NCBI GenBank assembly: GCA_951406725.2 | Contig: OX597833.1 | Span: 27,280,001 to 27,344,000 of the forward strand | Direction of reading: 5' to 3' | Source of the DNA: Octopus vulgaris | Lineage: Eukaryota | Length of the DNA stretch: 64,000 nt | Shown here: positions 1-64,000 of the stretch, in pieces | Layout: every line of letters begins with the position of its first letter | Position numbering within the stretch: the stretch's first letter is position 1 | The notes under the pieces: model-generated | The model's input: the letters and a program-made list of their open reading frames with translations, nothing else | The model's database searches: none | What the model was told of the DNA's origin: nothing | Program-made: the position numbers and the translations under genes

Positions 1-464
1 ATGTCCTATTTTTTCTGCTTGTTTTTCTTTTTCTTCCTTCCCCTTTCTTCAATTTCTTCTTGTGATGAATTTCCTCTTAGCAACTCTCTCTGTTTTTATT
101 CTTCTCTTTCCAGTACTTGTCTTTGCGATGCACTTAATCCTTCCATATATTTTCTTAAACACTTATTTATTCTCCTGGTCGCGCATCAATATTTATTTTT
201 CTTGCAACAAGAACCGTTTCCTGTTTTGAACACTTCCAATTCTTGCAGCCGCTATTTCCCTTGGTCTTTGTCGCTCTCTTTCTCTTTTTTTTTCTCTTCC
301 GTGCTACGCTTCATTGCTGTTTGTCCTCAGTTTCTTAGATTTTGATGATTCATGAGAAAAATTTACACATATATGAATTTCATTCCGTATATAATCTGAG
401 TGATAAAAATAGGGTGCTCTTGTTAAGGGTATAGTTTCGTGTAGTATTAAAATAAAAAATAAAT

Positions 465-710
465 GCGCCCTTTTTAAAGCCTAGCCAGGCTCATGGGCCC
501 GGTTTCCCGGTTTCCGCGGCGTATGTGTTCCCCAGCTGGATGGTACGCCAGTCCATCGCAGCGTTACTCCTTTTTACCAGCTGAGTGGACTGGAGCAACG
601 TGAAATGAAGTGTTTTGGTCAAGAACACAACGCGTCGCCCGGTCCAGGAATCGAATCCACAATCTTACAATCATGATGCTGTCACCCTAACGATTAAGCG
701 ATGCGCCTCC
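465..710 (-). mobile_element. tRNA-derived SINE (family C; related copy at 60450-60752)
   Basis: The minus strand begins GGAGGCGCATCGCTTAATCGTTAGGG...GATTCGATTCC (A/B-box-like). The following body CTTGACCAAAACACTTCATTTCACGTTGCTCCAG is shared with 60526-60558. Confidence 0.7.
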
Positions 711-2579
711 ACAATGCATGTAGTATTAGGGCTGTTAAATAGTTATTGATGAAAAGCAATATTTTGTGAGCTGCGTCTTCCATTCGTAACGACTACACTA
801 ATACTGGCACTAGTTCTCGTACATTTTTATTAACCTGGAACATCAGTATTTACATATATGCAATAGTTTAATAAATAATAGCGTTTAGGAAATGCCGAAT
901 GGAATAAGAACAAGTTCGACCAGGCTATATGGCGGGAAGATTAACCGAGCGAGCCATATTCACGTCGGTGATGGTGCTTTTTAGGGCATAATAAGCCTTA
1001 TCTTTTATGGAGGTTCGTCCGTCTTCACATTTTTTTTGCATAACAAGCCTTACCTTTTATGGCAGTATGTTAGGCCACAGTCCTGAGCGGAGGAGCCTGA
1101 GTACGATGGCTCGAAACTTCTGGTCATTTCATCGTGTTGAACCGTTAACCCCTACACATTTTTCTAGGCTCGAAACATCAAAGACTTTTACATTCCTCCC
1201 GAGAATTAAAATAATACACCTGCTTGTTGTTATTATATATTCGTTACGTGCAACGGAAATAGTATTGGCTTAGAATAGCATTCTGTATATCTTACTTAAC
1301 GTGGATATGCAATAAGAAAGCTACAATATAGCAGCACAACGGTATTCGTCTTCAGAAAGCATCTCATATTGACGTATAGTGTGAAAAAGCACATAAATAA
1401 CAGTGGCAGACGAAACTTTTACAGCAAGGGCGTTGGAATTGCTAAATCCGGGATTTCTGCATATTTGTGCGTCATCGGTAGCAATTATGCACTATTACTG
1501 CATGCTTAGACAAATTTCGCCTCTACTGATATATGTGCGTAGGGGTTGGAATGGGGTTGTATTTTTGTAGTAGTTGCTGAATATTTCTTTTCACATTCAA
1601 TCTACTATTTTCGCAATACTATGATTTTTCCGGCAAACTAATGTAAATTCCATTGATCCACCTACACATGTGGATTCTTACAAACAAAGAGTCCCTTTCT
1701 TAATAATGAAGATAAGACAGTGGAACAATAGATCTTACGTCATATTGCTTGAAGTGACAAGCTGTAGTGAAGCAAGATGTGATGCAAGTACGAAAATCTA
1801 ACTAAAGATTTTTAAACAAGGATATACCGCATAAAGTGAATATATGTGGATATAATGCATGCTTACAAACAGCAATTTTGTGTTGTACTCTCCTGAGTAT
1901 GATACCCGAACACAAATTCATGCATTCAAAATCTACGGAGTTTTATTTCGATGTAGTCACTCGTCTTGTTAGAAATAAAAGTAAAATTGAACTGAAAAAG
2001 CACTTGCCACTATAAATAGTTAGGAACACGTTGTTACATATTTCGCTATACTTCGCAATATATATAAAAAAGCAATGAGGAATAGCCATTGATAGAATGC
2101 CTTTTGTCCTAGATCTTATTCATCAGAGCTAACTAAAGGCTAAATGTGAAAAACACACATCAATTTCGCATTATATTATTAATACAATATACATATTGTA
2201 TTAATATATGCTTGTTGGTGAGAGAGAGTGTGTGTGTATGTGTGTGTGAGTGTATTTTAGTCTTCTTTAATTATACACACACACACGTACACACATATAC
2301 ATCGGCGATAAAAGAATATACCTAATTATAGATGCACAATGTATATATGCTGTTACGTTTAAACACTCAAAATGATGGAAGATGGAAGTGGTAACTTCTG
2401 TTATCATTTAATAAGAATATTTCTTGTTTCTTCAACTACAGAACCGCTATTATTTTTTACTGAAGTTTTCTGAAATCTTTGATGATGGAACTACTAACCA
2501 ATATTATCTTTCACTGGGAATGTTCCTTAATTCTTCAATGTTAACTGCTATCTTTTATTAAGGATATTTTTTAATTCTT

Positions 2580-2674
2580 TCTCTCCGAAGACGGTCTAGT
2601 TGACTTATTTGGAAATCTTTATTCAATGACATATGCTTCGGATGCTCAGCTATTCTAGAAACAGTTGTTAGAGA
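2580..2674 (+). ncRNA. Variant type I hammerhead ribozyme motif with long stem II (U4C core variant)
   Basis: Stem I TCTCT 2580-2584 / AGAGA 2670-2674; core CCGAAGA 2585-2591; stem II includes TAGTTGA/TCAGCTA; GAAA 2658-2661; short stem III C-AGTT-G; GTT triplet. The base of stem II is mismatched. Confidence 0.45.
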
Positions 2675-3359
2675 CATTATTCCTTATTTCTTAATCCCTT
2701 GTTTCCTCTAACAACTCTGCAATTATGTTTGAATTATAAAATTACACGCTCTAAAGTGATACCACATTCTATTCTTGTTCATACTTTCTATACATATCTA
2801 CCTGCTCAAAGATGAACCACTTACAGCCCTCTTTGATAGGCAGCTACAACTCCACCTTTGTTTTAATTGCAGTTCAAGTCAGAGTTTTAGTGGTAAACCA
2901 ACTTGGGTACTTAAAGTACACACCTATTACATTACGTCATTAGACGGAATTTTTTGCCCGTACTCTACATTGACTCACACGCAGATGTGTTGGATCCTCT
3001 GTCTATTTTCACAACGATCATTTTATTATTATTATTTTTTTCCTTTTGTTCTATCAGCTGATCTCTTTACCTACTAATTTAACATCTGAATATTCTGCGG
3101 ACAGGTAGATCATTCGTTTCGCTAAATTCCCATCTAGATATGTGTCACAACATGTGACAACACTAGACTTTAAAATAAAGTGCGCTTACATATAGTTTCT
3201 CTCTACACATTTTGGTTCGTCCGAGGCAATGTTAAAAGACGCTTGCCAGCGAAACTTTATTGTAAAACCGAAAGAGAAACGTAATGATTGCGATTCAAAC
3301 TTTTTAATCGTTTAACAATGAATGTTTGCATCAACGACGAACGCAGGCAACTTTGACGA

Positions 3360-3466
<107 letters not shown>

Positions 3467-3743
3467 CTTTGTGTGTGGTAGACAATATGTATCACACATT
3501 TGAATTTTCCTGTGAGTCTATTTTGTTTAAGCCATTCCCCTCAAGACGTTAAGTGCCACACGTAGCTACGGTGGTTCATTGCGTAACTTTACACAACAGA
3601 TAGTAACAGGTCGTGGCGTTTAATATGTTAATGTGCTCTATAGTGAGTATACAATAACCGCACCTGAGTCACATACATTGTATTATTGTTATTGTTGTAG
3701 ACTTAACTATATGAATACCGATTTCACATAGCATTATATGTGT

Positions 3744-3793
<50 letters not shown>

Positions 3794-3949
3794 GTGGTGG
3801 GGCGTGTGAGGAACAGAGTTTATGGTTATGAAACATGCACATAAACACACATCTATGTACATCTGCGTACACAACTTATACATATACGCACTACCTTTGT
3901 GCGTGTATGCATATGTGTGTGAGTGTGTATGTATATATATACATATATA

Positions 3950-4025
3950 CAGGGTGTCCAAGAAGTCCCTTTACAAATAAGTTTTAAAAGTATGGAAGTT
4001 GCAAAGATAATTTATGGACACCTTG
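3950..4025. mobile_element. 76-bp Tc1/mariner-type MITE
   Basis: TIRs CAGGGTGTCCA / TGGACACCTTG (10/11 match), flanked by TA on both sides. Confidence 0.6.
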
Positions 4026-4035
4026 TATATACATA

Positions 4036-4917
4036 TAGGGTGCAATGAGTAAATTGTCGTCATTCTATATTTTTAATTTTGCGCATGCGCTTTCTTTGTT
4101 TTAGATTTTGTCGGCTACACAATATAGTAGGGTCAGTTGGACACCATCTGTGATAAAAACAGCATCATGACTCAATTTACTCAGCCACAAATTTGGAAAC
4201 GACATACTGTACTGCTGGGCATTCGCTCCGGAAGCTCCAATACGAACAGATGGTGAACACACAGAACAACCGTTGGCTTGAGTGTCCCCAAAACATGTAC
4301 AGAGAGCGATAAAAATCAAACATTCAGTCAACCTCAGGGTGCTTAGAGTGATCACTAGTGATGGCGACGTTACGCCTCCATTCATCTTCCCACACGGCCT
4401 CAGACTTAACATAGAGACATACATCAAGCTCCTAGAGAAGGTAGTGCTACCCTGGGTCAAGAAGGTGGCTACTGGAAGGCCATATGTCTGGCAACAGGAC
4501 TCTGCACCCTGCTACACAAGCAGGAGAGCCCAGTCATGGCTGTTAGACAATCTCTGCGACTACATCACCCCTAACATCTGGATACCTAACTTTCCAAACT
4601 GCAACCCCCTTGATTATTATGTGTGGGGCGCAGTTGAGCGAGAGATCAACAAAATTCCTTGTAACACCAAAGATGAATTGAAAGAAAGGATTACGGCAGC
4701 ATTCACCAGCTTAAACAAGGAGACCATCCAGAAGAGTTGCAGGAGATTCCGAAGTCGTCTGGAGACCGTAGTTGAAGCCGATGGCGATTTTATTGAAAAT
4801 ATTTACTCTTTAGTATTTCAAGATATTTTGATGCAATTTTGGTAAACATATCTGTTAACATGATTATTGAAATATTATTGCGTTACCCACGATAATTTAT
4901 TTATTCACCGCACCCTG
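4036..4917 (+). mobile_element. Internally deleted Tc1/mariner superfamily DD37D (maT-like) transposon
   Basis: Degenerate TIRs AGGGTGCAATGAGTAAATTGTCG ... CGATAATTTATTTATTCACCGCACCCTG enclose a transposase C-terminal ORF. Confidence 0.8.
4282..4845 (+). pseudogene. Transposase C-terminal fragment, DD37D spacing
   Basis: Motif WQQD-SAPCY...PNCNPL-DYYVWG, with 37 residues counted between the 2nd and 3rd Asp. The N-terminal HTH and first Asp are missing. Confidence 0.85.
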
Positions 4918-5046
4918 TGTATATATATATATATATATACATATACTTAAATATATATATATATACTTATATATATAGATATACTTATATATAGATATAC
5001 TTTATATATGGAGATATATACTTATATATATGCATATATATATACT

Positions 5047-5162
<116 letters not shown>

Positions 5163-5619
5163 TTCAATTGTATGTTGTCTGGGTCATTGCCATTGCACTA
5201 GTTGCACATCTTAGTTATTACAAAATGATTGTATCTGGGTCGATCACATATTATTATTGAGTTATCTATGAGAATACCGGTCTATCCACACATACTGATG
5301 TGTGCGTGTGTGTGTATTCACGCTGTAGAAAATGCTTAGCATCTTTTATATTTTATCTTTTATTTTTTTTTCAGTCATTAGTCTGCGGCCATTCTGGGGT
5401 ATAGCCTTGAAGAATTTTAGTCGAAGAACTCGACGTCAATACGCACATACATACATACATACATACATACATACATACATACATACATACATACATACCG
5501 ACACACACTGCGCGCTTCTTTCAGTTTCCCTCTGCCAAAGCTTTGGTCGATCCGAGGCTATAGTTGAAGACACATCCCCAAGGTAACACACAGTGAGACT
5601 GAACCCGGTCGTGGTTGTG

Positions 5620-5672
5620 TATAGTAGTAGTAGTAGTAGTAGTTGTTGTTGTTGTGGCAGCAGCAATAGCAT

Positions 5673-5724
<52 letters not shown>

Positions 5725-5812
5725 TGTGGCAGCAGCAATAGCATTAGTTGTAGTAGTAGTTGTAGTAGTAGTAGTTGTAGTAGTAGTAGTTGTAGTAGTG
5801 GTAGTAGTAGTT

Positions 5813-5858
<46 letters not shown>

Positions 5859-5885
5859 CGGCAGCAGCAGTAGCATTAGTTGCAC

Positions 5886-5940
<55 letters not shown>

Positions 5941-6014
5941 GGCAGCAGCAATAGCATTAGTTGTAGTAGTAGTAGTAGCGGCAGCAGCAGTAGCATTAGT
6001 TGTACAAGTAGTAA

Positions 6015-6063
<49 letters not shown>
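5620..6063. repeat. Compound (TAG)n array with recurring GGCAGCAGCARTAGCATTAGT units
   Basis: Direct reading: the unit recurs at about 5656, 5728, 5859, 5941 and 5980. Confidence 0.95.
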
Positions 6064-6064
<1 letters not shown>

Positions 6065-6099
6065 CGCTTTTATCTTTATTACTCTCTCCATTACAGTAA

Positions 6100-6935
6100 C
6101 TATCATTCCTATGATTACCATCATCGTTATCATCATCATCCTCATCGTCATTGTCAATATTCTTATCATTATCATTCTAACCATTACCACCAACATCATC
6201 ATCACCACCCAGCCTCGCCACTCAACCTAGCTCTTCTGACCGTGACCACAATCAATATCAGCAATACGATCACCACAATAAATACCATCCTCACAGCAGC
6301 ACTACCATTATGGCTACTACTACCACAACCACCACCATCGTAGCTAACACTACTGTTAATACCATCTCAAACATGACCACCCCCCACAACAATCACAGAC
6401 TCTATATAACCATCAATACAGAAACAACCATCAACGCCACTACGTGTCCGACAACCACCACCAACACCACCATAACTACCACCGCCACACCACCACTACT
6501 ACCACAACCACCACCACCACCACCATTACTAACACCACCACCACAACTACAACCACCACCTCGATCGCTACAACCACCCCTACCACCACTATCACCACCA
6601 TGACCGCCATTATTAATATCCACAATGGTTATCACTACCACCACCACCACCATCACCACAACTACAATCACCATCAACACAACCAACACCAATACCACCA
6701 CCAACAACACTACCACCAACACCACCACCACAACTACAACCACCACCTCCATCACTACAACCGCCACCACCACCATGACCGCCATTATTAACATTCACAA
6801 TGGTTATCATTACCACCAACAACAACAACAACACTATTACACAAACGGTATGACTAGAAACACAACATTCACAACCACCAATACTAGCACCAACACAATA
6901 GCAACAACCATAACAACTGGCAAAACCACTACAAT
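6100..6935. repeat. Degenerate (CAC/CAT/CAA)n low-complexity tract with a ~177-bp internal duplication
   Basis: ACCACCATGACCGCCATTATTAAYATYCACAATGGTTATCAYTACCACC occurs at about 6594 and 6771. Confidence 0.9.
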
Positions 6936-7256
6936 ACCCTTCCTTACACACACACGCGCGCGCGCGCACACACACACAAAACGCTCTATTATAACTAATT
7001 CATGTACATACATGTCTTCTTGCTTTGCAGTTTGTCCAGTTTCTGTGTCGGCAATCTGATAAAAACCCGTTCACGGTGACATTAATTGACAGGTAGACAC
7101 ACGCTAATATTGATAAACCCCCATCGATTTCGACGGCCGATAACTTTCAATGTTGCATTGATTTAACATTGAAAATTATGGCAAAAGTCACATCAACCCT
7201 TGTCACGTCACCCATCATGAATCTTGCCGTCTTTTACTCATTATAAGCATAACTGA

Positions 7257-7299
<43 letters not shown>

Positions 7300-7300
<1 letters not shown>

Positions 7301-7510
7301 AGGCAGAAATGGGCAGATCCGTTAGAACGCCGGACAAAATGCTTAGCAGCATTTCATCCGTCTTTATGTTTTGGTTTCAAATTCTGCCGAGGTCAACATT
7401 ACCTTCCATCCTTTCGGAATCGATAAAATAAGTACCAGTTGTGTACTGGGGTCGATTTAATCGACTATCCCCACCCCAAATTTCAGGCTTTGTACCTATA
7501 GTAGAAATGA
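7300..7510 (+). mobile_element. tRNA-derived SINE with MetaSINE-like core (family A)
   Basis: GGCAGA..CGTTAG head, GTTTCAAATTC B-box, and core CCTTCCATCCTTTCGGAATCGATAAAATAAGTACCAG. Many copies in the window. Confidence 0.8.
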
Positions 7511-7667
7511 TTGTTTTTGCTGTTGTTCTTGTTGTTATTGTTGTTGTTGTTGTTGTTGTTGTTGTTCTTCTTCTTCTTCTTCTTCTTCTTCTTCTTCTTC
7601 TTCTTCTTCTTCTTCTTCTTCTTCTTCTTCTTCTTCTTCTTCTTCTTCTTCTTCTTCTTCTTCTTCT

Positions 7668-8009
7668 AGATTTGACTCCGGTTCATTTTTATTCCTAACA
7701 GAGTTTATGTAGATTGGAGACCACTACCTGTAACATTAGGCATTCACAGGCTTTCAGTAGTCTTCGAAGTCCTTAAAACTTTCCTTGTAATCTTTCTTGT
7801 CTCTAAGAGACAAACTTTCTGTAGAAGCTCTACGGGACATTCAATTCCAATCTCCTTCAACCATTATCTATATCAATACTCACTGTTCCTAATACACCAA
7901 TTATTACAGGCACAACCTTTACATTTTTCATACTCCAAATTCTTGCAATTACAAATTTTAATGGATTGTACTCCTTTAATTTTTCATCCTTTTTCTTTAC
8001 AATTCTGGA

Positions 8010-8010
<1 letters not shown>
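7668..8010 (-). mobile_element. RLE non-LTR retrotransposon 3' fragment (R4/Dong-like)
   Basis: ORF 7857-8105 contains KDEKLKEY...ARIWSMKNVKVVPVIIGVLGTV, the RLE C-terminus. Bordered by (TAA)n. Confidence 0.75.
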
Positions 8011-8089
<79 letters not shown>

Positions 8090-8091
8090 CA

Positions 8092-9405
8092 TCTTGCCTT
8101 TGCACAGCTTCTAACGCTCAGCTGTTCACTACCAGTGAACTAAGGTAACTCCCCTTATTTTTCGAGCACCATCCGGAGTATTCAAGCGGTTCCAAGCAGT
8201 GCTGTTTTCTGCAAGTGCTTTTCCCTTATTATAGCCTCTATTTGTTCCATGTACTTCTCAAGATTTTTACTCACTGTTCCCAGGGCTCCGACAATTGTTG
8301 GTACTATTACCACCTTTCTCTGTGACCACAACTGCTTAACCTCCTGAGCTAACCTGTCATATCTATTGACTTTTATTTCTTCCTTATCGCATACCTTGTT
8401 GTCAGCTGGGTATACTATATCTATGATCCAGCATCGTTTGCTCTCTTTCTCATTTAACACTATGTCCGGTTTCCTATTCTCTTTCTCATAGTCGCACTGA
8501 ATCATAAAATTCCGTTTGATCTTTGCATTATCATTTTCGATGATGGCCTTCGAGTTTATGTTCGTACCACTTTTTACTCTGTCAAGTCCATACCTGTTGC
8601 AAAGTGTCCAATGGACAATCCTTGCTATGTTGTCATGGTGTCTCTTATATTCTTTCTGGGCTAGTGGCGTACATTGACAGGTAATATGCCATACGGTTTA
8701 ATCATTTTGTCCACAAATTCTGCTCTTATCACTTTCTGATATGTTATCGATTCTGTACTTGATTTAATTGGTTCTTAACGCTTGCTCTTCGGCAGCACAG
8801 ATTAGAGACTCTGTTTCCGATTTTAAATCACTTTTAGTCATCCATAGCCATCTTTTTCTTCTGTGTCTTATCTTTAACATCTCGATGAAATTGTCCTCCA
8901 TTCTTTTCTTTATCCACCTATTTTCAATTTCATTCATTCCCAGGTGCTTGTACAGTGTTTTATCTTTGCAATCTTCCATCCTGCACAAGCCTGACCTTAC
9001 TTCCAATAATATTGGTTCTGTGGCATTTTTTACATGCCATACTATGTTGTTGTTTTTCTGTTCTAATGTTGTGTTTGCATCCAATCAGTCCTCTTACCTC
9101 TTTTTCTTGGTACATACAGTCTGTCCATGTCAATTTGGGGGTGGTGTATCCTATATCAAGTCAGCAACTTCCTTGTCTTTCTGTCTATGCTGTTTAGTTC
9201 GTCTACTGTCCATGCGATTACCCCTGCTCCATATATAAGGAGTGAAACGACCCAGGTTTTGATAGCTTTAATCTTATTCCGTCCGTTTAATTTCGACTTA
9301 AAGATCAGTCTCAGTCTGCTCAAGTGCTCCACCTTAAATTTTTCTGTCATTTCTTTCTCCATCAATTTATCCATTTCCAATATCCCCAAGTACTTATAGC
9401 CCGTC
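8092..9405 (-). mobile_element. Decayed R4/Dong-like LINE 3' half (RT thumb, zinc knuckle, RLE)
   Basis: YKYLGI, KLNGRNKIKAI, LKSETESLICAAEEQALRTN, KPDIVL...IIDI..P.D, VVIVPTIVGALG. Flanked by (TAA)n. Confidence 0.9.
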
Positions 9406-9437
9406 TACATATTTAATTTTGCCTCTCTATCATTATT

Positions 9438-9503
<66 letters not shown>

Positions 9504-9504
9504 T

Positions 9505-10180
9505 TTTTTTTCTTCTTTCAAATTTTCTTCCATTTCTTGCCGAGTGTCTTCCCGACTCCTAGGGCAAAGAAACTCATAGTGTATATTGGTAGGCCATTAA
9601 ACCAAACTCAGTAGTTCGTTAATTTTTTTTTTTTTTTTTTAAGTTAAATTAAAATGCATGAGCAGCAACAGTTCTCACATCGACAATGCTCTTCTCAATA
9701 CGTGTGATGTACCAGTTAAGACAATCTTTTGCACTTCTTGCAGGGATGGTAAGCCAGGGATCATTTCTAAAGATATCCCTCCTCACATTTGCTAATTTGT
9801 TCTCGTCCAAATAGGGCCTACTGTCTTGATTCCGTGTTCTCCATATACTGTAAGAGTTTGCGGTGTGTCTCTCTTGAGATGGCCTACCTAATGCATAGTA
9901 ATAAGCGTATATTACTTCTTTATACTCTTCTCGGGTCCATTTGTTCCGCTTACATTTTTCTTTCTGTGGTGGTTGTGGTGGTGAACTTGGAGGGCTCGAG
10001 TTGGGGGATTTCCCGTTCAAGTGACCATCCATGTCCGTATTCGGAGAAGAGTTTGTGCCAGTTGATGACTTTTCGATCCCAGGCTGGCTCTTCCCTGGGG
10101 GACGCGCTTCCAGATTAACCATAGGACAAGCGATTTGGTATACTGATTTAGTTTTCCTTTTAGTTTCCAAAAACATTTTG
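9505..10180 (-). mobile_element. Internally deleted R4/Dong-like element (N-terminal region fused to extreme C-terminus and 3' UTR)
   Basis: KRNKWTREEYKEVIYAYY...LANVRRDI (N-terminal Myb-like region) is joined at about 9770 to IPGLPSLQEVQKIVLTGTSHVLRRALSM*. The 3' UTR resembles 47092-47170. Confidence 0.7.
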
Positions 10181-10430
10181 GTGCTACGATAATGTTATCA
10201 TTTTTTTAGCTTTGATTGGCTCGTGGGGAGACGGCCATCATTGCCGTTACAATTATAATCGTACCATTATAGCAGCCGTAGTCGGCTTATTATTGTTATT
10301 ATCATCACCATTACCATCACTATCATCATTATCACCACCATTACCATCATCATTATCATCATCACCATCACCATCACCACCATTTATCATCATTATTATT
10401 ATTATTATTATCATTATAATTATCATTATA

Positions 10431-10519
<89 letters not shown>

Positions 10520-10538
10520 CATTATTATTATTATTATT

Positions 10539-11209
<671 letters not shown>

Positions 11210-11325
11210 GGGGTGGATTGTCAGAGCGTCGGACAAAATTCCTGTGGTAATTGCTCCGGCTAAATCAAAACCAAATGTTGTTATTGCTATTTTCTTTGAC
11301 ACTGGCATTGTAATTCTTATTGCTA

Positions 11326-11660
11326 CGAGGGCGAATCAAAAAGTATTTAGGCCAGGTATAATTACCAACACAGGAACATGTATCATACATCAAAATGAAG
11401 CTTGTCCTCTGTGGATCAAATCCGTACTTCTCGAGGTAGTCACCGTTTCTCTCAATAGCAATGTTCCACCTTCGAATGAGAGCATGCATCCCTGCTCCAT
11501 AAAATTCTGTTGACTGTTCTTTGAGCCACTTCTTCACTACAGTTTTCACTTCCTCGTCAGTGGAATAATGTTTGCCTCTCAAACCCTCTTTCACAGGGCC
11601 GAAGAGATGATAATCTGAAGGCGCTAAATTATGTTGAGAAGTAGGGATGTGATCCACAGA
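11326..11660 (-). mobile_element. mariner transposase 3' fragment with right TIR
   Basis: NLAPSDYHLFGPVKEGLRGKHY...GMHALIRRW...NGDYLEK. TA followed by TIR-like CGAGGGCGAATCAAAAAGT at 11324-11344. Confidence 0.85.
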
Positions 11661-11938
11661 GGACCAGCTTCCTCCCATGCGGTAACTCGAAGATGTAGTC
11701 AATACACTGTGTTGTTATTTCGATTTGGATTGTTATTTCTTTAGCATTATTTTATATTGCCATTATTTTATTTAGTCCCACCCTTTTACACAATGCTAAA
11801 AATCCACCACCAAAACCTCAATTCTGTGTATGTGTGTGTGCAGATATATATGTGTACGTGTGTGTACGTATGTGTAGGTATGTCTATATGTATATATGTG
11901 TGTGTATGCATGTATGTATGTATGTATGTATGTATGTA

Positions 11939-11969
<31 letters not shown>

Positions 11970-12307
11970 TGTATGTATGTATGTATGTATGTATGTATGT
12001 ATGTATGTATGTATGTATGTGTTTGTGTTGTGGCTTCTACTATCCTGAACATTTTGGACCCTTGTGACAAATGCAAGAAGTGTCTATTATTGCTCTTTTT
12101 ATAACTGCTAAATTAAAATAAGCAGTAGCGCGTCGGCTGCGGACGAAATGCTTTGTATTTAGTAATGGCGTTTTAAATTGTGTTTAAATTTTAAATCTCT
12201 GAAGAACTTTTGGCTTTGATAATATAAGTGTACGTAACTGACTTTACCCGATCCGTTTAAACATTTGTGCTTTTTGCGCTTCTAAGTGACCATTATAATG
12301 GTGACTA

Positions 12308-12900
12308 AGGCAGCGAACTGGCAGAATCGTTAGCATGCTGGACGAAATGCTACGTTCTGAGTTCAAATTCTTCCGAGTTCTACTTTGCCTTTCATCCTTT
12401 CGGGGTCGATGAAATAAGTACCAGTTGAACACTGAGGTCGATGTAATCGACTCATCCTCACCTCCCACAATCTGCCCTTCTGGTAAAAATTTGAAATAAT
12501 TATCATAACAGTGACTGAAAGCGATGAGCTGGCAGAAACGTTAGCACGTCGGGCGAAATGCTTAGCGTTATTTCGTCTGCCGCTACGTTCTGAGTTCAAA
12601 TTCCGCCGAGGTCGACTTTGCCTTTCATCCTTTCGGGGTCGATTAAATAAGTACCAGTTACGCACTGGGGTCGATATAATCGACTTAATCCGTTTGTCTG
12701 TCCTTGTTTGTCCTCTCTGTGTTTAGCCACTTGTGAGTAGTAATGAAATAGGTATTTCGTCCGTCTTTATGTCCTCAATTCAAATTCCGCCGAGGTCGAC
12801 TTGGCCTTTCATCCTCTCGAGATCAATTGATCAATAGAATAAGTTCCTGTTCGATTATCCCCTCCCACAAATTTCAGCCCTTGTGCCTATAATAGAAAGG
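12308..12900 (+). mobile_element. Two tandem family A (MetaSINE-core) SINEs, the second with a duplicated 3' half
   Basis: Heads at about 12308 and 12520; core GTCGACTTTGCCTTTCATCCTTTCGGGGTCGAT; the core is repeated again at about 12795. Confidence 0.85.
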
Positions 12901-12907
12901 ATTATAA

Positions 12908-15067
12908 TACTGGTCAACAAAATTAAATGTATTATACTCATTATGAATGCAAACCAACTTCTTTAGATTAATTTTTCATGCTGATTTCAATACGTCACTC
13001 CATTTGTATACAGTACGTATCAATTTTTCAGTGGATACATGCAAATATTTACATATTTGTATATAGGAAATCATTAACGTAATAAGGACATGTTATTTTT
13101 AGAAAGTAAATGAGTTTATTGAGTGAAAGATCATCACTATCATTCTACAGCAGCAAATTTAGAAACATTGTGATATGGATTTCATGCGGTGTTCCTGATA
13201 TGGTCGATCATAGTAAAGTCTCTAGCAGTAGTCAACCAGCATACTGTCATTCCAGAAGCCTTAGTACCGTTTCTCCATAATACTAATGTCCTGGTGAAAT
13301 CTTGCACCATGTTCATCAGACACTGCTCCAAGGTTACCTGCGAAGAAATCCAGATGGGATTTCAGTGACATGCAACAATCCATTGCTGAGTAGATTCTTG
13401 ACGCCATCTTTGTAGTCCATTACCTTCTTGTTGCCAAAGAAATTCTCATAGATAAAATTGAAAGCATTCCAAGCAGGCAGTTTCAGTTCATTCAGTGTTG
13501 TCTTGAAGTTGAGATCTTTGAGTACTTCTCTAATTTGGGGTCTAACAAAGATATCCTATTTCAACTTCACCTGTGTGACTTTGGGAAACTTTTCTCTAGC
13601 ATTTCTCTTTCCTAGTGTCTGTACAAACTCTTTCATCAGTCCTAGCGTTATGTGCAAAGGAGACAATAGGATATTACATGGGTCGACAGGAGGTGTATTC
13701 TTGATGCTAGTCAGTCCTGGCTGGTATGGTGTTCTTGTCTGCCAGTTTGATTCCGAATAATGCTTGTCAGTTGTCCGACAATCCCATAGACATAAAAACA
13801 ACAGTATTTTGTGAAACCTGACTGCATTCCCATTAACATTCCAGTGTCTTTTAAATCTTCACATATTTTCCATGAGTATCTTTTATAGGCAATGGCATGA
13901 AGTAAAAGTTCCATATTTTCGTGTGATTCATGAAGATGAATGGAGTGTGCAATAGGATCAAGATTTTGTGATAAACATTCGATAAGTCCATCGATTTTAC
14001 TGCAAAAGCAAAGCGGTCCTTCAACAGAAAAATACGCTTGTAGAACCACGTTTCTCTACCGGAAATAGGTTATACGAACAACGTGAAGATACTTCTTCAT
14101 TCTTGATACCAACAGTTCTGCTTTATCTTTTGAGAAGGATAGGTCTCTGACAAGGTCATTCAGTTCAGCTTAGGAAAATTTCTGAGGTTCAAAGCTATCG
14201 TCACCAGCCACGTAATCTTCCTCAGCAGTACCATATTGACAGTCAGCATTATCACATGATGTTTCAATACCATCACCTGGTGGAACTGGAATTGGCAGAC
14301 TTTCATTGTAAGACACAGTTCTCGTGTAGAATCCAAATTAGGATGCACAGTTTTGTGTTTATTCTTCATAGAGAGTCCTGTGATATTTACTTTGCAAAAA
14401 TAACAGTCATTAAAATGGTCTTTCGGCTCCCTCCATATCATTGGAATCGCAAAAGGTATAGGCTTCTTATCATTTTTTTAACCAGTCACGTAAGCCATTT
14501 GAGCAAGCTGAGCAGATAAAATATGGTGCCCATAACTTGTCCTGATCTCCAAGAAGACAGTCAAAGTATAGCTCATAAATCTTCTTGATCTTTGGTGTTA
14601 TTGTACGTTTTTGAGCTTTCACAATAAATTGACAGAAATAACAAAACACATTAGGACGATTTCTACACAAGGGAATATACAAAAACAGTTATACTTATAT
14701 TGAATCTGAGATGATGAAATATTTCTTCAGACCAATTATAACTGGACAAGTTGAGATGTTGAAATACCTATTTCATCAGACAAAATTTGGTTAGTTAATT
14801 TAAGATGATGAAATATTTCATCTAAACTATGCAGCAATGAATAATGTAGTTTATTTTACTGGTATGTTTCCATGATGTAAATGAAATACATGCATACACG
14901 TCATTAATTGAAATTTCTATATAATGCATGAGCTAAAACCAACAACCTTTCTCATCTTGAAACCTGTACGTGGTGTCAAAAAACTAATTGTATATTTGAA
15001 ATCAGCATTAAAAACTACACTAAGTACACCTTGATATATGCTTGATGAAAATACTTGTTGACCAATG
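12908..15067 (-). mobile_element. Chapaev3-like (CMC) DNA transposon, TIR-bounded but frameshifted
   Basis: TIRs TACTGGTCAACAA / TTGTTGACCAATG with TAA/TTA flanks (TWA). Minus-strand motifs: CRNRPNVFCYFC, CSAC, MIWREPKDHFNDCYFC, DLK..GMLMGMQSGFTKYCC-FLCLWD, PLHITLGLMK, SDEHGARFHQDI..MEKRY. Confidence 0.75.
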
Positions 15068-15074
15068 TTATAAT

Positions 15075-16110
15075 AGTGACTTGATTGGCAGAATTGTTAG
15101 AACATCAGATAAAATACCTTGCGGCATTTATTCCAGCAGTTTTACGTTCCAAGTTCAAATTTTTCCACACCCTGATGTCACCTTTTTCCTTCCTTCCACC
15201 AGTCTAATAACATAATGCCAGTCAAACACTCCAGTTACTATAAGCTGGAGCCTCTTGTTCCAAAATTTCTTATAACGATTAAGGCGGTGAGCTGGCAGAA
15301 TTGCCTAGCACGCCGGGAAAAATGTTTGGCAGCATTTCGTTCGTCCTTACGTTCTGAGCTCAAATTCCGCCGGGGTCGACTTTGCCTTCCATCTTTTGAG
15401 GTCGATAAAGTAAGTAGCAGTCGAGAATATGGATCGACGTAATCGATTTACCCCTCCCCCGAATTTGCTCACTTGCAATAAAATTTGAAACCATTATTAT
15501 AATGATTAAGGTGGCGTTAGCAGGCCGCAAAATTGCTTAGCGGCATTTCGACCGTCTTTACGCTCGATGAAATAAGTACCTGTTGAGCACTGGGGTTGCT
15601 ATAATCAACTAGTCCCCTTCTCCAAAGTTTCAGTCCTTATCCTTCACGTAAGAAAGTATTACTATAATGATTGCTATCATCATCGACGTCACCATTATCA
15701 TTATTAATTTCAGCACATTTTAAGCATAATTGTTAGAAACATTACCATGCGCATCAGGATTATAGTAAATATTTACTGAGATATCACTCAAGTACTTGGT
15801 CTATTTGTTCAACTGTGACCACACCCAATATTTTATGTTTGTACGCTAACGTCAGAAATTACTCATTATCGTCAATATCATATTCACCATTTGGATCATG
15901 GTTTGGCAAAAATCGTTAAAGCTCAGGAAAATGGCTCGTGATATTTGTTTCGGCACTTTAGCTTCTTAGTTCAAATACCGTCTTGGTCAACTTTGCCTAT
16001 CAACCTTTCAGGGTCTATAAAACAAGTACCTGTGCAGCACAGCGGTCGATGTAATTGACTTCCCCCTCCCCTTAAAATTGCTGGCCTTGAACCAAAATTA
16101 GAAAGAATTA
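15075..16110 (+). mobile_element. Cluster of four family A SINE copies/fragments
   Basis: Heads at about 15085, 15281, 15510 and 15903, each with B-box and/or core-like motifs. Confidence 0.7.
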
Positions 16111-16204
16111 TCATTATTGCAGGTGTATTATTTATTAAATAAAGAGATCATTACTAATAAATGAAAATCATTACTTCTCTTAATTAAGAAATTGTTATAA
16201 CTAT

Positions 16205-16418
16205 TGATTTCAAATTTTGGGACATTGTCAAGTTTTAAAGGAGGTGGGTAAGTCGATAACATTGATCGCAGTGTTCAGCTGGAATTTATTTTATAGACCC
16301 CGAAAGGATGAAAAAGGAAGTCGACCTGGGCGAAATTTAAACTCAAGACGTAAAAACGGATGAAATGCCGCTAAAAATTTCTGCCCGGCGTGGTGATGAC
16401 TTTGCCAGGCTGTCGCCC
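16205..16418 (-). mobile_element. Family A SINE
   Basis: Reverse-complement core GACCCCGAAAGGATGAAAAAGGAAGTCGACC. Confidence 0.75.
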
Positions 16419-16463
16419 AAGAAATTGCTCTAATTATAATAATTATTATTATTATTATTATTA

Positions 16464-17305
16464 TTCAGTAGTTTTATTTTTATTTTTATAGCGTGCTTTC
16501 ACTTCACTACCGAGCGCAGCTCTGTGTGCCTTGGGTATGTGCTGTGATTTGTTGTGATGCTCTGATGGTTATTGTATGGAAAGTGTTCTGCGTAGGATGT
16601 GGGCAGTGCCTAGTAGTGCAATTTTCTGTATGTTATATGTGTTTGTAAGTCCTGGTGTTTTTGTTATGTATTTGTCTGAATATTTTTTTATCATGCCTAA
16701 TGCACCTACTATGATAGGAATTGTTTCTGTTTTTAGATTCCACATTCTAGTTACCTCTATTTCCAGGTCTTTGTATTTTGAGAGTTTCTCCATTTCTTTT
16801 AGAGACACGTTGTCATCTGCCGGTATTGATACATCAATTAAAAAGCATTTTTTTCTTCATGATCTCTGACAACTATATCTGGTCTGTTGGCCTTAATTTC
16901 TCTATCTGTGTGTATCGGCATATCCCAGAGTATGGTTGCTTTCTCGTTTTCTGTGACCTTTTCTGGTGTGTGCCTATACCATCTTTTTTCTGTTGTTATT
17001 CCATAATGTTGGCATAGCTTCCAATGTATGTAGGTTCCAACTCTGTCATGTCTGTGAATATATTCCTTCTTAGCCAGGACTGGGCAGCTAGAGATAATAG
17101 GATTTATTGTTTCTTGTCCATCTCCACATATTCTGCAGTTACTTGTAATATTTCTTTTCATTACATGTTTTTGGTAATTTCTGGTGGGGAGGCTTTGGTC
17201 TTGTGCTGCAATTAAAAATCCCTCTGTTTCTGCTTTGAGTCCTGAGCTTCTCAACCATTGCTGGGATTTTTCTTTGTCTATTTCTTTTGCGTTTAGTTTA
17301 GTGCA
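16464..17305 (-). mobile_element. 5'-truncated R4/Dong-like LINE (zinc knuckle, RLE, 3' UTR)
   Basis: CRICG...I.SSC..LAKKEYIHRHD, RPDIVV, KLSKYKDLEIE, PIIVGALG. Nearly identical to 48697-49515. (TAA)n on both sides. Confidence 0.95.
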
Positions 17306-17329
17306 GTATTATTATTATTATTATTATTA

Positions 17330-17386
<57 letters not shown>

Positions 17387-17439
17387 GTTGACTTCTATTG
17401 TTGTCGCGTATGGTGGCTGTGAACCTGCTACCAAAATAT

Positions 17440-18060
17440 ATAAACTTACAAGATTGACTAGCTCTGAGGACGATATGTTTGTTTAAATGGATTCACTGGA
17501 AGATGTCACCAAATTGTAGAAAGACCTAGAAAAGAAATTCCGTACTAAATTTTCAACTTACTACACAGAACTAAGAAAAGCCCCGAGCAATATGTAAAGG
17601 CTCTATTTTAGACATAAAAATTCAGATAGAGATCAACAGATATCTGTTTACACAAAAGGTACGAATAAACGCATATACTTACATTGAAACAGCACATATC
17701 CACAACTATACAAATGTCAACGATAAAATCCTTCTTTCGACCAAGCGTTCTGTTTGTCCCCACAAACGACGCACGAGACAAAAATCCCTCTGAACATAAA
17801 CAAATACGAATCGACAATGAATATTTCGAGCCTGCCGAGGCTGATAGGAGAGAGGAAGGAAGTTGCCCTCTGGCCGGATACCGCACCCGGAAGCATGCAA
17901 ACAAAGCTATGTAGGAAAACGTTAATGGACAACGAATTTATAATCTACAGAATTCCCCGTAATAAAGTCGATACACAATGATGGCAGCAATGCTCGTACT
18001 ATATAGCATAATGCTAAAATAAACACACAATATACTCTAGTCACAAAAGCAAACAGCTAA
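17440..18060 (+). pseudogene. Highly decayed Penelope-like element (RT palm/thumb, possible GIY-YIG remnant)
   Basis: Hand translation across stops and frameshifts gives EDDMFV*MDSLEDVTKL..SVLNF, YLDIKI, SVYTKGTNKRIYLH*NSTYPQLYK, STIKSFFR. Later IIYRIP...YYIA resembles GIY-YIG. Confidence 0.55.
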
Positions 18061-18504
18061 ATGGTGTACAGCTTTAAAAGTTAGTAATCAAATTGTGGCT
18101 GCATTGGATTCCCCAATCATTCTCAGCTCTATCTGCAATAAAGAAGTAGAAACAAACGCTAACATAGACTTGATTTTAAAATGCGATTATGAAGGTATAG
18201 AACCGCTGAACAAACGGCAAGTCATAAAAGATAAACAGCAATCTTTCGAGAAAAATCTAAAGTAGAGCACAATATTACTTCCAATTTATCATGTGTATGT
18301 TCATATATATACATATATATTTATATGTACGTATGTATGTATGTATAAATATATGTATGCATACACACACAAATGTACATATATATATATATGTTTATAT
18401 ATAACGAAAGCGCTCACACCCTAGAAAAAATTCTCAAAAAAAGTAACTAACATCCTCATGAAAGATTTCATGATATATTTTTTTTAATCTCCTAGGTATA
18501 ACTA

Positions 18505-20210
18505 CATCCGGTAGTGGGACTTTGGGGCCCTGGTTTCAGGGTTTGAGGAGTGTGGAACCACCTCTTAGCCACTATTGTTCCCAGGTCTACACTGGCCACG
18601 AGTGGTAGCACCTGTAAGGGTCCCAACTATGGGTTAAGTAGCAACCCGCGACTGGTGGGGAGACCGGTAGAAAGTAGTCGCCGTATTCTCTGCGTGGCGT
18701 AAAAAGCGACTTAAAGAGGTGGGAGCGAAGGGACTGGGAATCCACTCCTCTAGTAACTCTGTTTGCTAAAAAGACAACCAGAAAAAGTCAAGAGGGCGGG
18801 AGAAGGTTAGCACCAAATCCTACCCTAGTACTAGGGTCATAGAATGAACGTGGGTGCAGTACAAGTGAGGTAACGAGGAGAGAGATAGGGAGTGTGATGA
18901 TGAGGAGAAGAATGGATGTGCTTGCATTGAACGAATCTAAGATGGAAGGTAAGGGAGAGAACCAGTTTAGTGATGTGACTGGATGAGTGTCGAGAGTGGG
19001 AGAGTAGGGGCTCGTGAGGGAGTGGCATTGCTAGTGAGTGAGCGTGCAGGAGAATGTGATGAAGTGGAGGGGAGTGTCTTCTGGGTTAATGTGAGTTAAG
19101 GTAAGGTGAGGAGGAAAGATGTGGGTGTCTTTTGGCGCATATGGTCCAGGATGTGAACGGAACGAGGAAGAAGTAGAGGATCTCTGGAAGCTATTGACCG
19201 AGTGTGTGGATAGGGTAGGGAAAAGTGACTATGTGATAGTGTTGGGTGATTTGAATGCGCGAATGAAAAATGAAGTAGAAAATGTAGTAGGTAAATATGG
19301 AGTTCCCGGTCGGAAAAGCAACTGAGGAGACTGGCGGTAGAGTTTGGAAGATTGTGTGAGAGGAGGAAACTGAAAGTGAATGTAGCTAAGCGTAAAGTGA
19401 TGAGATGTTCGAGAGATGGAACGGCTGGTAGGACGAATGTGAGTAGAATTGGTGAGATGGAGGTGTTTATAAGTATCTGGGATCACATGTGACGGTGCAT
19501 GGCGGGGTTGGCTGAGGTGAGATATAGAGTCAGGGAGGGGAGTAAGATACTTGGAGTTGTGAAAAATATGATGAGAGATAAAAGGTTGAGTATGAAAGCG
19601 AAAAGAGGTGCGTATGAGAGCGTGGTTGTGCAAACAATGTTATATGGTGCAGAAATGTGGGGCCTGAGAGAGGCGGAAAGGAGGCGACTAGATGTGTTTG
19701 AGATGAGATGTTTGAGGGCTATGGTTGGTGTGGCACGGATGGAAAGGATGAGGAATGAGGTGGGACAAAAGCGAGCAGGAATGAGAGAAGATCTATGTAC
19801 CAGAGTAGATAGACGAATATTGAAGTGGTTTGGCCACATGAAGGGGATGGATGAGGGTGATGAAGGCAGAAGTGGTAGGTAGCAGAATCAGAGGCAGACC
19901 TCGGTTTGTGTGGATGGATGGAGTGAAGAAAGTTTGGTAGCTAGTGGTGTTGGAGAGAGAGAGGCAAGAGAGTTTATAAATGCTTGGAGAATGTTTGTGG
20001 ACGGATGTGTGAATTGATGTTGCTCAAAGTGATGCGGAACTAGCATGATGCAGCGGGGGAAAAGCAGCATATGCTGTCGGGTCCCGCTGCTGATATCGAG
20101 GGTTACTTTCTATGCCTTCACCCAAGCTGAGAAATCAATGGAATGCCTGGTGTGTGTCTTGTTGTGGCTACCCGCCCCTATGGGGAATAAGTCTTGATAA
20201 ATAAATAAAA
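18505..20210 (+). mobile_element. Internally deleted, decayed RTE-clade LINE (5' UTR, APE endonuclease, RT C-terminus, 3' UTR)
   Basis: AYGP, VIVLGDLNARM..VVGKYGV (APE); KYLGS, MLYGAEMW..ERRRLDVFEMRCLR, LKWFGHM (RTE C-terminus). Ends in (TAAA)n. Confidence 0.85.
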
Positions 20211-20523
20211 ATTTAATAATAATATCTTTAATCGGCTTAACATTTCAAAAACTGTACTGAGTAATCCTCATAGACTTTCATATATATATATACAGTTGAA
20301 ACATTCCTGTCACAACTTGGGACCTTGAAGACTGTTAAAATGCAAGAAAGTATACTAGTGCCTTAATATTTGATATTCAATATTTCATCTATTCAATAAG
20401 ACAATCAATACTTCATTTCATTTTACTATATATACTATTTATACTATATATTCTATATTCTACATTAATATTATAAAGAATATAAATAAAACATAAAAAA
20501 CAGGCCGAGTTAGAATTCCTTTG

Positions 20524-20562
<39 letters not shown>

Positions 20563-21437
20563 CTTTATGAAGAAAATTTCTTCTTTCATGCATACCATAT
20601 TCAAGATGCCACTCTTTGTGAGTTTTATTTTTTTTATTAACCACTTTTATTTTATTCCCATTAGCCCTTCATATGTAGTTTATAAGAAGAAAATACCTTT
20701 CTCCAACGAAATTTTTATGCATTTTTTTCTCTTTCAAGTACTTCGTCATGACGCTTTTTATAGTTGTATTTTATACTAGGCAGAATGGATCATTTTCTAC
20801 TTGTTATACTTCCGATATAGTCTTTACGCCTTTAAACATACGCTCACCAACCAGAAACAATATTTGTATATTAATTTTTGAAGTGTATTTTGTTTTTACT
20901 CGAGCATCCATTTGTATTCTGTATTTCGTAGATTTCTATGTAAGATGATTGTGTAACCAAATAATCTTTCTTCAATCCAGAAACGTTTCGTGCATTGTGT
21001 AATGTTCTGCAGCAGCTTACAAATGCTTAAGCAGACAGCGAGAAAATTTCGTACATGAATGTACAACACATCCTTACATTGAAATGTAAATATTAATTTA
21101 GTTATCTATTGTGCAGGTTTGCGGCTACGTATCAAAAACACTGAGCGCACAACATCCTATCACGATACCAACAGAAATTTTAGGGGGATATAAAAATATC
21201 GATTTCAAATTTTGACACAGGGACAGTCCAGTGGTCATCTATAACTTATTTTATCGACCCCGAAAAGATAGAAGGTAAAGTCGACCTCGGTGGAATTTGA
21301 ACTCAGAACGTAAAAACAGACGAAATGCAGTTGAGCATTTTGCCCGGAGAGGTAATGGATCTGCCAGCTCACCACCTTACATATACACTAGAACATCGTC
21401 AGCATGAAGACACAGACTGATAAATATGTGTGTGTAG

Positions 21438-21490
<53 letters not shown>

Positions 21491-21560
21491 ACACATATGT
21501 AAATAGTTGTTTGTATGCGTATGTGTATGTATATATATGATACATATATGTATATGCATG

Positions 21561-21591
<31 letters not shown>

Positions 21592-21675
21592 AGGTCCCGG
21601 GTTGATTCGGGGTTAACCACAGTAAGTAAGGTACTCAATACATAGCAGAGTAAAATTAATTTATTATATAGAAGG

Positions 21676-21726
21676 AGCTTCTACAGGACTAGTACTGTTT
21701 CATTCAAGAGAAATCTTCAGGAAGCT
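21676..21726 (-). ncRNA. Type I hammerhead ribozyme motif (left palindrome arm)
   Basis: Exact reverse complement of 23637-23687. Confidence 0.65.
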
Positions 21727-22142
21727 ATTTAACAAGAATTGTATTAGCATTTATACATTTAGGCAGGTTTAAAGGAGTGGTGGTGGGGGACTTTTGGGGG
21801 GTAGGCATAGCGCAAAATATCATACTTGGGGGAGTGGTCAAGGAGTCAGTGGTAAGTTAGATGAAAGAATAGATAAATAAAAAAATAGATAAATAAAAAA
21901 ATAAAAAAATAAAAAAATAAAAATGAAAAATAAAAAGATAAAATAAAAGAATAAAAAATAAAAAATATAAAAAATATATATAAAAAAAATATATATATAA
22001 AATATATATATATATAAAAAAATATATATAAAAAAAGGGGGGATAGAGTTATAGGTAAATAAGGAGATTCTCACTTATACCTATACACACATGTATACGT
22101 ATCTACACACACATACACACATACACATATATATACACACAC

Positions 22143-22187
<45 letters not shown>

Positions 22188-22547
22188 CCTACACATACAC
22201 ACATACATACATACAAATTTACATATACATATATATATATACAATCCAATACAGGCCCATTCCCTAATTTTAATTTTATTATCTTCATTTATTACTTTTG
22301 TTATCTTTGATCGCTAGGGCTAAGAATCCTGGCAGTGGCTGCCTGTCCATTTGTCTGTCTACTAGAAGGCAAGTACTCATTCCCGCACGCACACTCATTA
22401 GCACGTACATTCACCCATTCGTACACTCATACACATACACGTACGCACGCGTTATATTCATACATACAAACATCTACATACGTTCACGTATATACACATA
22501 CGTACTCGTACCTACAGATTCGTGTCTACACTTTAGGAGGCTAGTCT

Positions 22548-22583
<36 letters not shown>

Positions 22584-23195
22584 TCACACATACATATACA
22601 AATCTATGCACACACATACATACATACATGTATACATACACGCACATACACATATACATGCGTCTATACACACACACACGCACGCGGCACACACTTTGTA
22701 CGCGTTATATTCATACATACAAACATCTACATACGTTCACGTATATACACATACGTACTCGTACCTACAGATTCGTGTCTACACTTTAGGAGGCTAGTCT
22801 ATACATATGTCTATGTATAGACTAGTCTATGTATAGACTAGCCTCCTAAAGTGTAGACACGAATCTGTAGGTACGAGTACATATGTGTATATACGTGAAC
22901 GTATGTAGATGTTTGTATGTATGAATATAACGCGTGCGTACGTGTATGTGTGTATGAGTGTACGAATGGGTGAATGTACGTGCTAATGAGTGTGCGTGCG
23001 GAATGAGTACTTGCCTTCTAGTAGACAGACAAATGGACAGGCAGCCACTGCCAGGATTCTTAGCCCTAGCGATCAAAGATAACAAAAGTAATAAATGAAG
23101 ATAATAAAATTAAAATTAGGGAATGGGCCTGTATTGGATTGTATATATATATATGTATATGTAAATTTGTATGTATGTATGTGTGTATGTGTAGG

Positions 23196-23246
<51 letters not shown>

Positions 23247-23636
23247 ATATATATGTGTATGTGTGTATGTGTGTGTAGATACGTATACATGTGTGTATAG
23301 GTATAAGTGAGAATCTCCTTATTTACCTATAACTCTATCCCCCCTTTTTTATATATATTATTTTTTTATATATATATATATTTTATATATATATTTTTTA
23401 TATTTTTTATTTTTTATTCTTTTATTTTATCTTTTTATTTTTCATTTTTTTTATTTTTTTATTTTTTTATTTATCTATTTTTTTATTTATCTATTCTTTC
23501 ATCTAACTTACCACTGACTCCTTGACCACTCCCCCAAGTATGATATTTTGCGCTATGCCTACCCCCAAAAAGTCCCCCACCACCACTCCTTTAAACCTGC
23601 CTAAATGTATAAATGCTAATACAATTCTTGTTAAAT

Positions 23637-23687
23637 AGCTTCCTGAAGATTTCTCTTGAATGAAACAGTACTAGTCCTGTAGAAGCT
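23637..23687 (+). ncRNA. Type I hammerhead ribozyme motif (right palindrome arm)
   Basis: Stem I AGCTTC/GAAGCT; core CTGAAGA 23643-23649; stem II TTC-TCTT-GAA with a U-U closing mismatch; GAAA 23662-23665; stem III CAG-TACTAGTC-CTG; GTA triplet, predicted cleavage after 23681. Confidence 0.65.
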
Positions 23688-23704
23688 CCTTCTATATAAT
23701 AAAA

Positions 23705-23757
<53 letters not shown>

Positions 23758-24041
23758 TAATAAATAAAATATATGCATACATACAAACATATATGTACGT
23801 ACCTACATCTACATGTATAACACACATATTTATCAGTCTGTGTCTTCACGCTGACGATGTTCTAGTGTATCTGTAAGGTGGTGAGCTGGCAGATTCATTA
23901 GCTCTCCGGGCAGAATGCTCAACCGCATTTCGTCTGTTTTTACGTTCTGAGTTCAAATTCCACCGAGGTCGACTTTGCCTTCTATCCTTTCGGGTTCGAT
24001 TCGATTCGTTCGCTTCGTTCCGTTTCTTATTCTCCCAGTAC

Positions 24042-24095
<54 letters not shown>

Positions 24096-24222
24096 GCGTA
24101 TGTATATATATATGCGTGTATGTATACATGTACACACAAACACATATATATATATTTGTATATATATGTATATATGTACCTATATGTGTATATATATATT
24201 CTTATGATTGTTGTTGTTATTA

Positions 24223-24289
<67 letters not shown>

Positions 24290-24348
24290 ATAATGATGTT
24301 ATTTTCCAGCGAAATAAAGCACCGAAAAGGTGGAATTATAAACAGGAT

Positions 24349-24709
24349 TAGTGACACAACAAGGTACCAATTTTTGCTGGAAATAGCTGATCTCGGGTCT
24401 GTTTATGGCTGGGGCTATTGGTCGAGTATACAGGCATTGAGGTAGCGGATATTTTAAATTTACACTCTTTGGTAGGCCTAGCTGACGAGGACCAATCAGT
24501 TTTACGATAACTAACGTATGCTGAAAGTTCGAAACTCGAGTACTAGGTTGTCCATTTCTCTAGCGTTCTTCCTACAGATAAAATGAAATGTTTTTATATT
24601 CGCCGCCCGCACACACCTTTGCTTCTATACATTCAATCAAGCTCTACCTAGTGTCGAAAGGTTATTGACTGCTATATCCAGCAAAAGTTGGTACCTTCTT
24701 GTGCCACTA
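24349..24709 (+). mobile_element. Rod-folding non-coding element bounded by 39-bp inverted repeats and carrying a hammerhead
   Basis: 24349-24387 vs 24671-24709 are 35/39 complementary. Internal complementary blocks include GCGGATAT/ATATTCGC and GTATA/TATAC. A related 5' end occurs at 57401-57436. Confidence 0.7.
24477..24547 (+). ncRNA. Type I hammerhead ribozyme, canonical core
   Basis: Stem I CCTAG/CTAGG; CTGACGA 24482-24488; stem II GGAC...GTTC extended by TCAG/CTGA and TACG/CGTA; GAAA 24531-24534; stem III C-TCGA-G with palindromic loop; GTA triplet, predicted cleavage after 24542. Confidence 0.85.
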
Positions 24710-24774
24710 TTTCCTATCTATATATGTATGTGTGTATGTATGTATATGTATGTATGTATACAGATATCCATGTG

Positions 24775-24992
24775 CGTGTGTGTGTTTTTGCGTCTGTGTT
24801 TCTCTCCCTGTCACCGCTTGACAACCGCTGTTTGCGTCTCTGTAACTTAGCGGTTCGGAAAAAACCGATAGAATAAGTACCAGGCTTAAAGCGAAACATA
24901 AGAAGTGAGCTTGATTCATTTAAATAAAAAGATTCAAGGTGGTGCCCTAGCATGGACGCAGCCTAATGACTAAAACAAGTAAAATATAAAAG
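24775..24992 (+). mobile_element. Family B SINE 3' half
   Basis: CGCTTGACAACCG...GTAACTTAGCGGTTCGG...GATAGAATAAGTAC tail, shared with 35968-36430. Confidence 0.75.
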
Positions 24993-25052
<60 letters not shown>

Positions 25053-25054
<2 letters not shown>

Positions 25055-25241
25055 GAGTGAGCAGGCAGAATCGTTAGCACGCCGGGCGAATGTTTAGTGG
25101 CATTTCGATCATTGCTACGTTCTGAGTTCAAATACTGGCGAGGTCGACTTGATAAATTACGTATCAGTGAAACACTGGGGTGGATGTAATCGACTAGTCC
25201 CCCAAAAAATGTCAGGCCTTGTTCCTATAGTAGAAAAGATT

Positions 25242-25330
<89 letters not shown>

Positions 25331-25465
25331 CATACACCGAGGTCGACTTTGCCTTTTATCCTTGGGGGTTGATAAAAATAAGTACCAGTTGAAAATTGGG
25401 GTCGATGTAATCGATTCATCCCCACCTCCAAATTTGCTGCCCTTATGGCAAAATTTAAAAACATT
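25053..25465 (+). mobile_element. Family A SINE copies split by (TTA)n
   Basis: Head at about 25053; a second core at 25336-25465. Confidence 0.75.
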
Positions 25466-25540
25466 ATTATCATTACTATTATTATTATTGTTATTATTAT
25501 TATTGTTATTATTATTATTATTATTATTACTATTATTATT

Positions 25541-25572
<32 letters not shown>

Positions 25573-25594
25573 TATTATTATTATTATTATAATT

Positions 25595-28500
25595 ATATGT
25601 TTGACTTTTGCTTTGTACAAGTTTGCTCCAAGTATCACCCAGAGACCTCAAAAGGCAACAAGTTAGAAGTTCATGTTGGTTTTATGCCTAGGGTGCCATA
25701 TATTTGGTCTTGTACATAGTGTTGTTCTAGAGAATGTTTAAGAAACCATAATAAAATTATATCTTTGTTTTAAAATTTGAGATTACATAGAAAGTATTTT
25801 GCGTAAGATATGGGCAGTTCCCATGAGCAGTATCTTCTGAATTTCTGCCATTTTAAAGTTTCCTGATATCTGAGCTAGGTAGGTTTCAGCCCCTTTTACT
25901 ATCATTCTTAGGGCATCTATGAAAACAGGTATTGTTTTAGTCTTCAGGTTCCACATTTTGCTATTTCAAAATTATTATATTTGCTCAGTTTTTAGTAGGT
26001 CTTGACAGATACGTTTATATCGATTGGGATAGTCATATCAATGAGGAGGCGTGATTTTTGTCTGAAAGTTCCAGAGGAGTGAGATATGACCATTTTCAAG
26101 CACTGGAGGTGGTTTGTATTCTCACCAGTTTTTATCATGGGGCAAGTCCAGGTTTTTGAAAATTATCCAGTGAATATATTGTGCAGCTCTATCATGCCTG
26201 TTGAGATACTCTGTAGGCGCAAGAAGACTGTACTTGGAGACAACATGATCAATGGTTTCATTTTGTTGTTGACATACACGACATGTTGGGCTACTGCCGT
26301 TCTTTAATATGTCGGCCTGGTAGTTCCTTGTAGGTAGGCATTGATCTTGGGCTTCAATGATAAACCCTTCTGTTTCAGATTTTAAACCAGAGGCCATTGG
26401 TGGGTAAGGACTTTGTCAACATCGGCATTATTCGCTCTCTTTGGGTATTTCCATTGAGAGGTTTTTCTTGCCATTTATCACTAAGAATATCTAAGGCAGC
26501 AGTTTTAGCACGGATTTTCATGCGTTTAGCTTTTTCTGCGCTTGTTTCTCGTATGTCTAATTTCGGAATTTGTTGTATTTGGAATTCACTTAGATATTCC
26601 TTTGCCTGTTTTGTTACTGAGTATGATGCTTTCTTGCTTTCATGTTTTGAGACAAGTTTTAACGTCCAGTCCTCGGAGTTTTTCAGGTGGGTGTGTAGGC
26701 CAATAGTGGTAATCTTCATTGTTAATGCCAGTTGTAAAAGTCCACGGCCTCCCTCTTTTCTTGGCAGATAAAGTCGTTCTATATCTGCTTTAGGGTGGTG
26801 CATTCTATGTATTGTCAACAGTTTTCGTATTTTTCTGTCAAGATTGCATATTTCAGTAATTGACCACTTAATGATATTGAAACTGTAAGTCACAACTGAT
26901 ATGGCTAAAGTATTGATCGCTTCGATCCTGTTTCTTGCATTCAGCTCTGTCTTGAGTATTGCTCTCACCCTGCGATAACACTCTCTCCTGATCCTTTCCC
27001 TAATCACTGCACGTTTGAATGCGTCCCCTTCCTTTAACCCTAGATATTTGTAGCTCTCCGCTAGGTCTAACTCTTTTATGACATTCTGCTGGTCAAGGTT
27101 AATGTTAGATGTTTCTGCCATTTTTCCTTTGATAAAGGTAGCTTTTGCACATTTATCGATGCCAAATTGCATTCTGGTGTCATTACTGAATTGTTTGACA
27201 ATCGCTAGTAAGTCCTTGAGTCGTTGGTCATTTTTTGCAAAGAGCTTTAAATCATCCATGTAAGTGAGATGATTTATATTTCTATCAAACATTTTATAAC
27301 TGTACTGTGCGTCATTGAGCAATTTTGAGAGAGGTATTAAGGCTAAACAAAGGAGGAGTGGTGATAGTGGGTCACCCTGGAAAATACCACATGAAATTTT
27401 CATATCTCCAGCATTTAGAGATTCATTTTCACTGTTCAAAGTCAGTGTGGTTCTCCATGATCTCATACTTACAGACAAAAAGTTTCGCAGAGTAGGCGCT
27501 ATTTTATACATTTCCAGACATTTCTTAATCCATCTATGTGGTAGGCTATCAAAAGCTTTTTTATAGTCTATCCAGGCTATTGACAAGTTTTTGTGTCGTT
27601 TGTGACAATCTTCTAAGATCATCTTATTGATGAGTAGCTGATCTTTACAACCATAGGATCCACGTTTACATCCTTTTCGTTCATTAGGGAATATGCTGCT
27701 TTCTATTAAAAAAAACTATAGGTATATTCAGTCAGGACAGGTGTTAGCGTTTTATACATTGTTGTTAAGCAGGTTATGGGTCTATAATTTTTTGGTTCAT
27801 TTGTTTCTTTATTTTTTGGAAGCAGGATTGTTAAACCATTAACTAGCCAATGAGGCATCAAACTAGGGTGTTGCAAAACATCGTTGTAAAGTTCTGTTAG
27901 TAGTTCATGGCACTCTGGGAAGGCATTCAACCAGAAGTCAGGAATTTTATCCTTTCCTGGAGACTTCCATTTGCTTGACCTCCTGAGAGCAGATCTTCTA
28001 CCTTGACATCCTCCCACTTTTGCTCCTCTAAGGAGTCTAAGTCTGTAGATATTCTATCAATCCAAGGAGCCTTTTCATTGTGTTTTTTCTTCTGCCCAAA
28101 TTTTATTCCAAAATCCCTGCACTTCTTCTTTTGATGGGACAGACTTTACTGTAACTGGTGTTTTCCCTATCTTCCTGTAAAGATTTTCGGGGTTATTTTT
28201 GAACATGTTGTTGTCCTTGAAAAATTTAATGCGCTTTTCATACCTTGCTATGCGGGCAGCTTTTGCACACACCTTTTGCTTGATGGTTTCTATGGTGGTA
28301 TCAATGTCATGTATGGTTTTCATATTATATTTTTTCTTTAATTTTCCGGTTTTTGTAGATTTAGTAGTCTTGCAAAACTTAAGGTTTTTCGAACATTCGA
28401 TGTCAGACCTAAATAGCTTAATTTGGTGTTGGATACGCTCTTGCCAAGAAGGCTTTTTATGGGAAGGCGTTATATCGAAAGATTGCTGTGTGTCCTGTAA
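25595..28500 (-). mobile_element. Large decayed R4/Dong-like RLE LINE
   Basis: Collinear ORF pieces: RIARYEKR, WKSPGKDKI...NYRPITCL, the RT domain, and CRVC...HVVS...RHD. Confidence 0.95.
26375..27622 (-). pseudogene. Reverse transcriptase domain of R4/Dong-like LINE (415-aa open fragment)
   Basis: [49 protein letters not shown]. Confidence 0.95.
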
Positions 28501-28758
28501 ATTTCACGTAGTTGTGTAAACATTGAGATGTATGTGTAGTCCTATGGGTATCAAAATGTATATATGATGGTGTAGACATTCGAGTGTATGCGTAATTACC
28601 TAATTTATGTACTTACTATTTTGTTCCATTTCTATTTTATAATTTGTAAACTTTCCGGTGTTGATATCGCGTGTTTCGCACATGCTTCATTGAGACACCG
28701 TGCGTAGGAGAAACTGTGCTTTGTATGGCAGTAAAATTTCTTTTTTGATTATTATTAA

Positions 28759-28827
<69 letters not shown>

Positions 28828-29514
28828 GTTGTTGTTCTTGTTTCGGTTTGACACTGTTGTTTGTGCTACACATCTGTTATTTCTTACTTTCCTTTTGATA
28901 TTATACCGACCGACATGATTGAATACGATACAACAAATAATTCAATGTCAACACGTTACCCTGTTCCAAACATTCCATTTCATCTTCTCTCTCTCACTTA
29001 TTAACTGTTCTACTTTACCTGTTTACCCCTTTGTCTCTCCCCCCACGACCACCTTGCATTAAAGCACACTTTCAACTAACCGCAACAGGCCCTCATGACA
29101 AAACTTAGGATCACAGCTGGGTCACATTAGAAGAGCCACCTGCTGAGTCAGCAGTTTTATATACATATTTTCCGCTTAATAGACGTGCGTGTCTTACGTC
29201 TGCATTCGTCAGAAGCAGTTTGTTTCTGTGTGTTGTTGCGCGTGTATGCATGCGACCATCTATGCGTTTGTGTAAGAGAGAGGGAGTGAGAGAGGGGGAG
29301 AGAGAGAAAAAGAATCTATGTGTACGTTTGTGTTATAAGATGTCCATGGGGGTTGTAAGGAAAAACAGGTTTAGCCACGACATTGGCAAATATTGAAAAT
29401 CATTCCATTGATAAAAGGACTGCACTCGAGGCTTTATAAGACATATATGCTTACATAAATGCTTGCATACATAAATGCATACATACATACATGCATACAT
29501 GCATATATACATAC

Positions 29515-29590
<76 letters not shown>

Positions 29591-29647
29591 GTATGTACGC
29601 ATATATATGTATGTGCGCACGTATGTGTGTATATGTATATATATCAT

Positions 29648-29826
29648 AGGCGCTGGATTGGCGGTATGGTAACAAGCTTGCTTCCAAAGCACATGGTTCC
29701 TGTTCAGTCCCACTGCGTAGCACCTTGAGTAAGTGTCTTCTACTATAGCCTCGAGCCGACCAAAACCTTGTGAGTGAATTTGGTAGACGGAAACTGAAAG
29801 AACCCGTCGTATATGTGTGTGTGTCT

Positions 29827-29860
<34 letters not shown>

Positions 29861-30070
29861 TTCTTGTATGTGCGTGTTTGTATCCCGCCATCACTTGACA
29901 ACCGAGGTTCGTGTGTTTGCGTCCCCGTCGATTTGCGGTTCGGCAAAAGTCAGCGATAGAATAAGTACTAGGCTTGCAAACAATAAGTCCTGGGGTAGAT
30001 TTATTCGACTAAAGGTGGTGCTCCAGCATGGCTGCAGTCAAATGACCGAAACAAATAAAAGAATAAAAGA
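29648..30070 (+). mobile_element. Family B tRNA-derived SINE (CORE-like ACCTTGGGCAAGT) with internal (TG)n
   Basis: tRNA-like head GGCGC..GGCGGTATGGT..GTTCAGTCCC and a conserved tail ending AAACAAATAAAAGA. Confidence 0.85.
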
Positions 30071-30125
30071 ATATATATATGAATATACATATGCATACAT
30101 ATATATATACATATATATATATAAA

Positions 30126-30198
<73 letters not shown>

Positions 30199-30347
30199 TT
30201 GAAATGGAAAGATGAATTTTCTTGTTACAGATTATTCAAAAGTTTAACCGATACCTGGGTAGCAAAAATCACAGCAGAAAAAAACACAGTTGGAGATAAG
30301 ACCATATGGTGTTGCAACCGTGCGTTGGTGCGGATAATTGAAGTTTA

Positions 30348-30502
30348 ATATAATTAGTGAATGGAAGAAATGGAGTTGAACGAAGATTGTACAGAAACAT
30401 GTGTAGAATGTAATGTGTAGAAACATGTGTAGAATGTAATGTGTAGAATGTAATAAAAGGAATTCTGTACAATCTTCGTTCAACTCCATTTCTTCCATTC
30501 AC

Positions 30503-30511
<9 letters not shown>
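30348..30511. repeat. Perfect 49-bp inverted repeat with tandemly repeated spacer
   Basis: 30348-30396 is the exact reverse complement of 30463-30511. The spacer is built from ATGTGTAGAATGTA units. Confidence 0.92.
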
Positions 30512-30569
<58 letters not shown>

Positions 30570-30719
30570 ATGTATATGTATATATATATATACACACATA
30601 CATATATATATAGACATTCATATACATATACATACATACATACATACATACATACATACATACATACATACATACATACATACATACATACATACATACA
30701 TACATACATTCCTTGTCTG

Positions 30720-31450
30720 ATAATCTTAAATACAAGTCCAAAAACGTCGCATGACTCTACCGCGAAGTATCATCAGATGAAAGGACGAGCATATACGAGC
30801 AGAAGATTATGTTAGTAGAAAGCTCCGAGGAAATAGTAAAGTTGATCATCAAAGCAGTCTATCATGGACCAATACCCACTTTGAAGGGTAAACGTTTGCA
30901 ATCCAGAAACAGGAAATATCAACCAAATACCTGATACACAAAAGGGATAGAGTTGCAGGAAAAGCAGTAAAATGTGACAACCGATGTAGACTTTGTGTGG
31001 CTAATAGCGAAAATATCGCCCACATCAAAAACAGTTTTCCGAAAATGTCATCACGTATTATCTGCCAATGAGACATGATATTCGTGCTATGACACACTAT
31101 AATGAAATCCGTCGAAAGGATAATCCCTAGGACAAAGAAATAAGAACCCACAGTATGGTAGAAGCCATAGCCACTCATAATAAAAAGGAGTACTGATCAA
31201 ATGTACCAGTGAAAACCTCAATAAAATGTAAGCACAAGACCTGATATAATTATTTGGGATAGAGAAGAGAAACTGTGTACAGTTGTGGAAATTAGCTGCC
31301 CACCGGATGCTAACATAAAGCTGAAGATCATTGCAAAAGAGAATACCTACGCTGAACTATTGAGAAATCTGCAGTTACTCTATCTAGGTTGCACATTCAG
31401 GTTTGTACCTGAAATATTGGGGCCCTGGGATATGTAACGCACTACCTAAA
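30720..31450 (+). mobile_element. Decayed RLE LINE 3' fragment (different family)
   Basis: FAIQKQEI, CRLC..ENIAHI, MRHD, PDIIIWDREEKLCTVVEISCP, FVPEILGALG by hand translation. Confidence 0.8.
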
Positions 31451-31462
31451 TGTATATAGGTA

Positions 31463-31530
<68 letters not shown>

Positions 31531-31631
31531 TGTATGTGTAAATTTAAAATAATAAGGGTGAAAAATTGAATATTACTTTGATTAAAATCAATTTAAAATC
31601 AGTGGTCTAGCATATTAGATGAATATGTATG

Positions 31632-31685
<54 letters not shown>

Positions 31686-31809
31686 TACAAACGTGCGTGT
31701 ACATATATGCATGTATGCATGTATGTATATACATACGTACGAATGTGTGTGAGCGCACGCGCGCGTGCGTGTATATATATATATATATATACCCATATAT
31801 GTTTATACC

Positions 31810-31876
<67 letters not shown>

Positions 31877-32354
31877 GCATGCACTCGCCCACTCACATAG
31901 ATTCGTAGTCCTACTACTTGAACCTGTACACTAAAGTATGTGAACATATCACTGGAAGCAGCTGGAAGTCAAACTGAAAAGTGCACATGCTACAACTGCA
32001 TTCTGAATGCCAAAACGAAAAGAAAATGCATTAGTTATATTTTCACAGATGACATGAATTGTATTGTTCTGGGTAATATTTCAAACTAAATTTACGACTG
32101 TTTGTTTCTTGCCCCACTCTTTTTTTTTTTTTACATTACTAATGAACAATGGACGATAATGATCCCGTCTTCTCTTTCTATAATGTTGACAATCTAATTT
32201 AATTCAACGCAGTGTTTAATCGACCTTAGGCTCCTGACTATGTCTCACTGATTAGACGAAGTACATCAAAATAGCAGTTATTTACGAATGTTAAGGATTG
32301 TATGAGTAAAACAAAAATTAAAAGAAATTTTTCAATCAAATAAAGAATTTATAG

Positions 32355-32670
32355 GAGCAGGCGTGTCTGTGTGGTAAGAAACTTGCTTCCCAACCACGTG
32401 ACTCTGGATTTAGTCCCACTGCGTGGCACCTTCATCATGTGTTTTCTACTTATAACCTCGGGCCGACCAAAGCCGACAAGTAATTTCGAGGGAAGGGGTT
32501 AAACCGATTACATCGGCTCCAGTGCATGACTGGTACTTATTTTATCGACCCCGAAAAGATGAAAGACAAAGACGACTTTGGCGAAATTTGAACATTGAAC
32601 ATAAAGGCGGACAAGGTGCCAGTAAGCATTTTGCCCGGCGTGCTAACGATTCCGCCAGCTAGCCGCCTTA
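32355..32670. mobile_element. Family B SINE head (+) abutting a family A SINE (-)
   Basis: 32355-32475 is a family B head; 32483-32670 is a reverse-strand family A copy. Confidence 0.75.
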
Positions 32671-33314
32671 AATGTGTTAATATATTAAACGTAATTTAAA
32701 AACAAACAACATTTATCAATTAAGTCAAGATACACAAACGTCTATAGTGGGAACGTGCATATAAACACTATGTATAAACATATACACCCTCCGCCTTCAT
32801 CTGCAGATGAGAGAGGGATCTATATAAAAACACTACTGGATTCTGTATATACTTGTAGTATCACATATTGCAAAACATACCAGAATAAGCCGGACATTAT
32901 CAAATGTCTTTTGTATATCTAAAAAAAACCTATGGGTAAGTAGCTTGCTTTCCAATCGTGTAGTCTTGTGTTCAATCCTGCTCTCTTATACTCTGGGCAA
33001 GTGTTTTCTGTTAAAGTTCCGAGCCGACCGAAGGCGTACAAACAGGCGTACAAAATTTATCTCTTGAACTCCTTCTACCTAAAATCTTTTTAATCGAAAT
33101 AACATGAGATCGCTGAACTACATGTATTTCTTTTCCTTTCACTTTCCTTTTCATATTTCCATTTCGTTTTCATTTACTGTTTTCTAATAGCTTTTCTAAG
33201 TAGTATTGCTCGTCTAATTCATTTAAATAATACAGTTACTGGGGCTTCTGTTTGAACAGAAATTAATACATATCTACAGAGAAAGATTATAGACATCAGG
33301 ATTTTAAAGCTTCA

Positions 33315-33890
33315 CTGAGACAAGTGGAGAAGTTTAAGTATCTTGGGCCGTAATCACAAGTGATGGAAAGCGTGAGGCTGAAATGGATGCTAGAATTTCT
33401 GGTGCTTGCCAGCTTCAATATTCGATCCTGAAAGGAAGTGAACTTGATAAAAAATCTAAACTCATCTTCAATTGGTTTTCGTATCTATCTTACCTGTGGT
33501 CATGAATGTTAGGCAATGACCGAAAGAATACAATCCCAAATCAAGCGGCCGAAATGGGGGTTCCTCCGAAAGGTCTCTGGAGTATCATTACCCGAAAGGG
33601 TGTGTAGCTCGAATGTCGGAAGGTCTCTTGATCTCGAGCCGCTACTTCCTTGCATTGAAAAGTCACTACACCGGTACTACGGACATGTGATAAGGATCCC
33701 GCTGGAAAGAATTGCAAGACAGTCTCTTCGATCTGAGCCAAGAGACTTAGGAGCAGACCAAGAAGGAAACGGATGAATAGTCTCAGTTGGGAAGTCAGCC
33801 GGAAAAATCTAATGACAGTTGTTCCTAATAAGACCCTATGTAGGAGGTACCTGAGATCTCTATCCCCACCACCCGACAGGAATAGTGGAC
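33315..33890 (+). mobile_element. RTE-clade LINE 3' fragment
   Basis: QVEKFKYLG, ILTCGHEC, GFLRKVSGVSLPERV, YYGHVIRIP.ER. Confidence 0.8.
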
Positions 33891-35537
33891 GGAGAAGATA
33901 AATGGTGGGGTGGATAATAGCGGAAACTGAAAATCAATCTTGAACATAAATTTCCTCCACATTTCCTTTATATTTCTGTAATATAGTTTGCATCTTTCTT
34001 GTCCCTTCAAGAAGTACTGCGTGCATAATGAGCAATTAAATCAATCACCTTTCTTCGATTTTTACTATTTTCAGCTGGTAGCTCGTAGTCTTAGCATGCA
34101 TATATATACACCTCATCACGAACAAATTAACACTTTCCATTCGCATATGAATGCATTTATCTGCATGTGCATATGTGTGTCAGCGCGCGCTCACATACAC
34201 ACACACGCACACACATACACACACGCACACATACACACCCGTGCACATACACACACTCAAACATGCACGTGTACACAGACACACAAATACGCTATATGAT
34301 TGTGAAAATAAAGTTAATTTCGGCTCTTAACATCATGAGCCGGAATAAATGCTGCGAAATATTTTGTCCGACGCACTAACGATTCTGCCAGTTCACTGCC
34401 TTTAATAGAAATAATCAAATAAACGAGAGATGTCGTTTTCTTCACGAATATATTTTTTATGAATAAGCAGTATATACACCACATGCATCGTTTCTTGTAA
34501 AGCAAAAACTTATATACAAATGAATGTAAATCGATAAGTATTTTATCGCTATTTCAAAGGGATTGATTGATAAGTTAAAATATGTAAATTAACAGGGTCA
34601 TATATTTTAGGCTTATACCGTAACATCTTCCCGTCTATGGACTTTGGTTAGTCAGGGATGATAGTCTTACTTCCAGTAACATAATCACTCTTCAATTAGA
34701 TAAAACGACAAAATTAGTTTGTTAAAAGTTGAACATTAAAAGTAAATCAGTTCAAATATAAATTTTCAAACCTTTTTTAAATCGGAAATATATACACTCC
34801 CCTTATGAAAAGATAAATGAAAGAATACAACATATTAACAAACATTAATGTCATAAATCCATCATTTCAGAAAAATTCATTGGCAAATTTCCAGAATAAT
34901 TTTCCGATAAAGATTCGTAAAACTTCGATGCACTTTATTACAACGACATCTGAAATGACAACAGGTTTAATGTTATATAATATACCAAATAATTCAAATC
35001 TCTCTGTACAAGAAAACAGAAAGACCAATGGGGAAAATCTCTTCTCCCTTTATGCATAATATTTTTACTAACAGAGCTAGAACTTTCTTAAGTCCATAAA
35101 CATGTAAATCACTAAATCTCAAATCACAAAAGCCTTAAAAGCTACCTGGAACTGTGGCATTATTTTGCTGCCAGCATAACTAAAATGCTAAAATGCGTAG
35201 TATGACACTTTTTCAATGTAAGCATCCAAGCCAAACTTCCAAATACTCTTCTATGTTGCAAATGCATCGTTTCGACTCTTAGTATTCTTAATTGTATATG
35301 CTGTGATAAGGTTTTAGTAGACAGCGTGGTTTCCATATCGCGAACACCATTGAGGTGAAATCTTACATAAGGTTTACAATGCATTCATTGAAGAAACGGT
35401 TAATTCGACACGAATATACTATCAGGAATTCAAACAGAAGGCATACTGCATCCTTACTAAATATGTTAATGAAATGTCTTGAAATGATTTTACGATGGCC
35501 TGTATTTAAATTTTATCTATTTTAAATTTGGTTTTTC

Positions 35538-35591
<54 letters not shown>

Positions 35592-35967
35592 TGTTCTTTC
35601 TTTCTTGCGTTCTCTCTTTCTCTTGCTCCTTCTCTCTCTCTCTCTCTCTCACTCTCTCTCGCTTTCTCTCTTTCCTACGGACGTGCATGCACTCACACAA
35701 ACATATATGCACACATGTATGTGTGTGTACGTGTGTATGTTTGTGTGTGTGTGTGTGTGTGTGTGCGTGTGTGTGTGTGCGTGTGTGCGTGGACGTGTAT
35801 GTGTGTATCTAACCAGCAATAATATGCATTTTTTAACGCTCGCATAGCAATTGAGTTGTAATTTTACAACATTTGGTTCCATATAATTAAAAATTTATTA
35901 TCCTCTGTTGTTTTATTAGCCAAGTGTTGTACTAAAATAAAGTTTTTATTCATTTAACAGAAACCGT

Positions 35968-36139
35968 AGGCGCAGGAGTGGCTGTGTGGTAAGTAGCTTA
36001 CTTACCAACCACATGGTTCCGGGTTTAGTCCCACTGTGTGGCACCTTGGGCAAGTGTCTTCTACTATATCCTCAGGTCCACCAAAGCCTTGTGAGTGGAT
36101 TTGGTAGACGGAAACTGAAAGAAGCCTGTCGTATATATG

Positions 36140-36187
<48 letters not shown>

Positions 36188-36430
36188 CATATATATATTT
36201 GTATGTGTGTCTGTGTGCCTGTGTTTGTATCCCCCCCCCACAAACATCGCTTGACAGCCAATCGTGGTGTGTTTACGTCCCCGTAACTTAGCGGTTCGGC
36301 AAAATGCACCGATAGAATAAGTACTAGGCTTACAAAGAATAAGTCCTAAGGTCGATTTCCTCGACTAAAAGGCGGTGCTCCAGTATGGCCGTAGTCAAAT
36401 GACTGAAACAAGTAAAAGAGTAAAAAGAGA
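35968..36430 (+). mobile_element. Full-length family B SINE
   Basis: GGCGCAGGAGTGGCTGTGTGGTAAG head, ACCTTGGGCAAGT, internal (TA)n, and tail AAGTAAAAGAG. Confidence 0.9.
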
Positions 36431-36816
36431 GAGTATGTAACGTTTTCTCGTGCAAAATATGATTTCCTTTCCATGAAAAAAACTAACGAAAACACCGCCA
36501 TAAATATTTACCTTCTCTTTTACTTTATGGTTTATTATTTTATTTACATTTTCATTCTTATCTTTATATCTATTTTTCATCTCTAAATTTTCAGCTTTAT
36601 TTTATATCATTTCATTCTATTCTGTAATTTTCCCCGCTTCATCTGTCATTCAATTTGTCTTTTTCAAAATATTGGTATAAATATTTATCTGCAATGGAAA
36701 CTCTAAACTATGCTTCTAGAGTTGGACACGTTTTATCTAGTTTCTAAACACAGGATTTATCAAATTATGAATATGTGCACTTGTGTGTGTGTGCGTAGAC
36801 CCACAGCATATATATG

Positions 36817-36851
<35 letters not shown>

Positions 36852-36983
36852 GCACATATATGTATGTATACATGTAAATGTATAGTCCCTACATTTATAT
36901 GCTTGTATGCTTGTATGTGTGTGTATATATACATATATATATGTGTGTGTGTATACATATATATATAGACATATATATATATA

Positions 36984-37104
<121 letters not shown>

Positions 37105-37262
37105 TATAATGAGTAAGCGCATAAATATGAAACAAAGTGGAAAAAGTAATCCTCGGATCCCGGAGGTAGAGAAATATTCCTTATTAATAAAGGGAACGTG
37201 AAACTCTGAGAAACAGATTTTGTGATATCTTTGCAGCTTTATTAATAAAGCGTGTGTGTGTT

Positions 37263-37293
<31 letters not shown>

Positions 37294-37707
37294 ATGTATG
37301 CATGCATTACTAATGTGTGTATGTATTATGTTTGTATCTATGTATGTGTGTATGTGTGTATGTGTGTATGCAGCTTATTTAAACTAGTCCAGTGGCCTAT
37401 TAGAATGTGTAAATTCTACGACGTTTAGCTGCTTCCTTCGACAAATATGAATGGATGAAAAGACATGCTACACTAAACCAACGATGGAAGGAAGCAGTGC
37501 GGGGAAAAAACAGTGCATATTGATAATGATAGTTACAACAATGAAAATGGTCGATAAACAAAACAATTGAAAATAATCTTGTCTATGTGTGAGCTTTGTA
37601 TGTATGTTTAGATGCCTGTGTGCGTGCGCACCTAAATCGGTGTTATATGCTAACTGCGAATATTTGTCCAGAAATTCATGAGTGCCTTTATTACTATTAT
37701 TGTTATA

Positions 37708-38102
37708 AAGGCGATGGACTGCCAGAATCGTTAGCACGCCAGACACAAATGGTTAGCGACATTTCTTCCGTCCATATGTTCTGAGTTTAAATTCCGCCTA
37801 AGTCGACTTTGCCTTTTATCTTTTCGGGGTCGATAATATAAGTATATAAGTACCAATCGAGTACTGGGGTCGATATAATTGACTATTCCTCCCACCTAAG
37901 ATTTCAGACTTTCCATATATATATATATACATATATACGACGGGCTTCTTTCAGTTTCCGTCTAACAAATCCACTCACAAGGCTTTGGTCGACCCGAGGC
38001 TATAGTAGAAGACACTTACCGAAGGTTCCACGCAGTGAGACTGAACCCGGAACCATGTGGTTGGTAAGCAAGCTACTTACCACACAGCCACTCCTGCGCC
38101 TA
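37708..38102. mobile_element. Family A SINE (+, 37708-37912) and family B SINE 5' half (-, 37935-38102)
   Basis: Diagnostic heads and cores as in the other copies. Confidence 0.85.
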
Positions 38103-38799
38103 TATTATTAATGTTATTTTATTATCATTGTTAATATTGGTATTGTTATCGCTATTATTGTTATTATTATTGTTATTATACTAACATTTTTTTTCTTTGG
38201 CCAGTAAGTGTTATCTTTTATTCGCTTCTATCTAGAAATCAAAGGCAATGACGATTATTCCCTTCAAACTTTCATTTTGTGACCTAGACATCAATGTTTT
38301 GAAATTGACCTACGTTCCATTACATTTTTGATAGATTCCGTACTGAATTGCTGAAGCAGAAATATCATTATAGCAAATATTCTACTCAATACTGATTTGA
38401 TCGTCATTTGTTTGACCTTAACCGCTTGAGTGTGTCCCTTACTGGCTGAGACTATGTGCATCTCTGATCACAAGCAGGAGCAGTTGTAGAGCATCATAGC
38501 CATGTGTCGAGAAGGAGTCTTTGGAGTTTGAAATAAAAGTAACGAAAGCAAAGTTTGAAGGAGATATTAGCGATTTTTCATACTTTCTAGGGATAAGCAA
38601 ATAGGAAATAACAGTTGCTATCCAAGGACAAAAATCATGTGACACAATGTAATTTTTATTATCATCATCATTATCATGTGTATGTATATGTATGAAGGCA
38701 TGTGTTTATGTATAGATGTATACGGTTCAGGTAGTCAGATCTGCCGGGTACCGAGTATCATATGTTACCCGCCTATGGTTTCCCTATTGGGAAATTCGG

Positions 38800-39420
38800 C
38801 AAAAACTATGCTATTTTCATTTGACATCTAGAAAGCCTTTCACTGGGTCCTGTTTGAGAGTCTCCCGGTTAAACTTCACACGCCTCTCTCCTTTGCCTAG
38901 AAGTTCCCTCTCAGATTGTATTATCGCAGCGGGCACTGAAAATGGAGCTCTCTCTAGCCCGAACTTTATGTACTCCAGTATACCCTAAAGTTCAATCATA
39001 CCAGCAACTTTTCCTATACATTAACAACCTGTATGCTGTCACCTCTAACACCCACTACTACGCAAATGTATACATTCTTCACTTTTCGCTAACTTTCCAT
39101 GTCACCTGATCTTAAACCTGCTCTGCCCCTATAAACAAAGACCTGGAAAATATCCAATAGAGACATTACAATTTTGTCTTATTCAACTCAACAATTACAC
39201 AATCATCGCACATGTCAAGAAAACAATCTCCTACCTCTATAGTTATGGACAACACTAAATTATAATCCACAAAGTTGCTAAAAGTGTTAAGCCAGGCAAT
39301 TACTGCTCACTTCTGCTAACCTCACATTTATTCATAACACAGTAAAAACTGTAGCCCAAAGACCAACTTTCCTCTTGGGAGACGGAAAATACATCAGCTT
39401 CCAACAATTTCTGACTCTCA
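38800..39420 (+). pseudogene. Very decayed CR1/L2/Jockey-group RT relic
   Basis: FDI*KAFHWV (cf. LDISKAFDRV), AGTENGALSSP (cf. GVPQGSVLSP), FLYINNL...HYYAN (cf. YADD region). Confidence 0.5.
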
Positions 39421-39436
39421 GTAAGCTCAAAGGAAG

Positions 39437-39542
39437 TGGTAGGTAGGTAGGTAGATAGGTAGGTAGGTAGGTAGGTAGGTAGGTAGGTAGGTAGGTAGGT
39501 AGGTAGGTAGGTAGGTAGGTAGGTAGGTAGGTAGGTAGGTAG
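39437..39542. repeat. (TAGG)n microsatellite
   Basis: Direct reading. A complementary (CCTA)n array lies at about 40437-40516. Confidence 0.95.
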
Positions 39543-40009
39543 TTGGGGAGGGAGGGAGGGAGGGAGGGAAGGCCAGACAGACAGACGGACGGACGGGCGG
39601 AGGTAAACTGGAAGGTAGATGTGAAGATAGTTAGATAGTATATACGTTAGTAGGAATTATTTTTTGTGATAGTTTCTAGATATGTAGGTAGGTAGTTAGG
39701 GTAAGTTTCAAGGTAGGTAGGTAGGTTTAAGTAGGGGTAGATGCGTACATAGGTAGGTAGACAGTTGCATAAGTAGGAAAGAAGACAGGTAAATTAGGTA
39801 AGCTTCAAGGTACACGAGTTGTTAAGTAGAGTAAATATGTGGAAGGGAGGGATGGAGGTAGAAAGGTAGGTATGTGAGTAGGGAGGGAGGGAGGGAGGAA
39901 TTTAAGGAGTGAGGTACAACAGTTCATGTATGTGTAGAAGAGACTGGATAAATAGCTACAATTGCCCACTGAATAAAATCCTCGAGATCAGCAAAATGGA
40001 GGCACTGGA

Positions 40010-40760
40010 AATACTATACATTACACTACAACACAGACCACCACTCTACTATGTACTTCACTATAGCACAAAACACCACTACACTATTACTTATCCTATA
40101 TTACACAACAGCATAGACCACCACACTACTATATACTAAACTACAGCACATACCACAACTGCACTATTATTCTATATTACACTACAGCACAGACCACCTC
40201 TTTACTATTTACTAAACTACAGCACATACCACTACTGCACTATGATTCTATATTACACTACAGCACATACCACTACTGCACTATGATTCTATATTACACT
40301 ACAGCACAGACCACCACTTTACTATATACTAAACTACAGCACATACTACTACTGTACTATTACTTACTCTATCTTACACTACAGTATAGACCATCATTCT
40401 ACTATATACTACACTACAGCACATACTACGACTGGACTACCTACCTACCTACCTACCTACCTACCTACCTACCTACCTATCTACCTACCTACCTATCTAC
40501 CTATCTACCTACCTACCAACACAGACCACCATCCTACTATACACTACACTATAGCATAAACTACTGCTGCACTGTATACTACACTACAGCATAGACCACC
40601 ACTACAGTATTACACTACAAAGAAGAACATCGTTACACTGTTACCTATACTGTATCTCACAACTGTACAGACCACTACTGTTGTAGTTTACTATACTACA
40701 ACATTATGCCATATACAATACTGATACAGTATACTACCACACAGCTACATGTATATAATA
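40010..40760. repeat. Degenerate ~33-40 bp minisatellite (TACTATAT..TACACTACAGCACAKACCAC)
   Basis: ACTACAGCACA(T/G)ACCAC-like motifs recur more than 10 times. Confidence 0.85.
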
Positions 40761-41021
40761 CAGCTCGACCACACTAACGTATCATACTGCAACATGGACA
40801 ACACACAATGCTACAATATACACCACTACAACATTGTAATACATACCACACTACAAATTATGTCACGTTGCCATGCATATCATAGGCAAACCCACCATAC
40901 AACAACATATACCACATTCAATACTACCATATTACTAAATACACTAGACAAAAGCTACCACTCTGCCGCATACACCATACACAACATTATTAACACACTA
41001 CAACATATACCACACAAAATA

Positions 41022-41500
41022 TTGATTTCAAAGTTTGGCACTAGGCCTAAAATTTCGGGGAAGAGGCTTACTTGATTACATCCACCTCAGTACTCAACTG
41101 GTACTTATTTTTTCGAAGCCCTAAAAGGATGAAAAGTACAGTCGACCTTGGTTGAATTTGAACTCAGAACACGAAGACGGGCGAAATGCATAGCAGCATT
41201 TCGCCCGGCGTGCTAACGACTCTGCCAGCACGTCACCTCATGTACCACACAAAATATTACAAAACTGCAACATATACTTCACACAACATTATCATACTAT
41301 AACATATACTGCACACACCACTACTACACTGCAACGTATATAACACACACCATCAGCAGCACGCTATTACACACAGGCGTGGGTGTGTGGTAAGAAGCTT
41401 GCTCCATAAGCACATTGTTCCGGGTTCAGTCCCAGTTAGTGATACTTTGAGCGAGTGTTTTCTACTGTAGACTTGGGCCCATCAAAACTTCGTGAGTGGA

Positions 41501-41550
<50 letters not shown>

Positions 41551-41815
41551 CGCGCGTTTGTTTGTGTGCGTGTGTGTGCGTGCGCGCGCGCGTATACCTT
41601 CGTGTGTGTGTGTGACCCCCATCAGTGCTTGACAACAGTTGTCAGTGTGCTTACGTCCCTATAACTTAGCGATTCGGCAAATCAGGCCGATAGAATAAGT
41701 ATCACGCTTTAAAAAAAATAATAAATAAGTACTGAGGTCGATTCACTCGAATAAAAATTTTTCGAGGCGATGCTCCAGCATGACCACCGTCTAAGGACTG
41801 AAACAAACAAAAGAC
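41022..41815. mobile_element. Family A SINE (-, 41022-41240) and family B SINE (+, 41375-41815)
   Basis: Diagnostic heads, cores and tails. Confidence 0.8.
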
Positions 41816-42260
41816 AACAGAAAAAAAATACAGCTCGCATCACAGCCGCACTACAACATATACAACACAGAACAGTTATCACATTATTACATGCACCGCA
41901 AATAACACTAGCACACTGCAGCATATACTACAGAGAACACCTTACAGAAAATATATAACTACACACCGCGTGTACTATTAAGCCGATGAAAAGATACAAA
42001 TATCACGTACCTTCAGTAGACATGTAAACCTACGAACAATTTATTGACTTATGACATTACCAGCTTTTTTTTTTTCCACCACCACTACCACTACTACTAC
42101 TACTACCGTTTGTGATGTGTGTAAGGCGCTTGCTGTTACGCATCGGCGATCACTAAAAATGAGCCAACATCTTCAACTGATTATTAATGCTCCGATCGTA
42201 CTACTACTATTAGCGTATTACCATTACTACTATTACTGCTGCTGCTGCTACTGCTGCTGC

Positions 42261-42323
<63 letters not shown>

Positions 42324-42466
42324 ATATTTTACATAGACCAAGAAATCATAAATTTGGGCTTGAGGTAGTGAATAGTCGATAAATTCGACTTCAGTACTTG
42401 ACCGATGCTTTATTTTATCGACCTGAAAAGGTGAAAGGGAAAGCTGAACCGATCTTGACCAAAGAG

Positions 42467-42559
42467 ACAGCAGCAGCAGCAACAGCAGCAGCAGTAGCAG
42501 CAGTAGCAGCAACAGCAGCAGCAGTAGTAGCAGCAGTAGCAGCAGCAGCAGCAGCAGTG

Positions 42560-42610
<51 letters not shown>

Positions 42611-42750
42611 TTGGCAGTGGTGGTGGTGGTGGTAGTAGTAGTAGCAGCAGCAGTAATAGTAGTATTGGCAGTGGTGGTAGTAGTAGCAGCAGCAGCAGTA
42701 GTAGTAGTAGTAGTAGTAGTAGTAATAGTAGTAGTAGTATTGGCAGTGGA

Positions 42751-42788
<38 letters not shown>

Positions 42789-42800
42789 CAGCAGCAGCAG
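42467..42800. repeat. Compound (CAG)/(TAG) array with TATTGGCAGTGG higher-order units
   Basis: Direct reading. Confidence 0.95.
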
Positions 42801-43319
42801 TACAAAACCATAAAAAACATGAATCATTGAATAGTATGATACAATAATGTTAATAAAAAATCCTCATGATGCACACACGCACACACATACATACACATAC
42901 ATACACACGGATATATATATATAAAATCAATAGTGAGTCTTTGATCACTTGAAATGAAAGTTGTAGCTTTCTACGAAACATATTAATTGACCATTACTGT
43001 AACAAAAAAAAATAATGATCCAGGTTTTTACTTTTGTATCTTTTCTAATCCCTCAACAAACTGAAACAGCGATTGATCTAACTGGTTTCTGGTCCTGCTT
43101 GAGCTTCATCTGAGAAATATCATTAACGTTCTGTTCACAGAATGTTTACAAGCTATTTATAATGTATACAAACCAGGACTTGGCATAACGCCCTGCGTTG
43201 ACAAAGTGGAATATTAAAACCTAGAAACGTTTTTAATAATCACGTCATAGAGCTACATACTTTCCTTTGTACAGACATGTTAATTTGTAAGTTTCTTAAA
43301 AAGCTTAAATGGTATTCTT

Positions 43320-43525
43320 CGTATCAGGACAATTACCCCCAGGTTAATTATGCACCCATATGACAATTCCCCCCGACGACAACTACTCCCTAGGACAATC
43401 ACCGCCCTTGGTTAATTACCCCCTCTTCAATATATATAGAAGTTTTAAATCATCATCTGTTGTCCTCAGGGGTATCTGTCCTTGGGGGTTGTTGTCTATG
43501 GGGGGGGGGAAATGTCCCAGACTCG
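43320..43525. mobile_element. Foldback/Mutator-like MITE with GGACAATTACCCC subrepeats
   Basis: Five or six GACAAT(T/C)(A/C)CCCC-like units on the left; inverted GGG...TGTCC units on the right. Confidence 0.55.
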
Positions 43526-44599
43526 TTTTCTTTACATTTCAATTTGTGTGTGTGGGTATCTATCTGTCTATGTGCATGTGGGGGTGGGGGAGAAGGGTTT
43601 CAAAAATTAAACAGAAGAAACGAGCGGAAAATTCACACGCAAGACAATGGACATACTCCTTCCTCGTCAGTTATCGTCCAAAAAATCGCTACAATTTCAT
43701 GCTTTTAATGATAATATTGTTCAATTTTCGGTGGCGTCAACAGCGTATAGCTGCTGGGAATAATGAGTGAACGTTGATGACAGGAACGCAAATGAATACG
43801 ATACAGGTACAATCGTAGATATAGAAACCCGGTGTTGAAAGTAAAGAAGCATGCGAAAGGCCGGAAGAAGAATAACTGAAGAAAGTCAGCGGTCAAGCGA
43901 TAAAAGGAAGTTGGAAAGAGAAATGAGAATGGTCATAAGTCACATGGTAGTAGGGGGAGGAAGAAAAAGTGGTAGAAAGCAGAAAGACAGAAAAAGACAG
44001 AGAGGTAATGTGGTGAGAGAGAGAGAAGGGTGTTAAAGAGAGGCGAAAAGGAAGCCCTATATAAGATCCTATGTAACTAATAAGAAGAAATTATTGTGAA
44101 ACGGACACTTGGCCCGATGGGCTACAATATATTTACTCTGCTAAATGCCACCTTGGACCAAGTAGTGGTGTTATAAACTGGACGACAAATAAACTCTGCA
44201 ACTCATAAACATGTAACCATTTTCTCCGAACTGACTTTACATAGTTTCCTTCTAGAGATTGTCACTTCAAACTTTTCATTGAATCAAGTTCGATCAAGGT
44301 TTTATGCTGTGGCATTGAACCGAAAGACGTAGAAACAAACGATTCATTAAGAAGGTTATGGCACACTGTTAGTAATAACAACCAAAAATACCTCAAACCA
44401 CACACAATCGTCTTACAAAAGATAATGCGGTCCTAGTCAATAGGGGTAAAAAAGAGGAGACGATAACAACCAGAATGTTCAATTAGTGCTCATCTAGGGT
44501 TAAACAACTACAGCAGCTACGTAATTTGAAGCGAACTTCTTAATCACAGAACCATAACATCGCCTAACCTGACTGAATATAAGACATTTTTCTTTCAGT

Positions 44600-45362
44600 T
44601 TTTGAGACCCATATGTTCTCTCAAGTGGTTATAAGAGCAACGCTAGAAATATTTTCTTTTATAGAAACAATAATTTCGTACGCTCCATTGTATCTTGCGT
44701 AAATTTGCCTCAAATAATAATTGAAACGTAAACAGAATGATTGAACAACCGACGTGTAATGCCTTCTCGGCCGGTCTCGACAACGATCACTCAGGTGTTC
44801 GACCAACTGAGCTACATACTCCAAGAAGTAAACGTCTAAGTGTATGAGAATTCCATACAATTTTTGGGAAGTTACATTAAGAGAATACATGTATTCTCTT
44901 AACGTAACTCCCCAAAATAACTTGTGTTACGCAATGTCACAAAACTGGATAAACAGATGTTGAAAGATCGGCCCGAAAGGCTGTTAGCTCCGGGTGCTGG
45001 TGTGATGAGGCGCAAAATTTCCTCTAACTATCATGCATGTCGGTTAAAGTAGGACAGCTAAGAGTGGCTTTGCCCTCGGGCAAAGAAAGTCTTTTTCACG
45101 CCTCTGGCTGGAGCTTTGCATACACTTAGACGTTTACTTCTCGGAGTAGGTAGCTCAGTTGGTCGAACACCTGAGTGATCGTTATTGAGACCGGTCGAGA
45201 AGGCATTACACGTCGGTTGTTCAATCATTCTGTTTACGTTTCAATTATTATTTGAGGCAAATTTACGCAAGATACAATAGAGCGTACGAAATGATTATTT
45301 CTATAAAAGAAAACATTTCTAGCTTTGCTCTTATAACCATTTCAGAAAACATGGGTCCCAAA
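44600..45362. repeat. ~250-bp inverted repeat (44600-44846 / 45119-45362) with tRNA-like heads and a 56-bp palindrome in the spacer
   Basis: Arms are roughly 90% complementary by eye. A-box TAGCTCAGTTGG at 45151-45162; B-box-like GTTCAATC at 45219-45226; palindrome 44862-44917 (26/28). Confidence 0.9.
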
Positions 45363-46194
45363 GGCAGAAAATCGACTACTTTAATCATTGAGCTCGAAAT
45401 GAGAAAAAGCAAAGTTGATCTGTATGGAATTTGAACTCAAGTCAACAGTAGGATTCTACCCGCCACTCCAATAACTATCAGTTTGCTATATTAACCCAAT
45501 ATACTTCTAATTCCACAACAGTATGAACTGCCCTCAGGTCATTGTTTCCTTTACTTCACCATCTTTCCCTAATTTCAAATAACTGGAACAATGACTCATC
45601 AAGCAAATTCAGAAAACAGAAAAAAATACTTTTTACTTGTTATCTTTTAAGTTTCAAGTTGTCTCCTTTGCCTGTGGTTGCTTTAGTCAAACAGATATAG
45701 ACTTGATTAATTTAAGTTACTGAGTTCATTGTGTTAGAGCCTACTAAACTATAAAATATAGCTGTAGCTACATCATTGCAACACAACGAAATGTTTATCC
45801 AGACAACGAAGATGCCTCTTCGGGTTCACTCGACCTGCTACATATAGTTGCCTAATCTTACTCAAATTACACTTCACTGTTTTACACTGCTACGACGCAT
45901 TGGATAATGTGATCCTAGATTCATTACACATCTGACCGTAGAGTAACGCTCTTACTCTACAGACAACATCACAGGTCAAGTGATACGACCTTATTAATCC
46001 AAGTCACGTCACATGCTGATTGAGTGTTTAAGATATTCACCTCATAACAACGTACGGTATTTTGGGTTCAATCTCACTGTGCAGTACAATGGACATGTCT
46101 TTTACCATAACCCTATTTTCTCCAGTATTTCGTCTTGTTTGTGTAATTTGGTTCGTGTATAATCTGTGTGTGGTAGGAGGGTGCGTGTATAATC

Positions 46195-46274
<80 letters not shown>

Positions 46275-46317
46275 CCTGAAACCATAACTATCGCATCTTT
46301 TTATATGTCAGAAACAA

Positions 46318-46384
<67 letters not shown>

Positions 46385-46627
46385 GAGTGAGATAGCAGTG
46401 CATGCCATCAAAGTGACACTGGGGTAAAATATACGAAGCCCAATATACCCATCATGACTACCCGCCTGATAAGGGTACACCAGGCACATGCATCACAACC
46501 ATATGTGCGCGACATGGTGATCTCATATCAAGATAAACAGCACAGGACCTTGCAGGTGGGGCCCAGTTAGAATTTTCTTCAGGTTGAGTAGCCCATCCCG
46601 CTCAAAAGGTCCCTGAATAAGGGTTGT
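46385..46627. mobile_element. Truncated copy of the (TAA)n-inserted repeat
   Basis: Matches 10539-10781 and stops at CCCTGAATAAGGGTTGT. Confidence 0.9.
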
Positions 46628-46992
46628 GACAGTCCCGTATGGGAATTACACCACCGCTGTTTAGCCCTAAGAAGCATCGACGCTTCCTGTCGGCTTTGAC
46701 ACATTTCCTGTGTCCTTATATTTGTGAAGGGGAGGCAAGCACCCCCACCAGCCAAGATTCACACCTGAGGATATGCATTTTTCGAGTCTTAACCCGTCAT
46801 CAGCCCAGGATAGTGAGATCTGCTGACTGAGGTGCCTGTCTAACCTTCACAAATATATATACTTACGGTGAAATCTATTCACTGGTCACCGTAATTAGAA
46901 ATATTAAATTTCTAAATGTCTCAAAGAGACATGAGCGGTGGTGGAGCGATAGAGTGGTTGTATACTGTCAACGTAACGTGACAGTCCCGTAT
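46626..46992 (-). mobile_element. Retrozyme-like unit: 352-bp monomer plus 15-bp terminal redundancy, highly structured, one hammerhead
   Basis: Direct repeat GTGACAGTCCCGTAT at 46626-46640 and 46978-46992. Perfect helices of 14, 10, 9, 8, 7 and 7 bp. HHR at 46764-46809. Confidence 0.75.
46764..46809 (-). ncRNA. Type I hammerhead ribozyme
   Basis: Minus strand reads CCUGGG-CUGAUGA-C-GGGU-UAAG-ACUC-GAAA-AAUGCAUA-UC-CUCAGG: 6-bp stem I, 4-bp stem II, palindromic AUGCAU in stem/loop III, AUC triplet. Predicted cleavage between 46770 and 46769. Confidence 0.8.
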
Positions 46993-47030
46993 TATTTTTA
47001 TTATCATTATTATTATTATTATTATTATTA

Positions 47031-47091
<61 letters not shown>

Positions 47092-47093
<2 letters not shown>

Positions 47094-48472
47094 CTTCTTT
47101 CTTTAAATTTTCTTCCGTTTATCGCTGAGTGTTTTCCGTACACCTAGGGCAGAGAAGCTCATTGTATGCATTCCCAGATTACACGCGCAAATTCACAGAT
47201 AAAATATGTATTTAGAAATTAATAAATAAATAAATTTATGCATGGATGTTGTTTTCACAGCGATAATGCTCTTCTCAGTACATGAGCCATTCCAGTTAAC
47301 ACGATTTCTGGCACTTCCTGTAGGGATGGTAAGCCTGGTATCATTTTCAAATAGGTTTCAGTACCTTTTTTTATCATTCCTAGAGATCCTACAATCACTG
47401 GTACTGTAGTCGCCTTGTGATGCCACATTTTTTCAATTTCTATTAGTAAGTCTTTATATTTACTGATCTTGTCAAATTCTTTCGCCGCTATATTGTGATC
47501 GCAAGGAATATTCATGTCAATTAATAAACACATCCTTTTTGTCTGATCTTTTATAATAATATCTGGTTTATTAGCTTTTATAGTTTTGTCGGTATGTACG
47601 GGAAGTCCCATAGAATCGACACATTCTCTCCCTCAGTCACAGCTTCAGGATGGTGTTTATACCATTTGTCAGCGGTCTCGATTTTATAATGCCGACATAT
47701 TGTCCAGTGTAAATACTGGCCGACTCTGTCATGTCTTGCTTTATATTCTACAGGTGCTAAGACTCTACACCCTGCGATTAGGTGGTCTATTAGCAAGTAT
47801 GTGGCCCGTTGCAAACAAGCTGATGTCGACCAGAAACACAGGCACCAATGGTTACGAAGCTCAGAGCTAAAAGCAGAGAGTGAAGGTTTCATATTAGCTG
47901 CTCATGACCAAAGCTTATTAACCAGGAACTACCAAACCAATGTGATAAAAATGGAGCTGACCCAAAATGCCGATTCTGTAACAATGAGATTGAAACAATA
48001 GACCACCTAATCTCAGGGTGTAGAGTCTTAGCAAGCTTGCGGATTTTTCTGTCAATTTTCATTATTTCACTGGTATTCCAGTTAAGCACATTAAAGCTAT
48101 AAAGAACAACTGGGACTGCTAAAGAATTTATGGCTAACACCTTATTATATGCATTCAGCTCAGACTTCAGGATTGCTCGAACTCTTCTATAACATTCCAT
48201 CCTAACCTTTTCTTTCATGCTTGTATGCTGGATACCAAAGCCTTCATTAATTCCTAGGCATTTATAGGCTTGTTCCTGCTCAAGTTTCGACATCTAATTC
48301 GATTGAACTTGACTTTTCCAATTTCCCTTTCTTAAAAGTGGCTTTGGCACACTTTCCAAAGCCAAACTCCATCCCGATATCATCACTGAATACTTTCACA
48401 GTATGTAAGAGTCCTTCAAGCTCTTCATCATCTTTGCCATATAGTTTTAAGTCATCCATAAAATAGATGGCT
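47092..48472 (-). mobile_element. Rearranged R4/Dong-like LINE 3' part with internal inversion (47792-48033)
   Basis: MDDLKLY and RVRAILKSELNAYNK on minus; LKAESEGFILAAHDQSL on plus; ARHDRVG, KPDIII and KISKYKDL on minus again. Confidence 0.9.
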
Positions 48473-48504
48473 TATTATTAATTATTATTATTATTATTAT
48501 CATC

Positions 48505-48550
<46 letters not shown>

Positions 48551-48566
48551 GTAGTAGTAGTATTAT

Positions 48567-48688
<122 letters not shown>

Positions 48689-48696
48689 TTATTATT

Positions 48697-51571
48697 ATTC
48701 AGTAGTTTTATTTTTATAGCGTGCTTTCACTTCACTACCGAGCGCAGCTCTGTGTGCCTTAGGTATGTGCTGTGATTTGTTGTAATGCTCTGATGGTTAT
48801 TGTATGGAAAGTTTTCTGCGTAGGATGTGTGCAGTACCTAGTAGTGCAATTTTCTGTATGTTATATGTGTTTGTAAGTCCTGGTGTTTTTGTTATGTATT
48901 TGTCTGAATATTTTTTTATCTAGGAATTGCTTCTGTTTTTAGATTCAACATTCTGGTTACCTCCATTTCCAGGTCTTTGTATTTTGAGAGTTTCTCCATT
49001 TCTTTTAGAGACACGTTGTCATCTGCCGGTATTGATTCATCAATTAGAAAGCACTTTTTTTCTTCATGATCTCTGACAACTATATCTGGTCTGTTGGCCT
49101 TAATTTCTCTATCTGTGTGTATCGGCATATCCCAGAGTATGGTTGCTGTCTCGTTTTCTGTGACCTTTTCTGGTGTGTGTCTATACCATCTTTTTTCTGT
49201 TGTTATTCCATAATGTTGGCATAGCTTCCAATGTATGTAAGTTCCAACTCTGTCATGTCTGTGAATATATTCTTTCTTAGCCAGGACTGGGCAGCTAGAG
49301 ATAATATAATTTATTGTTTCTTGTCCATCTCCACATATTCTGCAGTTACTTGTTATATTTCTTTTCATTGCATGTTTTTGGTAATTTCTGGTGGGGAGGC
49401 TTTGGTCTTGTGCTGCAATTAAAAATCCCTCTGTCTCTGATTTGAGTCCTGAGCTTCTCAACCATTGCTGGGATTTTTCTTTGTCTATTTCTTTTGCGTT
49501 TAGTTTAGTCCAGTATTTACCATGAAGGAGCTTTTCTTGCCATCGTTTTATCATGGTTCGTTGCTGTTCTAGTTTTAGTTTGGATTTCATTTGTTTTATA
49601 GCTTTTGTTGTTTCTTCATCTTTTTCTTCTTCTTTTTCATATTTATTAGGTGGTATGATTTCTTGTTTGTATTTGTCAGCTTCCTTAAATACTGAGAACA
49701 GTTTTTTGTTTTGCTCGTGTTTTGCCGCTATTTGTATCAGTTTTCCTTCCTTCTGAAGTAGATATTTTTGCAGGTGGTTATTTTATAGTAGTTTTCCAGC
49801 TGTATAAGGCCTCTACCACCTTCTATACGTTGTATATATGGTCTTTCTATGTCAGATTTTGGGTGATGCATCCTAGATCCTGTCATTATTTTTCTTGTTT
49901 TCCTATCTATTTTGGTCAGTTCATTTAGTGTCCAGTTAAGGATATTGTAGCTGTAACTTATAACTGGGACAGCTAAAGTGTTAATACCTATTATCTTGTT
50001 TTTAGCATTGAGCTCTGTTTTTAGTGTTGATCTAACTCGTCTATAATATTCTTTTTTTTATTTTCTCTTTCATTTGTGTGTGTTGTGTCTTATCTAGTTC
50101 ATGGATTCCTAAGTTTGGCTTTGGTCTAATTCTTTTATTTTATTGGTTTTATCTAGTGTGATGTTGCTACTCTTAACTAGTTTTCCTCTTTTCATGGTTA
50201 CTTTGGCGCATTTTTCTTATCCAAATTTCATATCTATTTCTTTGGTAAATCCATGAACTGTCTTTAATAGTGTTTCCAGCTGTTTGTCATTTGCAGCGTA
50301 TAGTTTTAGATCATCCATATATAAAAGGTAGCTGATCATTTTGCCGTAACATTTATATCCGCATCCAGTTCTATTTAGCATATCAGATAGAGGTGACAGT
50401 GCCAAGCAGAAAAGGAGTGGAGAGAGCGTGTCTCCCTGGAATATTCCTCTTCTAATGGGGATGGCTTTGGGTTTCATGAGTCCCTCTTTTGTTTGGAGCT
50501 GTAGCACTGTTTGCCATTTATTCATAGAGTGCCCTATGAATTTTATAATTGTTGGTGCTACTTTGTTAATGGCTAGTATTTCGAGGATCCATGTGTGGGG
50601 GACGCTATCAAACGCCTTTTTGTAGTCGATCCAGGCCATACTGAGGCCTTTCTTCTTTCTGTGGCTGTCTTCAGTTATGGCTTTATAAATCATTAGCCAT
50701 ATGAGCCTTTGCGGCATCCTTTCTGCTCTTCTGGAAACAGGTTGTTTTCGTCCAGGTGCTTGTTCAACCTTTGCGATATCACTGCAGTAAATGCCTTGTA
50801 CATTGTAGGGAGACAGGTTATTGGTCTGTAGTTTTCTGGTTTTGCTGTCTCTTCCCCTTCGTGAGCCATTCAGGCATTGTCTCTGGCTCTGCTAGTATGT
50901 TGTTAAAGTTTTCAGCCAGCTTTTTGTGCATTCCTGTTAGATATTTCAACCAGAAGTTGGAGATCTTGTCATGCCCAGGTGCCTTCCAGTTGCTTAGTCT
51001 TTGCAGTGCCTGGGTGACCTCTTCAGTTGTTATGGGGGTCCAAAGTTGCTCAGATGCTGAGTTTGTTGTTTTAATACTCCTTTTTTTGGTTGTTCGTTCG
51101 CCGACCATATTTCTCTCCAGAATTCTTCCACTTCTTCTGCCGTTGGTGCTGCAGTGATTTCTATTTTATTTTTGCCAAGTTCTTGGTAGAACTTTTTGGA
51201 GTTGGAGTTGAACTTTTTGTTTTGTTCAAAGAAGCGCTGGCGTTTCTCGTACCGGCGGATCCTTTGTGCTTTGGAAAGGATATCTTGCTTCAGCTTTTCT
51301 TTTATCTCAGGTAAATCTTTTTCTGTGATGGTATATTTGCGGAGTATTTTTGTTTTCTTTTTGTTGCTCAGTAACGTTGATTGTCTACTGATTTCATTAA
51401 GAATCGACAGATGATTTCTCATTTTTTGTATTTTGTTTTGGATGTTATTTATCCACAGGGTTTGTTCGGGTGGTGGTACTCCTGTTTGGATGGGTTTGAG
51501 TGAGTATCCAGCTTCTTTAGTGAATGCAGTGGCTGCTGCGTTTACTAAGTCATTTAACTCAGTGATATCGC

Positions 51572-51572
<1 letters not shown>
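48697..51572 (-). mobile_element. Long R4/Dong-like RLE LINE with frameshifts, bounded by (TAA)n
   Basis: [68 protein letters not shown]. Confidence 0.95.
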
Positions 51573-51638
<66 letters not shown>

Positions 51639-51650
51639 CATTATTATCAT

Positions 51651-51754
51651 TATTCAGGTCACTACGCCATATGCCCGTGTGCATATTGTGTAGTGGTTAA
51701 GAGCGCGGGCTACTAACCCCAAGATTCCGAGCTCAATTCCAAGCAGTAACATGA

Positions 51755-51813
<59 letters not shown>

Positions 51814-51947
51814 TCGAAAAATACCTTAGGTATACAGGTTCGAAATTTCCCCAAGACACTTGATTGAGGCTGGAGGTTATATCAGCCGAAACGTTGTGTT
51901 AACAACAAAGAAGATGAGGATAAATATCCGTCAAATGTAAATAGTGT
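51651..51947 (+). mobile_element. Short element: foldback 5' end, tRNA-like head, (TAA)n, degenerate minimal hammerhead
   Basis: Hairpin 51660-51695; head TGTGTAGTGGTTAAGAGCGCGGGCTACTAACCCC...GAGCTCAATTCC; HHR-like motif at 51855-51900. Confidence 0.6.
51855..51900 (+). ncRNA. Degenerate minimal type I hammerhead
   Basis: GACAC-TTGATTGA-GGCTGG-AGGTTATA-TCAGCC-GAAA-CG-TT-GTGTT. Stems I and II are intact, with an ACGT palindrome, but the core departs from CUGAnGA. Confidence 0.55.
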
Positions 51948-52386
51948 AGGAGTGGTAGTGTGGTATGTAGCTTGCTTACCAACCATATGGTTCCGAGTTC
52001 AGTCCCACTGCGTGGCAGCTTGGGCAAGTGTCTTCTACTATAGCCTCGAGCCGACCAAAATCTTGTGAGTGGATTTGATAGACGGAAACTGAAAGAATCC
52101 TATCGTATATATGTATATATATATATATATGTATGTATGTATGTATGTGTGTGTATATGTTTGTGTATCTGTGTTTGTCCCTCCAGCATCGCTCGATAAC
52201 CGATGCTGGTGTGTTTACGTCCCCGTAACTTAGCAGCTCGGCAAAAGAACCGATAGAATAAGTACTAGGCTTATAAAGAATAAGTCCTGGGGTCGATTTG
52301 CTCGACTAAAGGTGCTGCTCCAGCTTGGTCACAGTCAAATGACTGAAACAAGTAAGATAGTAAAAGAGTAAAAGAGTAAAGAGTAA
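51948..52386 (+). mobile_element. Family B SINE
   Basis: Head, TTGGGCAAGT, and tail (GTAAAAGA)n. Confidence 0.9.
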
Positions 52387-52759
52387 ATTCCTCATCTCTT
52401 AAATATAGAACTGTATTACCCAATGGTTCCGTACAATCTTAAAACGGTAGGGTGTAATTTGAGGGATAATTGACTGCCCTATCAAGTAGAACGAATGACC
52501 ACGAAGAGGTCTCTTCATCAGTATAACTGTTTCTTTTGATGATGGTGGTGATAGTGGCCTTGGCAGCAGAGGTTGTTGGCACAACGGCAGTGATGTTATT
52601 GCGTCGCCAAAATTTGCAACTTCATTGTTCTGTTCGTAGCTCACTTTTGAAAATAATGTCTTGATAATCAAATACCCTCGATAAAATAACATCTAAGATT
52701 TCTTGTGACTTCGAGACGTCATTCGTGGCAAACCAAAACGACATTCAATTTAATCCATT

Positions 52760-52819
<60 letters not shown>

Positions 52820-53137
52820 AAATCACCTACAGTTCCTACGGAATAACAACTGCAAAATAGCAGCTTCCGATAGAAGATACAAAAGACAGTAATTCCCATT
52901 TTGGAAAATTATGATTAATTCCCAAAATTATTGCCAAAAGAATTTAAGAGTTTGATTCAAGAGTTCTGCTTTGCCGTATTCTAGTCAGAATTTTTAACAA
53001 TAGACATATTGTTATTCAGAATTGTATATGATATATAGATGCACAGTAATCTATTATATATCAGATTATAAAATATAATATATATATTTGTTGAAGAAAA
53101 AACTGTATTTTTGCACATATGTGTGCGTATATATAGG

Positions 53138-53180
<43 letters not shown>

Positions 53181-53360
53181 ATGTGTGTGTGTGTGTGTGT
53201 GTGTCTGTGTTTGTATATATATATATATATATATATATATGCATGTGTGATTGTGTGCATTTATGTGTGTATGCACAGGGAGAGGAGACATACATATATA
53301 TATATATTTACATATACACATACATATACACATACATAAATGTGTTTTTGTGTGTGTTTG

Positions 53361-53413
<53 letters not shown>

Positions 53414-53690
53414 TAGAGAGAGATAATATATGAAAACAGATATATCATAGATATAACAACGTGAATGTAGTGTGCTAACTTTAGCAATGAACTCAAAAGA
53501 GATAGAAAATTTCCTTATCACTAAAATAGCACATTAATGTATAAACAGCTAATAGTATGTAACGTAAATGTTAAATCACAATATTCAAGCACAGTATATA
53601 TTCATTCTTTTATTCTTTGATAAGTTTCAGCCACCAGGCTGCGGCCATGCTGGGGCTCTGCCAGTGTAGTCACCTTTTAATTGGCCAATT

Positions 53691-54330
53691 CTATGTGATT
53701 GGCTTTTGGTGAAGGAGAGAGTTCAATACCGCTGCCCACTTTTGAGTTTCCTGCTTTGATATTGGTTCATCTGGGGTCTTGGATAGCAAGAGGTCAACTT
53801 GTTTCTTAAAAACATTTACCCCGACCCCAAAGAAATCCCTCAGATGCTTTGGCAAGGCGTTATATAGCTGCGGGCGCTTGAATCCCAAGCTATCGCAATA
53901 CATGGTCCTCACCTTAGATGAGACAACTGAGACATTTAGAACAGTGCAGTGACGTACAATTCGAGGTCTGGTATAACTCTCAATTCCAAAGTTGAGTGTC
54001 AGCCCCTTTAGCACCTTCCACACATATATCACTGCATACCTTCCCCGTCTTCGCTCCACGGAGTAAAGTCGTAGCCCTTTCAGTCTCTTCCAGTAGCTCA
54101 ACTATTCCATTGATGCAATCTTCCTCGTGTAGCATCGCTGAACTGCCTCAAGTTCTACTATTAATTCTCACTGTAGTGTGACTACAGTTGAGAGCAATAA
54201 TCCAGACGGCTAAGGACAAATGTCCTCCATAGGATAAACATAGTTTCCTAGTCCCTTGTTCTGAAGGTTCTCAGAATCCAACCGGCGATTTGCCTCCACA
54301 CTGCCACCATTTTGATAACATGCATGTGAA
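53691..54330 (-). mobile_element. CR1-clade LINE 3' fragment
   Basis: SYWKRLKGLRLYSVERRR.RY.VIYVWK, LYNALP..LR, FKKQVDLLL...PDEP. Confidence 0.85.
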
Positions 54331-54449
54331 ACGAGGTATATGTTTGTCTTTGTGTGTTCTGTATCTACACACATATATACATGTATATATATGTATGCTT
54401 ATATACATACAGACTTACATACATACAGACAAATAGATAGCTAGCTAGC

Positions 54450-54531
<82 letters not shown>

Positions 54532-54678
54532 TAATCAGGCTCCAAAAAGCTGAAAGGATACCCTGAGCCAACTCAGCATATAACAGCTGTTTAGGAATTC
54601 TGTTGTCATCCATCCGCTACAAATGTCCAAGCCATTTCATTGTCCTTTTGTGCAGAACAGCTGTCATTTTCGGAGGTG

Positions 54679-54745
<67 letters not shown>

Positions 54746-55011
54746 TATGGGGCAGTCATAAATGTCTTAGGTTATTGTAATATTGTAATTTTAGTATATC
54801 ATTACTATACATCTAATTAAGTGACTTGCAAACTTTATTTATTCCACACTGAAAGAAGCGGTTGTAACACACTCTACTAAACACTGCTGCTTACTGTGAA
54901 TGACTACCATGGAGCCTTCACGAAGTGACTGCAGCGCTACAGATACATTGAAGTCAGAGTATCCTATTTTGAAGGTGATTAAAGTTTTTTTTTACTTCTA
55001 TCATATTAATA

Positions 55012-55177
55012 AAGAAGACGAAGAAGAAGAAGAAGAAGAAGAAGAAGAAGAAGAAGAAGAAGAAGAAGAAGAAGAAGAAGAAGAAGAAGAAGAAGAAGAA
55101 GAAGAAGAAGAAGAAGGAGGAGGAGGAGGAAGAGGGGGAGCAGGAGCAGGAGGAATAGGAAGTGGAGGAGGGGAAGG

Positions 55178-55208
<31 letters not shown>

Positions 55209-55585
55209 GAAGAAGAAGAAGAAGAAGTAGAAGAAGAAGAAGAAGAAGAAGAAGAAGAAGAAGAAGAAGGAGGACGAGGAGGAAGAGGGGGGAGCAGGAG
55301 CAGGAGGAATAGGAAGTGGAGGAGGGGAAGGAGAAGAAGAAGACGAAGAAGAAGAAGAAGAAGAAGAAGAAGAAGAAGAGGACGAGGAGGAAGAGGGGGA
55401 GCAGGAGCAGGAGGAATAGGAAGTGGAGGAGGGGAAGGAGAAGAAGAAGACGAAGAAGAAGAAGAAGAAGAAGAAGAAGAAGAAGAAGGAGAAGGAGAAG
55501 AAGGAGGAGAAGGAGAAGAAGAAGAAGAAGAAGAAGAAGAAGAAGAAAAGGAGGAGGAAGAGAAGGAGGAGAAGGAGGAGGAGGG
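55012..55585. repeat. Polypurine (GAA)n/(GGA)n tract with three copies of a ~55-bp unit
   Basis: GGAGGAAGAGGGGGAGCAGGAGCAGGAGGAATAGGAAGTGGAGGAGGGGAAGGAG at about 55125, 55278 and 55386. Confidence 0.95.
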
Positions 55586-56764
55586 ATGGGTGTATAAAAA
55601 AGAAGTACAGACGGGTGGAGAAGAAATGCAGATTTTTAGAAAGTAATATTTGATCTTAGTAATGGGAAGTTATTAGAAGTTTACACCAAAGAATTGTGGT
55701 TGTGATGTTAAAATGGAGATTTGAGGGACATTTTTAGATGTTAAATGTTAAAAACAATTTCATGCGTATGTATGAATGGATGTATGTAATTATGTGCGTA
55801 TATGTATGTGTGCGTAGGAGTGATTCACTATTTGACTGTTGGTTGGTGATACTTGCTTTTAAAAGAATATTTGGTATTATACCTGGATATACTCAAACTT
55901 ATCCGTGTGTGGGTGTTTACATATTTGTGTAAGTAAGTTTATGTATGTGTGTGCGTGTGTGTGTAGTTTTCGTGTGCAATTTTTTAAAAGGAAAGGTTGA
56001 CAGTGGCTTCGATGTTTCGGCTTAATACACACATACTTATACACACACGCACGCACATGCATATACACACATACATATACACACACGCGCGTGTGTATAT
56101 AAATATATATATTAATAATCCTGATGCGACACTATCACTATCTCTATTTCTCTCTTTCCTTCCTTCTTTCTTTTTCTTTCTTTTTTCTCTCCCATCCTTT
56201 CTCTAATCCTCCTTCACCGTTCTCTGTCCCTCTCTCTCTCTATCTCTCTCTCTCTCTCACTCCACCTCTTCCTCCTTGACTCCTTCGTTGCTCACACGTG
56301 ACCAGCGGTCATCTTTCCTCTCCTAGCTCGAATTTCTTTCTTCTCGTTACGCTACAAGTGATAGCACGCATTTTTGTCTGTCTCCTATCAATGCTTGTTT
56401 CTCCAGCGTTCACCACTTCACCTCGTTATGGCTTAATAGCCGTTGCCGTTAGTTTTAACTGTCCTGATTTTGTTACCAACTTTAACCCTTCGCAAATCCC
56501 AAATTTTATTTAATTTGCTTTGCGAGAGCGACTGTTTCGACCAAGACGCATCGTGTTCTAACGCTCGATATGCGGAGTAGATAAAACAGTAGACAACTGA
56601 TGAAGGGATTGTTCTTTATTTTGCCTGCTTCGTTTTCCTATTTGTTTCTTTCACTGTTCGCAAAAAATGTTCGTTTTCCATATTTTTGTATTTCATGTTC
56701 TGGTTTTTCATGTTGTTTACGTTTTTTTACGTCCTGTACCCAGATATGCATGTGTATATATGTA

Positions 56765-56819
<55 letters not shown>

Positions 56820-56821
56820 TA

Positions 56822-56878
<57 letters not shown>

Positions 56879-56986
56879 CCTGCTCGCTTAGCCAGCGGAG
56901 TGGCGTCGTTCAAAGGCTAAAACAATGCGAACGCATTGTGACCAGCGATGTGTAACAACATCTGATGGTCTGGTCGGTCACGTGAT

Positions 56987-57017
<31 letters not shown>

Positions 57018-57110
57018 GTTAATCCAAATAAGAAAGCACAAAAAAACAACAACGCGAGGACGTGGAACAAATATAGTATTATTGGACGCTCAGGAAAGAA
57101 AGAAAGGAGA

Positions 57111-57145
57111 GTTTAACTTTTCAAGCGGAGCTCTTCGTCGGAAAC
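57111..57145 (-). ncRNA. Degenerate minimal type I hammerhead within a TA-flanked repeat (57018-57221)
   Basis: Minus strand reads GUUU-CCGACGA-A-GAGC-UCC-GCUU-GAAA-AG-UU-AAAC. U4C and a stem III mismatch. Confidence 0.5.
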
Positions 57146-57217
57146 ATAGGAGAAGGAAAGATCCAGAGAAGGGAAGACAAAGAAAAAAATCGCCAACGGT
57201 ACACACGCGGTCACATT

Positions 57218-57374
<157 letters not shown>

Positions 57375-57569
57375 TATATATATACAAATTAGTAAATAAA
57401 TGGCACAACTAAGTACCGATATTTACTGGAAATAGCGAACGTAAAATACGACGCTAATGTGTAGCTTCACCGCGTATGTATTAGCAAAAATGCGTGTGTG
57501 CAACAAACTAGAGCAAAAAAACGTCTTACCTCTTTTTACTGGAAGGCGATACTTTGTATTGCATTACTG

Positions 57570-57627
<58 letters not shown>

Positions 57628-57629
<2 letters not shown>

Positions 57630-57985
57630 CGCAGGTGTAGTCGTGTGGTATGAAGCTTGCTTTCACATGGTTCTGGGTTCAGTCCCACTACGTGGTACCT
57701 TGGGCCAGTGTTTCCTACTATAGCCTCGGGGCGATCAAAGCTTTGTGAGTGGATTTGGTAGATAGAAACTGAAAGAATCACGTCGTATATATATGTATAT
57801 GTACTTGTGTGTCTGCGTTTGCCCCACCACCACCACCACCATCGCTTGACAACTGATGTTGGTGTGTTTACGTCCCCGTAATTTAGCGGTTCGGTAAAAG
57901 GCACCGATAGAATAAGTATTAGGCTTACAAAGAATAAGTCCTGGGTCCAATTACTGAAACAAGTAAAAGAAATAAAAAGTAAAAA
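57628..57985 (+). mobile_element. Family B SINE
   Basis: Head GGCGCAGGTGTAGTCGTGTGGTA, body and tail as in the other copies. Confidence 0.85.
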
Positions 57986-58202
57986 ATATACGTATGTGTG
58001 CATGTATGTATTCGTATATTTGTGTATATACATATGTGTATATATGTGTATATATGTGTATATATGTGTATATACATAGATATGTGTATACATACATACA
58101 TACATACATACATACATACATACATACATACATACATACATACATACATACATACATACATACATACTGCACATATACATACATACTTGCAAAAGTACTC
58201 AG

Positions 58203-58310
58203 TTGGTGTTGTTGAAATTCCAGTGAAGGAACCTTGGATATAGAGGTTAGAAACCGGATTCTTTATGAGTAAGAAATCTTTAAATAAGACTGAATGATGA
58301 CATACATACA

Positions 58311-58340
<30 letters not shown>
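58203..58340 (+). repeat. (CATA)n-tailed retroposon 3' end, identical to 61779-61934
   Basis: 98 identical bases TTGGTGTTGTTGAAATTCC...GAATGATGA followed by (CATA)n. Confidence 0.85.
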
Positions 58341-58341
<1 letters not shown>

Positions 58342-59082
58342 TTTAATGCTTCTGTTTATTTGTAAGCGAGTGCACATACATAAAAATAATTCTAACAATC
58401 TTTCTTTTCTGCTGCTTCTCAAAATCCCACATTTAAAATGACAAAAGACAGTTATTTAGTTTAAACTTTTAATACCGCCATCCATTGTACACACCTTCAT
58501 ACTTTCTAAAAGGAAGTTCTGTGACCCCCCCCCACCTTTCTTTTTTTCTATTTATACATCCTACTTCTCTCTCTCCCACTTTTCACTCTTTCTCTCTCTC
58601 CCTCTCTATCTATTTTTCTCTCTGTCCCTCCCTCTCTTTCTCTCTCCCTCTCTGACTATTTTGCTTTTATTATGTTTACTTTTTTATATTCTTGCTTTTT
58701 ACCAGTTTTCTCTCCTTTACTTTTTTTTCTTTCTCTTCCTCTCCAACGGCTACCATTTCTCCTCTTCCTCTTTGTCCCCCTTTTAGTCTTTCTTCTTAAT
58801 CTCTTCGTTTCTTCCCCCACTTCATTTTCCTTTCCTTCTGTTTTCTCTCGTTTCTTTTCTTTAATATTAATGAAGATATACTTTAAATTTCAAATTATTT
58901 GATTGCAAACACATCTACAGATATGCTCTCCAGCAATTTCATAAATAAGATTTCCTTGTATAAAAACTCGTTTTTTTCTCCAGAAAATTACCGGAAAGGT
59001 TATATTGCTTATGGCCTTCGCCTTGAAAAATTGTGCTTCCGTGCAACGTTTCAGGTGTAATACTAAGGCCTAGAACTTGGAA

Positions 59083-59124
59083 CATACATACATACATACA
59101 TACATACATACATACATGCATGCA

Positions 59125-59157
<33 letters not shown>

Positions 59158-59720
59158 GCATACATTCATACATATATTCATACATTCATACATACATGCA
59201 TGCATGCATACGTACGTACCTACGTACACACACACATACACATACATACAAATACGTACATACACACACACAAACATATGTATTCACGCATGCATACATA
59301 CATATAGGTATGCATATATGCATACATATATGCATACATTTATGCATGTATACATGCATACATACATGCATACATACATACTTACATACATACATACATA
59401 CATAAATATATGCATACATTCATACATACATGCATGCATACGTATGTATTACATACATGCATACACACACATACACACAAATACATACATACACACACAC
59501 GCAAGCATATGTATTAATGCATGCATACATATAGGCATGCATATATGCGTACATATATGCATACATTCATGCATTCATTCATACATACACATAGAAATAC
59601 ATACATGCACACTTATAAACATATGTATGCATGCATTCATACATACGTACATACGCACATGCATACATGTATACATACATGCATACATACATATATACAT
59701 GCATGCATACATATATACAA
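59083..59720. repeat. Complex (CATA)/(TGCA) microsatellite
   Basis: Direct reading. Confidence 0.9.
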
Positions 59721-60100
59721 AACCTTATATAATTGAGATATATTCTCTTCAAACTATCACTCACTCGTCCAGGCACTCCTTCCCTTTTTCTTACCTGCAC
59801 TATGTAACATAATATAAATATACCAGCCATCATCCATCACCGACCGACCACCACTCAATTATCTAACCATCCCTTCATTCCTTTTAATGATGTACTATAA
59901 AGCATAACAATGCCCTATACCCACATACTTCACAAACCGTCATTCACACACCCATATCATTCTAACTTTCTTTTTCACTTTTCAAAGATATCACTATCAA
60001 CCCATTGAATATCTCTCAAGCGTGTACATTATTTTACACACGAGCGTGCACACACACACACGCGAACAGAAACATATGTATGCACATATATGTATAAGTA

Positions 60101-60162
<62 letters not shown>

Positions 60163-60307
60163 ATATGTATACGTTATGAGAAAAGGAGCATAAACATATT
60201 TTTGTGATATCTTTGCTGCTTTTTTAATAAAGCATATTACTCTACCTCCGGTATTCGAGTACTATTTTTCCGCATTTTTTCGCATTTATATGCTTACTCT
60301 GGTACAA

Positions 60308-60352
<45 letters not shown>

Positions 60353-60449
60353 CTTGTGTGTGTGTGTGTGTGTCTTTAAATTGCAAGTGGCAAAAAATAC
60401 AGTAATTTATTAATACCAGTGATATATTTAAAGACTAGTTAAATATATG

Positions 60450-60752
60450 TGAAAACGCGTGACTTAGTGATTAGGGTATTCGGCTAACTGTACGTGAGTT
60501 CGATTCCTAGCGACACGGTGTGTACTTGACCAAGACACTTTATTTCACGTTGCTCCAGCCAATTCATCTGAGAAAAGTGAGTCGTACTTGTAATTAAAAG
60601 AGCCAACCTTATCACATTCTTTGTCATGCTGAAATCTCCCAGAGAACTACGTTAAGTGTACGCTAAGCCGCTTGCACGTTAATCTCATGAGCAGGCTGTT
60701 CCGTTGATCGGATCAACAGGAACCCACGTCGTCGTAAGCGACGAAATGCCAA
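60450..60752 (+). mobile_element. tRNA-derived SINE (family C-related, Nin/Deu-like body)
   Basis: GTGACTTAGTGATTAGGG A-box-like, GAGTTCGATTCC B-box, and the shared segment CTTGACCAAGACACTTTATTTCACGTTGCTCCAG. Confidence 0.7.
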
Positions 60753-60804
60753 TTAAATATATATTAATAGGTACGTATTACATAGGAACAGATATAATCT
60801 ATAT

Positions 60805-61054
60805 CATTGTCCTCAACCAGGGTCTATATGGCCCTTGGTCTCCATATAAGATTTTGCGGTTAAAATTTATTTTATATAAATTGGTTGTACTTTTACAATA
60901 CGCAATATTTTAACAAAAGTTTTTATACAATTCCTAATAATAATTTAATTATAAAAGTATATGAATTTTTAAGCGTCGAAAGGCTAAGAGGATCCATCTA
61001 AATAAAATTGGAATCAAAGGGGTCTAGAGGCAAAAAAATCACTGAGAAACATTG
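60805..61054. mobile_element. hAT (Charlie-like) MITE
   Basis: Degenerate TIRs CATTGTCCTCAACC / ACTGAGAAACATTG; 8-bp flanks ATCTATAT / ATCTATCC. Confidence 0.6.
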
Positions 61055-61519
61055 ATCTATCCTACATGTGTGTATGTGTACTCGTGCGTGCGTGTGTGCG
61101 TATATGAGTACGTGTGCCTGTGTTTGTGTATGTGTATGAAAGGTCACTTACAAGTGCTACAATTCAATACAATCTGTTGGCATGGTCTTGTCGATGGTGA
61201 CTAACTTGTACTATGTTTACCCGGGGAGGACCTTTACCAGAAATCCAGCAGCACCACAAACAATACTTGTCAAAAAGACGGTTGAATCCAGCATGGGCAA
61301 ACGACTATCTAGTAAATTGCATGATACTCTTATGTAAAATTTAATGGTTTAGCTTCTAATTGTCCCCTTGAATGCTGGGCCACCGAGAGGGAAGCTATTT
61401 ATCAGAAAAGTGAATGTGGTTTTCACTCTCTATAATCCCGCCGCCTAAGGTTACAGACTTGACGACCTGCAGATACGGAATTCTAAACGGTCGTATAGAT
61501 ACCTTGAGACGCTGGGGTA

Positions 61520-62170
61520 CAAGAATACGAAGCCCAACATACCCATCATGACTACCCTTCTGATAAGTGTAGACTAGCCACATGTATCAGAATATGTGCA
61601 TGACATGGTGATCTCATATCAAGATAAACACTGCATAACCTTGCAGCTGAGGCCCAGTTAGAATTTTCTTCAGGTCGTACCGTCCATCCGACTCAAATGG
61701 CCCCTGAATAAGATTTATTTAAGGATGATGAATGAAACATTCATGTTTCCAGATGCGAATTATTCAAACCTCAAAGAATTGGTGTTGTTGAAATTCCAGT
61801 GAAGGAACCTTGGATATAGAGGTTAGAAACCGGATTCTTTATGAGTAAGAAATCTTTAAATAAGACTGAATGATGACATACATACATACATACATACATA
61901 CATACATACATACATACATACATACATACATACATGGCTTTGATGCTCCCCTACTACATCTGCTCGTGATTAGAGATGCACATATTGTCAGCCACTAAGG
62001 ACATGTCCAACTAGTTAATGCCAAGCTACTGTCAGACAAATCTGTGGTATTGAGCAAAATGTTTGCTGTAGCCCATCTTTTATACGAAGACAAAATATAT
62101 ACAGGATAATATTTTCAATCGGTTAAGTTGAGAAACCATGCGAGTCAGTGCCTGGTACTGCATCAGGGCT
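61520..62170. mobile_element. Diverged copy of the (TAA)n-inserted repeat, interrupted at 61779-61934
   Basis: Collinear with 10580-11093 on both sides of the insertion. Confidence 0.85.
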
Positions 62171-62231
62171 ATCATTATTATTATTATTATTATTATTATC
62201 ATTATTATTATTATTGTTGTTATTGTTGTCG

Positions 62232-62263
<32 letters not shown>

Positions 62264-62356
62264 GCTGTTGTTGTTGTTATTGCTGTTGTTGTTGTTGTTG
62301 TTGTTGTTGCTGCTGTTGTTGTTGTCGTCGTTGTCGTCGTCATCATCATCATATGA

Positions 62357-62990
62357 AGGGAGTGAGGTGGCAGAATCTTTAGCACTCCGTGAAAAATGCT
62401 TAGCAGCATTTTGTCCGTCTGCACGTTCTAAGTTCAAATGCCACCGAGGTCGACTTTTCCTTTCATCCTTTCGCAGTCGATAAAATAAGTACCAGTTGAA
62501 CGCTGGGATCAATGTAATCGACTTAACCCTACCCCGCAATTGCTGGCCTTGTGCCAAAATTTTAAACCATTATTATTTTATTATTATTATTGTACAAGTA
62601 CCTGTGTGTTCAACACTATTTTTTTTTCAATTTTGGAAAAATTGAAGCATGCCTTTGGCAATTCCGAAGCGTATTGAACTTATTTTGTGCGTGTCTTTTG
62701 GCCTACTCTGTATGTGTACAAGCAAAACCAATGGAAATCACACCTTTTATAAATTTCCTTGCTTTCATTGAAATATATAAGCATATTTTCATTTTATTCA
62801 AATTTTGGGACAATGCCAGAAATTTTGGGGGAGGAGGTAAATCGATCACATTAACCTCAGTGCTCAACTGGTACTTATTTTATCGACACCGAAAGAATCA
62901 CAGGCAAAGTCGACTTCGGATGAGTTTGAACTCAGAACTTAAAAACAGACGATATAGTGCAAAGCATTTTGATCGACAAGCTAACGATTT
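62357..62990. mobile_element. Family A SINEs (+ 62357-62570; - 62795-62990)
   Basis: Diagnostic head and core. Confidence 0.8.
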
Positions 62991-63294
62991 TATCTACATA
63001 TTCTTGAATTACTGTTTCATTAATTGTGATAATCAGTTTAAAGTGATAATCAGATTAAACAGATTAAAGTGGTTGGAAAATTGGGTTTTAGATATCTTCT
63101 AGTGCTAGTAACAGAGTAATAAATTCTGGTCTAGCTGCAAGGTGATATATCAGTCCATTGTACCGTTCAACTAGCAGGTGAGATTTTTATCATAAACTAT
63201 ATGTACAATGACCTACGATACGTTTTTAGCCAAAGGAGTAAAACAATAATCATATTCAAAGTCTGAAGACTCAAAAAAATACCTAACCCAATAT

Positions 63295-63790
63295 CTGAAA
63301 ATTTGCTTCCTTTTGCAAGTTTCACAGCTTTTACACGGTCTTCCATCGTTTTGACTAAGTAAGTGACAATAGTTTGATCCATATCAATCCATGTTTTCAA
63401 GAGAGTGCATTTGAGGGCTGCCACGGACGTGACTTTGGCAGAATTAGCTTGAATTGGACAGTCAAAGTACTCCCAGGCAAGCTCGATGGGGTTCAAGTCG
63501 GGGCTTTGAGGTACCCACCTGAAGGTCTTGATGCCATGCGTTTCTTTCCAGGCATTTCAAACTTTGCTCGTATGACATGGTGCTCTATCTTCTTGAAAAA
63601 GAGAAGTGTACTTATTCATTTTACCGGTATCGTAAATCGGAAACCGTTCTTTTTCGAACATATCACAGTATTTCCGACCTTCCAACCGGTTTTCAACGAA
63701 ATTAACTCAGATTTCCTCCTGCTCAGACAGCCACCTCACCCCATCCCATCATGTTTCACGGTAGTTTGCAAACACTCAACCTTCCAAGTT
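63295..63790 (-). pseudogene. Tc1 (DD34E) transposase fragment
   Basis: Minus strand reads LFQED-RAPCHTSKV*NAWKETHGIKTFRWVPQSPDLNPI-ELAW: 34 positions between D and E, with one stop codon. Confidence 0.85.
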
Positions 63791-64000
63791 TCAGTTTTGT
63801 TCCTCCATGCATAGACTTGCCTTAAACTCTAATATTGGTAAAACTTACTTTCCAAATTAAGTACCAGTTAAACACTAGTCCCCTCCCACCAAATTTCAGA
63901 CATTGTGCCTTTAGTAGAAAGGATTATTATTATTATCATTGAAGGCGGCAGGACGGCAGACTCGTTAGCAAGTCGCACAAAATGCTTAGCGGCATTTCAT

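Follow-up and report, generated by a model that had tools for sequence, protein, structure and literature searches.

A dispersed 352-nt hammerhead family in Octopus vulgaris, likely copied by Penelope-like elements and likely targeted by ORF1-only retroelements

The stretch of Octopus vulgaris DNA analysed here (64,000 nt, hereafter the window) carries at 46626-46992, on the minus strand, a 367-nt copy of a small structured repeat with a hammerhead motif. The locus raises the question of what such a copy is, by which machinery its kind is pasted into the genome, and whether a ribozyme and a circular RNA have a part in it. Here, I propose that it belongs to a dispersed family of 352-nt hammerhead units, likely copied by Penelope-like elements (PLEs), probably from circular or tandem RNA, and that this family is a likely preferred target of ORF1-only Tx1-like retroelements; taken as a whole, this reading is considered probable. 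Retrozymes themselves being already known, what is new beyond the window copy is a clear set of PLE-type footprints and a site-selective ORF1-only passenger.

The window copy consists of one 352-nt unit plus 15 nt and lacks the normal 3' end of the family. An earlier reading of the window, made from the sequence only, had reported a 15-bp direct repeat spaced by 352 bp, and this was confirmed at 46626-46640 and 46978-46992; the former is the same unit sequence in its next turn, the latter the 5'-truncation point of the copy, joined to (TAA)n. An (ATT)n tract at 46990-47092 forms this other flank of the retrozyme copy, and another at 46320-46385 represents the tail or target of a SINE-like repeat (see below). 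Further elements of that reading, all on the minus strand, are present as well: the 10-bp arms 46649-46658 and 46934-46943, which close a multiloop, the central rod (46717-46752 paired with 46822-46857, capped by the hammerhead), and, both seen in the minus-strand fold, three abutting hairpins (46916-46932, 46895-46915 and 46863-46894) and a hairpin across the monomer junction as it had been drawn (46964-46985). Of twin hairpins proposed at 46678-46692 and 46698-46714, the second is conserved and the first is not, fold and alignment placing the other conserved hairpin in 46663-46695 as AGCC/GGCU around GGAAGC/GCUUCC. Hairpin 46863-46894 does occur in the minus fold, yet its long form depends on private changes at 46862 and 46867, and the alignment retains its inner GUGAA/UUCAC part only. 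A motif scan of the window gave no plus-strand hammerhead core, and Rfam gave neither a match at gathering level in the window nor a hammerhead at E<=1 across 46000-47600. Elsewhere in the window, the same 58-nt sequence occurs in opposite orientations at ~21720 and ~23643, some 1.9 kb apart, and the pair possibly represents the terminal inverted repeats of a DNA transposon.

Folded as a linear molecule, the minus strand reaches -144.9 kcal/mol (z -7.2), a value equalled by 0 of 100 shuffles, and the plus strand has z -7.7. In the circular fold, a check named beforehand, the values are -136.3 (z -9.7) for the minus and -126.9 (z -7.7) for the plus strand, and seven divergent relatives tested in the same way also fold well as circles (z -2.3 to -8.4). 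Covariation among copies, the other check on the fold, was followed in a 24-row alignment (A2), diversity-picked from 48 full-turn BLAST matches and from divergent nhmmer matches; it replaces a 32-row alignment (A1) with misaligned ends and leaves out the close copies L005, L021, L015 and L016, as well as L086, L054, L035 and one L154 arm. Double changes were found in 49 of 112 pairs and the observed values were reached in 0 of 500 shuffles, with the caveat that the counts are inflated by relatedness and that the tested structure is taken from one member, the window copy; paired cells amount to 88.1%, against 83.4% in shuffled and 36-44% in slid controls. The double changes comprise 6 of the 10 pairs of the multiloop-closing helix, 27 of the 45 pairs of helices 5-8 in the rod (46717-46857), 4 of 7 across the junction, all 6 pairs of hammerhead stem I and all 3 of stem II, and one pair in each of the three abutting hairpins (46863-46932), where covariation is weak. 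From the alignment alone, RNAalifold predicts the rod, two hairpins and both stems I and II, with double changes in 29 of 45 pairs. G-U pairs are frequent on the minus strand of the aligned copies, and minus-strand RNA, as had been claimed, is supported.

The type I hammerhead motif lies at 46764-46809 of the minus strand, with a predicted cut site, read from the sequence, at 46770/46769. Motif and place were correctly recognised in the sequence-only reading, but the core, described there as CUGAUGA/GAAA/AUC, is not intact, GAAA...AUC being a product of private decay. In all other close copies aligned, CUGAUGA and stem II are followed by GAAAC AUGCAU GUC or a near variant. Compared with the majority of 28 close loci, the window copy differs at 46785, 46779 and 46772 and has a one-base gap near 46783, so that AUC and an A-A mismatch stand where the family has GUC and a palindromic stem III; the free energy of the palindrome duplex is -6.7 kcal/mol as against -14.7 in a family-type copy. 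The 20-mer of its core occurs a single time genome-wide at up to one mismatch, and the idea of an AUC subfamily was rejected for this uniqueness. Given three private core substitutions and a gap, a weak duplex and a unique version, the hammerhead of the window copy is likely dead, having presumably mutated after insertion. Taken alone, the window copy is an unremarkable dead insertion; the structured retrozyme family to which it belongs is real.

Whether the family ribozyme is active is a separate matter. Its stem III is a 10-nt palindrome with a pairing probability of at most 0.07 in 23 of 24 monomers (predicted ensembles); since it is open in monomers and strong as a duplex, dimeric cleavage is predicted, as described for other animal type I hammerheads (PMC4209133; PMC7229834; here and below, statements hold for the available parts of the sources cited). 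Hammerheads paired through stem III would cleave multimeric minus-strand RNA as dimers, and the resulting monomers would be ligated into circles with stem III unpaired. In the family, stem II has C-A or U-A at its base, not the usual G-C, which makes activity uncertain; along with this, 8 of 9 Xenopus retrozyme dimers failed to cleave (10.64898/2026.07.22.740005). In a single case, arm L018, the copy stops exactly at the predicted cut site and so hints at cleavage in vivo. Rfam weakly matches one divergent relative to HH9 (29.1 bits for a cut-off of 52, E 0.001). In several divergent lineages (L098, L100, L110, L115, L116, L154 and L184) the core pair C3-G8 is replaced by U3-A8 (UUGAUAA), a covariant described previously (PMC4209133).

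The family is widespread in the genome (2.8 Gb, 227 contigs searched). A DNA search with the unit returned 121 matches on many contigs from 40 scored of 2258 candidates, the exact hammerhead motif matched 302 times and a 24-mer 620 times, and reversed controls gave 0. Relatives 55-75% alike share the layout and the ~350-nt unit, core and palindromic stem III being retained in lineages only 55-70% alike, and searches with the window copy do not reveal the full extent of the superfamily. It combines a type I core with three helices, a short, non-coding, multicopy unit and a stable self-paired fold, and its copies have no terminal repeats except the next turn of the unit. Metazoan non-LTR retrozymes are likewise non-coding units of 150-450 bp, of 350-390 bp in mussel (PMC7229834). 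The retrozyme-like family suspected from the window copy is real, namely a dispersed hammerhead family within a superfamily of ~350-nt units with a covarying fold, and it appears to work like a non-LTR retrozyme, cleavage and circles being predictions. A viroid or viroid-like replicon does not fit the existence of a genomic DNA family with retrotransposition footprints. As a side observation, L091 (378-6163) holds a 2.9-kb tandem duplication, 99.97% identical, containing an inverted retrozyme and a LINE fragment, which is either a recent duplication or an assembly artefact.

How the units enter the genome can be read from their boundaries. The survey comprises 70 insertions with 106 arms, 29 of them picked by similarity and the rest taken first by position on two contigs, each with ~1.5 kb of flank. 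As many as 92 of the 106 arms end at one of two fixed 3' sites, corresponding to 46949 and 46894 of the window (minus strand) and delimiting a 55-nt tail, whereas 5' ends are scattered. The expectation of copies of more than one turn was borne out, 35 of the 106 arms exceeding unit length and the longest reaching 743 nt, i.e. 2.1 turns. Both orientations occur in 30 of the 70 insertions; all 28 two-armed inversions have their 3' ends outward, and 22 of these pair a short end with a 55-nt-tailed one. Nearly half of the standard 3' ends (49/92) abut microsatellites, (TA)n targets among them, and flanking duplications of 8-18 bp accompany 16 of the 70 insertions, about 5 of these in simple repeats. 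Free circular permutation of the copies, a check that followed from the sequence-only reading, was not borne out, since the 3' ends occupy two fixed sites and true target-site duplications (TSDs) are present; the start of copying being fixed and internal, the picture of free permutation was partly wrong. Head-to-tail arrays, also looked for, do not extend beyond 2.1 turns in the 70 insertions with their ~1.5 kb of flank and partly similarity-based sampling, and few arms have two tandem hammerheads.

PLE insertions are known for partial tandems, for copies that are inverted and 5'-truncated, for a one-end tail and for a (TA)n bias (PMC8557442). The fixed 3' end, the 5' truncation, the inverted arm, the one-end tail and the microsatellite bias of the octopus family all match this footprint, in agreement with the Penelope-like mobiliser considered in the sequence-only reading, and Penelope-like retrotransposons are the likely agents of its insertion, with RNA circles as a possible template. 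In such a scheme, copying would start at a fixed site 173 or 228 nt 3' of the predicted cut site, often at (TA)n, would continue past both the cut site and the unit junction, covering at most 2.1 turns, before ending in 5' truncation or in an inverted second arm, with the 55-nt tail on one end. A young PLE family is indeed abundant in the genome (16,692 candidates), with an RT, a CxxC linker, a GIY-YIG motif and ends at (TA)n. In the one PLE family inspected (30 loci) no terminal homology with the retrozyme was found, though the (TA)n target is common to both; because the terminus of the abundant PLE is not homologous to the retrozyme, I infer the PLE partner from the footprints. Retrozyme relatives lie beside the PLE 3' end at 2 of 29 unselected loci, too few for a link between the abundant PLE and the retrozyme to be drawn. 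Further distant retrozyme relatives are found right at the 3' end of PLE copies in L279 and L285. In 28 of 30 PLE loci (L263-L292), ~700-950 nt past the GIY-YIG motif, a hammerhead-like motif reads CUGUUGA for CUGAUGA; since the A replaced is normally essential for the hammerhead, this PLE family may spread with a dead or unusual ribozyme.

The ends of the window copy itself depart from this pattern, as it is the only one of 106 arms with a 3' end at its position, an exception due to its fusion with a SINE tail. The retrozyme is joined, in the same orientation and at a GT overlap, to the last 242 nt (46386-46627, minus strand) of a SINE-like repeat of ~550 bp, which is set within (TAA)n and recurs elsewhere in near-identical form. 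The boundary given for this host repeat was found as described, the intact copy reading GGGTTGT/TTAAGG at 10775 and having only GT in common with the retrozyme. The repeat is present in the window at 10534-11085, 46386-46627 and 61508-61712, with (TAA)n on both sides, fixed ends and copies 98-100% identical elsewhere; its LINE partner, perhaps of the Dong/R4 type, was not found. As for age, the SINE part is 94-98% identical to other copies and the retrozyme has 11 substitutions in 352. With its like ages and its GT overlap, the fusion is better explained by a template switch and likely arose in one event, in which a reverse transcriptase copying the (TAA)n-targeting SINE would have switched at the GT overlap to retrozyme RNA and copied 367 nt of it. 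The converse order, namely an earlier retrozyme insertion whose 3' end subsequently received a 5'-truncated SINE, a deletion occurring in the process, is a lesser but tenable possibility, for retrozyme 3' ends often adjoin microsatellites and the SINE lies in (TAA)n; yet the junction shows a GT overlap in place of any (TAA)n remnant, and the two parts share one orientation and a like age.

Setting the template switch aside, what was the template of the family at large? A copy of a circle plausibly fits the DNA, and a linear tandem transcript or repeated re-priming would give the same DNA. The parts repeated within one insertion differ at 249 of 4151 sites (6.0%), with only 4 private variants in common; the copies appear to be old, about 3% each, and for this reason the shared-variant test cannot separate a circular from a tandem template. 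The family might then be a non-autonomous mini-PLE, copied from linear read-through of partial tandems or by re-priming, with no circle and with a hammerhead that is incidental or mostly idle. Along this line, the fixed 3' ends are not those made by the ribozyme, and full-turn copies cross the cut site and none goes beyond 2.1 turns. Sequencing runs with the stretch bear four organism labels, and contigs of two of these (A and B) were compared. The unit is covered by contigs of runs presumed to be RNA (four studies), which extend across the cut site, as those of both uncleaved and ligated RNA would, while contig depth cannot rank expression; none of the sequencing runs on record as RNA contains the stretch, and the 352 back-joint occurs in presumed-RNA contigs and equally in a run that is probably DNA, with no pile-up of ends reported. 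Against such a linear element stand the fold, which closes over the whole unit and has covarying helices across the junction, the retention of core and palindromic stem III across lineages 55-70% alike, the arm that ends at the cut site, and the circular form in which retrozymes occur in vivo in mussel (350-390 nt), coral and axolotl (PMC7229834). On balance, a purely linear origin seems unlikely, and a circular or tandem RNA copied by a Penelope-like enzyme is preferred.

The second main trait of the family concerns what is inserted into it. Four loci had in their rod a common 1.66-kb insert, whose 3' end has 204 candidates in the genome; the empty equivalent of the insertion site is 46813-46832 (minus strand) in the window copy, and it is occupied in the close relatives L122 and L125. 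In a census of all 99 exact 21-mer 3' ends, a hammerhead core lies 19-38 nt downstream in 58 and a mutated-core retrozyme in 5 more, so that within 70 nt of 63 of the 99 ends a retrozyme lies in sense orientation (a profile search recovers these 63 too, all in sense), although these are not all independent, L201-L204 being duplicates (95-97% identical with their flanks) and some others re-copied composites. About 10 of the other 36 precede a target piece only, and 26 are unrelated. The element is 1.6-1.8 kb long (1.62-1.66 kb between TSDs) and has a single gag-like ORF of 450-480 aa, i.e. one ORF1-type frame with no ORF2, and an AATAAA tail, as in HAL1-like elements; full-length copies have their own TSDs of 14-19 bp and retrozyme sequence on both sides. 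The ORF contains a zinc knuckle (E 3.5e-4), its Atlas neighbours are CCHC/ZCCHC3-like, and its dN/dS is 0.10-0.21 in the 15 of 28 pairs with dS>0.5, which indicates purifying selection, and 0.14-1.33 in close pairs. A family is termed target-specific when more than 20% of its flanks lie in one repeat (PMC4494074); here 63 of 99 do, at a fixed site and in a fixed orientation.

At least three ORF1 families have the same 3' end and habit. Their targets span 13 retrozyme clusters, with 22 lineage pairs, 46 distinct junctions among the 63 and an identity correlation of 0.19, an incongruence of the two sets of lineages which argues for repeated targeting. For instance, ORF1 tails that are 98% alike occur in retrozymes sharing 62%, and retrozymes sharing more than 90% contain tails that are 61-71% alike. 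Most copies thus likely sit upstream of a hammerhead because they target the retrozyme, a Tx1 endonuclease supplied in trans possibly making the insertions; such an enzyme may recognise either a degenerate sequence near CAGG or some part of the ribozyme. It may be objected that the element has no targeting and that its distribution goes back to a small number of ancient insertions, multiplied as composites through the retrozyme machinery. Composites do exist: in L172 a composite inversion is bounded by the two standard retrozyme ends, and an arm of this kind occurs in L122, from which it follows that composites are sometimes re-copied as a unit by the route of the retrozyme, and the L201-L204 duplicates are alike up to and including their flanks. 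Nevertheless, near-identical tails in distant retrozymes and the converse, the many distinct junctions, a habit common to several ORF1 families, tandem copies parted by one target piece (L104, L109, L182), and off-target copies with TSDs of their own (16-20 bp) all speak against it; amplification as composites alone, already disfavoured as a rival of passenger targeting, is improbable.

Repeated targeting by ORF1-only elements being preferred, some observations concern their relatives. Fragments that include an RT and resemble the ORF1 element at the 3' end form a tandem at one retrozyme site (L159) and are present also in L227 and L228, at a site common with the ORF1-only copy L149; none of the 30 closest relatives of the L159 RT-bearing tail lies directly at this retrozyme, most abutting another SINE-like repeat. 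Both the ORF1 element and these fragments are taken to be Tx1-like on the basis of characteristic motifs and TSD length, not of a tree. A Tx1-like family with about 240 candidate tails occupies one site of an abundant SINE-like repeat (L229-L249), which is probably tRNA-derived, judging from a B-box motif, Rfam giving no match for it in L238. A second hammerhead-like motif with a long stem II (L149:1574-1673, L227, L228, L293) lies 35-55 nt downstream of 3' ends that belong to an ORF1-only copy and to RT-bearing Tx1-like elements; L293 has two such motifs in inverted arrangement. In L163 (403-593, minus strand), 7 nt separate the end of an ORF1-only element from the full-length U2 snRNA sequence that follows it (Rfam 158.5 bits), reflecting either targeting of U2 or a chimeric retrocopy.

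Finally, an origin of the copies as solo terminal repeats (pLTR fragments), left by an undiscovered autonomous PLE, is very improbable, for, even if all insertion footprints are PLE-like and Xenopus retrozymes match PLE termini (10.64898/2026.07.22.740005), copies beyond one unit run head to tail into the same unit (35 of 106 arms), the only common non-unit sequence upstream of the compared copies is the ORF1-only element, and five longer regions had no RT ORF between two units. When a partner PLE was sought there between spaced units, what came up were a segmental duplication, ORF1-element insertions and unrelated repeats; nor do retrozyme copies have the organisation of an autonomous PLE, with an RT and GIY-YIG ORF between pLTRs.

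PLEs have so far been only a strong candidate for the mobiliser of animal retrozymes (PMC7229834). The two fixed priming ends, the asymmetry of the tail and the inversions provide nucleotide-level footprints that make this idea directly testable, since the 352-nt RNA and its start site are defined and a PLE enzyme is available as a candidate. The ORF1-element insertion by the hammerhead adds a target class not found in print, and the re-copied composites with retrozyme ends amount to a ribozyme unit carrying a protein-coding passenger. A bolder extension, put forward tentatively and rather to be doubted than believed, is a three-tier chain of parasites, in which ORF1-only Tx1-like elements would home to the hammerhead of circle-forming retrozymes that themselves ride on Penelope-like elements; the insert would gain a ribozyme-cut 3' end, could travel as a ~2-kb protein-coding circular RNA and would be copied by a second, unrelated machinery. 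If true, such a chain would represent a transposon using a ribozyme replicon as host, and a natural route for a viroid-like non-coding circle to acquire a gene.

As to previous reports, neither a retrozyme of cephalopods nor an element that targets a ribozyme repeat came up in the available literature, though the supplement of PMC7229834, which deals with further invertebrate retrozymes, and repeat databases may hold the family. A word search of the available text of the vertebrate retrozyme work (10.64898/2026.07.22.740005) found no mention of octopus, cephalopod or mollusc, and the words ribozyme and retrozyme are absent from the text and one supplement of an octopus repeat paper.

Compared with known systems, the octopus family resembles the metazoan non-LTR retrozymes (PMC7229834) in its type I hammerhead with a short palindromic helix III, a GC content below 50%, a stable fold and TSDs of more than 4 bp. 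It differs from them in consisting of dispersed partial tandems of at most 2.1 turns with inversions, where dimers to 62-mers are described, in its fixed 3' ends and tail, and in the extra C-A or U-A at the base of stem II; its circles, moreover, are predicted. With vertebrate retrozymes, regarded as PLE derivatives (10.64898/2026.07.22.740005), it shares co-occurrence with PLEs and a presumed PLE mobilisation; the argument there is built on co-occurrence and pLTR homology, whereas here it is built on insertion anatomy, no homologous pLTR having been found. The likeness to the Neptune and Naiad PLEs (PMC8557442, PMC4209133) extends from the partial tandem, the inverted 5'-truncated arm, the one-end tail and the (TA)n bias to the unpaired base before stem II of their hammerhead; unlike these, the octopus unit has no ORF, a tail of 55 nt instead of 30-40, and a hammerhead of canonical instead of minimal size.

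The ORF1 element, in turn, may be set beside target-specific Tx1 elements, such as Tx1 inserting into Tx1D, Tx1-Mar into Mariner-N4 and Keno into U2 (PMC4494074), with which it has in common a fixed orientation, a narrow site in another repeat, a TSD of ~16 bp and tandems around one TSD, and from which it departs by the lack of ORF2 and by strongly divergent targets that are ribozyme-bearing retrozymes. Like HAL1 (half-L1), it is non-autonomous and encodes only ORF1 (PMC5753468); HAL1, however, derives from mammalian L1, whereas the octopus element, judging from its ZCCHC3-like ORF, 3' end and TSD length, looks Tx1-like and is site-selective.
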